64,000 nt of DNA, taken from assembly GCF_050920415.1 (NCBI RefSeq), contig NZ_CP169309.1; one strand, written 5' to 3'. This document shows positions 1 to 64,000 of this stretch, in pieces. The notes under the pieces were generated by a model. It had not been told where the DNA came from. It saw only the letters and a list, made by a program, of their open reading frames with translations, and ran no database searches. A program made the translations under genes and the position numbers. The first letter of the stretch is position 1. The number at the start of each line of letters is the position of its first letter. This DNA is from Escherichia coli. GTDB lineage: Bacteria > Pseudomonadota > Gammaproteobacteria > Enterobacterales > Enterobacteriaceae.

Positions 1-312
1 GGCTGCGACCATTGGCCCCAACATCAGCGAAGTCACATCGCCGACGCCGCCGGTCGAGTGTTTATCAACAATCGGGCCATTCAGATGCAGGCTTTTCCAG
101 TCGAGAACGGTTCCTGAATCTCGCATCGCCATCGTCAGCGAGACACGCTCCGGCATTGTCATATCGTGGAAGAAAATGGTCATCGCGAGGGCGGCAATCT
201 GCCCTTCGGAGATAGTGTTGTCGCGAATACCGTTGATAAAGAAGCGAATTTCTTCATCGCTCAGCGCATGACCATCACGTTTTTTACGAATAATTTCTTG
301 TGCGAGAAACAA
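1..312 (-). CDS. deoA: thymidine phosphorylase, N-terminal 104 codons (truncated by window start)
   Basis: The minus-strand frame is open from TTG at 312 to base 1: [38 protein letters not shown]...[20 protein letters not shown]. It lies downstream of deoC, as in the deo operon. It is missing from the ORF track because it has no stop in the window. Confidence 0.85.
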
Positions 313-334
313 GGTAACCTCCCGTGGAATAAGT

Positions 335-470
335 TTGAAGGCGTTGTTGCCAGATGGCGGATGTTGTTATTGCCTGATGCTGACCGCTTCTTATCCTGCC
401 TACACGGCAATCGTCCCGTAGGCCGGATAAGGCGTTCGCGCCGCATCCGGCATCCACCCTCTGGCAAAAG
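335..470. repeat. REP/BIME-like extragenic palindromic element in the deoC-deoA spacer
   Basis: gcctgatgctgaccgcttcttatcctgcctac and ggccggataaggcgttcgcgccgcatccggca belong to the E. coli REP motif family. The ORFs called across it look like artefacts. Confidence 0.6.
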
Positions 471-475
471 GCAGC

Positions 476-1255
476 TTAGTAGCTGCTGGCGCTCTTACCG
501 TCGCCGTGGCCCAGCGCTTTCAGCAGGCTTGCCAGCAGGCTGGAAGCACCAAAGCGGTAGTGACGCGCATCAGCCCAGTCAGCACCGAACAGTTCATCTG
601 CGATGGCAAGATATTTCTGCGCATCTTCCGCAGTACGCACGCCGCCCGCCGGTTTGAAACCAACGGTTTTTTCTACGCCCATGTCGCGAATCACTTCCAT
701 CATGATGCGCGCGCTTTCCGGCGTCGCATTCACAGCCACTTTACCGGTAGAGGTTTTGATGAAATCAGCACCCGCTTTGATGGATATTTCAGACGCTTTG
801 CGGATCAGCGCTTCGTCTTTCAGTTCGCCGGTTTCGATGATCACTTTCAGCAGTACATTCGCTGCCGCGCAAGCCTCTTTACAGGCTTTCACCAGGTCAA
901 AACCTACCTGCTCGTTACCCGCCATCAGCGCACGGTACGGGAACACCACATCAACTTCATCGGCACCGTAGGCGATTGCCGCGCGGGTTTCGGCCAGCGC
1001 GATTTCGATATCGTCGTTACCGTGTGGGAAGTTGGTTACCGTAGCGATACGGATTTCCGGGGTACCCTGCTCTTTCAGCGTTTTGCGAGCAATTGGGATA
1101 AAGCGAGGATAGATACAGATAGCGGCGGTATTGCCGACCGGAGTTTTGGCCTGATGACACAGGGCGATCACTTTCTCGTCGGTGTCGTCGTCATTCAGGG
1201 TGGTCAGGTCCATCAATTTCAGTGCACGCAGGCTGCTTGCTTTCAGATCAGTCAT
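476..1255 (-). CDS. deoC: deoxyribose-phosphate aldolase
   Basis: 259 aa from ATG 1255 ([39 protein letters not shown]...FIKTSTGK...). The ORF-track start at 1279 is 8 codons upstream. Confidence 0.95.
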
Positions 1256-1513
1256 TTCATTCTCCTGGCTTGTCGCCAATAAAATTCACCTTGCGAGTTT
1301 GTTAGTATTCTAACATCGACTCCGCAACACACTTCGATATACATCACAATTAAGGAAATCTACTTACAAAATTGCATTACTGTAATGCGATCTGGTTCAA
1401 ATAATTCACTTTCAAATGAATGCGTCAGTGGTGGCAAACGCATCAGGATCAAAGTGAACATCACGAAACTTCTTACAATGGCGCATCACCTTCGGCATAA
1501 AAAGGAACAGAAG

Positions 1514-3064
1514 ATGCCCACTTCTCATGAAAATGCACTGCAACAACGTTGCCAGCAAATTGTCACCAGCTCAGTACTTAGCCCGGAGCAGAAGCGCCAT
1601 TTTCTGGCGCTGGAAGCAGAAAACAATCTGCCTTACCCACAGCTTCCTGCCGAAGCCCGCCGCGCGCTGGATGAAGGTGTAATCTGCGATATGTTTGAAG
1701 GTCATGCGCCGTATAAACCGCGCTATGTCTTACCCGATTACGCCCGTTTTTTGGCCAACGGTTCCGAATGGCTGGAGCTGGAAGGCGCAAAAGATCTTGA
1801 TGACGCACTCTCTCTGCTGACCATTCTTTACCACCACGTTCCTTCGGTCACATCGATGCCGGTCTACCTGGGGCAACTGGATGCGTTGTTGCAACCGTAT
1901 GTTAGAATTCTAACACAAGACGAGATCGATATTCGAATAAAACGTTTCTGGCGTTACCTCGACAGAACCCTGCCAGACGCCTTTATGCACGCCAATATTG
2001 GCCCATCTGATTCACCCATTACCCGTGCGATTTTACGCGCAGACGCAGAGCTGAAGCAGGTTTCACCGAACCTGACTTTTATCTACGATCCTGAAATCAC
2101 CCCTGATGACCTGCTGCTGGAAGTGGCGAAAAACATCTGTGAATGTAGCAAACCGCACATCGCCAACGGTCCCGTGCATGATAAAATTTTCACAAAAGGG
2201 AGCTACGGGATTGTGAGCTGTTACAACTCACTGCCGTTAGCGGGTGGTGGCAGTACGCTGGTACGCCTCAACCTGAAAGCCATTGCCGAGCGCAGTGAAT
2301 CGCTGGATGACTTCTTTACGCGCACTCTACCGCACTACTGCCAGCAGCAAATCGCCATCATCGATGCGCGGTGTGAATTCCTCTATCAACAATCACACTT
2401 CTTTGAGAATAGCTTCCTGGTGAAAGAAGGGCTGATTAACCCTGAACGTTTTGTGCCAATGTTTGGCATGTATGGGCTGGCGGAAGCGGTTAACTTGCTG
2501 TGTGAAAAAGAAGGAATTGCCGCACGTTACGGTAAAGAAGCCGCCGCAAATGAAGTGGGTTATCGCATTAGCGCGCAACTGGCGGAGTTTGTCGCCAATA
2601 CCCCCGTGAAATATGGCTGGCAAAAACGCGCCATGTTACACGCACAGTCGGGGATAAGTTCCGATATCGGCACCACGCCGGGCGCGCGTTTGCCGTATGG
2701 CGATGAGCCAGATCCGATCACCCATCTGCAAACTGTCGCCCCGCATCATGCTTATTATTATTCCGGCATCAGCGACATTTTGACGCTCGACGAAACCATC
2801 AAACGTAATCCGCAGGCGCTGGTACAGCTTTGCCTCGGTGCCTTTAAAGCCGGAATGCGTGAATTTACCGCCAATGTCAGCGGTAACGATCTGGTTCGCG
2901 TTACCGGTTATATGGTGCGTTTGTCGGATTTAGAAAAATATCGTGCCGAAGGTTCACGTACCAATACCACCTGGCTGGGAGAAGAAGCCGCACGCAACAC
3001 TCGTATTCTGGAACGCCAGCCGCGCGTTATAAGCCATGAACAGCAGATGCGCTTTAGTCAGTAA
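1514..3064 (+). CDS. yjjI: YjjI, glycyl-radical-enzyme-like protein (DUF3029)
   Basis: 516 aa from ATG 1514 ([19 protein letters not shown]...). It overlaps the downstream activase gene. Recognised from memory of the E. coli K-12 locus. Confidence 0.85.
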
Positions 3065-3899
3065 GATTATCCCCTTCTCCTGCGTTGACGGGCCAGGCAG
3101 TCGTCTGGCTCTGTTTTTACAGGGCTGCAATCTGCGCTGCAAAAACTGTCACAATCCGTGGACGATGGGGCGCTGTAATGATTGCGGTAAGTGCGTGCCA
3201 CAGTGTCCGCATCAGGCGTTGCAGATTATTAACAGCAAAGTAGTGTGGAACGCAGCCGTCTGCGAGCAGTGTGATACCTGTCTGAAGATGTGTCCGCAAC
3301 ATGCCACGCCGATGGCGCAATCCATGAGCGTGGATGAGGTGCTTAGACATATCCGCAAAGCGGTGCTGTTTATCGAAGGGATAACGGTAAGCGGCGGCGA
3401 AGCCACGACCCAGCTGCCGTTTGTGGTGGCGCTGTTTACTGCCATCAAAAACGATCCGCAACTGTGCCATCTCACCTGTCTGGTGGACAGTAACGGCATG
3501 TTGAGCGAAACCGGCTGGGAAAAATTACTCCCAGTGTGCGACGGCGCGATGCTCGACCTCAAAGCGTGGGGTGGCGCGTGCCATCAACAGCTAACCGGAC
3601 GCGATAATCAGCAGATCAAGCGCAGCATTAGTCTGCTTGCCGAGCGCGGCAAACTGGCAGAACTGCGTTTGCTGGTAATCCCAGGCCACGTGGATTATTT
3701 GCAGCATATCGATGAGCTGGCGGCGTTTATCAAGGGTCTTGGCGATGTTCCGGTACGCCTGAACGCGTTTCATGCTCACGGCGTGTATGGCGAGGCGCAA
3801 AGCTGGGCGAGCGCCACGCCGGAAGACGTTGAGCAATTGGCTGATGCGTTACGGGAGCACGGGGTGAGCCGATTAATATTTCCGGCGCTGTATTTGTGA
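3036..3899 (+). CDS. yjjW: radical-SAM glycyl-radical activating enzyme family protein
   Basis: Cys clusters [23 protein letters not shown] and [12 protein letters not shown], plus VSGGEAT. It overlaps the yjjI 3' end by 29 nt. Confidence 0.85.
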
Positions 3900-4125
3900 C
3901 ATGGCGGATGCAGCCTACGGTTCGGCACAGACCTGTAGGCATGATAAGACGCGTCAGCGTCGCATCAGGCATTGTGCGTCGACTGCCGGATGCGGTGTGA
4001 CGCCTTATCCGGCTTACGGTTCGGCACAGACTTGTAGGCATGATAAGACGCGTCAGCGTCGCATCAGGCATTGTGCGTCGACTGCCGGATGCGGTGTGAA
4101 CGCCTTATCCGGCTTACGAAGGGCA
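3900..4125. repeat. tandem REP/BIME elements
   Basis: Two ~100-bp tandem copies of ...cggttcggcacagac(c/t)tgtaggcatgataagacgcgtcagcgtcgcatcaggcattgtgcgtcgactgccggatgcggtgtga(a)cgccttatccggc... ORFs 3901..4263 and 3730..4071 are translations of the repeat. Confidence 0.8.
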
Positions 4126-4127
4126 GA

Positions 4128-4910
4128 CTACCCACGAACGTTAAACACCGCATACGTGTTATTAAGCAACACTTCGGCAATCTCATCCGCGGGTTCCGGG
4201 CGTAACTCGCACAGCACGGCAAACACACGGGCGGCCTGTTCAGGGCGATTAGGCTGCCCCTGAAAACCATTGAGCGGCATATCTGGTGCGTCGGTCTCCA
4301 GCAACATCGATGCCAGCGGCAGCTTTGCGATGACATCGCGGGTTTTACTGGCGCGTGGATAGGTGATAGTACCGCCTACGCCAATTTTGTAGCCCAGCTG
4401 CACAAACCGTTCGGCCTGTTGCAGGCTGCCAGAAAAACCATGAACCACACCAGTGCGTGGCAAATTTTGGCGTTTAAGATGCATCGCCAGTTTGTCGTGC
4501 GTGCGCCGTGAATGAAGGATCACCGGCAGATCGTAGCGTTTCGCCAGTTTCAGTTGTTCATCAAGCAACCACTGCTGCCTCTCAAATTGCGGATCGTCAC
4601 CAAAGAGATCCAGGCCGATCTCCCCCACCGCCACCACCTTCGTCGGACGTCTTCCCAACGCCTGCTGTAACTGATCCAGCGATGCATCGTTATGTTTTTC
4701 CAACATCCCCGGATGGAACCCTAAAGCGGCATACAGCGGTTGATAATTTTCCGCTAACGCCTGCACGCGGGCAAAATTTGCCGCCTCGGTGGCCGGAACA
4801 ATGATCTTGCCTACGCCCGCTTGTGCCGCGCGTTGCAGGCTGGCCTCTTCATCGCCACTAAACGGCGGGAAATCAAAATGGCAGTGGGTGTCGATAAAAC
4901 GGCAAATCAA
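4128..4910 (-). CDS. yjjV: TatD-family metal-dependent hydrolase
   Basis: 260 aa with N-terminal IDTHCHFDF and the GEIGLD, ILHSR and LLETDAP motifs of the TatD/amidohydrolase fold. Confidence 0.85.
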   Translation of the reverse strand: MICRFIDTHCHFDFPPFSGDEEASLQRAAQAGVGKIIVPATEAANFARVQALAENYQPLYAALGFHPGMLEKHNDASLDQLQQALGRRPTKVVAVGEIGLDLFGDDPQFERQQWLLDEQLKLAKRYDLPVILHSRRTHDKLAMHLKRQNLPRTGVVHGFSGSLQQAERFVQLGYKIGVGGTITYPRASKTRDVIAKLPLASMLLETDAPDMPLNGFQGQPNRPEQAARVFAVLCELRPEPADEIAEVLLNNTYAVFNVRG

Positions 4911-5980
4911 GCCAAATCCTCATTGTTAAATGTCGGGTCGTTCGCCTGTGGAGCGTCTATCACCTCGGTAACCAGCGTATCGTTGGCGACGGGTGCAGGC
5001 GGAATAACGATCGACTCCGGCGTCACCACCGGCACCAGATGGCGGCTCAGCGGCGCTTTTTCAGTCAATAACTTACCGACCGTTGCCAGAAAATAACGCC
5101 CGCATAAACGCCCAAGTTTATAGTCTTCACGCAGCGCCGGAATCCGACTGCCGAGCGCGATACTATGTAATGGCTTCGGCGGATAAATTTCGAATATCCT
5201 CAACTGGCCCGGTGGTTTCTCAATAAATTGCTGAATCTCACGATAGCTGGTTTCATGATGCTGCACCAGATTGACCAGCGGCTGCAGGCTACTGTCACCC
5301 AGCCAGCGTTCCATGCGTTTGAACCACTGCGGCGTATAGTACATTTGTGACGGCACAGTGCGGATAACGACCAACGTTTTTGCGCCCTGCCTTGCCGCCT
5401 CTTTAACCGGGATCGCATCACTGATCCCGCCATCCAGGTAATTAATGCCTTCCAGCGACACTCCGCTACGATAAAAGCCAGGTATTGCACTGGAGGCGCG
5501 AATCACATCCAGCCAGTTTTGTTTGGTTGGTAAAAAGTAATTCGGCGCGTAGTCATCCTGACGACAGGCGCACATATAAAACGATTTGCCGCTGTCAAAT
5601 AGCCGCGCTGCGGTGTCCATTTGCAACGGCATCTGGCTTGCGGTGGCCTCCACCAGCCAGTCGAGATCGATAAGATTTCCTCCACGGACAAAGCGCAATG
5701 GATCGAAAAATTCGCGTTTTGTGGTATAGCGCATGATGACTTTGCGCGCGTAACCGGGCTGATTGCAGATATACGCCGAGAGGTTCTGCGCCCCGGCAGA
5801 TGTGCCGAGATAAAGATCGAAAGGATTAAACTGCGCGCGCATAAACTCATCCAGCACGCCAGCTGTGAAAATTCCACGCTGCCCGCCGCCTTCGCACACC
5901 AGAGCTATTCGTCCAGGCTGGAACGGCCTTAGCGACAACGGCGCAATATTACCAAGCGTTACAGGTATTCGCTGCCCCAC
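4907..5980 (-). CDS. yjjU: patatin-like phospholipase
   Basis: 357 aa from GTG 5980 (MGQRIPVTLGNIAP...), with GGGQRG, GTSAG (GxSxG) and DGG motifs. The stop overlaps the yjjV start. Confidence 0.85.
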   Translation of the reverse strand: MGQRIPVTLGNIAPLSLRPFQPGRIALVCEGGGQRGIFTAGVLDEFMRAQFNPFDLYLGTSAGAQNLSAYICNQPGYARKVIMRYTTKREFFDPLRFVRGGNLIDLDWLVEATASQMPLQMDTAARLFDSGKSFYMCACRQDDYAPNYFLPTKQNWLDVIRASSAIPGFYRSGVSLEGINYLDGGISDAIPVKEAARQGAKTLVVIRTVPSQMYYTPQWFKRMERWLGDSSLQPLVNLVQHHETSYREIQQFIEKPPGQLRIFEIYPPKPLHSIALGSRIPALREDYKLGRLCGRYFLATVGKLLTEKAPLSRHLVPVVTPESIVIPPAPVANDTLVTEVIDAPQANDPTFNNEDLA

Positions 5981-6101
5981 CTCTGCCTTCCTGTTTTTGT
6001 TGTGAAAGAATGACAAAGTAACGCAATTTATTATTCGCTAAAACCGCAAAAGCCAGTCCGCTGGACTGGCTTTGGATAAAATTTTCTTAATGGTCTGAAA
6101 T

Positions 6102-6263
6102 CTAGGGTCGTTTTCGGCCCATGAACAAACTCACCAGGAACAGAATAATCCCGACGACAAAGACAATTTTAGCTGCGCCTGCAGCAGTACCGGCCAGACC
6201 ACCAAACCCAAGTGCGGCGGCGATTAACGCGATAACCAGAAATATGATGCCCCAACGAAACAT
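6102..6263 (-). CDS. ytjA: small two-TM membrane protein (DUF1328 type)
   Basis: 53 aa from ATG 6263: [53 protein letters not shown]. Confidence 0.8.
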
Positions 6264-6391
6264 ATAAGCGTCTCCTTTACCATAGTTAATGTCACCGCTT
6301 GATATGAGCGTGAAAATCACTCAATGCGATATTTTTAGTGTGGTGCACATCGCGCCTCCCGACAAAGTTCGGGAGGACGAATTACGACGAA

Positions 6392-6997
6392 TTACTTAGT
6401 TTTCAGATCATTTTTAACGCTTTTCACACCATCTACCGCTTTGGCGATACTTTCAGCACGGTCACTTTGTGCCTGAGAATCTACGGTACCGGAGAGCTGA
6501 ACCACGCCATCGGTGGTTTCAACTTTCACTTTACGTGAAGGGACGATATCGTCCGCCAGCAGCTTAGCTTTGATTTCACTGGTGGTGGCGGTGTCACCCG
6601 CGTAGCCCTTCACAGAGCCTTCTTTAGCGTCGCGAACGTGCAGTTTGTCGCTGACAGAGGTCACGCCTTCAACGCCTTTCGCCACTTTCACTGCCTCTTC
6701 GGCCTGGGCCTGGCTTTCAACGAAACCGCTCAGGGTCACGACTTTTTGATCGGTTTTGACAGAGATATCGGTGCTCTTGATGTTGTCATGATCCACCAGG
6801 GCCGCCTTCACTTTCGCGGTGATAGCGCTGTCATCCATGAAATTACCGACTTTATTCATAGAGCTATCGACTTTTTGCCCTGCGCTTTCATTGGTTGTCT
6901 GCGCGTTGTTTTCTGCGTAGGCAGAGCCGGTCGCGACGGCAGAGGTCAACATTACAGCCAGCAGAGTTTTCGAAATCTTCAGTCTTGTCATAGTCAT
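6392..6997 (-). CDS. osmY: periplasmic osmotically inducible protein (two BON domains)
   Basis: 201 aa from ATG 6997, with signal peptide [28 protein letters not shown] and repeated BON-type segments. Confidence 0.95.
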
Positions 6998-7389
6998 CGA
7001 TTTATTCCTGTATGTTTGCTCGTAATTTGAGCCTGGCAACACGAGGTTGCATTGCTGAATAGGGAGAGACTTCACCCTCTACAGAAGTCAACGGTCTCCA
7101 TCACAAAATCGATGGGTGATGAATAACGACCATTACAGCCTCTGAATCAGTTATTAATATCGGTAGAATGACAATCGACGGCTTTAGATACTGATATCTA
7201 CGCATTGAACGGTATTTAACGCCGTCAGAAATGTCATTACTTTGTTAAATATAGATCACAATTTTGAAACCGCTCGGGATATCAGCGAAAACATAAGCAA
7301 AAGTGAATGTTTTAAGAACATTCCGTAAGCGGCTAATAAGGAAGGGAAATTGACAGGGCGCAGCGGCTACCGCGCCCTGGAGGCAAGAA

Positions 7390-8976
7390 TTAATGCTCGC
7401 GAGTCTGGTGGAACTGAACGTCCGGATAACGTTCCTGTGCCAGGCGCAGGTTGACCATGCTGGTAGCGATGTAAGCGAGGTTATCGCCGCCATCAAGCGC
7501 CAGTTGGCTTTCGTTCTTACGCTTGAACTCTTCGAATTTCTTCGCGTCCGCACATTCTACCCAGCGTGCAGTGGCAACGTTGACTGACTCATACACTGCT
7601 TCAACGTTGTATTCGCTCTTCAGGCGCGCTACCACCACATCAAACTGCAGCACACCAACCGCACCAACGATCAGGTCGTTGTTGGAGATCGGACGGAACA
7701 CCTGCACCGCGCCCTCTTCGGAAAGCTGTACCAGCCCTTTGAGCAGCTGTTTTTGCTTCAGCGGATCTTTCAGGCGGATACGACGGAACAGTTCCGGCGC
7801 AAAGTTCGGGATACCGGTGAACTTCATCATCTCACCCTGGGTAAAGGTGTCGCCGATCTGAATAGTGCCGTGGTTGTGCAGACCAAGGATGTCGCCCGGA
7901 TACGCTTCTTCAACATGCGAACGGTCGCCCGCCATAAAGGTCAGCGCGTCGGAGATCACCACATCTTTCGCGGTGCGCACCTGGCGCAGCTTCATACCTT
8001 TTTCATATTTACCAGATACCACACGCATAAACGCCACGCGGTCGCGGTGTTTCGGGTCCATGTTGGCCTGAATTTTAAATACGAAGCCGGTAAATTTATC
8101 TTCGCTCGCCTCTACGATACGGGTATCAGTCTGACGCGGCATCGGCGCAGGTGCCCACTCTACCAGGCCATCCAGCATATGATCGACGCCGAAGTTACCC
8201 AGCGCAGTACCAAAGAACACTGGAGTAATTTCGCCCGCAAGGAACAATTCTTTGTCGAACTCGTTAGACGCGCCTTTCACCAGTTCCAGTTCGTCACGCA
8301 GCTGCTGTGCCAGATCTTCACCAACCGCAGCATCGAGATCCGGGTTATTCAGCCCTTTAACAATACGGACTTCCTGAATGGTGTGACCTTTACCGCTCTG
8401 ATAGAGATAGGTTTCGTCTTTATAAAGGTGGTAAACGCCTTTAAACAGCTTGCCGCAGCCAATCGGCCAGGTGATCGGCGCACAGCCGATTTTCAGCTCG
8501 TTCTCAACTTCATCGAGCAGCTCCATCGGATCGCGGATATCACGGTCAAGTTTGTTCATAAAGGTGAGGATCGGCGTATCGCGCAGACGGGTAACTTCCA
8601 TCAGCTTACGGGTACGATCTTCAACACCTTTTGCGGCGTCGATAACCATCAGGCAGCAGTCCACCGCCGTCAGGGTACGATAGGTATCTTCCGAGAAGTC
8701 TTCGTGCCCGGGGGTGTCGAGCAGGTTAACCAGGCAGTCGTGATACGGAAACTGCATCACAGACGTGGTAATGGAGATCCCACGCTGCTTTTCCATCTCC
8801 ATCCAGTCCGACTTAGCGTGCTGGTTGGAACCACGGCCTTTTACTGTACCGGCAGTCTGAATGGCCTGTCCGAACAGCAGCACCTTCTCGGTGATGGTCG
8901 TTTTACCGGCGTCCGGGTGAGAAATAATTGCAAAGGTTCTTCTTTTCGCTACCTCTGCGGCCAAAAGGCTTGTCAT
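7390..8976 (-). CDS. prfC: peptide chain release factor 3 (GTPase); the first 21 codons are supplied by the prophage
   Basis: 528 aa from ATG 8976 ([27 protein letters not shown]..., [12 protein letters not shown]). The ORF-track start at 9003 is an upstream TTG. The att core lies at codons 17-21. Confidence 0.95.
8915..8928. repeat. attL core
   Basis: The 14-bp gggtgagaaataat is identical to 56500-56513. Flanking sequence diverges on both sides. Confidence 0.8.
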
Positions 8977-8992
8977 AATTGTTGTCTCTTTG

Positions 8993-9111
8993 ATTATGTA
9001 CAATCATATGTACAAAGAAAAATTCATGCCGCTGATTGTACATTTTGGAGGTATCAGAGCATAGCAGAACATGATCAGTAGGTGTATTTGTAGCCAAAGA
9101 ACATTTGTACA
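8993..9111. repeat. cluster of TGTACA motifs (probable integrase arm-type sites, P' arm)
   Basis: TGTACA occurs at 8997, 9009, 9037 and 9106. The 22-bp attatgtacaaNcatatgtaca at 8993-9014 recurs at 56314-56335 on the other side of the att core. Confidence 0.5.
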
Positions 9112-9130
9112 TGCAGCAATCTTTACTCTA

Positions 9131-9180
9131 TTGACACTGTTTATTCATACAGTAAAAAATAGTGCTGTATACAAATACAG
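9131..9180 (+). promoter_or_regulatory. SOS-regulated promoter with two tandem LexA boxes
   Basis: TTGACA at 9131-9136. CTGTttattcatACAG (9137-9152) fills the spacer, and CTGTatacaaatACAG (9165-9180) lies just downstream. Both fit CTG-N10-CAG. RBS agaggga at 9184-9190. Confidence 0.75.
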
Positions 9181-9195
9181 TATAGAGGGATTTTT

Positions 9196-9444
9196 ATGCG
9201 TATTGAGATCTGCATAGCCAAAGAGAAAATGACTAAAATGCCAAGCGGTGCTGTTGATGCGTTAAAGGAAGAATTAACTCGGCGCATCAGTAAGCGTTAT
9301 GACGATGTAGAAGTAATCGTAAAAGCCACCAGCAATGACGGGCTTTCTGTTACACGCACCGCAGATAAGGATTCTGCAAAAACATTTGTTCAGGAGACTC
9401 TGAAAGATACTTGGGAGTCTGCTGACGAGTGGTTTGTTCACTAA
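9196..9444 (+). CDS. DinI-family protein
   Basis: 82 aa: [31 protein letters not shown]...[16 protein letters not shown]. It aligns by eye with E. coli DinI (MRIEVTIAK...LQETWESADDWFVSE). Confidence 0.8.
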
Positions 9445-9693
9445 TAGACACGTAAAATCGGTAACGGCTGGAAATAATTCAATACTCGCACTATCGGAAG
9501 TTCACCAGCCAGCCGCAGCACGTTCTTGCATACGACGTGCCTGCGGTTTCAACTCCCGCCAGCTCCACCACTTTTGATAGGACTGCAACCGGACAGCGGC
9601 AATAAAAACAGCCACTTACGGACACTGACCAGACAGTAAGCGGACTTAAAAAAGACAAAAATATACACGCAAAATGCACGTGCATTTCAAAAA

Positions 9694-9725
9694 AGCCTCT
9701 GATTGTGAAGTCAGAGGCTTTTCTA
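9694..9725. terminator. bidirectional intrinsic terminator between the dinI-like gene and tfa
   Basis: A 9-bp stem, agcctctga/tcagaggct, with an A-run before it and a T-rich run after it. Confidence 0.7.
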
Positions 9726-9768
9726 TTTGTAACTAAGAGTAACAATTCAACATAACGCAACCTACCAA

Positions 9769-10341
9769 TTACGTCACGTCAAACGCTCTGATTGAACGCA
9801 AATCATCCAGATTATTCAGTTGTTCCTTCATCTCGCGCTGGCGTTCGTGGATTTTAAAGCCCTCCGCCACCATGGCCACCATCATGGCATCGTTCAGCGC
9901 AATAAGTTTCTCCCTGGTCAGTATGACGTTGTTATTATCCGCATCAGTCCAGAAAAAACCATCCGGAAGCAGCCCGGCCTGCGCTGTTGCAACCACGGGC
10001 GCAAGGCGTGACTGCGAGGTTTTTCCGCCATCAAAACGACGGCCATCAAACGTGAAAATAAACTCAACGTTTTCCTGACTGTCGCGCCATGCCTCAATTT
10101 CCCGCCTTTTGGCATCCTTTGCCGCTGCAATAAGTTCCGGCGTGACGGTGAACGGGGCGATTTCGCCCCATTTCCCGCTTTGCAGCTCCTGCCAGACATG
10201 CTGGCCTGTCGGGGCCATATCATCCTGTATGGCGGTATACAGGACGAACTCCGTTTCACCTTCAAATAACACCTCGCAGTCAACCGCACCATTTTCAAGA
10301 TAATGCGCGTTTCTGATGCCTTTCACCGCTCTGATTTTCAT
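9769..10341 (-). CDS. tfa: tail fibre assembly protein
   Basis: 190 aa immediately downstream of the side tail fibre gene. The sequence is of the Tfa family type (MKIRAVKGIRNAHYLENGAV...). Confidence 0.75.
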   Translation of the reverse strand: MKIRAVKGIRNAHYLENGAVDCEVLFEGETEFVLYTAIQDDMAPTGQHVWQELQSGKWGEIAPFTVTPELIAAAKDAKRREIEAWRDSQENVEFIFTFDGRRFDGGKTSQSRLAPVVATAQAGLLPDGFFWTDADNNNVILTREKLIALNDAMMVAMVAEGFKIHERQREMKEQLNNLDDLRSIRAFDVT

Positions 10342-10355
10342 GTCTTATTTCCTTA

Positions 10356-12446
10356 TTACTCAATGCGTACAAAAAGACCGATATAGCCACGCGTTGTATC
10401 GTGACTAATGCGGGTCCCCGAAAGCGCCGTGTAACGACCGGGGAAGTTGTATTCACCAGCACCGCCAATCACAACCTGCGGTGAGGATGCGTATGTCCCT
10501 GTATCGCTAACCCGTGCACTCATAGCCAGAGGGCCAAGACGGGAACCCGGCACAATATCACCGAGCCCCAGAGACGCATCTGCACCAAAACTCTCCCCCT
10601 GATATGCCGCCATAATCGGCACACCAACGGCCGGGTATTTATAATATGAGCCTGAGCCCGCCATCCTGGACAGCAGGTACGCCAGTGAATCTCCGTCGTA
10701 TACAACTACCCGCGATGACATGTTCCAGCTGTTATCGCTGTCGTTGTACCGGTACTGCATATAGTGAATACAGTGTTCACCCTGATAATACTGGTTGTAG
10801 CACATCAGGGTTTTAAATTTGCGGACTGTGTCGGATTCACTGTTGGCGTACGGTGACCACATCACATCAATAATGCCGTTAAATTGCGTGGTACCGGTAA
10901 GCAGTTGCGAGGAGTCTGTAATACTGACCGCATACCGCCCCGGCGTGACTTTCTTCAACCACTCAACGAAATCAGACAGCCCCTCAAACGCCAGAGCGTC
11001 AGTGCTGGTGAATGCCTGTCCAAACCCATACATCCCGGACAGGGCCAGCCTGCCCGGTGTGCGGTCACGGATATCACTCTGGGGTTCCATCGTCGCAGCC
11101 GCGTTCAGCTCAAGCTCCGTGCGCATGGCTTCAGCCGTGTCATGCGCCAGTAATGCGCGGCCCTTCTCTGACAGCAGAGACAGTGAGGCATTCCCGTCTG
11201 TATTGAAGTACAGAAGATTATCTGCCCGTTGCGTCAGTGCGCTGATTGCCGTTAAGACGTCATTAAGCGGTTGTTTGCCTGCCAGCGCGTTTGTGATTGT
11301 CGTCGCAAAGTTCGGGTCATTGCCCAGCGCCGCAGCCAGTTCGTTCAGGGTGTCCAGAACTTCCGGTGACGAATCAACCAGCGCAGCAAGCAGTTTGCGC
11401 ACAAACGCCGCGTTCGCTGCTTCCAGACCGGCGGCATCATCCTGTGGGGTTGGGGTGGTTGGGGTGCCGGTGAAGGCCGGGCTGTCCAGTGGCGCTTTTG
11501 TTTTCGTCTCCTCCATGACGGTTTTGACAGCCTTTGGCGTGGCAGCCAGTTCCTCGCTGTCGTTATCCGTGTCACTACAGAGTTGCACCAGACCTTTTTC
11601 TGTCGTGGAGGCATTTGTTGCATTCAGGTCATCAACTATCTGCTGCGTCTCATCCCTGTACTGTTTCGCTTCCTGCGCATTGTCTGCACCTGCATCCTGG
11701 CTGGCTTTAGCCTGTCGGGCGTATTCGGCGGCACTGTTTTTGTGCCCCAGCGCCGCATTTGCCGACAGTTCTGAACTGGTCGCTGCTGATGATGCGGCAT
11801 TATGATAAAGGCGGGCGCGTTCGGCGGCATCGACTGATTCGTCCCGCGCTGTGCCTGATGACTGTGCGCTGTTTTCTGCCTCACCCGCAAAACGTTCCGC
11901 ATCATCACGGGCCGTTGCGGTTGTCGTCACATCCTGTGCCGTCTGCTGTGCGTTTCCGGCTGCAGCTTCGGCGCTCTGCTGTGTCTGATTTTTTAGCTCT
12001 TCTGCCTCATCCTTACTAACCGCCGCAGATGTTGCTGCATTGATTGCATCATCAGCAGCTGTTTCTGCTCTCTCCCTGTCACTGACCACCTGCTCAGACA
12101 AGCGAACAACGGTATTTACCATTTCCTCAAAACGCTTCATTACCTCAGGGCGTAAATCACCCTCCTTTGGTGCATCCAGAAAAGCATTCAGCGTATCCGG
12201 CTCATCTGTCGGTGCAACATAAATTTCCCCCGCCTTTACAGGAGGATGCCCTGAGCGGGACAAAAATACATCATAAAATCCCGGCTCAGCATTAATAGTA
12301 TACCCGCCATCACTTCCCGTAAGACAGGTTGCCACAATATTAACCACAACTGTCGGACTGGTTCTTCTGGCTCGCAATTCAATCGCACAGTTTACGACAG
12401 GCTCACCTGCTCCGTCCTTCAGGACACCTGAAATCTTTACTGCCAT
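10356..12446 (-). CDS. stf: side tail fibre protein
   Basis: From ATG 12446: MAVKISGVLKDGAGEPVVNC..., as in lambda Stf. It has an Ala/Ser/Glu-rich coiled region and the conserved ...KGLVQLCSDTDNDSEELAATPKAVK... and LNELAAALGNDPNFATT segments. Confidence 0.9.
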   Translation of the reverse strand: MAVKISGVLKDGAGEPVVNCAIELRARRTSPTVVVNIVATCLTGSDGGYTINAEPGFYDVFLSRSGHPPVKAGEIYVAPTDEPDTLNAFLDAPKEGDLRPEVMKRFEEMVNTVVRLSEQVVSDRERAETAADDAINAATSAAVSKDEAEELKNQTQQSAEAAAGNAQQTAQDVTTTATARDDAERFAGEAENSAQSSGTARDESVDAAERARLYHNAASSAATSSELSANAALGHKNSAAEYARQAKASQDAGADNAQEAKQYRDETQQIVDDLNATNASTTEKGLVQLCSDTDNDSEELAATPKAVKTVMEETKTKAPLDSPAFTGTPTTPTPQDDAAGLEAANAAFVRKLLAALVDSSPEVLDTLNELAAALGNDPNFATTITNALAGKQPLNDVLTAISALTQRADNLLYFNTDGNASLSLLSEKGRALLAHDTAEAMRTELELNAAATMEPQSDIRDRTPGRLALSGMYGFGQAFTSTDALAFEGLSDFVEWLKKVTPGRYAVSITDSSQLLTGTTQFNGIIDVMWSPYANSESDTVRKFKTLMCYNQYYQGEHCIHYMQYRYNDSDNSWNMSSRVVVYDGDSLAYLLSRMAGSGSYYKYPAVGVPIMAAYQGESFGADASLGLGDIVPGSRLGPLAMSARVSDTGTYASSPQVVIGGAGEYNFPGRYTALSGTRISHDTTRGYIGLFVRIE

Positions 12447-12457
12447 ATTCACCCCAC

Positions 12458-12485
12458 AAAAAAGCCCGCCTGAACCCGGCGGGCT
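12458..12485 (-). terminator. intrinsic terminator after lom
   Basis: agcccgcc/ggcgggct stem followed by T6 on the minus strand. Confidence 0.7.
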
Positions 12486-12511
12486 GTCATAACACTGTGT
12501 TACCTGGCTAA

Positions 12512-13111
12512 TCAGAACTTATAACCGACACCCACGATGAAACCGTCAGTGCGCCAGTCGCCACTGCCGGAGCCTTCATAAGCAATATCAATAGCCACGG
12601 ATTCGGTCGGGTTAAACTGCACGCCAGCTCCCCACGCCAGAGACGTGTTGCTGTGGCGACCGTCATCACTTCCGGTCAGCACATCGTGCGTTTTCCCCTT
12701 ATTGTCAGTTACGCGGAGATAATCCCCGGAGAAAGTCGACACACGGCTGTAAGCCACACCCGCCATCGCATACGCGCTGAACCATTCATTCACGCGCACA
12801 GACGGCCCCGCCATTACGCTGAACCAGCGGTTACGAACGGAATCTTCATGCCAGCGGGTATCGCTGTAACGGGTCAGCTGGCGATTCTTGTCTCCTGCAT
12901 AGCTGAATGACGTCACCATACCCAGTGTGTCCGTAAACTCATAACGGTATTTCACGTTAATCCCGTTCAGATCATCGCTGCCGGGAACGTTCGTCGAGAC
13001 ATGAAGATACCCCGCGCTCAGCGTGGACTGATGTTCAGACGCCCATGCAGGCGCACCGGATAAGGCCAGACAAATGGCTGCGGACAAAATGGCGGCATAA
13101 AGTTTACGCAT
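12512..13111 (-). CDS. lom: Ail/Lom/OmpX-family outer-membrane beta-barrel
   Basis: 199 aa with a signal peptide (MRKLYAAILSAAICLALSGAPAWA), alternating beta-strand pattern and a C-terminal ...GVGYKF. It occupies the lambda lom position. Confidence 0.9.
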   Translation of the reverse strand: MRKLYAAILSAAICLALSGAPAWASEHQSTLSAGYLHVSTNVPGSDDLNGINVKYRYEFTDTLGMVTSFSYAGDKNRQLTRYSDTRWHEDSVRNRWFSVMAGPSVRVNEWFSAYAMAGVAYSRVSTFSGDYLRVTDNKGKTHDVLTGSDDGRHSNTSLAWGAGVQFNPTESVAIDIAYEGSGSGDWRTDGFIVGVGYKF

Positions 13112-13135
13112 AATTACCTCTCGCTTTTCTGCAAT

Positions 13136-13159
13136 AAAAAAGGCGTCATTTCTGACGCC
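13136..13159 (-). terminator. intrinsic terminator after J
   Basis: ggcgtca/tgacgcc stem plus T6 on the minus strand. Confidence 0.7.
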
Positions 13160-13177
13160 CGTTATGGGTTATAAAAT

Positions 13178-16100
13178 TCAGCTGATACTGATACCTGCTG
13201 TGGATTTCTTCATCACCACAACCAGCAGATCGCTGATACTGGTTGTTGGTGTCCAGTTATTCGCTCCTGATGAAGATACGGTGAATGTCAGTGTCAGCGT
13301 CCCCTGTCCGGCAGGCATATCTATAACTGAGGAAAATACGCCCTGAGCATCCGTCGTGGACTGATTAAAAATCTCCTGACCATTGCGGGTCACTCTTAAC
13401 CGGCAGGTTGAATACCAGTATGACTGTTGGTTATTACTGTTGAAATTCTCATGCTTACCACCACGGAACAACACTGGCGGTATCATGACCTGCCGGTCAA
13501 ATTTCTGATCATCACTGATTCTTACCGTGATGGTGCCACTGGCATAACTGTTCGTGCGGGGGAAAGACTTGCTGACCGTTTTGACAATATCGCCTTCAAT
13601 CTGGTTGGCTGACAGTTTCCCCTTAATCTGACAGTTCTCATTTATCGTGACGTTGTTGAGCGTCCCGGAGTTCGCATTCACGTTACCGCTGATATCGGCA
13701 TTTTTAGCGGTCAGCTTTCCGTCCGGTGTCAGGGAAAATGCAGGAGGATTACCGCCGCTGGTAATGGTGGGAGCCGTCAGATATTTCAGGAACACTTCAT
13801 TCATGAATATCTGATCACCCTGACCAACAAACATCGGTTTTGTGTTGCCATTTGCAGGATTAATCATCGCAATCCTGTCTGCCGCCAGCAGCACCTGACT
13901 CTGCATGCCGTCGGGGGTGTTCTCAATACCGGCACCGATACCCGCAATATAAAGGCGACCATCCTGCATCTGCTGCAGTTTCACGGCCCACATACTGTTC
14001 AGGTTATTACTGGTGTCCGTCTGAACCTTTTGTATCTGCTGGATGGTGGCCTCCTGATCTCCCAGCTTCTGGTCCGTTGTCGTCATGATTTCACTGCTTT
14101 TTTGATCCACATACTGGCGAACCTGCGCTATCTGGCGTGCATTCTCCTCATTACTCTGACTGACCGTCTGCGTGAGTTCGCTGCTGACGTTATCCACTCT
14201 CTGGCTCACCTGTGATATACCCAGTGACAGCTCATCATTTTTTTTCGCAACCAGCTGTGTGAGGCTGTTTTCTGTCTCCCCGATTTTTTGGGTCACTTCA
14301 GCAATATCACTCTCTATCTGCTGATTGATCTCATCCTCCAGTTGCTCAACTTCACTGCGCAATGCCGAGGCATTAATACGATCGTTCAGCTCCTGCCCCA
14401 GCAGGGTGCTGTTTATTTTCCCTTCAAAAAAATTGAGATACACCTCAGCATCATTAACCGGCTGGCCAACAGCTTCCACAAACGCTGATTTACCGACGAT
14501 GTTCACACTGCGGATATAAAAGTAATAATCATGGCCCGGCCTGATATTAATACTGGCAGCTGTCCAGTACATCGCCGTACCAAGATAGCGGGCTGTGGTT
14601 TCAACCTGCCGGATATCCGTAATCTGATTTTCCGAGAACCAGAACTCAAACTGCACCGTCGGGTCATACACCGCAAGACGCGGGACTGCCGTTATCTGAA
14701 AATACCCCGGTATCAGTTCAATCTGTGACGGCGCTGCCGGGGCGTTAATCCGGAATGAGGTGGTGGCGGGTTCCCCCTGCTGGCCATAACTGTTTATCGC
14801 CCGCACCGTCAGGGTGTATTCCCCCAGTGGCAGACCACTGAAACGGTGCGCCGTGTCTGCAGTGATGGCGTTGGTCACCAGACGGCTGTCTTCACCGCTT
14901 CCACGGTTCAGGCGCAGACTGAAGCGCACACCCTTCACCACCCGCGGCGTGTCCCATTTCGCCTGCGCCAGATACTGGCCATCATCCGCGCTCACCTCCA
15001 CCGTGAGGTGCTGCACTGCCGGAGGAGTGACGCTGTTCAGGGAGCCGGACAGCGGCTCAAAGGTGGCCCCGTTATCCACAATGGCTTCTTTTTCCGGTAC
15101 GTGCTGCACCGCCGTGATGGCAAAGGTGCCGTCCGTGTTTTCCCGGATGGCCACACAGCGGAACAGGCGACGTCGAAGGCCGGGAATTTTCAGCCCCCAT
15201 ACCCCGTATGTCGCCACGCCATCAGGCAGGGCGCTGACCTGTATCCGGTCAGGAGCAGGCTGTGCCGTGATGTCCACACTCACCGGCTTACCGCTGCCAT
15301 TAATCAGGTTCACCGTGGCGGTACCGGTCTCCGGAAGCGTCACCTCCCGGTCCAGCGTCAGGGTGAGACTGGCGGCATCGATGTTCAGAATGCGCCCGCC
15401 GGTCAGGGTCCCGGCGTAGTCGTTATCACAGACTTCAATGATGTCACCGGGCGTGTGGCGCAGCCCCTGTGATCCGAGCGTGAAATCCACCGTCTGCGTT
15501 TCCAGCAGTTCGGTCTTTATCACCCACAGTCCGGCACGGTGAGCCTGACCGCGACTGGTACAGCCGAACGCATCCATCTTCAGCAGATTACGTCCGTAGC
15601 GCAGTATGGCTTCCGGGTCTTCCACCAGTTCAGTGGAGGTCTGCCAACCGTTCTGCGGGTCGGTGTAATTCACCTCCACCGCCGTGTGCCGGTCCTTCAG
15701 GGCGCTGAAGCTGTAGCGGAAGCCCACACCGTTATCATCCACCACCACATCGCTGTTGGTGTAGGGCCACACCACATCCGACGGGCGGTCCTGCACGAAC
15801 GTCAGCGTCTGCCCGTTCCATACCGGCATACAGCGCATCGCCGAGCAGAAATCACTGAGCACATCCCACGCCTTACGCTGTTGTGACAGGTACGCATTAA
15901 ACGTCATCCGCGGTTCGGTCCCCCCGAAGCCATCCGGCACCGGCTGGTCGCAGTACTGCGCAATGGCATACAGAGCCCATTTGTCCACGTCTGCGGCCCC
16001 CAGACGTTTCCCCATCCCGTAGCGCGGGTGGGTCAGCATGTCCCACAGGCACCAGGCCGGGTTGTTGCTCCAGGCCGGTTTCATACACCCGTCCCAGATA

Positions 16101-16873
16101 CCGCTGTAAGTACGTTTTTCCGGGTCATAGTTTGACGGCACCTGAATGATGCGACCGCGGATATGGTAGTTCACAGTTATCTGCTGACCGCCAAACTGCT
16201 CCGCATCCACCTGCAGGCCCACAATGGCCGTGTTCGGGTAGCACTGTTCCACATCGATGATTTCGGTGTATGACGACCACAGCGTTCTGTTCTGCAGCTG
16301 GTCCGTGGTGCTGTCAGCCGTCTCCCTGACCATCCGGATGTTAAAGGGGCGCTCAGGCAGATTATTCAGAATCACCGACGTCAGGTACTGCGAGGTGGTC
16401 TTACCGTTAATGGTGACATCCTTTTCCGTCACCCAGCTACCGTTACGCTGCAGCTGAATCAGCAGACGAACAGAAGCCGGATTACGGTCGCCCCTGGAGG
16501 TGGTCTCCACCAGTGACTGTACCCCGAAGGTGACCCGCAGGCGGTCAATGTTCGCGGACGTGATGGTACGCGTCACCGGCTTTGCCTTCGTCACTTCCAC
16601 ACCCAGCGCAGTTTCAGCCCCGGAGGACTCAAAACCTTCCGGCGGGGTCTGCTCCTGCTCCCCGGCGCGCCAGACGGCGGTCACACCGTGTATCACGGGA
16701 TTGCCGTCCGTGTCCGTCAGCGGGGTTTTATTCACCAGGATACTCTGCAGTCCCTTCACCGGGCCTTCTATCGGTCCCTCTCCAATCGCATCAATCACGC
16801 TCATCATCTGCGTGGACTTAAGATTGTCCTTTGCCTCAACTGGCGTGTGCGCCTTGCCGCCACCTTTTCCCAT
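13178..16873 (-). CDS. J: host-specificity / central tail fibre protein J
   Basis: 1231 aa from ATG 16873 ([37 protein letters not shown]...), lambda J-like over most of its length. RBS aagggtgagg. Confidence 0.9.
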
Positions 16874-17026
16874 TGCCTCACCCTTTACTGTGATAACTGT
16901 TACGCACAAAAGAACAGGCCCCCCGGGGATGCCTGTATCATAATGACTGAATAAAAATTCTGAGTTTATTCACATTTCCGGAAACTGACGGTTGCAGGAA
17001 TAACTCCACATTTTTACAGTTCTTCA

Positions 17027-17118
17027 GCCTGATAAAGGCAATTGGTCAAAACTTAACTAATCAAGGTGACTATTCATTTCTCCCGTAATATTCGTGAGTA
17101 TTACGGGAGATTTTTTTT
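17027..17118 (+). ncRNA. candidate small RNA antisense to the tail operon (I-J spacer)
   Basis: Predicted promoter: TTGCAG (16992-16997), a 17-nt spacer, then TACAGT (17015-17020). It ends at the terminator at 17079-17118. There is no ORF in the interval. Confidence 0.3.
17079..17118 (+). terminator. strong plus-strand intrinsic terminator inside a minus-strand operon
   Basis: A perfect 12-bp stem, tctcccgtaata/tattacgggaga, with an 8-nt loop and then T8. The T-run overlaps the stop codon of gene I. Its minus-strand image has no U-tract. Confidence 0.75.
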
Positions 17119-17761
17119 ATCCTCTGCCGATAACCACCACTTTCCCGTCACCACCTTCATCACGGGTACTGATGTCCTGGGATATCCGTCGGGAACCAAC
17201 CAGCATTTCACCGTATGGCACCGGCACCGGATTACCCTGAGCAATCATATTGTCCAGCGAGGAAAAGTAGGTGTTCTGTCTGCCGTTATCCGTTGTCCGG
17301 TAATCCGGTGTTTTTGCCTTCGGGGCCAGCATCTGTGCCACCCCACCCAGCGCCATTGCAGTCCCCATGGCAAACATAATATTGCTGGCTGCAATACCGA
17401 TACCCGGCATCCAGATAGCTGCCGCAGCCAGCGCAACGCCAAGAACCGCCTGAAACACACCCCCACTTTTGGCTCCTTCAGTCCGGGGTACCAGATGAAT
17501 GACATCCCCCGGGCTCAGTGGCTCATGCAGTCGGGTCGATATCTGGTCCGGCGCAGTATCCTCACCGGCAATACGTACCCGGTACCAGCCTTCGGTCATC
17601 TGACGGCGGAATCCCGGCAGCTGCAGAGACAGCGCCCGGATGGCTTCCGCTGCCGTGTTCACATACAGGCTGAGGCGGCGGCCAAATCGTTGTAAATCCC
17701 CGTGAAGGCAGATGCGGACCAGTGGCGGTGATGCCAGACAGAATGCGTTCGTCGTTGCCAT
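17117..17761 (-). CDS. I: tail assembly protein I
   Basis: 214 aa. ...ICLHGDLQRFGRRLSLYVNTAAEAIRALSLQLPGF... and ...NTYFSSLDNMIAQGNPVPVPYGEM are lambda I-like. Confidence 0.9.
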   Translation of the reverse strand: MATTNAFCLASPPLVRICLHGDLQRFGRRLSLYVNTAAEAIRALSLQLPGFRRQMTEGWYRVRIAGEDTAPDQISTRLHEPLSPGDVIHLVPRTEGAKSGGVFQAVLGVALAAAAIWMPGIGIAASNIMFAMGTAMALGGVAQMLAPKAKTPDYRTTDNGRQNTYFSSLDNMIAQGNPVPVPYGEMLVGSRRISQDISTRDEGGDGKVVVIGRG

Positions 17762-18402
17762 TTTTCAGAATACCTCTCCCGTTTACTCAGTTGTTCAGGT
17801 ATATGGTGAAGCAGTTCACCGTTACCGCAGTAAATGGCGGCGTGATTGGCCACCGATGCGCCAAAGCAGCACAGCAGGATATCGCCCGGCTGTGCAGAGG
17901 GCAGGGGCACCCGGTAAAAGCCCGTGGCCTCCATATTGTCCAGGTACAGGTTCTGGCCGTTGCGCCACCACTCATCCTCGCGCGCAAAATCCGGCAGCGT
18001 TATCCCTGCCAGATGGTATGCATCCCGGAACAGGGTGTAACAGTCCGTCACACCATGTTCAAAGCGCCGTCCGGTCAGGTGCGGCACACAGCGGAACTTG
18101 TGAATCGCCCCCCGGCAGACCAGCCACCAGGACAGGGCACTTTTCACCTGCAGCCGCCGGTCCGCCTCGCTCAGCCAGGGCAGACCACCGGGATGACTGT
18201 GGACCAGTGCCACAATCTCCCCCTGCATCTCTGCCCGCAGCCAGTCCTCCGGTGCAATACGAAAATATGCCTCAGGCTCTGCGGAGGTATTCACGCAGGG
18301 AAGATACCTGTCTCCCTCCGGCGTTCTCACCACGAAGCCGCACGACTCCGCAGGCGCACACCGCCGGGCATGCGCCAGAATCGCTGATTCAGTCTGTGTC
18401 AT
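17659..18402 (-). CDS. K: tail assembly protein K (NlpC/P60 + JAB-like)
   Basis: From ATG 18402: MTQTESAILAHARRCAPAESCGFVV...HSHPGG..., lambda K-like. The long upstream extension in the ORF track is discounted. Confidence 0.9.
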   Translation of the reverse strand: MTQTESAILAHARRCAPAESCGFVVRTPEGDRYLPCVNTSAEPEAYFRIAPEDWLRAEMQGEIVALVHSHPGGLPWLSEADRRLQVKSALSWWLVCRGAIHKFRCVPHLTGRRFEHGVTDCYTLFRDAYHLAGITLPDFAREDEWWRNGQNLYLDNMEATGFYRVPLPSAQPGDILLCCFGASVANHAAIYCGNGELLHHIPEQLSKRERYSEKWQRRTHSVWHHRHWSASAFTGIYNDLAAASACM

Positions 18403-18412
18403 AAAATGGGAT

Positions 18413-19111
18413 TTACTGCGAAAGTTTATTAATGGAAAGGAAACCGCCAAAATTAGCGACCATGCCGCGCATCTCACACCCGCGCATGCACTTGCTGCAT
18501 TTGTCCTTACGGATATCTGTGGTGGGTTTATCGAACTCATCCGCCACTGCCGGACCGTTATACCCGCATTCATCTCCCCGGTAATCCCACATACAGGTAT
18601 TCGCCAGCATAATGCGACCGGGAAACAACGCCCCGTCCGTCTCGGTCGGAGTGGCCAGCACAAACGAGGCCGTCATGGCCGTCAGCTCTGACATCTGCTC
18701 CACCACCCAGCGGTCGCTCAGCTCCTGCTCCGGGTCCGCCTCCGGATTGCCCGCAACGAAATTCACCGCATCCAGAAAACGCGCATACACCCGGCGGCGG
18801 ACCACCGTTGCCCCCACCAGACTCTGCAGGTCCTCCGCCATCCCGGTGACAAGGCCAAACAGATTGGACACCGTCAGCGACGGTCTGGCACTGCTGCCCT
18901 TCCCGTTCATCTCAAAGCCGCTGCCGTCAATCGGGTATGCCTGATATTCCCGCCCCTGCCAGGTCACCGGCTCCCCTTTTTCATTCAGCTCATTGCAGAA
19001 AAAATACCGCTCACCGCCCTGCACCGTCAGGTCGATTTCCCAGAGTACCACCCGCGGTGACTGCTCTGATTTAACCGACTCGTTAAGACTTTCTTCGTGG
19101 ATATCCTGCAT
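18413..19111 (-). CDS. L: minor tail protein L
   Basis: 232 aa (MQDIHEESLNESVKSEQSPRVVLWEIDL...), lambda L-like. Confidence 0.9.
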   Translation of the reverse strand: MQDIHEESLNESVKSEQSPRVVLWEIDLTVQGGERYFFCNELNEKGEPVTWQGREYQAYPIDGSGFEMNGKGSSARPSLTVSNLFGLVTGMAEDLQSLVGATVVRRRVYARFLDAVNFVAGNPEADPEQELSDRWVVEQMSELTAMTASFVLATPTETDGALFPGRIMLANTCMWDYRGDECGYNGPAVADEFDKPTTDIRKDKCSKCMRGCEMRGMVANFGGFLSINKLSQ

Positions 19112-19440
19112 CAGTTCACCACCTGCTTAAACTCCGCGCTGAACTCAACGCGCAACATCCCGACCCGCGCAGACCACCCGGCACAGGTCACCTTTATCTG
19201 CCGGTATGCATAAGGCGGTGTCCACAGAAACGCCTTCCAGCCACCGTGCTCTGCCAGGAACGCCTCCAGATGCCGGGCCTCCTCCCGGGTCACGGAAAGC
19301 ATCACCCTGTATGTTTTCAGGTCAGCATTCAGTCCCGCCGCCATGCGCTGCGAATACCCGTCACCAAAACGCACTTCACGCACCGATGACTGCGAGTTCA
19401 CCTCCATATCCGGCTTCACTTTCCAGTGAAATGTTTTCAT
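19111..19440 (-). CDS. M: minor tail protein M
   Basis: 109 aa in the lambda M position. Start and stop overlap its neighbours. Confidence 0.9.
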   Translation of the reverse strand: MKTFHWKVKPDMEVNSQSSVREVRFGDGYSQRMAAGLNADLKTYRVMLSVTREEARHLEAFLAEHGGWKAFLWTPPYAYRQIKVTCAGWSARVGMLRVEFSAEFKQVVN

Positions 19441-21947
19441 CGCCCGCTCCCTGATAACATACCGCCATCACGTAACTGCAGCCGGAGCTCATCCTGCGCC
19501 CCCTTACGGGCCATGTCATACACCGCTTTCATCAGCTGCGGCCCCGCCTGTCCGTTGATACCGTCGTTCTGAATCACCACGTGATTGTTCTGATTAAAAT
19601 TAATGCCTTCCACCCGCCGCATCTGCGCCGGACTTCCGGCACCACCCACATAACCACCTTCCGCATAGCCATGCATCAGGCGGTACAGGTTGCCGACGCC
19701 AATCCGGCTGGTCGCCTCCTTCGTGAAGACAAACTCCCCGCGGTGAACAATCCCCGCAGGCTCGTATTTGCCGCCAGTACCTGTAAAACCACCACCGGCA
19801 AACCCAATGGCACTACCGATACTCCCGACAATCCCCACCATTGCCTGCTTAAGCAGAATTTCTGTCATCATGGACAGCACGGAGCGGGTGAAGCTGCGCC
19901 AGTTCTGTTCACTGCCGGTCAGCATCGCCGCCATATTCTGCGCAATACCATCAAAGGTCTGCGTGGCCGCGCTTTTAACCTGCGAAAAACTGTCCATGGC
20001 ACTTTCCGCCCACTCACCCCAGCCGGATTTCAGCCCGACCATCCAGCTTCCACGAAGCTGCTCCTCCGCAGACCAGGTGTTCTTCAGTGCAGATGTGGCC
20101 TTCGCCAGCGCATCCGGATTATCACCGTACACGTCACGAAGGCGCTGCTCTTCCGACTCCCGCTGCGCCTGACGGTCGGTGAGGCCGCGGGCTTTTGCGC
20201 TGATGGCGGCCTGCTTCGCGCTCTGCTGCTGTTCAAACCGCGCCGCCTGCTGTGCCAGCTCATTCAGCCGTTTCTGGTGTTCAACCTTGTCGCCCAGGTC
20301 AGCCAGCTGGCGTTTGTACTCCAGCGTCTCTTTCTCATGGGCCAGCAGCGATTTTTCCTGCCCGGATAACTGCCGTTTCGTGGCGGCCTCTTTCAGGACC
20401 GCATACTGATTTTCCGCTTTCCATAAATCACGGCGCTGCTGGCTGATTTTCTCATTCGCACCGGCATGCTTCTCCAGCGTCCTGAGCTCAGTTTCAAGCG
20501 CCAGCATGGCTGCATGCGCCCGGTCTTCCTGACGCTCCCCGGCTGACACTTTGACACCTGACGACTTCGGTTTTTTCAGCGTCGATTCATAATCCTTTTT
20601 CGCCGCCGCCATCAGCGTGTTGTAATCCGCCTGCAGGATTTTCCCGTCTTTCAGGGCATTATTCAGCTCTTCCTGCCGGTCAGTATATTTCTCCAGTGGC
20701 GTCAGCAGGCGCTCATACGCCTTCTGCGCCTCTCCGGTATACTTCAGCTGTGACGCCTCACGCTCAGCCCGGTCCCTTGCCACCAGTTCACCGGCTTTTT
20801 CCATATCCGACTGCAGCGTGGCTGCCGCCAGCCCCAGACGGGCATTTTCACGGTCATCCCATGCACCCTGAAGGTTGGCACGGAAAGAGGAGGTCTTTCC
20901 CCGGCGCTGACTCCGGCTCTGGTACCACTGCCATTTTTTATCCGCCTCATCAAATGCCTTCTGCGCACTGGCGAGCATATCCGCTGAGGATTCAGGACGA
21001 CCGATATCCAGGATGGCATCCCACATCAATTTGAATGCCTTCCCGGTTTTATCCGCCCAGGTTTCCAGCGTCCCCATGTTTTCTTTCAGGCGACGGGTCT
21101 GCTCATCAAAGCCTTTTGTGGCGATATCGTTCGCCGCCTGTAAGGCCCCTGCCTCATCACCCGAACGCTGCAGCTGCGTAACATACGCAATCTGCTCTGC
21201 CGTCACGTTACGGAACTGGCGCGCCATAGCCATCAGTCCCGACGTCGGGTCGGTGGTCAGCTTTCCAAAAGCCTCTGCAACCTTGTCCACTTCCACACCG
21301 GATGCAGAAGCAAAACGCGCCACACTCTGGTTGATGGCATCAAACTGTTCACCACCACGCACACCGGCATTCACCAGGGCTGCCAGTGACTCACTCGCCT
21401 GGTTAAACGTCAGCCCTGCTGCCTGTCCGGCTCTGGAGAGCGTCAGCATGCGAGCGGCAGTCAGTCCGGACTGATTACCGGAAAGAACCAGGGTTTTATT
21501 AAACGCTGAAAGCATGGAATCCCCCTGGTACCAGGCATACGCCAGCGCACCTGTCGCCACCGCCAGCGAGGTGACCCCGACCATCGGCAGGGTGATCGCA
21601 CCGGCAAGCCCCCTGAACATGGGGAGCATCCCGCCGAAGGCGTCCTTCACCTGACCGCCCTGTTGCAGCAGAATAAGCCAGGGATTCTGACCACCGGCAA
21701 GCTGCGTGGCGATATCCGTAAACTGTGCAGGCAGGGTACGCATGGCCGCTTTATACTGCCCGACGGAAATCCCGGCTTTTTGTGCAGCCAGCGCCTGACG
21801 GCTCAGGCCCTGTTCAACAGCACTGGCGGTTTTTCTGGCGTCGGTATCCAGTCCTGAAAAATGACGCCTTACCCGGCTTATCTGCTCATCGAAACGGACC
21901 GCATCCAGACTCAGGTCAATAACAAGATCACCAACCGGCTGGGACAT
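19437..21947 (-). CDS. H: tail tape measure protein H
   Basis: 836 aa, long and alpha-helical/Gln-Ala-rich, in the lambda H position. Confidence 0.9.
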   Translation of the reverse strand: MSQPVGDLVIDLSLDAVRFDEQISRVRRHFSGLDTDARKTASAVEQGLSRQALAAQKAGISVGQYKAAMRTLPAQFTDIATQLAGGQNPWLILLQQGGQVKDAFGGMLPMFRGLAGAITLPMVGVTSLAVATGALAYAWYQGDSMLSAFNKTLVLSGNQSGLTAARMLTLSRAGQAAGLTFNQASESLAALVNAGVRGGEQFDAINQSVARFASASGVEVDKVAEAFGKLTTDPTSGLMAMARQFRNVTAEQIAYVTQLQRSGDEAGALQAANDIATKGFDEQTRRLKENMGTLETWADKTGKAFKLMWDAILDIGRPESSADMLASAQKAFDEADKKWQWYQSRSQRRGKTSSFRANLQGAWDDRENARLGLAAATLQSDMEKAGELVARDRAEREASQLKYTGEAQKAYERLLTPLEKYTDRQEELNNALKDGKILQADYNTLMAAAKKDYESTLKKPKSSGVKVSAGERQEDRAHAAMLALETELRTLEKHAGANEKISQQRRDLWKAENQYAVLKEAATKRQLSGQEKSLLAHEKETLEYKRQLADLGDKVEHQKRLNELAQQAARFEQQQSAKQAAISAKARGLTDRQAQRESEEQRLRDVYGDNPDALAKATSALKNTWSAEEQLRGSWMVGLKSGWGEWAESAMDSFSQVKSAATQTFDGIAQNMAAMLTGSEQNWRSFTRSVLSMMTEILLKQAMVGIVGSIGSAIGFAGGGFTGTGGKYEPAGIVHRGEFVFTKEATSRIGVGNLYRLMHGYAEGGYVGGAGSPAQMRRVEGINFNQNNHVVIQNDGINGQAGPQLMKAVYDMARKGAQDELRLQLRDGGMLSGSGR

Positions 21948-22392
21948 ATCTCACACCTCCAGGAATCCCCGCTGAAGCCATCATTAATGCGACATCATCC
22001 TCACTGACATCCACCACATCCGCAGAAGGTGAAATATCGCCCCCTCCTTCCCCACCAAACCGGATGCCTCCGGCAAGTCCTGCCGCTTTCTGCATCAGCA
22101 TTTTTTCCTCATCCGCCATCTCCGTCTGCTCTTCCTCACGCCGGGGGGCAAGCAGACTGAAGTCCGAGGGATACATATCCGGATCGCAAAAAAACAGGCT
22201 GAGTACGGTGTACGTCAGCCCGGAAAAATGCATATCCAGTTGGGTATCGTGAAAATAATGCGTGCGGTAAAAATGTCGCCAGTCGGCATATTCGGTGGAT
22301 GTCATCCCGGCAAGCATGGCGCGCCAGTCAGGCCTCCCCATCTCACGCGCCAGTCTGAGGGCAAAATTCAGCTCGCCGTCGAAGACTTTCCC
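21928..22392 (-). CDS. T: T portion of the G-T tail assembly chaperone (reached by -1 frameshift)
   Basis: The -1 frame from the slippery site reads GKVFDGELNFALRLAREMGRPDWRAMLAGMTSTEY... and stays open to 21928. Confidence 0.85.
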   Translation of the reverse strand, partial: GKVFDGELNFALRLAREMGRPDWRAMLAGMTSTEYADWRHFYRTHYFHDTQLDMHFSGLTYTVLSLFFCDPDMYPSDFSLLAPRREEEQTEMADEEKMLMQKAAGLAGGIRFGGEGGGDISPSADVVDVSEDDVALMMASAGIPGGVRYVPAGW

Positions 22393-22799
22393 GCAGAAAA
22401 ATCATCATCAGTAAGCGCATTATTTTTCTCCACTTCGGTGATATCCGTATCCACATGAACAGGCTCACTCATCCCGGACAGACGCAACACCACGTCTTCC
22501 GCCCGGGCAATGGCATCAGCAGGCCAGGTGGTCAGGACTTCCTGCTCAATCTGCATCACAGCCTCATTCATTGACGGTGACTCCGTTTTCTGCGGATGGT
22601 TATGCCACAGGGACATCGCCACCAGAAACGCCCCGGTTCTGACAAGGTCTTCCACGCTCACCTGCAGGTTGCCGCTGGCTTCAGACTCTTCTGCCCGCCG
22701 TTTCAGGAGGGCAAGATGCTCTATACGCTGCAGCGCAGACAGTTCGGAAAGGGTGACGGACACACCGTTATATTCAAATTCTTCTGTTTTCAGAAACAT
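22368..22799 (-). CDS. G: tail assembly chaperone G
   Basis: 143 aa (MFLKTEEFEYNGVSVTLSELSALQRIEHLALL...). Confidence 0.9.
   Translation of the reverse strand: MFLKTEEFEYNGVSVTLSELSALQRIEHLALLKRRAEESEASGNLQVSVEDLVRTGAFLVAMSLWHNHPQKTESPSMNEAVMQIEQEVLTTWPADAIARAEDVVLRLSGMSEPVHVDTDITEVEKNNALTDDDFSAGKSSTAS
22386..22392 (-). promoter_or_regulatory. programmed -1 ribosomal frameshift site G GGA AAG (G/G-T)
   Basis: The minus strand reads gcG GGA AAG tct in the G frame, the same heptamer as lambda G/T. The G stop is 6 codons downstream. Confidence 0.85.
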
Positions 22800-22812
22800 G
22801 TATTACCTCCGT

Positions 22813-23565
22813 TTACCCTGCAGCGCCCGCTTCAGTAACGGTGACTTCAGCTACCGTGGCAAACTGACCATTACCGGAAATCACGGGGATACTCACTTTT
22901 CCAGCCTTAACCCCCGTCACAGTGATCACCATATCTTTCACAGCAATGGTTCCCGTTGACGGATCGGCGGAAACCGCTCTGAACGTCTTGTCGGTTGCAC
23001 TTTCCGGCTCAAAAGAAACAGTCAGGGTGGTTGCTTTCCCTTTTTCCACAGTACCGGATGTCGGCGTCACCTTAATTGCAGTGACCGGCGTAATTTCGCT
23101 GCGTTCTTCCGCCACGGAGGGTTTGCCCACGTTGGTAACTTTCACTGTTCGGGTGATCACTTCTTTCGCCGTCACGGCCTTACCGATACTGCTGACCCAG
23201 CCACGAAACACATCCACCGTGCCATTCGGAAAACGGATTTTATAGGCCCGGACATCGCCGCTTTCAAACCAGCCTATAAGCCCTTTCTGGCCTTCCTCTC
23301 CCGGTTTCCAGGCCAGCGTAAAACTGGTATCACCCGCAGATTTCTGTCCCTGCCCGGTCGCGGTCCAGTCCGCGTCTTCATCATCCAGGTAGTTATCATC
23401 GTAGGATTCTGCCGTCATCTCGCCGGGTGTCAGATCCTTCACCTTAGCCAGTCGCTGCCAGTCATCGTCTGACAACGGGTTTGCATAAGCATCACCCGTG
23501 CCGGTGTAAACCCACAGTGTGGTACCGGCACCTTTTACCGGCGCCAGGGGATTTGGTGTTGCCAT
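22813..23565 (-). CDS. V: major tail protein V (with C-terminal Ig-like domain)
   Basis: 250 aa. ...[11 protein letters not shown]...[41 protein letters not shown]... is lambda V-like. Confidence 0.9.
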
Positions 23566-23572
23566 ATCGTCC

Positions 23573-23968
23573 TCACATCTCGTATGTAATGGAATAAGTC
23601 AGATCTGCAGAACTCCACAATGCCATATCGTCATCACGACGATAGTCATAGCCCTGCGTAACCATCGTGGTAATCATGCCTGCCAGTGCAGGGATCGCCG
23701 CCATCGCCGGGTAAATCCGGCTTTCCATCCACTGATCAAGCTCTGAATCCGGTACCTGTGCCGGTAAAAACACCTCAATATGCAGTGTGGCCCGCCAGGT
23801 ATCTGCATCCAGCTCTTCACCGGTATACTCTGCATCCGTCAGATAAACCGCGACCGCGGGAAAATCCTCTTCGTCAAAAACAACGGGGCGACCATCAAAC
23901 AGCGTCGCCCCGTGTTCATGCTGCTCCAGTGCATCCAGCACTGCCCCGCGGATATCAGTATGTTTCAT
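23573..23968 (-). CDS. U: tail terminator protein U
   Basis: 131 aa in the lambda U position, with matching size. Confidence 0.85.
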
Positions 23969-24498
23969 CGTTTTATCGCAATCCTCAGTTGTTGTTTCAG
24001 CGCGTATGCCAGTTCTTCTGGCAGGCGTTCACGCCGGATACGGTCAACGTTCTCATCAAACGCCTGTTTCAGCGGGGCCGCCATCGGGATTTTCACCACA
24101 TCAATGGGGTAACGGTTTTTCCCGGCCACACGCTGCATGACATGCCAGCGACCGTTTTTTAATCGCTGGATAAATGCCCGCTGATACCGATGCTGACCAG
24201 CTTTAAGTATGCTGTTCGGACGACGGCCCAGCCTCCTGATCCCCAGCTTAATCACAGGAAGATCACCGCGGTTAACGATAATTTTTGCATTCGGATTTCT
24301 GACCGTCGCCCTTTTCAGCCTGGCCCTTTCCTTTACCAGTTTCCGGCGTACCTTTGTCTCACGGGCAACCTGTGACGCCGACTGATTTATTGCCGTTGTG
24401 GCCACACGGTTAATGGCCATTGCTGAAGCAGCAGGAATGGCGTTTTTACGAACCCGGCTCAGATTATCAATCGCCTGATCAAGCCCTTTTATCGCCAT
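23965..24498 (-). CDS. Z: tail completion protein Z
   Basis: 177 aa. MAIKGLDQAIDNLSRV...NGRWHVMQRVAGKNRYPIDVVKIPMA... is lambda Z-like. Confidence 0.85.
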   Translation of the reverse strand: MAIKGLDQAIDNLSRVRKNAIPAASAMAINRVATTAINQSASQVARETKVRRKLVKERARLKRATVRNPNAKIIVNRGDLPVIKLGIRRLGRRPNSILKAGQHRYQRAFIQRLKNGRWHVMQRVAGKNRYPIDVVKIPMAAPLKQAFDENVDRIRRERLPEELAYALKQQLRIAIKR

Positions 24499-24513
24499 AA
24501 TTTCACCCTGCGT

Positions 24514-24867
24514 TTATCGTCGCCGGTTAACTGCGGGTGGTTGCCCACGGTTGAGCCAGATATAACAGCTGCCCCCGTCATCCGGAGAAACACGATCCGC
24601 CCAGAACATCTCGCCGTTAATGGTCAGCGTGTCTCCACGCCGCAGTTGCCGCACATCATCAGTCCGGACAAACAGGGACGGGCTGGAGCCTTCAACGCGC
24701 ACGCCCTGTCCGGCATAGCTGATATTTTCAGGGTCATCAAAAACACCACGTATCACAGCACCGGACTGCTCACCGGATGTCATGGTGGCTGACGTTCCCA
24801 TGTACCCGCGTATCGTTTCATCGGCGCGGGCAATGGCAGCATCGAACAGGTTATCGAAATCAGCCAC
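24514..24867 (-). CDS. FII: head-tail joining protein FII
   Basis: 117 aa. MADFDNLFDAAIARADETIRGYMG... is lambda FII-like. Confidence 0.9.
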   Translation of the reverse strand: MADFDNLFDAAIARADETIRGYMGTSATMTSGEQSGAVIRGVFDDPENISYAGQGVRVEGSSPSLFVRTDDVRQLRRGDTLTINGEMFWADRVSPDDGGSCYIWLNRGQPPAVNRRR

Positions 24868-24878
24868 AGTGCCTCCCG

Positions 24879-25277
24879 TTATTGCATTCTGGCCAGGCCA
24901 CGTTCTGTCATTTCGGCTGCCACACCGGCAGAGACACGAAACGCCGTTCCCGGCAGCACAAATGCCACAGGTTCATCCCGCGTGGCGTGAAGTGCATCGG
25001 TATGCAGCGTCACCAGTGCCACAACCGTGACCAGAGCAGCCGTATCCTGAATCACGGTATCCGGCTGCGCTGATACCACCTCATTTTCATGCCCGGTCAG
25101 CGCATTTTCCGGGCTGACAGACGTGTCCTGACCGGCTGCGTCATCCGTGTCATCAAGCTCCTCTTCCAGCTCTGCCACACGGAGCGCCAGTTCTTCTTTC
25201 GTCCCCGTCAGGCTGACATCACGGTTCAGTTGCTCACCCAGCGACCGGAGACGGGCAATCAGTTCATCTTTCGTCAT
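24879..25277 (-). CDS. FI: DNA packaging protein FI
   Basis: From ATG 25277: MTKDELIARLRSLGEQLNRDVSLTGTKEELALRVAELEEELDD..., lambda FI-like. Confidence 0.85.
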   Translation of the reverse strand: MTKDELIARLRSLGEQLNRDVSLTGTKEELALRVAELEEELDDTDDAAGQDTSVSPENALTGHENEVVSAQPDTVIQDTAALVTVVALVTLHTDALHATRDEPVAFVLPGTAFRVSAGVAAEMTERGLARMQ

Positions 25278-25318
25278 GGACTCCTCCACAGAGAGAAAAT
25301 GGCCCCGAAGGGCCATGA

Positions 25319-26344
25319 TTACGCCAGTTGAACGGATACGAACTCATCAGGATCAGCCAGCAGCATCAGCGGTGCTGACTGAATCATGGTGAACTCTCGC
25401 GCCGGATCGCCGGATGTCTTCCAGTTTTTCGGATAACGGGGAGACGCATTAATACCCTCACTCAATGCATCCGCATCCTGAATACAGCCATAGGTGCGCA
25501 GACCGCGTGCATGAGTGTTACCCAGCACCATCGTGTTGTCCGGCAGGAAGTTCTTTTTGACGCCGTTTTCCACGTACTGTCCGGAATACACGACGATGGC
25601 CACATCGCCATACATTCCCTTATAAGACACCGCTTTGCCCAGGTCTTTTACCGCTGTCTCCAGTTCGGAATGAGAGCCGCGACGGGTATCCAGCTTCTCC
25701 CTGACGGCTTTGAAGGAACGGAACTGCGCCCAGCCTTTCGGATCAAACACGATGATATTCACCACACCGCTGGCGTTCAGCGCGTAGGCTTCGATATCGT
25801 CGGTCGGGTCATATGTGGACTTGTCACGCTTGCTCCACTCCGTGCCGCCGGACTGCGTGATGTTGTTCGCCGCACTGCGGCCCATATCCACCTCAACCGG
25901 ATCGAAGGCTTCACCGGTCATGGTGTATTTGCCCTTGAGCACGGCAGAAACGGCCTGCATCTCTTCGACCTGAGCAATGGCCAGCTCTTCGTCTCGCATG
26001 TTCTGCATGATGATGCGACGGCGGCGGTAAGCCGGGTCCGCCAGATTCTGCGGATCTTCATCCGGCAGGCGACGCAGGGTCATCTGCGGATTCACCTCAT
26101 GCTTGGGCTTGACATATCCCGGTGTAAATTCAGAGGTGGAGCCGCCACGGGAGCGGATAACCTCACCGGAAACAATCGGCGAAACGTACAGCGCCATGTT
26201 TACCAGTCCCGGAATTTGTGAGAGATAGACTTTCTCCGTGGTGAAGGGATAGCTCTCACGGAAAAAGAGACGCAGAAACAGCGGATCAAACTTAAATTTC
26301 TGCTCATTTGCCGCCAGCAGTTGGGCGGTTGTGTACATCGACAT
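25319..26344 (-). CDS. E: major capsid protein E
   Basis: 341 aa. MSMYTTAQLLAANEQKFKFDPLFLRLFFRESYPFTTEKVYLSQIPGLVNMALYVSP... is lambda E-like. Confidence 0.95.
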   Translation of the reverse strand: MSMYTTAQLLAANEQKFKFDPLFLRLFFRESYPFTTEKVYLSQIPGLVNMALYVSPIVSGEVIRSRGGSTSEFTPGYVKPKHEVNPQMTLRRLPDEDPQNLADPAYRRRRIIMQNMRDEELAIAQVEEMQAVSAVLKGKYTMTGEAFDPVEVDMGRSAANNITQSGGTEWSKRDKSTYDPTDDIEAYALNASGVVNIIVFDPKGWAQFRSFKAVREKLDTRRGSHSELETAVKDLGKAVSYKGMYGDVAIVVYSGQYVENGVKKNFLPDNTMVLGNTHARGLRTYGCIQDADALSEGINASPRYPKNWKTSGDPAREFTMIQSAPLMLLADPDEFVSVQLA

Positions 26345-26398
26345 AAAAAAATCCCGTAAAAAAGCCGCACAGGCGGCCTTTAGTGATGAAGGGTCAGG

Positions 26399-26731
26399 TT
26401 AAACGATGCTGATTGCCGTTCTGGCAAACGCGGTCCGTTTTTTCGTCTCGTCGCTGGCAGCCTCCGGCCAGAGCACATCCTCATAACGGAACGTGCCGGA
26501 CTTGTAGAACGTCAGTGTGGTGCTGGTCTGGTCAGCAGCAACCGCAAGAATGCCAACGGCAGCACCGTCGGTGGTGCCATCCCACGCAACCAGTTTACGG
26601 GTGGAGGTGTCCAGCATCAGCGGGGTCATTGCAGGCGCTTTCGCACTCAATCCGCCGGGCGCGGTTGCGGTATGAGCCGGGTCACTGTTGCCCAGCGGCT
26701 GGTAATGGGTAAAGGTTTCTTTGCTCGTCAT
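26399..26731 (-). CDS. D: head decoration protein D
   Basis: 110 aa from ATG 26731 ([41 protein letters not shown]...). Confidence 0.9.
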
Positions 26732-26740
26732 AAACATCCC

Positions 26741-28040
26741 TTACACTGGTGTGTTCAGCAAATCGTTAACGGCATCAGATGCCGGGTTACCTGCAGCCAG
26801 CGGTGCCGGTGCCCCCTGCATCAGACGATCCAGCGCAGTGTCACTGCGCGCCTGTGCACTCTGTGGTGCTGCGGCCAGAATGCGGCGGGCCGTTTCCACG
26901 GTCATACCGGGGGTTTCTGCCAGCACGCGAGCCTGTTCTTCGCGTCCGTGAGCCTCCTCACAGTTGAGGATCCCCATAATGCGGCTGTTTTCTGCCGCAA
27001 CCGCTGCGGTGATCTGCGCGTTCACGTCCGGCTGCGCCGCGCTGGCGTTCTCGCCCTCCTTCGCTGGCTCCACGCTGGTGATGTCAGCCTGCGAAGCAGT
27101 GGCTGAAACAGTTGTTGATTGAGTCTCTTTGGTCATTCGCCCTCCTGAGAGACGGGATTTACGTGCATCCAGTGCATCACGCATGACGGTGATCGCATCG
27201 GTGCTGTTAACAAGTTCATCAGCCAGTCCGGCATCAATGGCCTCCTGACCGCTGTACACTGCAGCCTCGGTATCCAGCACAGCCTGCACGGACAGGCCGG
27301 TATATGCCGACACCTTCTGTGCAAACATCCGGCGGGTTGCATCCATCCGGGACTGCAGTGTTTCCCGGACATCATCCGGTAGATGGCTGTAGGGGTTGCC
27401 ATCCACCTTATGGCTGCCGCTGTAAATCAGCGTGATTTCCACGCCCTGTTTCTCCAGCGCAGCGCCGTAATTACTGTGAGCCATCATGACGCCGATGGAG
27501 CCTGTCCGGGCGGTCTGCGTGACCAGACGTCGGGAGGCGGCGCTGGCAAGCAACTGACCTGCACTGCAGTTCATGTCGTTGGCCAGCGCCCATACCGGCT
27601 TTATGTCACGCACACGGGCGATGATGTCAGCGCAGTCAAATGCCCCTGCCACCATCCCGCCTGGCGTATCCATATCGAGCAGAATGCCGGCCACCATCGG
27701 GTCGCTGGCAGCCTGTTGCAGACGGGCGATAATGCCGTTGTAACCGGTCATCCCCGAATACGGCTGCAGCGCCCGCGTCCGGCTGACCAGCGTGCCGGAC
27801 ACCGGCAGCACGGCGATGCCGTTCATGACCTGATAACTGCGGGCCTGTCGTGGTCCGTCATCATCACCGGATAACGCCAGCGTCGCGGGTGCCTCTCCGG
27901 CAGCCAGGCTGTCACCGGACACCGCATCCGTCAGGCGGCTGATCCCAAGCTGGCCAGCAAGCGCACAAAAGAAAACCCGCGCATAGGCGGGTTCAAGCAT
28001 CAGCGGCTCATTAAAGGCCATGCTGGCAATATGCGGGAGA

Positions 28041-28060
<20 letters not shown>
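26741..28060 (-). CDS. C: capsid assembly protease C (S49 family), with nested scaffold Nu3
   Basis: 439 aa from GTG 28060 (TAELRNLPHIASMAFNEPLMLEPAYARVFF...), lambda C-like. The ORF-track start at 28207 lies inside B. Confidence 0.9.
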
Positions 28061-31741
<3,681 letters not shown>

Positions 31742-31767
<26 letters not shown>

Positions 31768-32287
31768 TCAGCAACCCCGGTATCAGTTCATCCAGCGCAG
31801 CTGCTTTGTTCATGGCTTTGATGATATCCCGTTTCAGGAAATCAACATGTCGGTTTTCCAGTTCCGGAAAACGCCGCTGCAACGACAGGGGGATCCCGTC
31901 GAGAATACTGGCAATTTCACCTGCGATCCGCGACAGCACGAAAGTACAGAATGCGGTTTCCACCACTTCAGCGGAGTCTCTGGCATTCTTCAGTTCCTGT
32001 GCGTCGGCCTGCGCACGCGTAAGTCGATGGCGTTCGTACTCAATAGTCCCTGGCTGGAGATCTGCCTCGCTGGCCTGCCGCAGTTCTTCAACCTCCCGGC
32101 GCAGCTTTTCGTTCTCAATTTCAGCATCCCTTTCGGCATACCATTTTATAACGGCGGCAGAGTCATAAAGCACCTCATTACCCTTGCCACCGCCTCGCAG
32201 AACGGGCATTCCCTGTTCCTGCCAGTTCTGAATGGTACGGATACTCGCACCGAAAATGTCAGCCAGCTGCTTTTTGTTGACTTCCAT
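31742..32287 (-). CDS. Nu1: terminase small subunit Nu1
   Basis: 181 aa. MEVNKKQLADIFGASIRTIQNWQEQGMPVLRGGGKGNEVLYDSAAVIKWY... is lambda Nu1-like. Confidence 0.95.
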
Positions 32288-32289
32288 TG

Positions 32290-32476
32290 TTCATTCCACG
32301 GCCAAAAACAGAGAAAGGAAACGACAGAGGCCCAAAAGCTCGTTTTCAGCACCTGTCGTTTCCTTTCTTTTCAGGGGGTATTTTAAATAAAAACATTAAG
32401 TTACGACGAAGAAGAACGGAAATGCCTTAAACCGGAAAATTTTCATAAATAGCGAAAACCCGCGAGGTCGCCGCCC
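32290..32476. other. cos site (cosB region plus cosN; 12-nt cohesive end at 32465-32476)
   Basis: The reverse complement reads GGGCGGCGACCTCGCGGGTTTTCGCTATTTATGAAAATTTTCCGGTTTAAGGCATTTCCGTTCTTCTTCGTCGTAACTTAATG... This is nearly the lambda cos sequence as I remember it. Confidence 0.85.
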
Positions 32477-32675
32477 CGTAACAGGCCGGATCGCCAGAAA
32501 GGACCCTAAAATGATAATAATTATCAATTAAATAAAAGTTATCTCAACCGACAAGTTCACCATGAAAGAGGACAAATAATGAGTTCGGTCTCAATGCATT
32601 AATTGATCTGCATCAAATTTAAGTAAAAACATCTTTGGACAATACAGAACACTGCCGTGAATATGGAAAAAGACA

Positions 32676-32888
32676 ATGTCATCGAAGAACAAAACCAGCA
32701 AAACAACAACCCGTAACATCCGTTTTCCCAATCACATGATTGAGCAGATCAATATCGCCCTTGAGCATAAAGGCTCCGGCAACTTTTCGGCATGGGTTAT
32801 TGAAGCCTGTCGCCGGAGGCTGGCAGCAGACATAAAATGTGCCCGTCAGTTAACTGTAACAAAGAATGATACACCGTCTGCTCTGTGA
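32676..32888 (+). CDS. small ribbon-helix-helix-like protein (YlcI/DUF3950-like)
   Basis: 70 aa: ...TRNIRFPNHMIEQINIALEHKGSGNFSAWVIEACRRRL... It is opposite in orientation to the late operon and next to cos, as ylcI is in DLP12 (from memory). Confidence 0.55.
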   Translation: MSSKNKTSKTTTRNIRFPNHMIEQINIALEHKGSGNFSAWVIEACRRRLAADIKCARQLTVTKNDTPSAL

Positions 32889-33034
32889 TAACTGTTCATA
32901 TAACCATTTCTTTATATTGCTGAATTTACAAAAAGTCGCAGTTATTAGTCGTATTTATTCCGAATTGAAATCATCCGTCATATAAAATAAAAAAGAATAA
33001 CAATAATAATCTTCTACCCTTATCAGTACCTTTA

Positions 33035-33063
33035 CTGCTGTGCTCCAACACAGCAGTTTTTTT
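33035..33063 (+). terminator. plus-strand intrinsic terminator
   Basis: ctgctgtg/cacagcag stem followed by T7. Confidence 0.65.
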
Positions 33064-33685
33064 GATTATGCTCACATATTTTTCATCCCCACCGCACTGC
33101 ACATTATAACTGTTGCTTTTCAATTCAGGCTTTGTGCAGGTATGTCTGAATCTCCTCCGGGAGAGGTCTTCATCGTTATCAGCCCCAAAACACACCAGCG
33201 ACACTGACAAAGAGCCTGCGAGTGCAGTTGCCCCGTTTTCATTTTATGATGTATTCACCCAGTCAAATAATGAGCAAATTCAATCCATGTCAGACGGCAG
33301 AGAATCATAAAATTTAACCATCGTGCTTACATAAACAATCCGATAAAGACTTAACATACTTAAAATCGCATATTGCATAAGAATAAATAATAAGTCATCA
33401 AAAAACATCGGGCAAAACTACCGCAACTCCAGTTAAAAAGACAATATATTAATCCAGCGACCTCATTTATTATTCAGAAATGCTTAATAATAAGATATTT
33501 CCTGTTATTCCTTTATGGAGATGGGTAACTGCTCCATGCCAGTCTTGTTGAATGGCTCAAAAAATAAGAGAATAATTCATAACATATATTGTAATTCAGG
33601 CTCGGTTATTTCGAATTGAATACTTGCATTAAAATCTGATAAAAAATTCGTCATAACAACAACATTCTCTTCTGCATGTGCCATA

Positions 33686-33715
33686 ACCTGCCGTAACAAC
33701 CCGGCAGGTTTTTTT
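33686..33715 (+). terminator. plus-strand intrinsic terminator with no obvious upstream gene
   Basis: acctgccg/cggcaggt stem followed by T7. It is preceded by ~380 bp of AT-rich sequence with no ORF of 60 aa or more. Confidence 0.6.
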
Positions 33716-33922
33716 ATTGAATAAATTTCCGGTTTCTTCCACCATCGCACCGGCCAGGCGACTATGAGGGGACAACGCCGCGCTCCGTTAACGCAGTAAA
33801 CCCCGGTGTGTATCGTTTTTGATTATCCCCGCACACTCGCGCAGAGGAGTCTCCCTGTCGGGCTACGGTCTCTGTTAATACGGGAATACGGCGACAATAC
33901 CGCGCATGGATAATAAGGTCGC

Positions 33923-34147
33923 TCAACACACTGGCTGTAATGCAGCCGATACCATGCGGCATTTAGCGGCATTCATCGTACACTCAACGGTTAGCTCTTC
34001 ATTCGTGGCATTCACCTGAAAGATCCGGGAGTGTAATTGCGTACATTTACCACTGAACGAACCTTCAACAAGAACACGACCACGCTGCAAAATACGGAAC
34101 AGAATTGTTCCCTGAAAAGGCTTTACGGTTACCAGTAATTTCTTCAT
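33923..34147 (-). CDS. hypothetical protein directly downstream of Rz
   Basis: 74 aa from ATG 34147 (MKKLLVTVKPFQGTILFRILQRGRVLVEG...), with RBS ggagaa 6 nt upstream. No family recognised. Confidence 0.4.
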   Translation of the reverse strand: MKKLLVTVKPFQGTILFRILQRGRVLVEGSFSGKCTQLHSRIFQVNATNEELTVECTMNAAKCRMVSAALQPVC

Positions 34148-34170
34148 GCATTCTCCGGATAACAAAAATA

Positions 34171-34638
34171 CTAGTTAATACACTGAGTGCGGATATATTC
34201 CTGCGCCCCTTCCAGCTGCTTCTGCATCATCATCAACCGCTCTCTGAGAGTGAAATAATCCCGTTCAACTGTGTCTGCCAGTCGGGGGCCGGTTGCATTA
34301 TCCACGCCGGAGGTGCCGGTGGCTTCACGCACGGTACCGGAGCAGGTGGCGTTGATCCGCAGGCGCTTACGACCAGCGGCAACATCAGCACGCAGAGTTT
34401 CATTTTCAGCTCTCGCATCGGCTAATTCCCTCGAGTATCTGGCATCAAGTGCAGCGACATCACGCTGGCGTATCTGCATATCAGTAATTGTCGCGTTCGC
34501 CAGCTCCAGCTCTCTGACTTTTTTATCGCGCTGCGCTTTGTAGGTGATGGCGTTATCGCGGTAATGATTCAGCCCCAGACCAAGCGCACCACAGGCTACC
34601 AGCAGGACAATAATCACCACACACAGAACACGGTTCAT
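34171..34638 (-). CDS. Rz: i-spanin Rz
   Basis: 155 aa with an N-terminal TM ([23 protein letters not shown]) and a coiled coil (...[22 protein letters not shown]...). Confidence 0.9.
34233..34403 (-). CDS. Rz1: o-spanin lipoprotein Rz1, embedded in Rz in the +1 frame
   Basis: From ATG 34403: [15 protein letters not shown] (lipobox), then the Pro-rich [19 protein letters not shown]... Confidence 0.85.
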
Positions 34639-34766
34639 ATCCCCCTCACCCCATCATCCCCGACGAAGACAACATCATCCAGCCTAAGAGCAACCAGCAT
34701 TAGTGAAAATGAAATGCCGACGATTACACAGAGGATCTTCGCCAGCGTTATGAGCTTGTCTGACAT
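34635..34766 (-). CDS. 43-aa single-TM peptide (not in ORF track)
   Basis: ATG 34766 with RBS agagga. Product: [43 protein letters not shown]. Its stop overlaps the Rz start (ATATGA). Confidence 0.45.
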
Positions 34767-34778
34767 GCTTAATCCTCT

Positions 34779-34961
34779 TCACGATTTCAACGCAATGACC
34801 AGTTTTGCCAGCCCATACAGCATCGGAGACACAGCAATACCGACCGCCACCCACTTAATAGCAAAAGCCAGCGCTCTGCTGATGTCATCAGTTACAGGCG
34901 CTTTCAGTTCAAGGCCGTTTTTCATAGTCAACCTCAACAGAATTCGTTTATACTTTTCCAT
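34779..34961 (-). CDS. 60-aa protein with C-terminal TM segment
   Basis: ATG 34961 with strong RBS aagggag. Product: MEKYKRILLRLTMKNGLELKAPVTDDISRALAFAIKWVAVGIAVSPMLYGLAKLVIALKS. The ORF-track GTG start at 35039 would run through the terminator hairpin. Confidence 0.45.
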   Translation of the reverse strand: MEKYKRILLRLTMKNGLELKAPVTDDISRALAFAIKWVAVGIAVSPMLYGLAKLVIALKS

Positions 34962-34994
34962 GTTCTCCCTTGCCTTATCCAAGGTCAGAAACAC

Positions 34995-35027
34995 AAAACC
35001 CCGCTTGCTGCCAACAAACGGGGTTTT
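34995..35027. terminator. bidirectional hairpin terminator between the endolysin and the small membrane genes
   Basis: aaaaccccg/cggggtttt stem with a 15-nt loop and T-rich runs on both strands. Confidence 0.5.
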
Positions 35028-35116
35028 ACTTTTATTCACTTAGGTTTTGCCAGTTCGCAGGATTTCGTGTTATCCGTCCGCGTTGGTCAACGTCATTTTT
35101 CAGCAAAATATTCTGC

Positions 35117-35650
35117 TTATCTGTCGATTCCCCAGCACGCCAGCGCGCTCTCCTGGTCACGACGGGATATCTGACCGTAACAGTTGTTTGAGCGGATACG
35201 GCAGTCTCTGCCACCGTCCTTAATCCACCAGCGAATCGCTTCACACGCTCCCCTGCGATCGCCTGCATTAATTCGTTTATAAAACGTCGACGGGAAACAC
35301 TTACCGGGGCCAATGTTATACGGGCAGAATGACGCGATCCCCGCTTTCTGGGGTTCAGTCAGTGGCACTTTGATGTTTTTCGCCACCCATGCCAGCGCCT
35401 TATCACGTTCAATGGCGTTAACCCGGTCGCATTTTTCCTTTGACAGCTTCATGCCAGGAATAACAGGCTTACCATCCACCCGGGTGGCTCCACGGCAGAT
35501 GGTCCAGATCCCCGCACCATCACGGTATGCCGTGGTGTGGTTACCTTCCTTTTCATCCAGAAACTGGTCGAGGATTTCAGGCGCAGGCGCACCTGCGGCA
35601 ATCAGCGCCAGAACGGCAGCCGACAGACCGTATTTGATTTTGGTGTTCAT
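35117..35650 (-). CDS. R: SAR endolysin (GH24 / T4-lysozyme family)
   Basis: 177 aa with a weakly hydrophobic N-terminal signal-arrest-release segment (YGLSAAVLALIAAGAPAP) and a catalytic region EGNHTTAYRDGAGIWTICRG. Confidence 0.9.
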   Translation of the reverse strand: MNTKIKYGLSAAVLALIAAGAPAPEILDQFLDEKEGNHTTAYRDGAGIWTICRGATRVDGKPVIPGMKLSKEKCDRVNAIERDKALAWVAKNIKVPLTEPQKAGIASFCPYNIGPGKCFPSTFYKRINAGDRRGACEAIRWWIKDGGRDCRIRSNNCYGQISRRDQESALACWGIDR

Positions 35651-35778
35651 GGATATTTATCAGGATTTATCGGTTCCGAATCCCTGGATATGTTAAGTCT
35701 TCAGCCTGCCAGTGGTGGGCACTGGTGTTTTACCTGATGGCTGAAATATATCTGACAATTCCCGTCGAGGATTTAGCA

Positions 35779-36093
35779 ATGTATAACGATGAACATAAAT
35801 ATACCGCCTGCATGCAGGCCATGAATGAACAATTTAAATCAGCATTCCTTAAACTCATTCAGCAAAACCACAAAGCAGTAAAATCCATTCAGGCTGAGCC
35901 GTATGGACACCTCACACCACCAACTCTCGACATTATGTCCAGAATATTAACACCAGCCATGCTTCTACGTCTGAAAGACAATATAAATGACTGGTTAAAC
36001 GAAGAATTAAACTACCTTGAATGTGAGTGGGATCATCATTACGCCAAATCACAAAAAGAACGCATCTTCCGTCGATTATCCGGCAACAGATAA
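35779..36093 (+). CDS. hypothetical protein, opposite strand, inside the lysis cassette
   Basis: 104 aa from ATG 35779 (RBS gagga 7 nt upstream): MYNDEHKYTACMQAMNEQFKSAFLKLIQQNHKAV... No family recognised. Confidence 0.5.
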   Translation: MYNDEHKYTACMQAMNEQFKSAFLKLIQQNHKAVKSIQAEPYGHLTPPTLDIMSRILTPAMLLRLKDNINDWLNEELNYLECEWDHHYAKSQKERIFRRLSGNR

Positions 36094-36102
36094 CGAGCCA
36101 GC

Positions 36103-36743
36103 TTATATACGTCCTTTAAGATAAGTCAGTCCTGGATGAAACCAGTAAGCAGGCACTTTTTTAAAGGGTGGATTATCAAAATCACGAAGAAGAGCCTCCC
36201 GCACAACTGCATCCTTGTCCGCACCACTGGCCAGCGCTTCAATCTCAGCAGCTACCTGCAGATATCCCATGCAACGACCAATGCGCTTCATTAGTCCCTG
36301 CTTTTTATTGTTCTTCAGGTAATCAATGGCAAATTCAATGAGCGCCTCACTGTGCTGGTGCGATGCTGGTGTTACTTTTCCATCTTCACGGATCGTGATA
36401 TTCCAGTCATCGCTTGTCACAATAAAAGATGGCCGATTCCCCCCCCATGCCTGGTCTTTATCCGGTGCAGACGCAATAAAATAACGTTTATTGCCTTCCT
36501 CTCCGGCACTTTTAACTGTAATGGAGTACTTTTCTGACAATGCGGTCGGTAAAAACTTTTCCTGCAAAATCTTCTCAAAGGTCCTGCGAGCAATTTTGAT
36601 GCAATCATCGTAAAACGCTGCTTCCTGCTCATCGCGGCGTTTTTTTCATCTTCAGAAACCATCAGCACCGACAGTTTTTTATTCAGTTCAGTGATTTCAT
36701 TTTCCAGGCAACTTATGCGCTGATTCATTTCTTCATGGTTCAT
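36103..36743 (-). pseudogene. late-operon gene split by a -1 frame change at an A7 tract
   Basis: ATG 36743 lies 4 nt after the holin stop. The frame reads MNHEEMNQRISCLENEITELNKKLSVLMVSEDEK up to the A7 run (36640-36646). The -1 frame then continues sensibly, KRRDEQEAAFYDDCIKIARRTFEKILQEKFLPTALSEKYSITVK...GRI, to 36103. The 0 frame continues as low-quality sequence to 36417. Confidence 0.6.
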
Positions 36744-36746
36744 CGT

Positions 36747-36962
36747 CTACTCTCCCCGCGCCGCCTTACGCCGGTCCTCTCTGATTTTGAAATACAGGTT
36801 AGTCAGGTACGTCAGCAGGCCAAACAGCAGACTCCCCAGCACACCTATCGCCACCCACTGGGACGGAGAGACTTTGTCCAGCAGCTGCAGTAACCAGTAT
36901 CCCGTCCCCACCGCTGACGTGGTGTATGACACACCTGTTGTGATTTTTTCCATCTGGTACAT
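36747..36962 (-). CDS. S: pinholin (phage 21 S-like), dual-start motif
   Basis: 71 aa from ATG 36962: [71 protein letters not shown]. Met1/Met4 resembles the S21 71/68 pair. It pairs with the SAR endolysin. Confidence 0.85.
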
Positions 36963-37264
36963 ACCCCGTCTCCCGTTATCCGGAAACTGACAACAATAAA
37001 AAAGCCACCCGTTAATTACTGATGGCTCTGATGCATAAACGTCATCATTCCTGACCGTTATGATTGACAATGGTTATCATTTTTATATAAAAATACTCCC
37101 GATATGTGTTACATATCATTTCTCCACGGGGAATATCCCCACGCCAGCGTCAGACTCGTTTTCCCGTTCTCTTCTGTGCTGGCGTTTTTTTTATTATGAT
37201 GTCGGTACATTTATCTCCAGCACCAGGCTTTCAATCTCAACACCATACGCGGAATTTTTGGGCG

Positions 37265-37291
37265 TAAAAAATCCCCTCCGGTGAGGGGATT
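37265..37291 (-). terminator. intrinsic terminator closing the TerB-like module
   Basis: aatcccctc/gaggggatt 9-bp stem followed by T6 on the minus strand. Confidence 0.7.
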
Positions 37292-37523
37292 TGCTTATGT
37301 AAACATTTACACTGCTTACCTGCATGGTGCCGGGTGCCTCCCGGTGAATTCAGTATCAGCACCTGAATCCGCAATTATCCCATATACCTACTTGCTGATT
37401 GCCCCTCCGCACAGGGGGATTCACCATGCGAAATTTTTTTAACAAATGCTCAGTCTGACAGGCAACTGTCAACTGGCTGAATTGTGAGACATTTAAAATT
37501 TTCGGGGCGTAACTGATACCCGG

Positions 37524-37688
37524 TTAACTACCTGGCATGTCCTTTTTCACCAAAGGAAAAAGCACCACCACAATACCGACCACCAGCACTCCATCCGCCA
37601 GCACCGACATGATCCTGCTGGTGAAATCCACCATCACCACCAGAAACAGCAGGAGTGCCACAGCGGCCAGACGCAGTTTTACCGTCAC
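37524..37688 (-). CDS. 54-aa two-TM peptide translationally coupled to the TerB-like gene (not in ORF track)
   Basis: GTG 37688 overlaps the TerB-like stop (GTGA). Product: VTVKLRLAAVALLLFLVVMVDFTSRIMSVLADGVLVVGIVVVLFPLVKKDMPGS. ORF-track entry 37528..37815 is a different frame and reads as junk. Confidence 0.5.
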   Translation of the reverse strand: MTVKLRLAAVALLLFLVVMVDFTSRIMSVLADGVLVVGIVVVLFPLVKKDMPGS

Positions 37689-38116
37689 AGGTGGTTCTCC
37701 AGTCGCAGGCCAAGAACACCAGCAATCTCTTCCAGAACCTTACGCTCTTCCGGCTCAATTTCACCATCTGCTTCAGCAATGGCCACCGCCACATCCAGCA
37801 CATCTTCCGCTTCACGCGTATCGTGTTTCACATCTTCAATTTCACGCAACGCTGCACGACGACCAATTTTAAAATTGGTGTCAAGCTGACCTGTGATCGT
37901 GGCACTGATGGCATTAATTTCTGACGTAAACGTGGACAACGCTGGCTGGTTACGTAATACCTGTTCGATCTTCGCTTTCTCTGAAGTCTCACATTCACCA
38001 TCTGCATAGGCCACTAGGTAGGCAGCATTAATAACCGCCTGTGCCAGATCGCGTTTCTCAAACTTTTTAATTTCAGTTGCTGCTCTGCGGGTTTTCTTTT
38101 TGAAAATACCAAACAT
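37685..38116 (-). CDS. TerB-like (tellurite-resistance TerB family) protein
   Basis: 143 aa with two copies of the TerB-type acidic helix motif: AYADGECETSEKAKIEQVL and AEADGEIEPEERKVLEEIAGVLGL. Confidence 0.65.
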   Translation of the reverse strand: MFGIFKKKTRRAATEIKKFEKRDLAQAVINAAYLVAYADGECETSEKAKIEQVLRNQPALSTFTSEINAISATITGQLDTNFKIGRRAALREIEDVKHDTREAEDVLDVAVAIAEADGEIEPEERKVLEEIAGVLGLRLENHL

Positions 38117-38252
38117 CGTGACTTTTCCTTTTAGTGGGTGAGCCTGCGCCCTGCGGGGACCAGCCCACAGAGAAAGTCACACTGACCATCCCGTAAGCTC
38201 CCCCCTGAAAAGCTCTGTGGTTTTTGATATACGCCGGGCGTGGCGCGGATAC

Positions 38253-38276
38253 AAAAAAGGCCCGCAAAAGCGAGCC
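38253..38276 (-). terminator. intrinsic terminator after the tRNA cluster
   Basis: ggctcgc/gcgggcc stem with a tttt loop, followed by T6 on the minus strand. Confidence 0.65.
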
Positions 38277-38289
38277 AGGAAAATAAGTA

Positions 38290-38366
38290 TGGCGCGTTGT
38301 ACTGGATTCGAACCAGTGACCGATTGCTTAGAAGGCAATTGCTCTGTCCGACTGAGCTAACAACGC
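38290..38366 (-). tRNA. tRNA-Arg (anticodon UCU, reads AGA)
   Basis: 77 nt: GCGTTGTTAGCTCAGTCGGACAGAGCAATTGCCTTCTAAGCAATCGGTCACTGGTTCGAATCCAGTACAACGCGCCA. It folds into a clean cloverleaf with anticodon loop CTTCTAA, and it resembles argU. Confidence 0.9.
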
Positions 38367-38379
38367 ATGATGCAGATAA

Positions 38380-38460
38380 TGGACCGCCATCGAGGACTCG
38401 AACCCCGCACCAACAACCCTGTTATCGTGTCGTCTGCTCTTCCTGATGAGCTAATGGCGG
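38380..38460 (-). tRNA. tRNA-like gene with non-canonical anticodon arm (identity undetermined)
   Basis: 81 nt: CCGCCATTAGCTCATCAGGAAGAGCAGACGACACGATAACAGGGTTGTTGGTGCGGGGTTCGAGTCCTCGATGGCGGTCCA. The acceptor, D and T arms and the CCA end are good. The anticodon region is about 5 nt too long: stem ACGAC/GTTGT encloses an 11-nt loop. Confidence 0.55.
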
Positions 38461-38467
38461 TACGTTA

Positions 38468-38542
38468 TGGTGGCCCTGCTGGATTTGAACCAGCGACCTG
38501 GCGATTATGAGTCGCTCACTCTCACCACTGAGCTAAAGGGCC
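38468..38542 (-). tRNA. tRNA with CAU anticodon, ileX-like (tRNA-Ile2/Met)
   Basis: 75 nt: GGCCCTTTAGCTCAGTGGTGAGAGTGAGCGACTCATAATCGCCAGGTCGCTGGTTCAAATCCAGCAGGGCCACCA. By eye it is very close to E. coli ileX, and the acceptor stem is one base short. Confidence 0.8.
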
Positions 38543-38582
38543 GGGCGCAGGATAATAACGGTACGTAACTAATTCTGCAATA

Positions 38583-39641
38583 TCATCCGTTCTGACTGAC
38601 TAAATCCTGAACTTCCTTGACCGTCTGCTCAAAACGCTCAGTCTCCAGCTCAACGCCAATTGCACGACGTCCCAGCGCCATCGATGCTTTGACCGTCGAA
38701 CCCGACCCCATGAAAAAATCTGCAACCAGATCTCCCGGACGACTGCTTGCGCTGATTATCTGCTGCAACATTTCTGCCGGTTTTTCGCACGGATGTTTCC
38801 CGGGATAGTACTGCACCGGTTTATGCATCCACACATCGGTGTACGGCACCTGCACAGTCACACCGAAATACCGCCGCAAATTTTTATATTCTCTCAGCAG
38901 TTCCGTATACTGCCGGTTCAGTTCACTGTATGTGCTGACCAGCTGGTGGTGTGGCTGCTCCAGTTCACCGCGCTGATGTTTTTCTGCTGCAACACGCGCA
39001 AACAACGCCTGCAATTTGTTGTAATCAGCTTCGTTCGGTAACTGCCACTGACTGGTACCAAACCAGTGCGAAGCCATGTTTTTCTTTCCGGTGGCTTCCG
39101 CTATCTGTTTTGACGTTATTCCCAGTTCGGCACGAGCATCCCTGAAATACGATATCAGCGGTGCCATTATGTGCTGTTTGAGTTCCCTTTCTTTTGCCGC
39201 ATAGCCGTCACTTTTGCCGCGATATGGCCCCTGGTAATGTTCAGCAAACAGAACGCGCTCTGTGGCAGGAAAATATGCGCGCAGACTTTCTTTATTACAC
39301 CCATTCCAACGTCCGGACGGCTTCGCCCAGATGATATGGTTAAGCACGTTGAAACGTTCACGCATCATGATCTCAATATCAGATGCCAGGCGATGCCCAC
39401 AGAACAGGTAAAGGCTTCCGGCAGGTTTCAACACCCGCCAGAACTGGGCCAGACAGTGGTCCAGCCACTTAAGATAATCTTCGTCCCCTTTCCACTGATT
39501 GTCCCAACCGTTGGGTTTCACCTTGAAGTAAGGCGGATCGGTAACAATCAGGTCAATGGAATCATCAGGCAGGGACTGAATAAAATGCAGGCAATCAGCG
39601 TTGATTAAATCAACACTGTTTATTTTTACAGTATTTTTCAT
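38583..39641 (-). CDS. DNA methyltransferase (N6A/N4C, DPPY type), orphan
   Basis: 352 aa with IVTDPPYF (motif IV) near the N-terminus and FFMGSGST (motif I, SAM binding) near the C-terminus. No adjacent nuclease gene. Confidence 0.85.
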   Translation of the reverse strand: MKNTVKINSVDLINADCLHFIQSLPDDSIDLIVTDPPYFKVKPNGWDNQWKGDEDYLKWLDHCLAQFWRVLKPAGSLYLFCGHRLASDIEIMMRERFNVLNHIIWAKPSGRWNGCNKESLRAYFPATERVLFAEHYQGPYRGKSDGYAAKERELKQHIMAPLISYFRDARAELGITSKQIAEATGKKNMASHWFGTSQWQLPNEADYNKLQALFARVAAEKHQRGELEQPHHQLVSTYSELNRQYTELLREYKNLRRYFGVTVQVPYTDVWMHKPVQYYPGKHPCEKPAEMLQQIISASSRPGDLVADFFMGSGSTVKASMALGRRAIGVELETERFEQTVKEVQDLVSQNG

Positions 39642-39791
39642 GGATCAGTAAGCGTAACTCTGGTAGGCTCACTCTGCTTTTGCGCTAAAGCAGTGGGCCG
39701 TGGTTCGCTTGTGACCAGTAAGCATGAGCGAATGGCTGGCAGGTGCTACCAACACCCACCAGCCGCCCATTTTCACAGCAGGAAACCGCCA

Positions 39792-39995
39792 TTACTGGCA
39801 GCGTCTGAATTTATTCCCGTACCCGCCGTTATCCTTCGCCAGACCCGCCAGAACTAACTGAGTCAGTATTAACTGGCACCGGACTTCGCTTACTCCGGTA
39901 GTTCTCGTCATCATGCGTGGCGTTACCCACTTGTCAGCAGGTAAGAAATGAAGGACTGCGGCGGCGGTTTCTGTCATATCTTGCTGTTTTAGCAT
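39792..39995 (-). CDS. small hypothetical protein (possible winged-helix)
   Basis: 67 aa from ATG 39995 (RBS aaggga): MLKQQDMTETAAAVLHFLPADKWVTPRMMTRTTGVSEVRCQLILTQLVLAGLAKDNG... Confidence 0.45.
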   Translation of the reverse strand: MLKQQDMTETAAAVLHFLPADKWVTPRMMTRTTGVSEVRCQLILTQLVLAGLAKDNGGYGNKFRRCQ

Positions 39996-40171
39996 GTTTT
40001 TTCCCTTCTGGTTAACATGACATACCAATAACTCTTGTCTAAAAAGCCAGCAAGATAAAAAGTCAGTATTCACGACCACCAGCGTGTTTACTGTACTGCA
40101 CCAAGTTTACAGGTACAAAAAAACCGCTCAGCGGCGGGTTTAAGTTGTGTGGCGAAGTAACCACTCTTAAC

Positions 40172-40199
40172 AGCATATTTGATTTTTTACGATTGTAAA
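40172..40199 (-). promoter_or_regulatory. candidate late promoter PR'
   Basis: The minus strand has TTTACA (40199-40194), a 16-nt spacer, then TATGCT (40177-40172). A short hairpin with T7 (40117-40134) about 50 nt downstream could be the tR' analogue. Position-based inference only. Confidence 0.3.
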
Positions 40200-40264
40200 C
40201 GGTTGATTATTCATCTCCAATAAAAATAATTGTGTAGGTATGCCCTTAACAATGGATAAGAAAC

Positions 40265-40711
40265 ATGAATAAAATGACTGTATTATTACTTAGCGCAACT
40301 ATCATTTCAGGTTGTACTTCTTCCGTACCATTGATAAAGAAAACTCAATCAGGAAAACCTGAGGGGGTTTATCAAAATACGACAAAAGATAAAGTCAAAG
40401 ATGCCCTTGTGAATTACTGCAATAGTAGAGGGTTGATAATTTACAACGCGGATAACAGCAGTGTTATATGTGGTAAAGAACTGGAAGGCGGGTCTGCTGT
40501 TTTTGGACAAATGTTAATCGGCAATGCCTATTCAACAACCCCGGTATCAAAAGTCAGATTTACTATCGCTCAAGTTAATAACGATACAAAAGTGTGGGCC
40601 GATATGTGGATGGAAACTCAAATGGCAATGGGGCAAGTACAACAAATGGCTATAACAGACAACGCAAGCAAAAACACTATCCAACAACGTCTTGATGAAT
40701 TAAAACCTTAA
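40265..40711 (+). CDS. lipoprotein, opposite-strand moron between Q and the putative late promoter
   Basis: 148 aa. MNKMTVLLLSATIISGCTSS carries a lipobox (ISGC). The gene is AT-rich and antisense to the surrounding operon. Confidence 0.7.
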   Translation: MNKMTVLLLSATIISGCTSSVPLIKKTQSGKPEGVYQNTTKDKVKDALVNYCNSRGLIIYNADNSSVICGKELEGGSAVFGQMLIGNAYSTTPVSKVRFTIAQVNNDTKVWADMWMETQMAMGQVQQMAITDNASKNTIQQRLDELKP

Positions 40712-40721
40712 GTAAATTAAT

Positions 40722-40755
40722 TAAATAAAATGGGGAGAAATAAATCGACTCCCCA
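40722..40755 (-). terminator. hairpin with T-rich tail just downstream of Q
   Basis: tggggag/ctcccca stem. On the minus strand it is followed by ttttatttaatt. Confidence 0.4.
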
Positions 40756-40796
40756 CACATTAAACTGATTCAATTACCCCCTCAATAAGAGATCTT

Positions 40797-41162
40797 CTAA
40801 CGATCCATCTCTAGCTCAATTTCTAACATCATTAACATGCCATCAACTACACCTTCAGCCTTTTGCAATAAACGCCCAACCCAGCAATCAGAACGCCCAT
40901 GTTTACGGGCAAGCGCCATAAACGTCATACCACCTACATAATAATCCACTAATAAATCGTGCAAATCGCTGTTGTTCTTTTTCAGGCGAGCCATGCACCC
41001 ACAAATGATCATCGCGTCATCGTCACAACATTGCGGGCGGGATTTTACTTTTGAAGGGATTAGTCCTTTAAATCCTGCAGCAATAGACGACCAGGTGACA
41101 TCCTCGTGATTATTTGCCACCCATGCCCCCCAACGTTCAAGAACCATTTGAATATCACGCAT
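40797..41162 (-). CDS. Q: late-gene antiterminator Q
   Basis: 121 aa from ATG 41162 (RBS ggagaa): [64 protein letters not shown]... This is the typical phage antitermination Q (type 2) pattern. Confidence 0.85.
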
Positions 41163-41179
41163 CAACTTTCTCCACAAAA

Positions 41180-42169
41180 TCAGGCCAGAACGCCAATTGC
41201 CAGCGCACGATCGATAAAACGAAATATCAGCTCCAGCTGGGAGCCATACTTCTCTTCAAATGCCACGGTATCCGCATGCAGCTCGTCGTGATGCTTTCTG
41301 CACAAAGGCAACACAAAAAGGTCATGCGCTTTTGTTCCCATTCCACCCTGACCGTGACCTATCAGGTGGTGGGGATCATCAGCAGGCTTTCCACAACATG
41401 CACACGGCTGTGTCTTAACCCAGCGCGTGTACTTTTCATTAACCCAGCGGCGACGTTTGGGGCGTAACATAAAAGACTCCGGCGACTCCGGATCCACTTT
41501 CAGCGCCAGCACCTTTTTCGCTTTATCCTGGATGATGCTGGTGGCAGGAACCGAAGGCACAAGGTCACACTCCCGGGTGACAGACGGCACAACAGGCGTC
41601 GGTAATCTCAGTGCCTTACGGGCTGCACTTTCCGGTAAGGCATCCGCCAGGTCATTACGAGCCAGCCACCAGCACAGTTCCGGCATTGTCACAACGTGAC
41701 TATCATCAAAACCGAGATCCCGACGCACGACAGATAACACCCACCGGGCACAGTTATCCGTTGCCATTGATTCCAGCCGTTCCGTGAACTGATCGCGCAG
41801 CTGGTTATCGCAGTGCCAGCACAGACGGATTGCGCCCGGAGCGTGTCGCATTGTGGTCATATTCTCGCTGTGCCAGTCGGAATGAGGCCACTGGCAGCCT
41901 TTTTCACGAAGTAACCAGCTTTCAAGACATTCCACGCCACCAGCACGACGGATTACCGCCTCATTGCGGAACATAGCCCGAACGGCAGGATCATCCGCCA
42001 GCGGTTGTGATGCCGCCGGAACGGCACCACTGGCAAAAGATGAATAACGTTCCGGCTCAGGCTCCAGCAGGACACGCCCCTGCATAAACAGGGGCATCAG
42101 CTCTGAACCGGGTCTGAACAATACGATCCCCATACGTGGGGCAATTTCAGGGGTCAGTAGTGCTCTCAA
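41180..42169 (-). CDS. DUF968-family protein (YdfU-like) with C-terminal HNH-like motif
   Basis: 329 aa. C-terminus: ...[52 protein letters not shown] start at 42169; an ATG alternative lies at 42133. Confidence 0.7.
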
Positions 42170-42178
42170 CGTAGAACC

Positions 42179-42694
42179 TCACAGCACAATCTGTTTCAGT
42201 TTCTGTACCGCTTTCCCCATATCCGCCATAGCATCAACAAACTCATCAAATTTACGACTTGCCATTCCATACGCCTGGAGGATTTCCAGTTTCAGAGGAT
42301 CCAGTTGCTTTTTAATTTCCGCACGATCATTAAATTTCTTCTCTGCTTCTTCCGCAGCCCTGATCAGCTCCTCAGCATGCCTGCGTAATTCATCCGGAGT
42401 AACGGTCTTTTTAATCACAACGGGTTCCTCTGTTTTTACTGGTATTTCACTATTTACTGCCTGATGTCCAAATTTAGGATGATGTAACGTTGTAGTTCTT
42501 CCATCATTCGCAACGACCAGAAGTCCACTGTCGCGGATAATGCCAATGAGTATCTCCTTATCCCTTTTATTCAGCAGACTGTACGCCTGCACTTTCTGTG
42601 ATATCTGGGTCAGTGTTGCGCCTTCCGGCATTCGTTCAACAAAACGTTTAACCCTGGATAAAACTGGCTGCAGATGGGGTGGTGTAATTCGCAT
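42179..42694 (-). CDS. hypothetical protein
   Basis: 171 aa from ATG 42694. The C-terminal half is coiled-coil. No family recognised. Confidence 0.6.
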   Translation of the reverse strand: MRITPPHLQPVLSRVKRFVERMPEGATLTQISQKVQAYSLLNKRDKEILIGIIRDSGLLVVANDGRTTTLHHPKFGHQAVNSEIPVKTEEPVVIKKTVTPDELRRHAEELIRAAEEAEKKFNDRAEIKKQLDPLKLEILQAYGMASRKFDEFVDAMADMGKAVQKLKQIVL

Positions 42695-42709
42695 GCTCCA
42701 CGCCTCCCA

Positions 42710-43525
42710 TCAGTGAACGGTATCGAGCAGCTTTAACAGCTCAGGGAATCGGGATTCGAAGAAATGCGGCTGCGTCTCGCGCGGATTTGCAGGACTGGTG
42801 ATGTTCTTGCCGAACATGCAGCCTTTCGCCGTCAGCGACCAGAATTTTTTGATGTTGTTAATCGCGGTACGGCTGTATCGTTCGCGTTGTTCAACGATCC
42901 CCAGCTTCGCCATCTGGTGATATGCCTGATTAGCCGTCAGGCGGATACCATACTGCTTCAGCAGTGCACTCAGCGACAGCGTAGGGCGGCTTGAACCATC
43001 TGGCGCATCAGCAGGTGCATCAATGGCATAGATCGGCATAAGTTCAGGAAGACCTGCTACCTTTGATAATTTCTGGTATGCACCAAGTTTCGAGGAGTTT
43101 GACAGATTTAGAGTCTTTGCTGCTGATTCAAGCAGAATGACCCCGGATTTAATTTTGTCGGATGTGGTTTCTTCTGGTGATGAATTATGAAGCGCATCAA
43201 AAGTACGTATCACTTTTAAGCTGAATGCCGGGCTGATCCACATTGCATATGCATAGACCAGCTCTTTACAGACATACGTCCCACCATTGCGCCCCTGAAT
43301 GGTGATGACAGGAATACTACGGGAATCTCCCGTAGTTTCTTCTTCCAGTAATTCCACAAGAGCCTTCGTTTCAGGACGACGCATAAACTCGTGAACTTCC
43401 AGCGAACGGGAGGAGCGATTCTCACCAGCGGCAAGAAGAGCAGCTTTCTGAAGGTCGTTAAGACAGTAGTTAGATTCAAAGTACTGGCGCACAGAAACGC
43501 CATCAATTACAAGCAACTGATTCAT
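42710..43525 (-). CDS. KilA-N domain / antirepressor-type protein
   Basis: 271 aa from ATG 43525 (RBS ggagaa): MNQLLVIDGVSVRQYFESNYCLNDLQKAA...GGTYVCKELVYAYAMWISPAFSLKVIRTFD (KilA-N), with an ANT-like C-terminal half. Confidence 0.7.
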   Translation of the reverse strand: MNQLLVIDGVSVRQYFESNYCLNDLQKAALLAAGENRSSRSLEVHEFMRRPETKALVELLEEETTGDSRSIPVITIQGRNGGTYVCKELVYAYAMWISPAFSLKVIRTFDALHNSSPEETTSDKIKSGVILLESAAKTLNLSNSSKLGAYQKLSKVAGLPELMPIYAIDAPADAPDGSSRPTLSLSALLKQYGIRLTANQAYHQMAKLGIVEQRERYSRTAINNIKKFWSLTAKGCMFGKNITSPANPRETQPHFFESRFPELLKLLDTVH

Positions 43526-43613
43526 TGGTTTCTCCACAAATTTCGGGACTGCACTCCCTTTTCGTTGATGCAAGATGAACTTACTGCGATTTTTAATAGT
43601 TATCAAGGATACA

Positions 43614-43629
43614 CTGTTCATAAATACAG
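43614..43629. promoter_or_regulatory. LexA (SOS) box in the rusA / KilA-N spacer
   Basis: aCTGTtcataaatACAGta fits the CTG-N10-CAG consensus with TA-rich centre. It lies 89 nt upstream of the antirepressor ATG, in the only large gap of the early-right operon. Confidence 0.6.
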
Positions 43630-43676
43630 TACCTTTAACGAGGTAATACCCAAATTTAGGGTGTTGCTCAATTCCG

Positions 43677-44072
43677 TTACCGAGTTGCTAATTTGCAACT
43701 CGCTTTTTCGTACTTACTGATAGTGATCTCGACCTTACCTTCCGGGATAACCGGTCCCCACTCCACCAGCATTCTTTTCACCTGACTGTCGTCTTCCCAC
43801 ACCCCCGCGTGGGTCAGGGCGTCAAACAGCGCCTTGTTATAGTTGTCCAGATCGCGGATCCGGTTATCCGGAGGAAACAACACGATCTCCACTGAAGCAG
43901 GTGCCGACGTTGGTTTCGGCAGACGACGTAACTGCTCAACTATTGCTGCGCACGCCGCGCTCTGGAATTTTCGCCCCGCCGCGCTTATCAGGCTCTTACC
44001 AGCAAACGCCCCTTTGTTGGGGTGTCGCCAGTACGTGTTCACGCTGGGCGGGAAAGGCAGTATTAGCTTCAT
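43677..44072 (-). CDS. rusA: Holliday junction resolvase RusA
   Basis: 131 aa: LPFPPSVNTYWRH...RIRDLDNYNKALFDALTHAGVWEDDSQV (RusA catalytic Asp motifs). Confidence 0.85.
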   Translation of the reverse strand: MKLILPFPPSVNTYWRHPNKGAFAGKSLISAAGRKFQSAACAAIVEQLRRLPKPTSAPASVEIVLFPPDNRIRDLDNYNKALFDALTHAGVWEDDSQVKRMLVEWGPVIPEGKVEITISKYEKASCKLATR

Positions 44073-44395
44073 ACTTTCAGGCCCCTCTCATGTAACCAGT
44101 GGGTTGCACGCAGCCTGGCGTTTTCCTCACCGGCAAGCAGTGAGCGGATAATCCCGACCGCCTCGCTGTCGTCGTCCTTCATCGCAGTATGAAGCGTTAT
44201 CCCCCGGGCCACGCCACGCTTTATCGTGATGACGCCTTTTTTCTCCAGTGCGCGAAGATGCTCCACCGCTGCATTCACTGAACGGTATCCCAGCATGGTT
44301 GCCACCTCCTGATTGGTTGGCGGGAAGCCACGTTCTTTCTGATAAGAAATCAGCATATCCAGCACCTGCTGCTGGCATTGAGTTAACGTCGTCAT
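44069..44395 (-). CDS. LexA N-terminal DNA-binding-domain paralogue lacking the S24 peptidase domain
   Basis: 108 aa. Residues 1-66 align with E. coli LexA 1-66 at 35 identical positions by my hand alignment, including the recognition helix (SVNAAVEHLRAL vs SPNAAEEHLKAL). There is no Ala-Gly site and no Ser/Lys dyad. Confidence 0.75.
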   Translation of the reverse strand: MTTLTQCQQQVLDMLISYQKERGFPPTNQEVATMLGYRSVNAAVEHLRALEKKGVITIKRGVARGITLHTAMKDDDSEAVGIIRSLLAGEENARLRATHWLHERGLKV

Positions 44396-45044
44396 GCCGC
44401 CATCTCCCTGACCAGTTTTTCCGCCTGCTGGCGAACCTGCGCCAGAAACGCCTCACCACATGCCTCAAGTTCATCGCGCCCGATGTAGCTGATTGCCGGT
44501 CCCTTCCAGGTCTGTCGAAAACAGCAATAGCACCAGCGAAGAAAGCGCCTGTCGGCACCTGCTTCTCATCTTTCGGGATAAACCAGGCAGGCAGTTCAAA
44601 ACCAATACGCCCGCGAATAAAAGCAATATGATCTGCATCTTCCGGCCACCACACTTCGCTGGTGGCAGCTTTGATCAGGAAAACATAGCGCCCGCCTTTA
44701 TCACGCATGGCACTGGCATGTTTCATGATGTAACGCATGCCGGTGATGTATTGCCCCTCATGCTGACTGGCGCGGCTGTATGGGGGATTACCAAAGGCAG
44801 CACCTTTAAGCTCCGCAAGACGTTCTGACCAGTCATGCGCCAGCGCGTTGTCTTCCGCCGTGTAATACGCGGTACATTTGGCGTTATCACCGTCAGTAAA
44901 CAGATCCAGGACAAACGGGCCAAACAGGGTGTTAATTCCCCAGAAAATGTTACCCGGCGTGCGCCACTGATCGCCCACTTCCTTCAGTTCATGGGCTGGT
45001 TTGTTCCGCAGTTCCACCAGCGCCCGGCAATATTTATTACTCAT
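44392..45044 (-). pseudogene. phage Dam-type N6-adenine methyltransferase (YfdM-like), apparent 1-nt frameshift near 44513
   Basis: From ATG 45044: MSNKYCRALVELRNKPAHELKEVGDQWRTPGNIFWG...FGNPPYS...GAIAVFD. The sensible continuation QTWKGPAISYIGRDELEACGEAFLAQVRQQAEKLVREMAA* is in another frame and ends in an ATGA overlap with the next gene. The in-frame read-through to 44127 is junk that overlaps two genes. Confidence 0.65.
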
Positions 45045-45532
45045 TAAGCCCCCACGTAATTCCCTGACAGATACCACTCTTCACCCGATGCAGCGCGCTT
45101 GCTACTTTTCCGTAAGCACCGCTCACGACGCGCCAGAAAATTGTTTCGTTCTGGCAGGGAGTGGCTTTCACGGAATGCCGCCATCCACACGGTTGCAGCA
45201 CGACGAAATAAGCCCCTGGACTCCAGTTCTTCCGCCTGGCGGGTCAGGCACAAAATCACCCGTGGATCGTTAGTGCCGACATAGAAATTGCGCACAGGTC
45301 TGGTTTCACGAACTGGTTGTGGTTCCGGCTCCTGCGCTCTCTCAGTCAGGCGTGGGAAATGTCTGCGTGTATCTCCTTCACAACGGTGAGCCACACGCCC
45401 ACTCTGACGTAACTTGCTTGCTGACTGCAGAACGCGCTGTCGTGAGTAACCAGCAAAAGCATCCGCAATGTCTCCGGAAGTACACCCCGGATGGGCTTCA
45501 ATGAATTTCTGAACTTCATTCAAAAGACTCAT
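45044..45532 (-). CDS. YfdN-like protein with PerC/ANR-like C-terminal motif
   Basis: 162 aa. QAEELESRGLFRRAATVWMAAF resembles the PerC/ANR regulator signature. It occupies the position after the O-like gene, as in CPS-53 (from memory). Confidence 0.5.
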   Translation of the reverse strand: MSLLNEVQKFIEAHPGCTSGDIADAFAGYSRQRVLQSASKLRQSGRVAHRCEGDTRRHFPRLTERAQEPEPQPVRETRPVRNFYVGTNDPRVILCLTRQAEELESRGLFRRAATVWMAAFRESHSLPERNNFLARRERCLRKSSKRAASGEEWYLSGNYVGA

Positions 45533-46353
45533 AATCCCCCCCTGAATCCTGCCGGGATCTGGCTGTAGTCCACGTTGTCGTAACTGGCTTTGAAGTACGG
45601 GTCCTCGCGTCTGGCTGCAGATACCGCAGGAACTTCCCAGGATTCTTCGAAATGACGATCCGGACCAAAGAACGTGACAGCCTGTTTCACAAATTGTGTG
45701 CCGCTGTTACCCATCGCAGATACCCAGCCCGCGTAGCGTTTCACACCTTCCAGCATGGTTTCGGGGTTTACTCCCTCATTCAAACGGGCTTTCCAGGCTT
45801 TGAAGGCTGCAGATTTTGAATTGCCACCAGCACGTTTGGGATATGCCAGCCATGCCTGCTCAAACTCCGGAGAGTATTCCGGTCGGTTTGAACGAACTCG
45901 CACGGACTCATCAACTGATGCACCAACAGCTATTGGTTCATTGACTGGTTCTTTGACTGGTTCAAAAGAGTGACTGGTTCTGGGTGAATCTCCTGCACTA
46001 CCCCCTGGTGCAACTCCTGCACTACCTGGTGAATTTGCTGCACCAGATAGTGAATTATTTGCACTACCCCCTAGTGAATCTCCTGCACCATCCAGATGAA
46101 GGAGATAGATATTACTTGAGTTACCTTTTTCACCTTTCCGGGTGACTTTTTTTACCAGCCCGGACTCACAAAGGGCCGCAATATGATTCATCACAGAACG
46201 TTTGCTAATCTCGCACTGGTCAGCAATATGCTGGTAGCTGGGCCAGCACTCACCCTGATCGCTGGCATTATCAGCCAGCTTGATCAGAACCAGTTTTCGC
46301 AATGGATTACCCACTCGAATTTTCATCGCTTTAACCATCAGCTCCATACTCAT
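45529..46353 (-). CDS. replication initiator (O-like, N-terminal wHTH) containing the origin iterons
   Basis: 274 aa with an N-terminal helix-turn-helix (WPSYQHIADQCEISKRSVMNHIAALCESGLV). A low-complexity G/S/A/N linker is encoded by the iteron DNA. Confidence 0.75.
   Translation of the reverse strand: MSMELMVKAMKIRVGNPLRKLVLIKLADNASDQGECWPSYQHIADQCEISKRSVMNHIAALCESGLVKKVTRKGEKGNSSNIYLLHLDGAGDSLGGSANNSLSGAANSPGSAGVAPGGSAGDSPRTSHSFEPVKEPVNEPIAVGASVDESVRVRSNRPEYSPEFEQAWLAYPKRAGGNSKSAAFKAWKARLNEGVNPETMLEGVKRYAGWVSAMGNSGTQFVKQAVTFFGPDRHFEESWEVPAVSAARREDPYFKASYDNVDYSQIPAGFRGGL
45942..46088. repeat. origin-type iterons inside the initiator gene
   Basis: Three copies of tgactggttc (45942, 45954, 45971). 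Five copies of gtgaaNNtNctgcac-like 15-mers (45984, 46008, 46029, 46050, 46074), spaced 21-24 bp. Confidence 0.7.
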
Positions 46354-46574
46354 GCTGCACCTCCGAGATGCTTCATGTTTTTTCCGGAGCGAAAGGCTAT
46401 AAGCGGCATACTGACGCGGTAATTACGGCCCAGCGGTTCACAAATCACCTTCTGACATTCACGGTCAACCAGGCTAACACGTAGAACATGCCCTGCAGGC
46501 GTGGTGTACCACTGACCCGGTCGAGGACAACGGAAAGTCTGATTGGTAAACCGTTTGAAAATATTCCGGATCAT
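46350..46574 (-). CDS. hypothetical protein
   Basis: 74 aa, with start and stop overlapping the neighbouring genes. No family recognised. Confidence 0.5.
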   Translation of the reverse strand: MIRNIFKRFTNQTFRCPRPGQWYTTPAGHVLRVSLVDRECQKVICEPLGRNYRVSMPLIAFRSGKNMKHLGGAA

Positions 46575-47722
46575 TTGCGCCCCCTTACCTCGGAAGAGTT
46601 CAGCGACGAATGAATAAGACGGGCAAGAAATGCCGCATCGTTAATTCGGTCATACAGACTTACAGCCAGCGGTGATTCAGCTTTTTCCAGCATGGGATAA
46701 AGCTGCTGCAACCAGACCTGATGAATTGATGAAATGTAGGAATAGAGTACGCTGGCGTTATGTGCAACGTCGCTCGGTACAGCGGGCTTTGAAAGCTGTT
46801 TCTCCATCTGGTTAAAGGCATTGATGTATGCCTCTTTGAACTGGGCAGCACGTTTACCCGTGAAACCCATAGCAAGAAACGCAAAACCGTCGCGGGTTAT
46901 TTGATAGCAAGGTAGTTTGCGGCCTGTGCAATCGGTGTAATCACTCACCGAAAAATTGCGGGCAGTGAATGATGCGGAGCATTCAAGCGTGCGGATCTTT
47001 TTCAGTACATCGTCATGACGTTTGGAGAAGAAGTTGGCAACAGCCAGGGATGAAGTAACAGCCTGACCATCAACGATGGCAATTTCAGGTTGAGTGAGGG
47101 TTGGGATCGTAGCCATGATGGCAGCCTCTTTGGTGATTTTTAATAACTCACCACCAAGGCTTTCCACGACCTTATTGGTGGTGAGACGTACAGGGGTGGA
47201 AATACCGGTCACCAAAGAACCCGGCCCAACCGAAGTTGGCCCTGCACGCCCCACCATAATTTGGGCGTAATGCTGCTCATGACACAAAAAAACCGCAAGA
47301 GCGCGGTTGTGCGCTTTGGTGAATTCCGGGTTTCCACGCCCGGCACCCGCTTTATAAGGTGCCTGAACAGTGTAACGTCCCGGAATGGCAGAATCAATGT
47401 GCTGGTGGTCCTTCACACTCAACAAAATCACGCCTGAATTTCCACAAAGGGCTAAAGCACTCATGCGGGTAGTCTTTGCGAAGATAGATAACGCGCTGTG
47501 TTTCTGGCTCCCAACGAATAACATGAACATAAAGTCCTCTTCCGTCACGAAACCAGCGGTTAAGTTCCTGCACAACTCGCCCCCCACAGTCAGGTAAAGT
47601 TCTCTGTGGTTACTTACAGCCAGGAGATTTGGTAATCTGCATTCATGCCGTAACAACAGGTGTTCAGCGACGCTGACCACCAGCTGTTGCGACAAATGGT
47701 TATTTGCCGTTAAACTGTTCAT
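46571..47722 (-). CDS. Rha-family phage regulatory protein with an unrecognised 193-aa N-terminal extension
   Basis: The C-terminal half from MATIPTLTQPEIAIVDGQAVTSSLAVANFFSKRHDDVLKKIRTLE... (internal ATG 47143, RBS agagg) is a typical Rha N-terminus. The same frame is open upstream to ATG 47722, which overlaps the previous stop. Confidence 0.6.
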   Translation of the reverse strand: MNSLTANNHLSQQLVVSVAEHLLLRHECRLPNLLAVSNHRELYLTVGGELCRNLTAGFVTEEDFMFMLFVGSQKHSALSIFAKTTRMSALALCGNSGVILLSVKDHQHIDSAIPGRYTVQAPYKAGAGRGNPEFTKAHNRALAVFLCHEQHYAQIMVGRAGPTSVGPGSLVTGISTPVRLTTNKVVESLGGELLKITKEAAIMATIPTLTQPEIAIVDGQAVTSSLAVANFFSKRHDDVLKKIRTLECSASFTARNFSVSDYTDCTGRKLPCYQITRDGFAFLAMGFTGKRAAQFKEAYINAFNQMEKQLSKPAVPSDVAHNASVLYSYISSIHQVWLQQLYPMLEKAESPLAVSLYDRINDAAFLARLIHSSLNSSEVRGRK

Positions 47723-48282
47723 GCGTTAGTTTCTCCACAGACACAAAACGCCACGACGCCCGGAGCTGCACACTCGCGGGCGTCACTCTTTTCTGGAGCG
47801 CAAAAGATTTTGTAGACCAGTGCTGCATGCTCCTGGAGCTTCGAAATTGACAGATACAACTCATCATTAATTGCTGTCTGCTCGTGTGGCTCCACTACCC
47901 CATCTTCGATTGCCGAACGAATCTGCTTTGAGTAACTCCCGATCTGTTCGATGACTTCCAGCAGGCGCTGGTTTATATCGGCGTTCTCTACTTCCTCAAT
48001 TTCAGGAAGCGATACAAACACCCCACCAGCAGACTGTGCGACAGCATCCGCAATGTAGTGAGTGCCAGCCGCGCGCTGTAAAATCATTGCCCATCCCAGC
48101 GGGAAAATCTGATCGCCATCTGCACGAAGGCGGTTGAATAAAGCGTTCTCTGTTACATCCAGCCACTCAGCAGCTTCAGCGTAACCCCCCGGCAACGCCG
48201 CGATAGTTTTTCTGACAGCTTTCACGTACCACTCAGGCTGTTTTTCTACTTTCCAGTGATGCTTACCCACGGTTAGCCTCAT
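47719..48282 (-). CDS. YdaT-like protein (cII functional-analogue position)
   Basis: 187 aa, second gene of the early-right operon after cro (MRLTVGKHHWKVEKQPEWYVKAVRKTIAALPGGYAEAAEWLDVTENALFNRL...). Confidence 0.55.
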   Translation of the reverse strand: MRLTVGKHHWKVEKQPEWYVKAVRKTIAALPGGYAEAAEWLDVTENALFNRLRADGDQIFPLGWAMILQRAAGTHYIADAVAQSAGGVFVSLPEIEEVENADINQRLLEVIEQIGSYSKQIRSAIEDGVVEPHEQTAINDELYLSISKLQEHAALVYKIFCAPEKSDARECAAPGVVAFCVCGETNA

Positions 48283-48313
48283 CGTTCTGTGGTTAAAAAT
48301 TAAAGGTGTTCTG

Positions 48314-48514
48314 TTAATCTTTCGGATAGATATCCGGTCTTAAGTCAGATTTCGTAATTGCACCTGACGTGCATTGCTCAAGTTTTTTAGCCAGCACAAA
48401 ACTGGCTTTTTTATAACCATTGAAAACCAGCCGTAAGTAGCCTGGTGTTGAGCCAACTTTTCCGGCCAACTCGCCCTGCTGTTCTTTGGTTAAAGAGTCC
48501 CAATACGCTTTCAT
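48314..48514 (-). CDS. cro: Cro-like repressor (YdaS/HTH)
   Basis: 66 aa from ATG 48514: MKAYWDSLTKEQQGELAGKVGSTPGYLRLVFNGYKKASFVLAKKLEQCTSGAITKSDL... It is divergent from cI. The longer ORF-track call overlaps cI. Confidence 0.75.
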   Translation of the reverse strand: MKAYWDSLTKEQQGELAGKVGSTPGYLRLVFNGYKKASFVLAKKLEQCTSGAITKSDLRPDIYPKD

Positions 48515-48519
48515 ACAAT

Positions 48520-48598
48520 ATGTACCTCTTATATACATATTACATGATTGAAATGAACCTTCAAGATACTTGTACCCTATCGGTACAAAGGTTTTAAT
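48520..48598. promoter_or_regulatory. OR region: operators plus divergent PR / PRM
   Basis: Operators are atgtacctcttatatacat (48520-48538) and ttgtaccctatcggtacaa (48570-48588). PR (minus strand): TTGAAG (48564-48559), 16 nt, TAATAT (48542-48537). PRM (plus strand): TTGTAC (48570-48575), 17 nt, TTTAAT (48593-48598), with the cI ATG at 48605. Confidence 0.55.
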
Positions 48599-48604
48599 TT
48601 CGTT

Positions 48605-49279
48605 ATGAAAACAGTCCATGACATCCGGCGGTCTAACGCCAGAAAACTGAGAGATGGTGTTGGCGGGAATTCTTCCTTTGCCACCATGATTGATCGCGAA
48701 CCAACCCAGACCAGCAGGTTTATGGGAGATGGTGCTACTAAAAATATCGGTGACAGCATGGCACGGCACATCGAAAAATGTTTCGACCTGCCTGTCGGAT
48801 GGCTTGATCAAGAACACCAGACAACGAACATCACAAAAAAACCTGATGTTTCAATCACTAATAAACAAATAACGTTAGTCCCTGTCATATCATGGGTACA
48901 GGCCGGAGCATGGAAAGAAGTTGGCTATTCTGAGGTTGATTTGAGCACAACAGAAACATATCCCTGCCCTGTACCCTGTGGCGAAATGACTTATATATTG
49001 AGGGTGATTGGTGATTCAATGATTGATGAGTACCGTCCGGGGGACATGATTTTTGTCGATCCAGAAGTACCAGCCTGCCACGGCGATGACGTTATTGCAT
49101 TGATGCACGATACAGGTGAAACCACCTTCAAAAGGTTGATAGAAGACGGGACACAGCGTTATCTCAAAGCATTAAACCCCAACTGGCCTGAGCCTTACAT
49201 TAAGATAAACGGTAATTGCTCTATCATTGGTACAGTTATTTTCTCAGGAAAACCAAGAAGATACAAAATTAAAGCCTGA
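48605..49279 (+). CDS. cI: CI-type repressor (HTH + S24 LexA-like autopeptidase)
   Basis: 224 aa with an N-terminal HTH. The C-terminal S24 domain has an AG site (WVQAGAW), a GDSM Ser and TFKRL Lys. Confidence 0.85.
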   Translation: MKTVHDIRRSNARKLRDGVGGNSSFATMIDREPTQTSRFMGDGATKNIGDSMARHIEKCFDLPVGWLDQEHQTTNITKKPDVSITNKQITLVPVISWVQAGAWKEVGYSEVDLSTTETYPCPVPCGEMTYILRVIGDSMIDEYRPGDMIFVDPEVPACHGDDVIALMHDTGETTFKRLIEDGTQRYLKALNPNWPEPYIKINGNCSIIGTVIFSGKPRRYKIKA

Positions 49280-49291
49280 TCAATGTCTATG

Positions 49292-49315
49292 AACCTGCTT
49301 CGGCAGGTTTTTTTA
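49292..49315 (+). terminator. intrinsic terminator after cI
   Basis: aacctgc/gcaggtt stem with a ttcg loop, then a T-run. Confidence 0.75.
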
Positions 49316-49318
49316 TAC

Positions 49319-49363
49319 TTGACAATGTACCATTAAGATACATAATGTACCTGCATAAGATAT
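49319..49363 (+). promoter_or_regulatory. PL with two operators
   Basis: TTGACA (49319-49324), 16 nt, CATAAT (49341-49346). Operators atgtaccattaagatacat (49325-49343) and atgtacctgcataagatat (49345-49363) share the ATGTACC half-site with OR. Confidence 0.6.
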
Positions 49364-49428
49364 CGAACAGGCAGGACGCCCACGAAGTAGCCGTCCGGGG
49401 CATACGAAGACCGGAATGGTTCGTAAAT

Positions 49429-49451
49429 AAAAAAGCGCCCAAGTGGACGCT
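49429..49451 (-). terminator. intrinsic terminator of the antisense moron
   Basis: On the minus strand: agcgtcc/gggcgct stem with an actt loop, then T6. Confidence 0.7.
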
Positions 49452-49474
49452 TCACTTTTGAACTGGATTTATAA

Positions 49475-49684
49475 TCAATTATTTTCTTCATAAATGTTTT
49501 GTAATGTATTTATGAGATTTGGTATTTCTTTTATGGGAAAAGAATATATTGGACTTTCGATAATTTTATCAGATTCAAATGGTGGTTGTTTGCAGGACAG
49601 TTGAACTATAACTGAATTATGATCTTTAACTGGCACACAGTACCAACCACATACATCAAAAACAGGAGTATTTTGATTATCCAT
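49475..49684 (-). CDS. hypothetical 69-aa protein, AT-rich moron antisense to the PL transcript
   Basis: ATG 49684 with RBS gagga: MDNQNTPVFDVCGWYCVPVKDHNSVIVQLSCKQPPFESDKIIESPIYSFPIKEIPNLINTLQNIYEENN. It has its own terminator. No family recognised. Confidence 0.55.
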   Translation of the reverse strand: MDNQNTPVFDVCGWYCVPVKDHNSVIVQLSCKQPPFESDKIIESPIYSFPIKEIPNLINTLQNIYEENN

Positions 49685-49980
49685 TATGTCCTCGACAACT
49701 AAAAACACTGCGTACAAACCTCAAAAGCAGGGAGTTATTTATAAAATTTCATAAAGAATAATTACTGATAGCGACAATTCATTGTTCTTGAATTTTGAAA
49801 AATAGCAAGACAAAACAATGTAAACTTATTTAAGAAAAGTTCTTATTATGTAAACAAAACAACCAATTCGTTATATAGGAAAAACAAATAGTACGCAAGA
49901 AAATATTCAACAGGGGTATTACATTCAACCATAAGAGTAATCGTCTCTTTGGTAACTAATACCGAACATTTTATTGTAAC

Positions 49981-50528
49981 ACGTCGTATGGCACATGCGT
50001 CGTTAGCGGTCTGGGGACGTTAAAGGGGACAATCCACTCCTTGCTCGGGCAAACAAACCAGGTAGCCGGAATGTGCAAGTCAATGATGATGCTGATAAGA
50101 CGCCTAACCAGCGTGGCGATCCGGTTTGACGCCTGGGAAGAGACCAGGGTGCAACGATGAGGGCATTTATGGAGCCGCGACAAAGTGTGGTGCCATAACT
50201 GGCTAAGTGCTCTCAGCGTTGTGGTAATCCGCGAAATGGCGCGGCGGTAAGTATGGCGGGGTTACTCTTTCCCCGTTGAGGACACCGGATTGTCAGGTTG
50301 ACCATACGCCTGAGTGACAACCCCACCACAACAGCCACTGCTTTGGCGGTACCAGCTTGTACCCTTGCTTCCGGCTGGTACCGTCCTTTTTACAAAACAG
50401 AGAAGAGCATCACCGGACGACGGGCTCATAACCCAATCCATCCGGGCGGCTGCCACCGCAGGTGTTCTTCTCTGTTTTGTGGAGAAACCAACCGGCCTTG
50501 CAGGGTCGATATGATGAGGAGCAGCAAA
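49981..50528 (+). ncRNA. candidate structured leader / cis-acting RNA of the early-left operon
   Basis: No credible ORF on either strand. Long helices are visible by eye: 50392-50409 with 50463-50480, 50345-50356 with 50374-50385, and several 5-bp GC hairpins. It lies between PL and the first RBS-bearing gene. Confidence 0.3.
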
Positions 50529-50891
50529 ATGGCTAGCGAACGCAGTACTGATGTGCAGGCATTTATCGGGGAGCTGGACGGCGGCGTATTTGAAACCAAA
50601 ATCGGCGCAGTTCTCAGTGAAGTCGCTTCCGGTGTGATGAACACGAAAACCAAAGGTAAGGTCTCACTCAACCTGGAAATCGAACCATTTGATGAGAACC
50701 GTGTGAAAATCAAACACAAACTCTCATATGTTCGCCCGACTAACCGCGGGAAAATTTCCGAAGAAGACACCACCGAAACGCCGATGTATGTCAATCGCGG
50801 TGGTCGCCTGACTATTCTGCAGGAAGACCAGGGACAATTACTGACTCTTGCCGGTGAACCTGACGGAAAACTCCGCGCAGCAGGTCATTAA
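50529..50891 (+). CDS. YfdP-like protein
   Basis: 120 aa from ATG 50529 (RBS gaggag): MASERSTDVQAFIGELDGGVFETKIGAVLSEVASGVMNTKTKGKVSLNLEIEPFDENRVKIKHKL... The ORF-track TTG start at 50298 is discounted. Confidence 0.7.
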   Translation: MASERSTDVQAFIGELDGGVFETKIGAVLSEVASGVMNTKTKGKVSLNLEIEPFDENRVKIKHKLSYVRPTNRGKISEEDTTETPMYVNRGGRLTILQEDQGQLLTLAGEPDGKLRAAGH

Positions 50892-50956
50892 TATCGTTCT
50901 TAATTAACTGATTATTTATCTCATCACTGAATATCTTTATATAGTGAGGACTTATT

Positions 50957-51781
50957 ATGTCTCAGAACTTAGACGCAACCGCAATTAATCAAATCCATGC
51001 CCTTATTTCTGCTCAGGGTGTTAATGAAATTATCAGTAAGATTGGTGCCGATGCTGTGGCATTGCCTGAGAATTTCCGCATTCATGATCTGGAAAAATTT
51101 AATTTAAATCGCTTCCGTTTCCGTGGTGCGCTTTCCACTGCCAGCATCGATGACTTTACCCGTTATTCTAAAGATCTTGCAGATGAAGGCACCCGCTGCT
51201 TTATCGATGCTGATAATATGCGTGCCGTCAGTGTGCTTAACCTGGGTACTATTGATGAACCAGGTCACGCAGATAACACCGCCACTCTCAAACTGAAAAA
51301 GACAGCACCGTTCTCTGCCCTGTTGTATGTTAACGGCGAGCGTAACTCCCAGAAGTCACTGGCAGAATGGATTGAAGACTGGGCCGACTATCTTGTGGGC
51401 TTTGATGCTAATGGTGACACCATTCAGGCAACAAAAGCGGCTGCGGCGGTCCGTAAAATCACGATTGAAGCAAACCAGACCGCTGATTTTGAAGATAATG
51501 ACTTCAGCGGCAAACGCTCCCTGATGGAGTCTGTCGAAGCGAAGACCAAAGACATTATGCCAGTGGCATTTGAATTTAAATGCGTTCCGTTTGAAGGTCT
51601 GAAAGAACGTCCGTTTAAATTACGCCTCAGCATTATCACTGGCGATCGTCCTGTACTGGTTCTGCGCATTATTCAGCTGGAAGCGGTGCAGGAAGATATG
51701 GCTAACGAATTTCGTGATCTGCTTGTTGAGAAATTCAAGGACAGCAAAGTAGAAACCTTTATTGGTACTTTCACCGCCTGA
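50957..51781 (+). CDS. YfdQ-like protein (DUF2303)
   Basis: 274 aa, with the same order and size as CPS-53 yfdQ (from memory). Confidence 0.65.
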
Positions 51782-51908
51782 TTTCATTACTGCAAATGCC
51801 CCTGCGGGGGCATTTATGGAAACGTAATTTACTCAATAATCGCCGGATGGTGAGGGATTCTTTTTACCAGAATTCAGCGCGGTGCAGCGCATATACGTGG
51901 AGAACAAA

Positions 51909-52445
51909 ATGTCATTTATCAAAACTTTTTCTGGGAAGCATTTTTATTATGACAGGATAAATAAAGACGACATCGATATTAACGATATCGCGGTTTCCCT
52001 TTCAAATATCTGTCGCTTTGCCGGTCATCTTTCGCACTTCTACAGCGTCGCCCAACATGCGGTTCTTTGCAGCCAGCTGGTGCCGCAGGAATTTGCTTTT
52101 GAAGCGTTAATGCATGATGCAACAGAAGCGTATTGCCAGGACATTCCCGCACCACTGAAACGCCTTCTTCCTGACTATAAACGGATGGAAGAAAAAATAG
52201 ACGCCGTAATCCGTGAGAAATACGGGTTACCCCCGGTTATGAGTACACCCGTGAAATATGCCGATCTCATCATGCTGGCAACCGAACGCCGCGATCTCGG
52301 GCTTGATGATGGCTCTTTCTGGCCTGTACTGGAAGGCATCCCGGCAACAGAGATGTTCAACGTGATTCCACTGGCACCGGGCCATGCCTACGGGATGTTT
52401 ATGGAACGTTTTAACGATTTATCGGAGTTACGCAAATGCGCATGA
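51909..52445 (+). CDS. HD-domain phosphohydrolase (YfdR-like 5'-nucleotidase)
   Basis: 178 aa from ATG 51909 (RBS ggagaa), with HD-domain residues ...RFAGH...VAQH...LMHDATEAY... Confidence 0.7.
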   Translation: MSFIKTFSGKHFYYDRINKDDIDINDIAVSLSNICRFAGHLSHFYSVAQHAVLCSQLVPQEFAFEALMHDATEAYCQDIPAPLKRLLPDYKRMEEKIDAVIREKYGLPPVMSTPVKYADLIMLATERRDLGLDDGSFWPVLEGIPATEMFNVIPLAPGHAYGMFMERFNDLSELRKCA

Positions 52446-52798
52446 ATGTTTTCGAAATGGAAGGGTTTCTTCGCGGGAAATGTGTACCGCGAGATCTGAA
52501 AGTGAACGAAACAAATGCTGAGTACCTGGTACGTAAATTCGACGCGCTTGAAGCTAAATGTGCGGCACTGGAAAACAAAATAATACCAGTGTCAACTGAA
52601 CTGCCACCAGCAAATGAAAGTGTTCTGTTATTTGATGCTAATGGAGAAGGCTGGCTGATTGGCTGGCGTTCTCTCTGGTACACCTAGGGACAAAAAGAAA
52701 CCGGAGAATGGCAGTGGACATTTCAGGTCGGGGACCTTGAAAACGTCAATATCACTCACTGGGCAGTAGTGCCAAAAGCACCGGAGGCTGGAGCATAA
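52436..52798 (+). pseudogene. YfdS-like DUF551 protein interrupted by an in-frame TAG at 52685-52687
   Basis: The frame continues past the amber codon as GQKETGEWQWTFQVGDLENVNITHWAVVPKAPEAGA* and ends in a TAATG overlap with the next gene. The total is 120 codons, the size of K-12 YfdS. Confidence 0.65.
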
Positions 52799-53577
52799 TG
52801 ACCACATTTACCAATAAAGAACTGATTAAAGAAATCAAAGAACGAATCAGCAGCCTAGAGGTTCGAGACGATATTGAGCGCCGTGCTTATGAAATTGCTC
52901 TGGCATCGCTAGAAGAGGAGCCGGTGGCGTGGCTGCATTCAGAAAATGGCTTAGGTATTCCGGCAATAACGAGGAGTAAAAACATTGCTGACAGTTGGTT
53001 ATCAAAGGGCTGGTATGTTCAGCCGCTATATATAGCCAAGCCAGTGCCGGTAGTGCCAGATGCTCGTCCGTCTTTAAATAATGGCATAGTCGGTTTTGAT
53101 GAAGGCTGGAACGCCTGCCGCGCCGCCATGCTTCATGGTGCCGAACCTGTAAACCAAACTTACAAGTCACCACACACGCAGTTTGAACAAGTTGCTGACC
53201 TCTACGAAATGCAATTTGATGACGGTCGCACTTGTGCCTTTCACACTGATGCGCAAAAGGCTGCGCAATGGCTTCAGGTGTGCGACGGAAACAGGGTTCA
53301 GGAATACGTTAAGCTGGAACGGCTGCAGAACGCGCTGTCTGGCAACTCTCCGGTAAGTCCAGGTGGTTGGATAAGCTGTAGTGAGCGAATGCCGAATGAT
53401 AAACAGTATGTTTGGTGTTGGGGGAAGTCTTACGGCTGGACTGAGTGCGATACCTTCGAAGGGTATTACGATTGGTCGAGAAACAAATGGTGGGCAGTTA
53501 CTGACAATGAGGAAGAACAGGCATCGAAAGTAACCCACTGGATGCCACTACCGGAGCCGCCGCAGGAGGTGAAGTAA
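52798..53577 (+). CDS. DUF551-domain protein
   Basis: 259 aa with the C-terminal ...KVTHWMPLPEPPQ signature. Confidence 0.6.
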   Translation: MTTFTNKELIKEIKERISSLEVRDDIERRAYEIALASLEEEPVAWLHSENGLGIPAITRSKNIADSWLSKGWYVQPLYIAKPVPVVPDARPSLNNGIVGFDEGWNACRAAMLHGAEPVNQTYKSPHTQFEQVADLYEMQFDDGRTCAFHTDAQKAAQWLQVCDGNRVQEYVKLERLQNALSGNSPVSPGGWISCSERMPNDKQYVWCWGKSYGWTECDTFEGYYDWSRNKWWAVTDNEEEQASKVTHWMPLPEPPQEVK

Positions 53578-53771
53578 TGAACAACTTAATGACAACTAAA
53601 CAAGTCGCCGATTTCTGTGGTGTTTCAGTATCGACAGTTCTTCGCTGGAACAGCGTAAACAGGAGAACTGGTCAGAAATACAGGCCTGACTTTCCAGATC
53701 CTGATATTAAATCCTGCCCAAATAAATGGGCATCACACAAGATTTACAGATTTGCGGGAGTGATTGAGTAA
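53577..53771 (+). CDS. xis: AlpA/excisionase-family HTH protein (putative Xis)
   Basis: 64 aa: MTTKQVADFCGVSVSTVLRWNS... It is the last gene of the early-left operon, near int. Confidence 0.6.
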   Translation: MNNLMTTKQVADFCGVSVSTVLRWNSVNRRTGQKYRPDFPDPDIKSCPNKWASHKIYRFAGVIE

Positions 53772-54053
53772 TATGTATTAGCTTAGATGTGAGCTGACAC
53801 ATCTATGCTTAGATGCCAAACCTAATCTGAGCGTCCACTCTTTACCAAGAGCGGACGTTACCAATGACCATATGACATGAATCGATAAGATCAAAACATT
53901 ATCGCCAAGAAATGTCATACCATTGATACAAATAAAATTGATTACCCCCTTACTCTTGTTGAAAAGTTAGTCGTAGAGTACCTATCGCAATGTAATCAGC
54001 TTTAATCATCTGAAAATTACTCCTTAAAAATTAGCTTTTATATACTGAACAAA

Positions 54054-54773
54054 TTAAATCTCTGTTTCTTTTCCTGCTCGGCTCAACCAATACTCCATTG
54101 TTTGAGTATGAATCTTTTCAGCGTATATTTTATCAATTAATTTATCTTGTTTTTCTTTAATGACTTCACGCAGTGAATCATATAACATAAAAAAACGTTC
54201 ATCATCTTCCTCATTATTACCGTAATTTATTTGATTGAGCTCTGAAAAAATATGATAGTACCTTTTTTTCTTGGTCCCCGGCAATATTAAAACCAAGCCA
54301 CATTGATCATATTCGAATTCACCTTTATGGGCAGCAAAGTTATGTCTAACATTCATAATAGAATCATGTAAATCTCTATATTTTTCTGGCACATGCTTTC
54401 TCTGCAATGTGAATCGACGCCCTTTCGCCTCTGTAAAACACTTACCGTAAGTAACAACTTTTGATATAAACAAAGACTTTAATATTAGATTCTTTTCTAA
54501 ATCCGGATAAATAAAGTGTTGTTCTTTATTAATGTTATTACAAATATTTTTTATTATATTCTCCCAACCAATAACATTCCGAAGATCTTTATCAAGCAAC
54601 TGTAAGGCCACATATTGTTCTACAAAGCGGCCTTTTAAAGGTATTCGTGGTAATATTACACCTTTCTGCTTATAAATTCTTTCTATCGTATTATCTGGAT
54701 ATTGGATCTTCCTTATTTCTATTCCGTCTTCTTCTGATACCCTTACTAATGGTTCATTTTTTAACTTTGACAT
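54054..54773 (-). CDS. hypothetical protein with an Rx5H (HEPN-like) motif; candidate abortive-infection/defence gene
   Basis: 239 aa, strongly AT-rich, with RBS aagaggg. NVRHNFAAHKG (R143...H149) sits in a predicted helical context. The gene lies downstream of int in cargo position. Confidence 0.7.
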   Translation of the reverse strand: MSKLKNEPLVRVSEEDGIEIRKIQYPDNTIERIYKQKGVILPRIPLKGRFVEQYVALQLLDKDLRNVIGWENIIKNICNNINKEQHFIYPDLEKNLILKSLFISKVVTYGKCFTEAKGRRFTLQRKHVPEKYRDLHDSIMNVRHNFAAHKGEFEYDQCGLVLILPGTKKKRYYHIFSELNQINYGNNEEDDERFFMLYDSLREVIKEKQDKLIDKIYAEKIHTQTMEYWLSRAGKETEI

Positions 54774-55012
54774 GTTAACCCTCTTAAATAAAAAACTAAC
54801 TTTATCCAGATAGTGTCCGTTAAGAAGTTTTCGTTACAACTAAGTTTCTAGGTAAATCATGAATCGACCTATAGTATCAAAAACATTTGGTGGTAAACAT
54901 CTGCATTTATCAAATGGCAGGAGCGATTTAGGGGCATAGGGATAGTGATGATATCGATACCCGCCCCCTCTTATGTCAACACAATGGCGTAAACTTAACG
55001 CTCACATCTCGC

Positions 55013-56269
55013 TCAAAGTGTGCTAGGAGATTTGGTTATGTTCAGGTGATACAAACCGTCAGTTTGACAATTAACAATCGATTCAACCCTCTTCCACCAT
55101 GCCAGGTAAGCTTTACGCTGTTCTTCTAGATAATCACTCTTATCATAAACTTGCCATACCCCTGGCAGCTTATGACCAAGCATAATTTCTGCGATATGAG
55201 GCGCAGTAAGATCAGAAAAATTTGTTCGAGCTGTACGTCTCAAGTCATGAAGAGACCAATGAGGGAATTGATATCCTAAACACCGCCATGCGTACTGCAT
55301 TAAATTGTAAGGCAGCGACTGCAATGATGTCCGACCAACGGGTTCCCTGCTTCCTTCCTTAGTAAAAAGCATATCGGAACCATTGTTCATAGAGATAGCG
55401 TACTTTATAAGCTCTTCAACCGGTTCAATAATGGGCCGCTTTAGCGGTTCGCCTGTTATCTCCCCAGTCTTATGTCGTTCTGGTGGTACAGTCCATACTT
55501 TATTAATGAAATCAAAATCGTCCACCCGGGCGGTAATTAGCTCTGAACTACGGCAACCAAAATGCAGCAATAGTTTAATGAAGGCCCGGTATTTAGGAAC
55601 CATTCGAGAACCATCGATCGCAGCATAAAGGATTTTAATTTCATCATGTGTCAGAAACCGTTTCTTCTGACCTTTACGGATATCCATATCTTTACCCGTG
55701 ATATCCGACAGCGGGCGAGTTTCAATGAGCTTTCTCTTATACGCCCAGACATGGGCCTGCTTTGCGTTAATTAGCAATCGGTCTGCTATTGCTGGAGTCT
55801 TAGTGCTAAGAGGCTCCAGGACTTCTAACCAATCATGCAATGTAGCTGCATCGTGAGGGATATTCCCGATTTTAGAGAACAGGTGCAGCTCAAACGAGCG
55901 AAGTATCTGTTCAGAACCTTTTTTATTTTTTACACAATATGCTTCATACCAAGCACGGATCACAGACTCTACCGTCATGGCTTCAGTAGCTTTTCGTTTT
56001 TCAGCCTGCTTGACCAATCGTGGATTACGGTTTGACTCGAGTTCACCACGAAGACGGATAACTTCTTCTCTGGCCTCTTTTAATCCAGTTGCCGGGTAAG
56101 TTCCGATATCAAGACGCTCACCTTTCCCTGCCCATTGATAACGATATTGGAACACTACGCGACCTTTCGGTGATACTCTGACAGACAGACCATCACGATC
56201 GGATTTAACCAAAACCTTATCACGTTCCTTTCCAACGACTGAACGCAACCACGCATCAGACAGCGCCAT
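55013..56269 (-). CDS. int: tyrosine integrase (P4-type, N-terminal DUF4102-like arm-binding domain)
   Basis: 418 aa with catalytic-domain motifs ...HFGCRSSEL..., HDLRRTART..., LGHK...VYD (R-H-R-Y pattern). Confidence 0.9.
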   Translation of the reverse strand: MALSDAWLRSVVGKERDKVLVKSDRDGLSVRVSPKGRVVFQYRYQWAGKGERLDIGTYPATGLKEAREEVIRLRGELESNRNPRLVKQAEKRKATEAMTVESVIRAWYEAYCVKNKKGSEQILRSFELHLFSKIGNIPHDAATLHDWLEVLEPLSTKTPAIADRLLINAKQAHVWAYKRKLIETRPLSDITGKDMDIRKGQKKRFLTHDEIKILYAAIDGSRMVPKYRAFIKLLLHFGCRSSELITARVDDFDFINKVWTVPPERHKTGEITGEPLKRPIIEPVEELIKYAISMNNGSDMLFTKEGSREPVGRTSLQSLPYNLMQYAWRCLGYQFPHWSLHDLRRTARTNFSDLTAPHIAEIMLGHKLPGVWQVYDKSDYLEEQRKAYLAWWKRVESIVNCQTDGLYHLNITKSPSTL

Positions 56270-56278
56270 TACTCACCT

Positions 56279-56335
56279 TGTACAAATCGCAAAACACCTC
56301 TGCTGTTTTGTACATTATGTACAAGCATATGTACA
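56279..56335. repeat. cluster of TGTACA motifs (probable integrase arm-type sites, P arm)
   Basis: TGTACA occurs at 56279, 56309, 56318 and 56330. The 22-mer at 56314-56335 matches 8993-9014 at 21 of 22 positions. Confidence 0.5.
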
Positions 56336-56489
56336 GATTTTTGATGAAAGCAAGCTGATCGATTTAAAGTTACATGAAAGAGTTTTCAATTAAAGAAGCT
56401 ACATAACCAAATGTATTTAAATGAGTTACATAACTCAACCTAAATTAACTGAAAGGATTTTGAAAGAGTAAAAGAGCTTTAATTTGGGC

Positions 56490-56564
56490 TTAATTATTGG
56501 GGTGAGAAATAATGGCAAAAGTGCGGCGCTTCGCCACCTCTTGCAAATAAGGAGACAACGTCAT
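56490..56564 (-). pseudogene. prfC: displaced native 5' end of prfC
   Basis: From ATG 56564: [22 protein letters not shown], which is the K-12 RF3 N-terminus as I remember it. It then reads NN* across the att junction. Confidence 0.8.
56500..56513. repeat. attR core
   Basis: gggtgagaaataat, identical to 8915-8928. Confidence 0.8.
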
Positions 56565-56654
56565 AATTCTTTCTTCTTGAGTAAGCGGCATCGCGCCGCG
56601 CTTGTTGAAAACGAAAAATTGCGGCTATTTTACCCATCAACGGGGGGGAGGCAA

Positions 56655-57332
56655 TCAGTGTTTACACAGGAGCTGCTCCAGTTCGTGCAACGAAGAAACG
56701 GTCCAGGTAGGCGCGATGCCTTCTGGTTGCTCGCGATTGTGAGCATTCAGCCAGCAGGTCGCAAGCCCGGCGTTGATGCCACCGAGAATATCGGACTCGG
56801 CAGTGTCGCCAACCATCAGCACGCGTGAACGGTCAGGATTGCCCGCCTGTTCCAGCGCATAATCGAAAATTTTCTTATTCGGTTTGGCTACGCCAACTTC
56901 TTCGGAAATCACCAACAAATCGAAATAATCACGCAGGCCCGTGCGTTCCAGACGCACTTGCTGCAAGGCGCTAAAGCCGTTGGTGATGATGCCGATTTTG
57001 GCGTTGCCGCGAATGGCATTAAGCAGGGAAACCGCGCCCGGCAGCGGTGTGCAAATTTCCGCCATCGCATTAATGAAGGCCTCGTTGAGTTTACCTGGCT
57101 CGACGTTCAGCCGTTCGGCCCAGCTCTCAAAACGCCCGTGCTGAAGCTGTAATGAAGTGATCGCACCGTTTTGATAATCTACCCACAGGGGCTTGTTAAC
57201 GGCCTGATAGTCCTGAAAATCTTCAGCGGTAAAAGTGACGCTGTAATCAAGAAACATCCGCTGCAGGCCGGTGAACGAGTCAAAAGTAAACAGCGTTTCA
57301 TCGGCATCAAAGAAAATCCAGTCCCACTTCAT
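56655..57332 (-). CDS. yjjG: HAD-family pyrimidine 5'-nucleotidase
   Basis: 225 aa: [18 protein letters not shown] (DxD HAD motif I) ...[15 protein letters not shown]. Confidence 0.9.
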
Positions 57333-57346
57333 TATTCCACCTTGTC

Positions 57347-57793
57347 TTACATACTGATTGGCAACGCCATGATGATGGCGTCTTCGCGACCGTCCTTGGT
57401 GGGGTAGTAATTGCGGCGAATCGTCGCCTCGTTAAAGCCTAAACTTTCGTACAGGGCAATGGCGGCAGCGTTTGAGGCACGGACTTCCAGCCATAGTGTC
57501 GCCACGCCGCGTTTTTCCAGTTCGTCGATCAGATGTTCCAGCAGCGCCCTTCCCAGCCCCTGACGCTGATAGTCGGGATCGACCGCAATATTGAACAATG
57601 TAGCTTCATCCAGCACCACTTGCGTAATCGCAAACGCCGCCATTTTGCCGTTTTGCGTTAACTGAAAGTTGAGATAACGCTCGCCCTGGTTGCTGGCAAA
57701 GGTTTTTTCACTCCACGGAAAGGCGTGGGCGCGTTGTTCAATGTGGTAAGCCGCTGGTAAATCAGTCGTTTCGAGGGAAGAAATCGTGTTCAT
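57347..57793 (-). CDS. rimI: ribosomal protein S18 alanine N-acetyltransferase
   Basis: 148 aa from ATG 57793 ([27 protein letters not shown]...), with the GNAT motif [13 protein letters not shown]. Confidence 0.9.
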
Positions 57794-58175
57794 ATGTGCA
57801 AATTTGTTGCCATAACGCGGCGCGTGCCGTTGGGTTTGCCCGTAATTCGGTGAGCGCTGGTGATGCCACCTGAGCGCCTTCCAGTGATAGCGGTTCATCA
57901 GTACCCAACCGCCAGCTGTTGCAGCGACTACCTTGCGGCAGCATCGCGATCTTTTCTGGCGTCAGTTGCAGCACCTGGTCGGGGCTGACGGTTAATGCAC
58001 GCAGAACATCGCTCACTAAAGGATCGGTCAGGGCGGGAAGATCATTTGCCACCATCACCAGACGGACGTGTGCCGGGATCGCAATGGCAATCTCCCCCTG
58101 CAACGCGCCAGGGCGACGCAGCGACCACTGGGTAATGCCCAGCTGCTGTAACTGCCAGTCTCGTCGGGATGTCAT
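57762..58175 (-). CDS. holD: DNA polymerase III psi subunit
   Basis: 137 aa (MTSRRDWQLQQLGITQWSLRRPGALQGEIAI...). It overlaps the rimI start. Confidence 0.9.
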   Translation of the reverse strand: MTSRRDWQLQQLGITQWSLRRPGALQGEIAIAIPAHVRLVMVANDLPALTDPLVSDVLRALTVSPDQVLQLTPEKIAMLPQGSRCNSWRLGTDEPLSLEGAQVASPALTELRANPTARAALWQQICTYEHDFFPRND

Positions 58176-58277
58176 AGCGAATCGCTCCTGTTGTCAGGGG
58201 CGCAAATATAGCAAATTCGTCGATACCGCGCCAACATATGGCTATAATCGCCGCCAGTATCAATTGAGGAGCATTCC

Positions 58278-59309
58278 ATGTCTGCATTTACCCCGGCAAG
58301 TGAAGTCTTGCTGCGTCACAGTGATGATTTCGAACAAAGCCGTATTCTGTTTGCCGGAGACTTACAGGATGACCTGCCCGCGCGTTTAGATACCGCGGCC
58401 AGCCGTGCTCATACCCAGCAATTCCACCATTGGCAGGTGTTAAGCCGCCAAATGGGTGATAACGCCCGTTTTAGCCTGGTGGCAACGGCGGATGACGTCG
58501 CAGATTGCGATACTTTGATTTACTACTGGCCGAAGAACAAACCGGAAGCCCAGTTTCAGTTAATGAATTTACTTTCTCTGCTGCCGGTGGGGACGGATAT
58601 TTTTGTTGTTGGCGAGAACCGCAGCGGCGTGCGCAGCGCCGAGCAGATGCTTGCAGATTATGCGCCGTTGAATAAAGTCGACAGCGCCCGTCGCTGTGGC
58701 CTCTATTTTGGTCGTCTGGAAAAACAGCCGGTATTTGATGCCGATAAATTCTGGGGCGAATACAGCGTCGATGGCCTGACGGTGAAAACGCTGCCTGGCG
58801 TGTTTAGCCGCGACGGTCTGGATGTCGGTAGCCAGTTGCTGCTCTCGACGTTAACTCCGCACACGAAAGGTAAAGTGCTGGATGTCGGCTGCGGTGCAGG
58901 CGTTCTTTCAGTTGCCTTTGCACGCCACTCACCGAAGATTCGTCTCACGTTGTGCGATGTTTCTGCGCCAGCAGTTGAAGCCAGCCGTGCAACACTTGCG
59001 GCCAACGGTGTTGAAGGTGAAGTCTTTGCCAGCAACGTCTTTTCTGAGGTGAAAGGTCGTTTTGATATGATCATCTCCAATCCGCCGTTCCACGATGGGA
59101 TGCAAACCAGTCTGGATGCAGCACAAACGCTGATTCGCGGCGCGGTGCGTCATCTTAACAGCGGCGGCGAGCTGAGAATTGTGGCGAACGCCTTCCTGCC
59201 TTACCCGGACGTGCTGGATGAGACATTTGGCTTCCACGAAGTGATCGCGCAAACCGGGCGCTTCAAGGTGTATCGCGCCATTATGACCCGCCAGGCGAAG
59301 AAAGGTTAA
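58278..59309 (+). CDS. rsmC: 16S rRNA m2G1207 methyltransferase
   Basis: 343 aa with the SAM motif [12 protein letters not shown] and NPPFH. Confidence 0.9.
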
Positions 59310-59329
59310 GTATCCCGCCGCAAGCCTTG

Positions 59330-59495
<166 letters not shown>

Positions 59496-59617
59496 AGTTT
59501 CCCGATGGACATTTTTCCAGCAATTACACCTCCGTCGATAATTAACTATTGACGAAAAGCTGAAAACCACTAGAATGCGCCTCCGTGGTAGCAATTCTTT
59601 TTAAGAATTGATGGTAT

Positions 59618-59704
59618 GCGAAGGTGGCGGAATTGGTAGACGCGCTAGCTTCAGGTGTTAGTGTCCTTACGGACGTGGGGGTTCAAGTCCCCCCCCTCGC
59701 ACCA
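59618..59704 (+). tRNA. leuQ: tRNA-Leu (CAG)
   Basis: 87-nt class II tRNA: GCGAAGGTGGCGGAATTGGTAGACGCGCTAGCTTCAGGTGTTAGTGTCCTTACGGACGTGGGGGTTCAAGTCCCCCCCCTCGCACCA. Confidence 0.95.
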
Positions 59705-59732
59705 AAAACCACGTTGATATTGCTCGCACTGG

Positions 59733-59819
59733 GCGAAGGTGGCGGAATTGGTAGACGCGCTAGCTTCAGGTGTTAGTGTTCTTACGGACGTGGGGGTTCA
59801 AGTCCCCCCCCTCGCACCA
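59733..59819 (+). tRNA. leuP: tRNA-Leu (CAG)
   Basis: Second copy, with one base difference in the variable arm (gtgttctt). Confidence 0.95.
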
Positions 59820-59853
59820 AACGAGGCGATATCAAAAAAAGTAAGATGACTGT

Positions 59854-59940
59854 GCGAAGGTGGCGGAATTGGTAGACGCGCTAGCTTCAGGTGTTAGTGT
59901 CCTTACGGACGTGGGGGTTCAAGTCCCCCCCCTCGCACCA
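59854..59940 (+). tRNA. leuV: tRNA-Leu (CAG)
   Basis: Third copy, identical to the first. Confidence 0.95.
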
Positions 59941-59967
59941 ATTATCTTTACTTCCTTCCTTGTTTTT

Positions 59968-60204
59968 TCATCCCTGATTCAAATTCATTATCATCAGCAT
60001 GACGCCAGCAATAAGCACCAGGCACGATGGTAGCAAAATGTAATGCCGTAACTGTTTGTGATACAACATCACCGGCGTCAACACCAATCCCATCAGAATG
60101 ACAATCCGCCACTGATCCGGCGATAAATCCGCATACGTCAGCCCTGCAATCAGCAATCCTGGCAGAAACACTCCCCAGCCACTGCCCAGCATACGTTGCA
60201 ACAT
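59968..60204 (-). CDS. yjjZ: small inner-membrane protein
   Basis: 78 aa from ATG 60204 (MLQRMLGSGWGVFLPGLLIAGLTYADLSPDQWRIVILMGLVLTPVMLY...). Confidence 0.75.
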   Translation of the reverse strand: MLQRMLGSGWGVFLPGLLIAGLTYADLSPDQWRIVILMGLVLTPVMLYHKQLRHYILLPSCLVLIAGVMLMIMNLNQG

Positions 60205-60222
60205 GGTTTCATCTCTTTCATT

Positions 60223-60326
60223 GATAATGATAACCAATATCATATGATAATTTTTATCATTTGCAAGTCAGAGAAATCCCTTGCTATCGAATAAACCTAT
60301 CGCTAGGATTAGCAATCATTATCATT
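60223..60326. promoter_or_regulatory. Fur-box-like sequences in the yjjZ / fhuF divergent control region
   Basis: gataatgataaccaatatc (60223-60241), gataatttttatcat (60246-60260) and aatcattatcatt (60314-60326) resemble the GATAATGATAATCATTATC consensus. fhuF is a known Fur target. Confidence 0.65.
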
Positions 60327-60344
60327 TAGATTACTATCCCGATT

Positions 60345-61133
60345 ATGGCCTATCGTTCCGCACCGCTCTATGAAGATGTTATCTGGCGAACGCATCTCCA
60401 GCCGCAGGATGCTGGGCTTGCACAAGCAGTACGTGCGACGATCGCCGAACATCGTGAACATTTGCTCGAGTTTATCCGTCTGGATGAACCCGCCCCGCTT
60501 AACGCCATGACGCTGGCGCAATGGTCATCACCGAATGCGTTAAGTTCTCTGTTAGCTGTTTATTCCGATCATATCTACCGCAATCAACCAACGATGATCC
60601 GCGAGAATAAGCCGCTGATCTCCCTGTGGGCGCAATGGTACATCGGCCTGATGGTGCCGCCATTAATGCTGGCCCTGTTAACGCAGGAAAAAGCATTAGA
60701 TGTGACGCCGGAACATTTCCTCGTTGAGTTTCACGAAACCGGACGCGCCGCCTGTTTCTGGGTCGATGTGTATGAAGATAAAAACGCAACACCACATTCA
60801 CCGCAGCAGCGAATGGAAACGTTAATCAGCCAGGCGCTTGTTCCGGTTGTGCAGGCACTAGAAGCAACGGGAGAGATTAACGGTAAACTTATCTGGAGCA
60901 ATACCGGTTATTTGATCAACTGGTACCTCACTGAGATGAAGCAGCTGCTCGGCGAGGCGACGGTTGAATCGCTGCGCCATGCCCTCTTTTTTGAGAAAAC
61001 GCTCACTACCGGTGAAGATAATCCACTCTGGCGTACCGTGGTGCTGCGCGACGGCCTGCTGGTGCGCCGCACTTGCTGCCAGCGTTATCGCTTGCCGGAT
61101 GTGCAGCAATGTGGTGACTGTACGCTGAAATAG
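60345..61133 (+). CDS. fhuF: ferric-siderophore reductase (2Fe-2S)
   Basis: 262 aa with the C-terminal Cys cluster RRTCCQRYRLPDVQQCGDC. Confidence 0.9.
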   Translation: MAYRSAPLYEDVIWRTHLQPQDAGLAQAVRATIAEHREHLLEFIRLDEPAPLNAMTLAQWSSPNALSSLLAVYSDHIYRNQPTMIRENKPLISLWAQWYIGLMVPPLMLALLTQEKALDVTPEHFLVEFHETGRAACFWVDVYEDKNATPHSPQQRMETLISQALVPVVQALEATGEINGKLIWSNTGYLINWYLTEMKQLLGEATVESLRHALFFEKTLTTGEDNPLWRTVVLRDGLLVRRTCCQRYRLPDVQQCGDCTLK

Positions 61134-61171
61134 AAAAATTTGCCGGGGAAGTAAACCCGGCATTAAGCGTA

Positions 61172-61849
61172 TTAATAGGGGTGCAACACGTTACTTGCTT
61201 CGCAATGACGCATACATAACAGAATGTCTGCGGCCTCCAACAACCCTGCATCAGAACTGACGCCCAGTTTCGACATTACATTAAATTTATGCGCGCGGAT
61301 CGTTTTGATATTGCGTTTAAGCTGCTCGGCAATTTGTGTCATTGAGTAGCCACGCGACATAAAACGCAATATTTCTCTCTCCGTCGGGCTTAGCGTCCGG
61401 CTTTGGTTAATGTACCACTGATTGTTCAATCGGTCGGTCGCCTGACGCACACCATTTAATGACAAAAAGAGTTCCTGATGAAAAATCTCCAGCGTCGACG
61501 CTTTACTTAATACACCGTCCAGCGGTGATGGCGACAATGAACCAATCAGCCGAGCTTCAATATCATCATCCGCAATAACTAAACGTCGGGTACGCGGAAA
61601 CTTAATCGCCAGTTCAGTCAGGCAAGATAATCCCTCTCTGCGTTTACTTCTCATGGCAGAAAAAGAAAAAATGACCGCCGCAAATGAGATCCGCGACATG
61701 GCATCCTGAAATGACTCCTGACTGGTATAGATATGGAGCTTATAAGGGTTACCTGCAAACTTTCTGAATAAACTCTCAATACCGATACTGCTCATGACGC
61801 ATTTTTCTATGAGTGCGACATTTCTCTTCTTAATTCGGCTGTGTTCCAT
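61172..61849 (-). CDS. bglJ: LuxR-family transcriptional activator
   Basis: 225 aa with a C-terminal LuxR HTH ([45 protein letters not shown]). Confidence 0.9.
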
Positions 61850-62532
61850 TCTGCGGCATCTCCATAAACAGAAGGCAAGTTAAGTTCTCTTGCACCCTGC
61901 GCGCTATTTATCCATGCATACATTTCAGCGTTGCTGTGAATTGCCAGTCGACGCATCGCACTGTTTTTTTGGGCGCTGATAGTTTTATTACTTTTCTTAA
62001 GCAATGAAGCTATCTGGTTGATGCCCCATCCTTTACCTAATAGCCGCAGTACTTTGCGCTCTGAAAGAGTGAGAATAACGGAGCGATAGCTAAAATCATG
62101 CGTTTCAGTCATTGCCGGAGAGGTCAGCATGGCACTGATACGCTCTGCGTGCGTATTGCCAGAACGCACGGTCTTGACCAGATTCTCAATGGGTTCAACA
62201 TCAGACAATAATGTCGCCGTAGGGCACATGAGCAGTTCTACCGCCTGGGAATACCAGGAGCGTGACACCATGAAAACCCAGTGAATTTCCCGATATTGTG
62301 AGATTAAAGAATAATAATGCTCACAAACAGAACGAGGATCTTCACTTTCACCGGCTAAATCTGCAATAACTAATCCGGAACGACGTAATTGTAATAAGGT
62401 AAGGTCCTCCGCAGAGGCGCTGGATATTATTTCATATTCAGGGAAGTGAGTCCTCATGACCTCTTTTAACCCTGCTTGCATAACAGGTATTTTACTGATA
62501 ACAATTCCATTTTTGCAGCATCCTGGCAACAT
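61807..62532 (-). CDS. yjjQ: LuxR-family transcriptional regulator
   Basis: 241 aa with a C-terminal LuxR HTH ([41 protein letters not shown]). It overlaps the bglJ start. Confidence 0.9.
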
Positions 62533-63152
62533 ATTTCCTCCACATCCACTGTCTAAAAATCATGATGGTCTATTCAGGATATTCATTCCTTAAATGTTTC
62601 CAGCAAATTAATAGATTAAGCGAATAAATTATCCTTTGCATTCACTTTCATATCAGCATACTCCTGCTGCACAATAACTCCACTGCATGTGTCAGAAGGT
62701 TAGCATCAAATGATAACCTGGTGAAATAGCCTGGAGACATTTAAAATATCTACATTAAGTTGTTAGAAATACTTAATGAAAAACAGAATTCTCATTCATT
62801 TAATTTATAATTAAAAAATATTTCTTCTCGCAAAATAAAAAATCACACAATCAATATTTATTCAATAAAATCTGATAGTTTTATCTTTTTTAAAGCCTAA
62901 AAAAGCACTCAGTTATTGATAATCCCGATTCGTAAAAACCAGACCATACATTCATTATGCCGATAATATTCACGTTATAATTTGTTTACAGCTTGAGATT
63001 ATTCGTTTTTTACCCTCCGAGCCTCTCCCGATAACCAGGATTAATCAGCGCAATTTTGATCTTAACCTGCCGCAAAACAACCGCGCTTCATGATACAAAT
63101 GGATTCTCATAATTTGAACAATACGCAGCGCGTCTATGACAAAGGGCGAGTT

Positions 63153-63923
63153 ATGCAAACTGAGCAACAGCGAGCCGTAACACGGCTTTGTATCCAGTGC
63201 GGATTATTTCTTTTGCAACATGGTGCGGAAAGCGCGTTGGTCGATGAACTTTCCTCACGACTGGGTCGGGCGCTGGGAATGGACAGCGTCGAAAGTTCTA
63301 TCTCTTCGAACGCCATCGTACTGACAACCATTAAAGATGGGCAATGCCTGACATCGACACGTAAAAATCACGATCGCGGCATTAATATGCATGTGGTGAC
63401 TGAAGTCCAGCACATTGTGATTCTGGCGGAGCATCATCTGCTGGATTACAAAGGCGTAGAGAAAAGATTTAGCCAAATTCAGCCATTACGTTACCCGCGA
63501 TGGCTGGTAGCCTTGATGGTCGGCCTTTCTTGCGCCTGTTTCTGTAAACTCAATAACGGTGGCTGGGACGGTGCCGTCATCACCTTCTTTGCCAGTACGG
63601 CCGCGATGTATATCCGCCAGCTGCTGGCACAACGTCATCTTCATCCACAGATCAACTTTTGCCTCACCGCTTTCGCCGCCACCACCATTTCCGGTTTGCT
63701 TTTGCAACTTCCCACTTTCAGTAATACCCCCACCATTGCGATGGCCGCCAGCGTTCTCTTGCTGGTACCGGGCTTTCCGTTGATTAATGCCGTCGCCGAT
63801 ATGTTTAAAGGCCACATCAATACCGGACTGGCACGCTGGGCGATCGCCAGTCTGCTGACACTGGCTACCTGCGTCGGCGTGGTGATGGCACTGACGATTT
63901 GGGGGCTACGCGGATGGGTGTGA
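63153..63923 (+). CDS. yjjP: inner-membrane protein (ThrE-family, N-part)
   Basis: 256 aa from ATG 63153 ([30 protein letters not shown]...). Confidence 0.85.
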
Positions 63924-64000
63924 TCGAATTTCTGTTAGCGTTGGCGCAGGATATGATCCTCGCCGCCATTCCTGCAGTCGGCTTTGCGATGGTGTTCAAC
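63914..64000 (+). CDS. yjjB: inner-membrane protein, first 29 codons (runs off window end)
   Basis: ATG 63914 overlaps the yjjP stop: [29 protein letters not shown]... Confidence 0.75.

Follow-up and report, generated by a model that had tools for sequence, protein, structure and literature searches.

A mosaic of four conserved RNA modules in the early-left leader of an Escherichia coli prophage, including a candidate small RNA with a RybB-type seed

The leader of the early-left operon in an Escherichia coli prophage is a chain of four conserved modules that are also found separately in other phages. It lies behind a PL-like promoter in the window that we analyzed, a stretch of 64,000 nucleotides (NCBI RefSeq assembly GCF_050920415.1, contig NZ_CP169309.1). 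From 5' to 3', the modules are a pseudoknotted RNA (module A), an element that resembles a tRNA (module B), a candidate sRNA cassette and a three-way junction (module C); their coordinates and those of flanking features are collected in Table 1. The set of matching genomes changes from one part of the block to another. An earlier note on this DNA had entertained a single large RNA, but the block proved to be a mosaic whose four parts are each distributed differently. The other proposals in that note, namely processing of the PL transcript or a phage ncRNA, come close to the reading that we favor. We hold with moderate confidence that the PL leader is processed into ncRNAs, among them a trans-acting sRNA with a swapped seed, for which the processing steps and targets given below are predictions. 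The phage thus probably makes its own regulatory RNAs.

Table 1. Features of the early-left leader and its flanks, in window coordinates
Feature	Position	Strand	Remarks
cI-type repressor gene	48605-49279		phrog_4
Terminator of cI gene	49291-49310		Between cI gene and PL
PL-like sigma-70 promoter	49319-49346	+	TTGACA-16-CATAAT; 11/12 consensus match
Insertion relative to phage Ayreon	49400-49973	-	Minus-strand ORF, its terminator, AT-rich spacer; context only
Terminator of 80-aa ORF	49453-49432	-	
80-aa ORF (moron)	49475-49717	-	No family match
Module A	49974-50218	+	Pseudoknotted RNA; covariation
A helix H1	49982-49990 with 49994-50002		
A helix H2	50007-50013 with 50059-50061 and 50065-50068		
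A invariant 19-nt core	50061-50079		GGTAGCCGGAATGTGCAAG
A pseudoknot	50106-50109 with 50123-50126		AACC with GGTT
A helix H5	50132-50136 with 50144-50148		
A helix H6	50156-50166 with 50207-50218		Variable insert enclosed
Module B	50219-50332	+	tRNA-like slot element; homology to Qin segment upstream of DicF
B acceptor-type stem	50219-50225 with 50325-50331		TTGTGGT with ACCACAA, then C50332
Candidate 58-nt sRNA cassette	50334-50391	+	
Cassette single-stranded seed	50334-50344		GCCACTGCTTT; identical to RybB nt 1-11
Cassette terminator hairpin	50345-50356 with 50374-50385		-23 kcal/mol
Cassette T-run	50387-50391		
Module C	50387-50485	+	Three-way junction
C stem P1	50387/50392-50414 with 50461-50485		22-25 bp
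C stem P2			CCGG/CCGG; invariant loop GACGGGCTCATAACCCAATCCA
C stem P3			GCGG/CCGC; variable loop
Short hairpin before yfdP	50493-50498 with 50503-50508	+	
RBS of yfdP	50516-50521	+	GAGGAG
yfdP, first early-left ORF	50529-50891	+	Followed by yfdQ, yfdR; phrog_204, phrog_210, phrog_318

The block (49974 to 50528, plus strand) contains no conserved ORF and has a GC content of 55-57%. Each plus-strand frame is interrupted by 4 to 11 stop codons, and the plus-strand ORFs that can be drawn have only TTG or GTG starts and are unsupported. The predicted plus-strand structure has a minimum free energy (MFE) of -223.9 kcal/mol, compared with -193.6 +/- 7.6 kcal/mol for shuffled sequences (z = -3.97), and the minus strand also folds better than its shuffles (z = -3.02). 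Compensatory changes in relatives preserve the pairing of the helices, and such changes were found in modules A, B and C alike. The conclusion that the block is a non-coding, structured RNA under selection is therefore supported, as is the description of a gene-free, hairpin-dense region from which this analysis started. All the elements that had been picked out by eye are present, and each belongs to one of the modules. The helix formed by 50392-50409 and 50463-50480 is real and extends to 22-25 bp in module C, and the hairpin of 50345-50356 with 50374-50385 is a stem of 12-13 bp that is followed by five T residues. CCGCG/CGCGG and CGGGG/CCCCG are both hairpins of module B, and the repeats GACGCCT and CCTGG/CCAGG are part of module A. 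Rfam searches of the whole window (gathering thresholds), of the region (E values up to 10) and of seven diverse relatives gave no match to A, B, the cassette or C, and no account of the A, B and C cores or of the sRNA cassette was found in the searchable literature.

Genes for cI, Cro and CII mark the neighborhood of the early region in the window. In phage Ayreon, whose record annotates this same promoter, the order is cI, terminator, PL and module A, with ~40 nt from PL to A and nothing between them. The same block thus lies directly behind PL in a relative, which upholds its assignment as the leader of the early-left operon. In mEp390, module A likewise comes after the repressor gene. The window carries between PL and the block both the minus-strand moron and the AT-rich spacer (25-35% GC) that the earlier note had described. 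Because this moron, with a partly bidirectional terminator, stands between PL and A, PL-driven expression in this prophage may be lower. A scan for consensus promoters on the plus strand from 49720 to 50340 yielded no promoter for the block. Candidates noted by eye just upstream of A are weak. The first plus-strand gene with an RBS is indeed the one that had been placed at 50529; it is yfdP, with its ATG at that position. The short hairpin ahead of it is replaced in relatives by a different hairpin at the same site. The absence of an N-like gene had been claimed for the early regions at large and holds for the PL-proximal region: no small basic N-like first ORF follows PL in 49364-50528, and the ORFs there have no N-type family match.

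Module A shows extensive covariation. In a set of 100 sequences below 93% identity, 98.4% of the positions assigned to its 31 base pairs are paired, and two-sided changes occur at 15 of the pairs. None of 500 shuffles reached any of these measures, and controls in which the pairing was slid gave 30-47% paired. At least 12 enterobacterial genera have phages or prophages with this module, and P1 is among these phages. It occurs on its own in P1, P7 and D6 and in Uetakeviruses such as phiV10, SPN1S and Tyrion. Each phage record has it in a single place, and its core occurs once in the window. Two resemblances to known elements were considered and rejected. In many variants the 3' strand of H6 contains UGCUCUUU, which resembles the boxA of rrn operons and could have indicated a nut-like element. 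This strand is base-paired, however, and compensatory variants (GAGUCAUC) lose the resemblance. The segments CGAUGAG...CUCAGCG could similarly be taken for a hammerhead or K-turn, but the hammerhead core is not present, and the segments are better read as an 11-bp helix with one covarying A-G mismatch.

Module B is 93.5% identical over 107 nt to a segment of the K-12 prophage Qin that ends 25 nt before DicF, and the "dicF-like region" of P1 is a further homolog. Both Qin and P1 have B on its own. Its closing stem of 7-8 bp shows wobble and compensatory changes in relatives, and compensatory changes are found in three helices of the module overall. A hairpin, CCGCG/CGCGG, resembles a D arm, and two helices (GTATGG/CCATAC and TTGTCA/TGACAA) cross each other. 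Where a T arm would be expected, there is a 9-bp stem whose 19-nt loop forms a pseudoknot with GUAUGG. No tRNA is called in 50219-50332 by ARAGORN or by the Rfam tRNA model (RF00005).

The place that B occupies is nevertheless one in which tRNAs are found. Among 225 distinct contexts after A, 183 have GUUGUGG. The slot is filled by B (36), by an alternative that we term B' (36), by tRNA-Arg (39) or by other elements (~50). Some slot elements are scored as insert-bearing tRNAs (43.9 and 29.7 bits) by ARAGORN and the Rfam tRNA model, and these end in a discriminator plus CCA. We infer that module B is a tRNA-derived or tRNA-like element because it has a closing stem of the acceptor type and a hairpin like a D arm and shares its slot with tRNAs. 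The long-known conserved sequence upstream of DicF occupies a tRNA slot, which suggests a way for such sRNAs to be excised from operon transcripts.

The cassette that follows consists of a short single strand, a terminator hairpin of the GGCGG...CCGCC type and a U-run. The seed, GCCACUGC..., is found at 50334-50344 and is mostly unpaired in the local fold; its nucleotides 5-11 pair only in the outermost, stop-gap helix of a 197-nt MFE structure. RybB is a core sRNA that depends on sigma-E and uses its extreme 5' end to repress mRNAs for outer-membrane proteins. The 11-nt match begins at RybB position 1, and only 1 of 89 shuffled seeds reached 11 nt anywhere in the sRNA set. A match this short draws its weight from its position and from the parallel cases of RprA and DicF: the RprA seed is represented in sense by 10-18 nt in 27 distinct cassettes, and the DicF seed recurs in 12. 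Phage SfV is identical to the window in scaffold, module C and yfdP from 50344 on, and its seed is of the RprA type instead. RprA seeds are also present in Kp4866-6, in LLS (with a different terminator hairpin) and in mEp390, and ST64B has a near-copy.

An initial reading of the Qin alignment was that the window contains a DicF locus from which the seed had simply been deleted. This reading was replaced because the remaining 11 nt are the RybB seed and sister cassettes carry RprA seeds. In duplex predictions, the window's seed binds ompF and ompA at the RybB16 sites, and tsx close to that site. Retention of the upstream ACCACAACA by the phage RNA, or continued pairing in the stem of B, could make the seed less effective. 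The Rfam RybB model (RF00110) does not match the region at E values up to 10. Of 5426 complete E. coli genomes, 1353 carry the cassette, which is not annotated in them.

Module C has 36 base pairs, of which 8 show compensatory change among 19 sequences, and its relatives occur in Salmonella, Klebsiella, Kosakonia and Pseudescherichia. Phages SfV and SfII have the scaffold plus C, and C is also found in ST64B and in Klebsiella phage Kp4866-6; in phage LLS, only the 5' half of C was matched in that search. The position of C is the site of a 21-bp helix in Qin. That helix starts 7 nt after the U-run of DicF, and nucleotide 72 of DicF falls within its 5' strand. The 72-nt form of DicF has an end made by RNase III (PMC5069750).

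The proximity of module C to yfdP raises an alternative, which we judge unlikely, that the leader acts solely in cis, gating yfdP and the downstream genes. The terminator would attenuate transcription from PL, C (through RNase III) and the hairpin before the RBS would set mRNA stability and translation, the RybB-like stretch would be functionless, and A and B would be baggage or stabilizers. Of all parts of the leader, the terminator and C indeed show the tightest linkage to yfdP across phages, and C resides in the 5' UTR, ~45 nt before the start codon. A long helix follows DicF in Qin, and the lambda N leader has a hairpin sensitive to RNase III in the same position. However, some copies of C precede unrelated first genes (loci L067 and L081), and operons and morons without yfdP contain A together with the tRNA-like slot. 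Seeds identical to those of the host are swapped on one scaffold (up to 18 nt for RprA, 20 nt for DicF and 11 nt for RybB), a pattern that a pure attenuator does not explain. Moreover, the homologous cassette encodes DicF, which is established as an sRNA that acts in trans (PMC5069750).

The earlier note had also suggested processive antitermination, an idea that receives no positive support here and fits the data poorly. In this model, to which we give a low probability, A or the whole leader would act like the HK022 put elements in cis, so that polymerase from PL passes 50391 and later terminators. The location directly behind PL in N-less lambdoid phages would suit such a role, and the -23 kcal/mol hairpin plus U-run separates the leader from all early-left genes. 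A has invariant loops and a pseudoknot, as expected for an RNA that binds a protein machine, and it is upstream of terminator-bearing cassettes in lambdoid and Uetakevirus contexts. A is between an early promoter and a terminator in the window, Ayreon and mEp390. In P1, however, A comes after the terminator-bearing dicF-like cassette within one operon, and the stretch from A to ban has no terminator. Each phage record has one copy of A, which leaves no second copy for PR or the late operon. A put RNA must stay attached to polymerase, but many relatives have a genuine tRNA between A and the terminator, and its processing would cut A off the transcript. Finally, Qin and SfV retain the terminator and downstream genes without A.

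It is highly improbable that the cassette is instead an anti-sRNA, or sponge, of the AgvB type, in which the R1 seed of GcvB would be captured by CACAACA within ACCACAACAGCC (50325-50336). This motif is the consensus of GcvB R1 targets and is carried by AgvB (PMC4104026). Its presence in the cassette region, and a plan like that of AgvB and AsxR in which a short variable 5' part is joined to a conserved ~45-nt 3' terminator, would agree with such a function. Against it, the Rfam models for AgvB and AsxR do not match, and CCACAAC is the 3' strand of the acceptor-type stem, where it pairs with GUUGUGG in nearly all cassette types. Canonical DicF loci keep this stem strand too, there reading GCUGCAAC, and the 5' end of mature DicF falls downstream of the stem. 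A structural role as a strand of the closing stem therefore explains why CACAACA is present.

A decayed or unrecognized protein-coding region can be dismissed with near certainty, although a minus-strand ORF (50262-50456) matches phrog_3651 (E = 5e-37), a plus-strand GTG ORF (50314-50514) matches phrog_33599 (E = 1e-17) and some phage records annotate hypothetical proteins here: these two families have no known function and overlap on opposite strands, ORFs of the block have no Pfam match, indels among relatives of module C are 1, 2 and 25 nt, the variable regions of module A (26-50 and 20-41 nt) show no multiple-of-three pattern, one third of A-core sequences lack any open frame, and substitutions are paired across helices rather than found at third codon positions. 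The hypothetical proteins called in the region, including those of PHROGs 3651 and 33599, are probably not genes.

Our preferred reading, a PL leader that is processed into ncRNAs, can be cast as a series of predicted events. Upon derepression, transcripts from PL would enter the leader. Many would stop at the intrinsic terminator at 50391, and others would read through into yfdP, which presumes that the terminator is leaky. The tRNA-like module B would be cleaved by RNase P on its 5' side and by RNase E or exonucleases on its 3' side. Such cleavage would release A from what lies downstream and give rise to a ~58-nt sRNA, expected to begin at or near G50334 with GCCACUGCUUU, the RybB seed. With Hfq as a presumed partner, it could pair with RybB targets, the mRNAs for outer-membrane proteins, much as DicF acts on ftsZ. 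On read-through RNA, RNase III may cut the long helix of C, which would trim the sRNA and reset the 5' end of the yfdP mRNA. The terminator and the long hairpin could in this way also gate yfdP.

More tentatively, it is possible that enterobacterial temperate phages share a repertoire of swappable ncRNA cassettes in their early leaders, composed of module A, a processing handle of the tRNA type, a scaffold of the Hfq type and seeds copied from the host. If so, induction or infection would release counterfeit host signals, here a RybB-like shutdown of porins and receptors, and temperate phages would rewire the envelope and stress regulation of the host at induction. DicF would belong to a large family of phage sRNAs that combine a fixed scaffold with swapped seeds, with core host sRNAs (RybB and RprA) as the source of some seeds, and module A would represent a new class of functional RNA. 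The cassette in question is carried by a quarter of complete E. coli genomes, Stx2c phages included. Whichever reading applies, A and C are strongly covarying RNAs with invariant loops that are missing from Rfam, and they occur in well-studied phages such as P1 (from trnI to ban), SfV, ST64B and Stx phages.

The closest known counterpart is the dicF locus of Qin (ydfABC-dicF-dicB), which, like the block, is part of an early operon under repressor control in a lambdoid prophage without N. The two have the same upstream structured domain and the same type of scaffold, which in Qin is TTTGGCGG, a hairpin and a U-run; the place of DicF in the window holds TTTGGCGGTA.CAG, a hairpin and a T-run. Immediately behind the terminator, and before the next ORF, each has a long helix. 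The window thus has the plan of a dicF locus, with the upstream domain, a GGCGG...CCGCC hairpin, a U-run and a repressor-controlled early operon. However, the 20-nt DicF seed, UUUCUGGUGA, is missing from the window (a gap of ~19-20 nt in the alignment), and the single strand reads as the RybB seed. The DicF model (RF00039; 48-bit criterion) finds nothing in 49280-50700 at E values up to 10, whereas the K-12 control scores 76.7 bits. Furthermore, the window has module A upstream, which Qin lacks, C in place of an STnc100-like module and yfdP in place of dicB.

RybB itself resembles the cassette in that the first 11 nt are identical, and in the cassette they are mostly unpaired and stand beside a terminator-type hairpin. 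There is no similarity after nucleotide 11. RybB has a sigma-E promoter, whereas the cassette is embedded in the PL transcript and would need processing to acquire its 5' end.

The prophage sRNAs AgvB and AsxR of EHEC (Tree et al. 2014, PMC4104026) are likewise very short and have a conserved 3' terminator module. In these and in the cassettes, a variable 5' part of 11-18 nt is tied to host sRNA networks. The scaffold sequences differ, and the corresponding models (RF02702 and RF02703) do not match at E values up to 10. AgvB and AsxR are complementary to host sRNAs and act as sponges, whereas the phage cassettes copy host seeds and would be mimics. AsxR is encoded on the 3' side of stx2AB and antisense to it, and moron insertion sites are the described location of the class (PMC4104026), but the cassette is in a PL leader.

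In overall plan, the STnc100/PasD prophage sRNAs resemble the block: a 5' domain that is closed and multi-branched leads through a single strand into a terminator. In SfV and ST64B, the place of A and B upstream of the sRNA cassette is taken by an STnc100-like element that scores below threshold. Another, also below threshold, follows DicF in Qin, where the window has C. The STnc100 model (RF02076) has no match inside the block, and the window's own copy is at 37260-37458.

Like the block, the put elements of HK022 are structured RNAs encoded close behind an early promoter, and both phages are lambdoid and lack an N function of the lambda type. No link to put in function or sequence emerged. 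The put RNAs are ~70 nt long, form two stem-loops and lie downstream of two promoters. In contrast, the block is a ~550-nt chain present in one copy per genome, and its relatives have processing elements before the terminator.

P1 (AF234172) provides a different arrangement of the same parts. Module B and a terminator-bearing cassette of the sRNA type come right after the C1-controlled ban promoters, and A, unannotated in that record, is immediately after tRNA-Ile and before ban. The order is therefore reversed relative to the window, with the B cassette first and A last, 2 kb apart and separated by tRNAs and genes. The P1 cassette has its own seed and hairpin, unlike those of the window.

Small RNAs that are processed by tRNA enzymes include the tRNA-miRNA units of MHV68 and the C4 RNA of P1 and P7, which is cut by RNase P. 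As in the block, a tRNA or tRNA-like element is directly upstream of a small regulatory RNA in these systems. This analogy suggests that tRNA-processing enzymes may define the ends of the cassette RNA.

The window contains the immunity region of a lambdoid prophage, with a cI-type repressor gene on one strand and Cro-like and CII-like genes on the other. Judged by its position, the gene-free block upstream of yfdP is the leader of the early-left (PL) transcript. In the record of phage Ayreon, whose host range includes K-12, cI, the terminator and the promoter are annotated, and the block begins ~40 nt past the promoter and continues in the same order up to yfdP. Relative to Ayreon, the window carries ~570 nt more between PL and the block, a moron-like insertion made up of a minus-strand ORF, its terminator and an AT-rich spacer. 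Given the hairpin symmetry of this terminator, PL transcripts may be stopped there too. In phage mEp390, the first part of the block (module A) follows the repressor gene, and the genes beyond it differ. The earlier note saw no N-like ORF in the early regions, and this holds for the PL-proximal region.

Features of the prophage early-left region and other RNAs in the window
Feature	Coordinates	Strand
cI-type repressor gene	48605-49279	+
cI terminator	49291-49310	
PL-like near-consensus promoter	49319-49346	
Moron-like insertion	49400-49973	
80-aa ORF without Pfam or PHROG family, with own terminator	between PL and block	-
Spacer, 25-35% GC	between PL and block	
Block (leader)	49974-50528	
Module A	49974-50218	
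Module B	50219-50332	
sRNA cassette	50334-50391	
Module C	50387-50485	
Early-left ORFs yfdP, then yfdQ, yfdR	yfdP start 50529	
C4 antisense RNA and isrK, adjoining	47174-47362	-
STnc100, tRNA-Arg(UCU), tRNA-Met	37260-37458, 38290-38366, 38469-38543	-
naRNA4 (REP-type) matches and three tandem tRNA-Leu(CAG) genes	3938-4114, 59396-59478, 59618-59940	

The C4 (83.6 bits) and isrK (67 bits) matches belong to the rightward early operon, downstream of its CII-like gene, and form a P1/P7 immI-type RNA pair within a lambdoid prophage that also occurs in a related locus (L024). Full-length STnc100 (148.7 bits) and its neighboring tRNA genes are a second tRNA/sRNA cluster, on the other strand. At least the tRNA-Leu genes resemble chromosomal flank, and the early-left arm of the prophage therefore seems to be short.

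The block was previously described as ORF-free, of normal or high GC content and dense in hairpins, and this description holds: its GC content is 55-57%, every plus frame contains 4-11 stops, and the plus strand folds at -223.9 kcal/mol, compared with -193.6 ± 7.6 for shuffles (z = -3.97; minus strand, z = -3.02). All helices named by eye are real. A coding role was rejected. In module A, variable-loop lengths have no multiple-of-three pattern, and one third of the sequences lack any open frame. Opposite-strand ORFs spanning modules B and C match phrog_3651 and phrog_33599 ("unknown function"), which are probably spurious ORF calls over conserved RNA. No Rfam family matches any part of the block.

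The proposal of a single large RNA is not supported: when 5,426 complete E. coli genomes were searched, different parts of the block matched different genomes. Positions 49981-50225 match a segment immediately 5' of a prophage tRNA-Arg, 50218-50324 match K-12 between ydfC and dicB, just 5' of DicF, and 50343-50530 match many more yfdP loci. The block is thus a mosaic of A, B, an sRNA cassette and C, with separate genome distributions.

Module A is found in lambdoid phages (including cdtI, Ayreon, 2H10, mEp460 and Stx2c phages), in Uetakeviruses (for example, phiV10, SPN1S and Tyrion), and in P1, P7 and D6, where it lies between tRNA-Ile and ban, a place without annotation in the P1 record. Its invariant 19-nt core, GGTAGCCGGAATGTGCAAG, is contained in at least 240 IMG/VR stretches and in species-representative genomes of Kosakonia, Citrobacter, Klebsiella, Kluyvera, Enterobacter, Buttiauxella, Phytobacter, Pseudescherichia, Pseudocitrobacter, Superficieibacter, Escherichia and Candidatus Erwinia dacicola. 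A hand-written model with seven helices, including a pseudoknot (CACC/GGUG; AACC/GGUU in the window), was tested on 100 sequences of <93% identity. Pairing is 98.4%, with two-sided changes in 15 of 31 pairs; none of 500 shuffles reached any of five measures, and partner-slid controls are only 30-47% paired.

A further helix of module A (H6, 50156-50166 with 50207-50218), GAGAGCAU/GUGCUCUC, surrounds a variable insert and is changed compensatorily to GAUGGCUU/GAGUCAUC in some variants. Its 3' strand (window 50208-50218) is frequently UGCUCUUU(CC) in many loci (L362, L371 and L359 among them) and so resembles the core of the rrn/nut boxA. The boxA reading was dropped because this strand is base-paired and the resemblance is gone in covarying variants. 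In all 14 P1-like copies, module A is followed by a DicF seed match, UUUUCUGGUGA, with no DicF scaffold behind it; in P1 (L003, AF234172) it lies at ~2685-2700, ~80 nt 5' of the annotated ban start.

Module A almost always ends in ...GUGCUCUC-AGCG-UUGUGG. The word GUUGUGG follows A in 183 of 225 distinct contexts, 147 of which have the complementary CCACAAC further on. This slot holds B in 36 contexts, an unrelated element (B') in another 36, a genuine tRNA-Arg in 39, and other inserts in ~50. In several inserts, canonical D- and T-arms go together with the acceptor stem UUGUGGU/ACCACAA, a discriminator and CCA; ARAGORN reports these as tRNAs with inserts, and two score 43.9 and 29.7 bits with the Rfam tRNA model. 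B retains an acceptor-type stem, in which wobble and U-A to C-G changes occur, and a D-arm-like hairpin, and it has two crossing helices with one U-A to C-G change in each. No tRNA finder calls B itself, so that it is the shared slot that leads us to infer a tRNA origin. B is 93.5% identical to the segment of Qin (the K-12 prophage with the dicF locus) that ends 25 nt 5' of DicF. B is also what really underlies the annotated "dicF-like region" of P1.

Tandem cassette arrays occur in L359 (Superficieibacter electus) and several other loci. A B'-type element in L359 abuts module A directly at its end (...CCACCACAAC). L273, L316 and L366 each have, no more than ~90 nt past a slot cassette, a second H6-type segment and a further GUUGUGG slot start. 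GUUGUGG and CCACAAC are boundary words that recur at junctions, including ACAAAAC...GUUUUGUGG flanking module C.

The position after B is occupied in Qin by the sRNA DicF. In the window it holds AGCCACUGCUUU, a 12-13-bp hairpin (-23 kcal/mol, compared with -15.9 for that of DicF) and five U residues, and it lacks the DicF seed. Other phages have the same cassette plan with other single-stranded stretches, one of which, recurrent, was identified through the literature as the RprA seed. When 89 distinct seed regions were compared with 15 sRNA sequences (PMC7311995 table A3 plus DicF), 27 matched RprA in sense orientation over 10-18 nt and 12 carried DicF. The window-type seed shares 11 nt with RybB, starting from RybB nucleotide 1; shuffled seeds reached 11 nt, their maximum, once and 10 nt six times. 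The phage LLS gives an independent, sub-threshold Rfam match to RprA. In this reading, the cassette seeds copy host sRNAs. From 50344 on (scaffold, C and yfdP), the window and phage SfV share 98.4% identity, but 5' of there SfV has an RprA-type seed, and the pair reads as a natural seed swap.

The RprA seed region (UUGCUGUGUGUAGUCUU), up to 18 nt in sense, lies in the single strand of cassettes of SfV (L227), ST64B (L225), Kp4866-6 (L226), LLS (L228), mEp390 (L233) and ~20 IMG/VR or genome loci; these cassettes sit in PL leaders of other temperate phages. A second RybB match of 10 nt, UUUUGUGGAG at 50473-50482 in the 3' strand of module C, corresponds to RybB nt 26-35 (CCAUUUUGUGGAGCCC). It lies ~130 nt past the seed match, so that the two matches keep their RybB order, and may be due to chance.

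On Salmonella ompF, the 13-nt window seed and the RybB seed are predicted to pair at the same site with -18.4 kcal/mol each, and on ompA, again at one site, with -18.1 and -17.5 kcal/mol, respectively. The predicted tsx site (-16.6 kcal/mol) is 9 nt from the RybB16 site, and predicted ompN pairing is weaker. The cassette with the window-type seed is present in 1353 of the 5426 E. coli genomes and annotated in none; ~990 further genomes have the scaffold only.

For module C, 19 sequences (E. coli phages, SfV, ST64B, Klebsiella phage Kp4866-6, LLS, an IMG/VR viral contig, Phytobacter, Kosakonia and Pseudescherichia) support a consensus fold of 36 pairs, with compensatory changes in 8. A closing helix of 22-23 bp (25 bp in the window MFE structure) encloses one arm with the invariant loop GACGGGCUCAUAACCCAAUCCA and a variable second hairpin. 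In Qin, a 21-bp helix begins 7 nt past the DicF U-run, and its 5' strand includes DicF nucleotide 72, the reported RNase III-generated end (PMC5069750). Because C occupies the place of this helix, it too may be cleaved by RNase III.

Beyond conserved sequence and structure, we infer every step of the following mechanism. PL transcripts would end at 50391 or continue beyond it. Cleavage by RNase P and RNase E at sites in the tRNA-like element would free A and determine where a 58-nt sRNA carrying a RybB-type seed begins, and C would be cut by RNase III in the read-through RNA. The Hfq-bound sRNA would then repress RybB targets (porins and receptors). A purely cis-acting gate for yfdP is unlikely, as it leaves the seed copies without explanation. 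Still less probable is that A acts as a processive antiterminator, because it is single-copy, lies 3' of the terminator cassette in P1, and in relatives has real tRNAs between itself and the terminators. A GcvB sponge is very improbable, the CCACAAC motif being accounted for by its role in a stem.

Neither in Rfam 15 nor in the literature that could be searched, which leaves out most subscription papers, was a description found of module A, module C, the tRNA slot or the cassettes with RybB and RprA seeds. The dicF locus, the "dicF-like region" of P1 and STnc100 were already known.

Follow-up and report, generated by a model that had tools for sequence, protein, structure and literature searches.

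Between the excisionase and integrase genes of an Escherichia coli prophage we have found a gene for a protein of 239 amino acids, which is the probable representative of a new family of solo-HEPN-like defence proteins. The reading that we favour, with a probability of about one half, is that the protein is a stand-alone HEPN-type endoribonuclease, by analogy with known HEPN enzymes, and that its role in the prophage is one of abortive infection or exclusion. Solo-HEPN defence proteins of prophages are already known as a kind; this particular family is described in no library or paper that we could search. Its architecture differs from that of the described families: it has a beta domain at the N-terminus, an Rx5H motif with an AHxG tail, a hairpin which follows this motif, and additional invariant Y, R and H residues. 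The window is the whole stretch of 64,000 nucleotides which was analysed (contig NZ_CP169309.1). The positions of the features within it are given in Table 1.

Table 1. Features of the cargo gene and its surroundings, with positions in the window
Feature	Position	Strand	Basis
xis (excisionase), last gene of the early-left operon, converging on the cargo gene	53577..53771	+	ORF; phage 2H10 annotation
Exchangeable cargo cassette, including the last ~18 codons of int	53842..55066	.	Comparison with same-backbone prophages and Stx phages
Coding sequence of the cargo gene, 239 aa, ATG start	54054..54773	-	ORF list; phrog_8440 match; dN/dS
HEPN-like core (predicted), residues 49-221	54111..54629	-	AF2 model
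Codons of R143-H149 (RHNFAAH), putative catalytic Rx5H motif at the C-terminal end of helix 3	54327..54347	-	Alignment and models
N-terminal beta domain (residues ~8-47), candidate sensor or oligomerisation module	54633..54752	-	AF2 strands, conservation
Leader travelling with the gene, putative own promoter/operator	54774..54930	-	DNA homology to Cronobacter locus
Ribosome-binding site	54779..54785	-	Kept in Cronobacter and Leclercia
Tyrosine integrase int, upstream of the cargo gene and co-oriented with it	55013..56269	-	ORF; 697/5426 complete E. coli genomes

The open reading frame is a genuine protein-coding gene under purifying selection: its dN/dS is 0.04–0.17 when compared with the orthologues from Cronobacter, Leclercia and metagenomes. 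It is located on the minus strand in the interval between xis and int, in the orientation of int, just as the first-pass annotation had placed it, and it starts 239 bp downstream of the int stop codon. The same annotation had described its ribosome-binding site as good and its composition as more AT-rich than the phage backbone. Both descriptions are accurate: the sequence AAGAGGG is found 5 nt before the ATG, and the GC content of the gene is 0.312 (GC3 0.263), versus 0.444 in int, 0.494 in a neighbouring early gene and 0.509 in the whole window. The protein is identical to UniProt A0A0B1N468 and 97% identical to gp29 of Escherichia phage 2H10 (Glaedevirus), which is annotated as a hypothetical protein. 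Its exact sequence is present on 885 contigs, in every case under the name hypothetical or uncharacterised, and a near-identical variant is present on at least 1000 contigs. Of 5426 complete E. coli genomes, 70 carry the gene, in each case in the chromosome. One locus (L037) was considered as a divergent allele of the same slot and rejected, as it contains a frameshifted pseudogene of the same allele instead.

No specific family had been recognised for this protein in the first reading of the sequence, and our searches lead to the same result. The query has no match in Pfam, NCBIfam or PADLOC (at E ≤ 10 in Pfam and PADLOC). The only database profile which it matches is phrog_8440, with E 1.4e-142 across residues 1–239 of 239; this profile carries no assigned function. 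A word-indexed search for homologues gave 25 clusters, found only in Enterobacteriaceae. With the A2 profile the word-indexed search, up to E ≤ 10, returned the same 28 proteins, none of which carries a Pfam tag, and a scan of genome contigs confirmed only one locus. An exhaustive profile search detected about 925 representatives (clusters at 50% identity) at E ≤ 1e-3 and 398 at E ≤ 1e-10. Nearly all of the roughly 925 representatives are stand-alone proteins with a length of 220–260 aa. Where the origin of a relative is named, it is Serratia, Pantoea, Parendozoicomonas or Acinetobacter baumannii, and each of these proteins is labelled hypothetical.

We also looked for distant relationships. 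The comparison of 24, then 72, then 10 more members and of the family consensus with Pfam and PADLOC gave no consistent match, and no significant match to a HEPN family was found in NCBIfam, Pfam and PADLOC with the query, the members or the consensus. The only known family which surfaces in these scans is that of the AbiU2-type HEPN proteins (PF18734, HEPN_AbiU2). Its matches are not significant, with E 0.51 and 0.18 and 10–12 bits vs a cut-off of 26.8 bits; they come from the core of the family consensus and from one member (P0171), with the R..H region on profile positions ~113–141, and PADLOC gives no AbiU match. We take this trace as a hint only. Membership in the AbiU2, AbiV or AbiD/F types, which the first-pass annotation had suggested, is not borne out, the AbiU2 trace being the sole sign of it; the profiles of the AbiJ type gave no match either. 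Family profiles built from 24 and 72 sequences gave only noise against the sequences of the PDB (bacterioferritin, E 0.05), and Foldseek found nothing below E 1e-3 in PDB and BFVD, with a best E of 0.078. In these sequence, profile and structure comparisons the protein shows no statistically significant similarity to a HEPN family already established. Its signature peptides are not found in the supplementary tables of DefensePredictor (PMC13092281), and its identifiers are not mentioned in the literature searched.

The most characteristic feature of the family is its motif. The peptide NVRHNFAAHKG, which had been read as an Rx4-6H signature, is indeed present, with R143 at 54345–54347 and H149 at 54327–54329. 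We have determined its conservation in an alignment of 154 family members with a mean identity of about 28%. Conservation among homologues had been fixed beforehand as a check on the HEPN proposal, and it is clearly apparent: R143 is present in 154/154 members and H149 in 153/154. The residue which follows the arginine is H in 96 members, N in 56 and D in the other 2. Towards the end of the motif A148 is found in 149/154 and G151 in 150/154. Conservation extends to other polar residues: Y109, R119 and H136 are each present in all 154 members, K111 is found in 142 and replaced by R in the other 12, and position 156 is acidic (E/D) in all aligned members. D63 is found in 152 of the 154, but it lies in the first long helix, whereas the upstream acidic residue expected in HEPN proteins is found in helix 2, near the motif. 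From the alignment the family signature reads as R-[HND]-x3-A-H-x-G, inside a larger invariant polar set. Because the motif and the additional polar residues are near-invariant in 154 sequences, we dismiss a chance match to Rx4-6H; the Rx5H motif appears to be part of a conserved constellation which resembles an active site.

The AF2 model of the query has a pLDDT of 87 and a pTM of 0.76. The first-pass annotation had described an all-helical protein, but the model contains a beta region in residues 9–36 and a beta-hairpin in residues 157–180. The first of these is an N-terminal beta domain with strands 9–15, 18–24 and 30–36, all with a pLDDT above 90. It is conserved throughout the family, with Y34 present in 82% of members, and it is also found in the distant member of environmental contig L009 after correction of its start codon. 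The core which follows is predicted to have four long helices (49–79, 92–111, 130–148 and 188–221), a short helix (83–88), and a conserved loop insert (112–129) which bears the invariant R119; the hairpin precedes the last helix. The Rx5H motif, residues 143–149, caps helix 130–148, which is the third of the four long helices. The same order is found in a second model, that of an environmental member with about 30% identity (P0174): H1, H2, loop, H3 ending at the motif, hairpin and H4, with a helix in 74–91 and the motif at 87–93. The fold is robust in this sense. This environmental protein had been considered as a natural form truncated at its N-terminus; in fact its start codon was miscalled and the true ORF has 245 aa.

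HEPN domains are four-helix up-down bundles formed by two alpha-hairpins, usually with an insert between helices 2 and 3, and their families show an Rx4-6H motif with a polar residue (N, H or D) directly after the arginine; the enzymes use His and Arg in catalysis (Anantharaman et al. 2013, PMC3710099). All these structural features are found in our models. A HEPN-like four-helix core, the other check that had been fixed in advance, is present in the prediction: its helices run up and down, and helix 3 ends in the Rx5H motif, which is the canonical place for it in HEPN proteins; N, H or D follows the arginine, and the loop 112–129 with R119 occupies the place of the insert between helices 2 and 3. 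As modelled, the protein agrees in both fold and motif with the way HEPN is defined.

The gene is mobile cargo. The backbone of the prophage (int, xis) is common to Stx2c- and Stx1a-converting phages. Homology to an Stx2c phage (L002) ends at 53841 and restarts at 55067, inside the last codons of int; the region in between is therefore an exchangeable module of about 1.2 kb. The integrase is present in 697 of the 5426 complete E. coli genomes (13%), and 69 of these 697 have the cassette. At least six unrelated inserts are seen in the slot between xis and int. Those of the other genomes are found in either orientation (loci L049–L054 are among them) and code for proteins of 408, 331, 413 and 342 aa and for a pair of 160 and 81 aa. 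The insert of 408 aa is a dGTPase defence gene (PADLOC PDLC02374, E 8e-105), present in 42 genomes. Since the unrelated alternative inserts include this gene, the slot is a hypervariable cargo hotspot which demonstrably carries anti-phage genes. The idea that AT-rich cargo close to an integrase marks a position for defence genes, put forward from the sequence of this locus, gains support from the dGTPase in the same slot and also from the homologues of the P2 clade, which lie in the int-att region; this region of P2 has been reported as a minor defence hotspot in a 2026 survey (PMC13586616).

Each context in which we have found a homologue has a mobile or defence-like character. In Yersinia, Enterobacter, Citrobacter and several IMG/VR contigs the homologues are 37–45% identical and belong to P2/186-like prophages. 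They are located directly downstream of int, either overlapping its stop codon by 17–20 nt or within 35 nt of it, and no other gene stands between them and the host flank. With identities of 31–86%, the homologues in Cronobacter, Serratia, Pantoea and other viral contigs come after a umuD/umuC-like pair, or what is left of it, in the tail-end region of prophages of the lambdoid or myovirus type. In one locus of this type a ThsB-like TIR protein adjoins the homologue. Other contexts are more varied. In contig L009 the homologue has on one side a CBS protein with a terminal RNxxxH motif and on the other a HigB pair, and a form of 292 aa is found beside the VirB8/9/10 conjugation (T4SS) genes. 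In A. baumannii the homologue is the fourth and last gene of a tight four-gene operon (L045, 5773–8735); no match was found for the three other products. A neighbour of 220 aa in Acinetobacter was considered as a paralogue and rejected (hhalign probability 0.3%). The gene had been presented as a single-gene defence candidate. This stands for enterobacteria, where no conserved partner gene was found across the different contexts, but it may not hold for the whole family, because of the operon in A. baumannii.

The DNA homology to the Cronobacter locus covers positions 54046–54930, so that a leader of about 157 bp is mobile together with the gene. Within this leader there are an imperfect palindrome which is conserved, TGCCATTTGATAAATGCA, at 54902–54919, and an extended -10-like sequence, TGATACTAT, at 54871–54879, which is weak and was spotted by eye. 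A scan of the 239-bp gap between int and the gene for the sigma-70 consensus found no promoter. The link with umuDC in other species gave the idea of a LexA box in the leader; it was rejected because the palindrome has the spacing CTG-N14-CAG and not N10.

A mechanism can be proposed from these features. The protein would be a stand-alone effector of an undescribed family, formed by a small N-terminal beta domain and a HEPN-type four-helix core. The residues R143-[H/N]-x3-A-H149, together with D63, Y109, R119, H136 and E/D156, may build a metal-independent endoribonuclease site, which by analogy with other HEPN enzymes is probably completed across a dimer. The gene is carried as exchangeable cargo at the ends of prophages, here downstream of int. 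P2/186-like phages co-transcribe int with the immunity repressor. In prophages of this kind the gene appears to be translationally coupled to int within the presumed lysogenic cI-int transcript, and from this placement we infer that the protein is made in the lysogen. A solo toxic RNase without an antitoxin would need a mechanism of autoinhibition. The protein may be kept inactive until it senses a component of a superinfecting phage, possibly through the beta domain or the hairpin. Once activated, it would cleave tRNA, rRNA or mRNA and the infection would be aborted, as in the case of HepS, Tha and AbiV.

The main rival explanation is a protein of defence or conflict which is not a HEPN RNase and has acquired its four-helix bundle by convergence. 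D63, Y109, K111, R119, H136, R143, H149 and E156 would then form a different active site, a pocket for ligands such as nucleotides, NAD or small molecules, or a phosphotransfer site. Three points cast doubt on HEPN chemistry: a homology to HEPN families which does not reach significance, a generic fold and an unusually rich set of invariant residues. However the faint AbiU2 matches land exactly on the motif. Phosphotransfer does not fit well either: the histidine of HPt domains is found in the middle of a helix, in HxxKG, unlike AHxG at the end of a helix. We judge this explanation unlikely, though it deserves to be kept in mind before any other. A more daring proposal, which we regard as somewhat less plausible, is that the protein is not a diverged HEPN at all. 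It would be an independent sensor-effector immune protein in which a beta-sheet sensor is joined to a four-helix catalytic module with eight invariant polar residues; its chemistry would be new to phage defence, and A. baumannii would have reused it as the effector of a four-gene system.

Other explanations assign no anti-phage role to the protein. It could be a HEPN-like toxin, part of an addiction or stabilisation module or a stress-responsive RNase, maybe with an unrecognised small or RNA antitoxin; we find this improbable. HEPN toxins are common in toxin-antitoxin systems (PMC3710099), AbiV employs an RNA antitoxin, and a HigB pair adjoins the homologue in L009. A mini-ORF of 19 codons with an AAGGAG ribosome-binding site is also found just downstream of the cargo gene, at 53949–54008. 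It was considered as an antitoxin or partner and rejected: homology to Cronobacter and Leclercia stops at 54046 and 54030, so that the mini-ORF is not carried into these species, and nothing equivalent follows the homologues of the P2 clade. An RNA antitoxin or repeats in the flanks of the cassette were discarded in the same way, as no Rfam families, tandem repeats (TRF) or significant repeats were found in 53700–55100. Among the loci whose gene tables had Pfam annotation, or which were annotated in databases, none has a neighbouring MNT nucleotidyltransferase. Thousands of contigs tolerate the gene as a singleton. Its occasional inactivation by IS1 or by a frameshift indicates that cells survive the loss of the gene, contrary to what a classic addiction module would lead one to expect. 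A factor which benefits the phage itself, either in counter-defence or in a lysogeny or SOS function tied to the umuDC-like genes, has in our opinion a slim chance. The umuD/umuC-like pair or its remnants directly precede the gene in Cronobacter, Serratia, Pantoea and IMG/VR contigs, and the ends of prophages also carry anti-defence and conversion genes. This link is absent from E. coli and from the P2 clade, where the neighbour is int; the gene is also present outside prophages, beside defence-like genes, and a conserved, catalytic-looking Rx5H site is better suited to an effector than to an inhibitor. Finally, the gene is a co-oriented neighbour of two unrelated types of integrase and in P2-like prophages the stop codon of int overlaps its start, as might be expected for a directionality or stability factor of site-specific recombination. 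Such a role is very hard to reconcile with the rest of the data: xis here, or functions of the cox type, are already present; many homologues have no integrase nearby (Cronobacter, Serratia, Acinetobacter, L009); about 90% of the prophages which have this integrase carry unrelated cargo in place of the gene; and the protein has no DNA-binding fold.

If the reading as a stand-alone HEPN RNase is confirmed, a new and fairly widespread family will join the short list of self-contained HEPN immune proteins. It ranges over E. coli, Cronobacter, Yersinia, Serratia, Pantoea, Acinetobacter and environmental bacteria, and annotation with PADLOC, Pfam and NCBIfam misses it entirely. The junction between xis and int would also be validated as a hotspot, which has at least four other unannotated cargo genes. 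Given that the backbone is common to Stx1a- and Stx2c-converting phages, the cargo could affect phage susceptibility and the spread of Stx phages in pathogenic E. coli. The hypothesis is cheap to test, since the protein is small and solo and has an obvious putative catalytic pair.

Several known systems may be compared with this protein. HepS (STM14_3211), from the Salmonella prophage Gifsy-1, is a solo-HEPN anticodon nuclease of abortive infection, which binds its trigger peptide through beta-strand contacts (PMC13043305). Like HepS, our protein is a single polypeptide of less than 250 aa which prophages carry as cargo; neither has a conserved partner, both are often encoded close to integrases or to genes for phage structural proteins, and both have an Rx4-6H motif. 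HepS has Rx4H at about position 100–105, and our protein has Rx5H at 143–149. The candidate HepS ORFs from the LT2 Gifsy-1 record gave no match in the PDB. AbiV from Lactococcus is a HEPN RNase of abortive infection (bioRxiv 10.1101/2024.05.05.592566), but the AbiV models of PADLOC and Pfam give no match with the query. AbiV is paired with an RNA antitoxin, abiV2, and at our cassette we found neither an RNA nor a repeat element; the R and H of AbiV are not strictly conserved in its family, whereas here they are invariant. The HepT/DUF86 toxins (PDB 7ae2, 1ylm) of the HEPN-MNT (HepT/MntA) type VII toxin-antitoxin systems have a sequence identity of 8–9% to our protein. Their motif RX4HXY is not present in our family, which has RxxxxAHxG.

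The dGTPase of the same slot is also a single AT-rich cargo gene, in an identical position between xis and int and in the same backbone; it is present in 42 genomes, vs 69 for our gene. However it is an unrelated protein on the opposite strand and acts by depletion of dNTPs. Single-protein systems with a HEPN effector are found elsewhere. DS-11 (CBS+HEPN) and other one-protein HEPN systems have been validated with DefensePredictor (PMC13092281), and Tha of Staphylococcus aureus prophages is another single-protein HEPN effector (PMC11087260). They resemble our protein in that a HEPN effector is joined to a module for sensing or regulation, and prophages carry some of them, but their accessory domains are unlike those found here. 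The CBS protein with an RNxxxH motif which is found beside the homologue in L009 recalls DS-11.

The slot between xis and int is not always occupied by the same gene. We have found at least five other cargo sets in it, at the position equivalent to 53842–55066 of the window, in the E. coli chromosomes L049–L054 and in a Stx2c phage (L002). Judged by their position, these inserts are additional candidates for defence; they are listed in the table together with other features. One edge of the exchangeable cassette falls within the 3' end of int (window 55013–55066). The integrase has 418 aa in the window versus 407 aa in Stx phages and their C-terminal tails differ: thus the last ~18 codons of int are rewritten by cargo exchange.

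Features of the cargo slot, of the cargo gene surroundings and of related loci (window positions unless a locus is named)
Feature	Position	Strand	Remarks
Slot insert, dGTPase			408 aa; PADLOC match
Slot insert, hypothetical			331 aa; without PADLOC match
Slot insert, hypothetical pair			160+81 aa; without PADLOC match
Slot insert, hypothetical			413 aa; without PADLOC match
Slot insert, hypothetical			342 aa; without PADLOC match
Imperfect palindrome TGCCATTTGATAAATGCA	54902–54919	-	conserved, in cargo-gene leader
Extended -10-like element TGATACTAT	54871–54879	-	in cargo-gene leader
19-codon ORF MIKADYIAIGTLRLTFQQE	53949–54008	-	strong AAGGAG RBS; just 3' of cargo gene
TIR-domain protein	L039 8223–8999	-	258 aa; Pfam TIR_2, E 1e-26; PADLOC PDC-S66 and ThsB
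Sole ORF in second AT-rich patch	49475–49717	-	80 aa; no PADLOC match

As for orientation, int points away from the att side and faces xis and the early-left operon, with which it is convergent (53577–56269), whereas in lambda int and xis share one orientation. In the host flank (from 56655 on) the sequence reads as yjjG, rimI and holD.

The two leader elements of the cargo gene both lie within the ~157 bp which travel with it into Cronobacter. The palindrome may be an operator and the -10-like element may be a promoter. The small ORF behaves differently: it does not accompany the gene in Cronobacter, in Leclercia or in the loci beside int of P2/186-like prophages, and is therefore probably not its partner. 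Inactivated copies of the cargo gene are found occasionally, one with an IS1 insertion in an E. coli genome (H23, NZ_CP116067.1) and one frameshifted in a viral contig (L037 1510–2066), so that its loss is tolerated.

At prophage ends a umuD/umuC-like pair, or its remnants, is recurrently followed by a homologue (L004–L006, L033, L035, L038, L039, L055–L058). Lambdoid as well as myovirus-type prophages show this order, which spans 31–86% identity and may correspond to a functional link or simply to a common cargo region. In one of these loci, an IMG/VR prophage contig (L039), the TIR-domain protein is two genes away from the homologue.

In the environmental contig L009 the neighbourhood of the homologue looks like a defence island. 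The gene on its 5' side (6641–7783) has a CBS domain and a C-terminal '...VRETRNDVMHFDPDG', the classic RNxxxH HEPN motif, and is reminiscent of DS-11, a validated CBS-HEPN system. On the 3' side of the homologue (8742–9430) lies a HigB toxin pair. In the database this homologue (P0174, 193 aa) is given a wrong start codon; its true ORF (7845–8582) encodes 245 aa, the N-terminal domain among them.

In Acinetobacter baumannii the family member P0180 is the final gene of a tight four-gene operon (L045 5773–8735, also L046 and L047), with products of 368, 149, 220 and 244 aa. Neither Pfam nor PADLOC gives a match for the three products besides P0180, which are not paralogues. This operon is common in the species (291 collection blocks) and may be an undescribed multi-gene system.

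The window has a second AT-rich patch (49280–49970, GC ~0.31), immediately 3' of the CI-like repressor (48605–49279, + strand). In lambda the position directly downstream of CI is occupied by rexAB.
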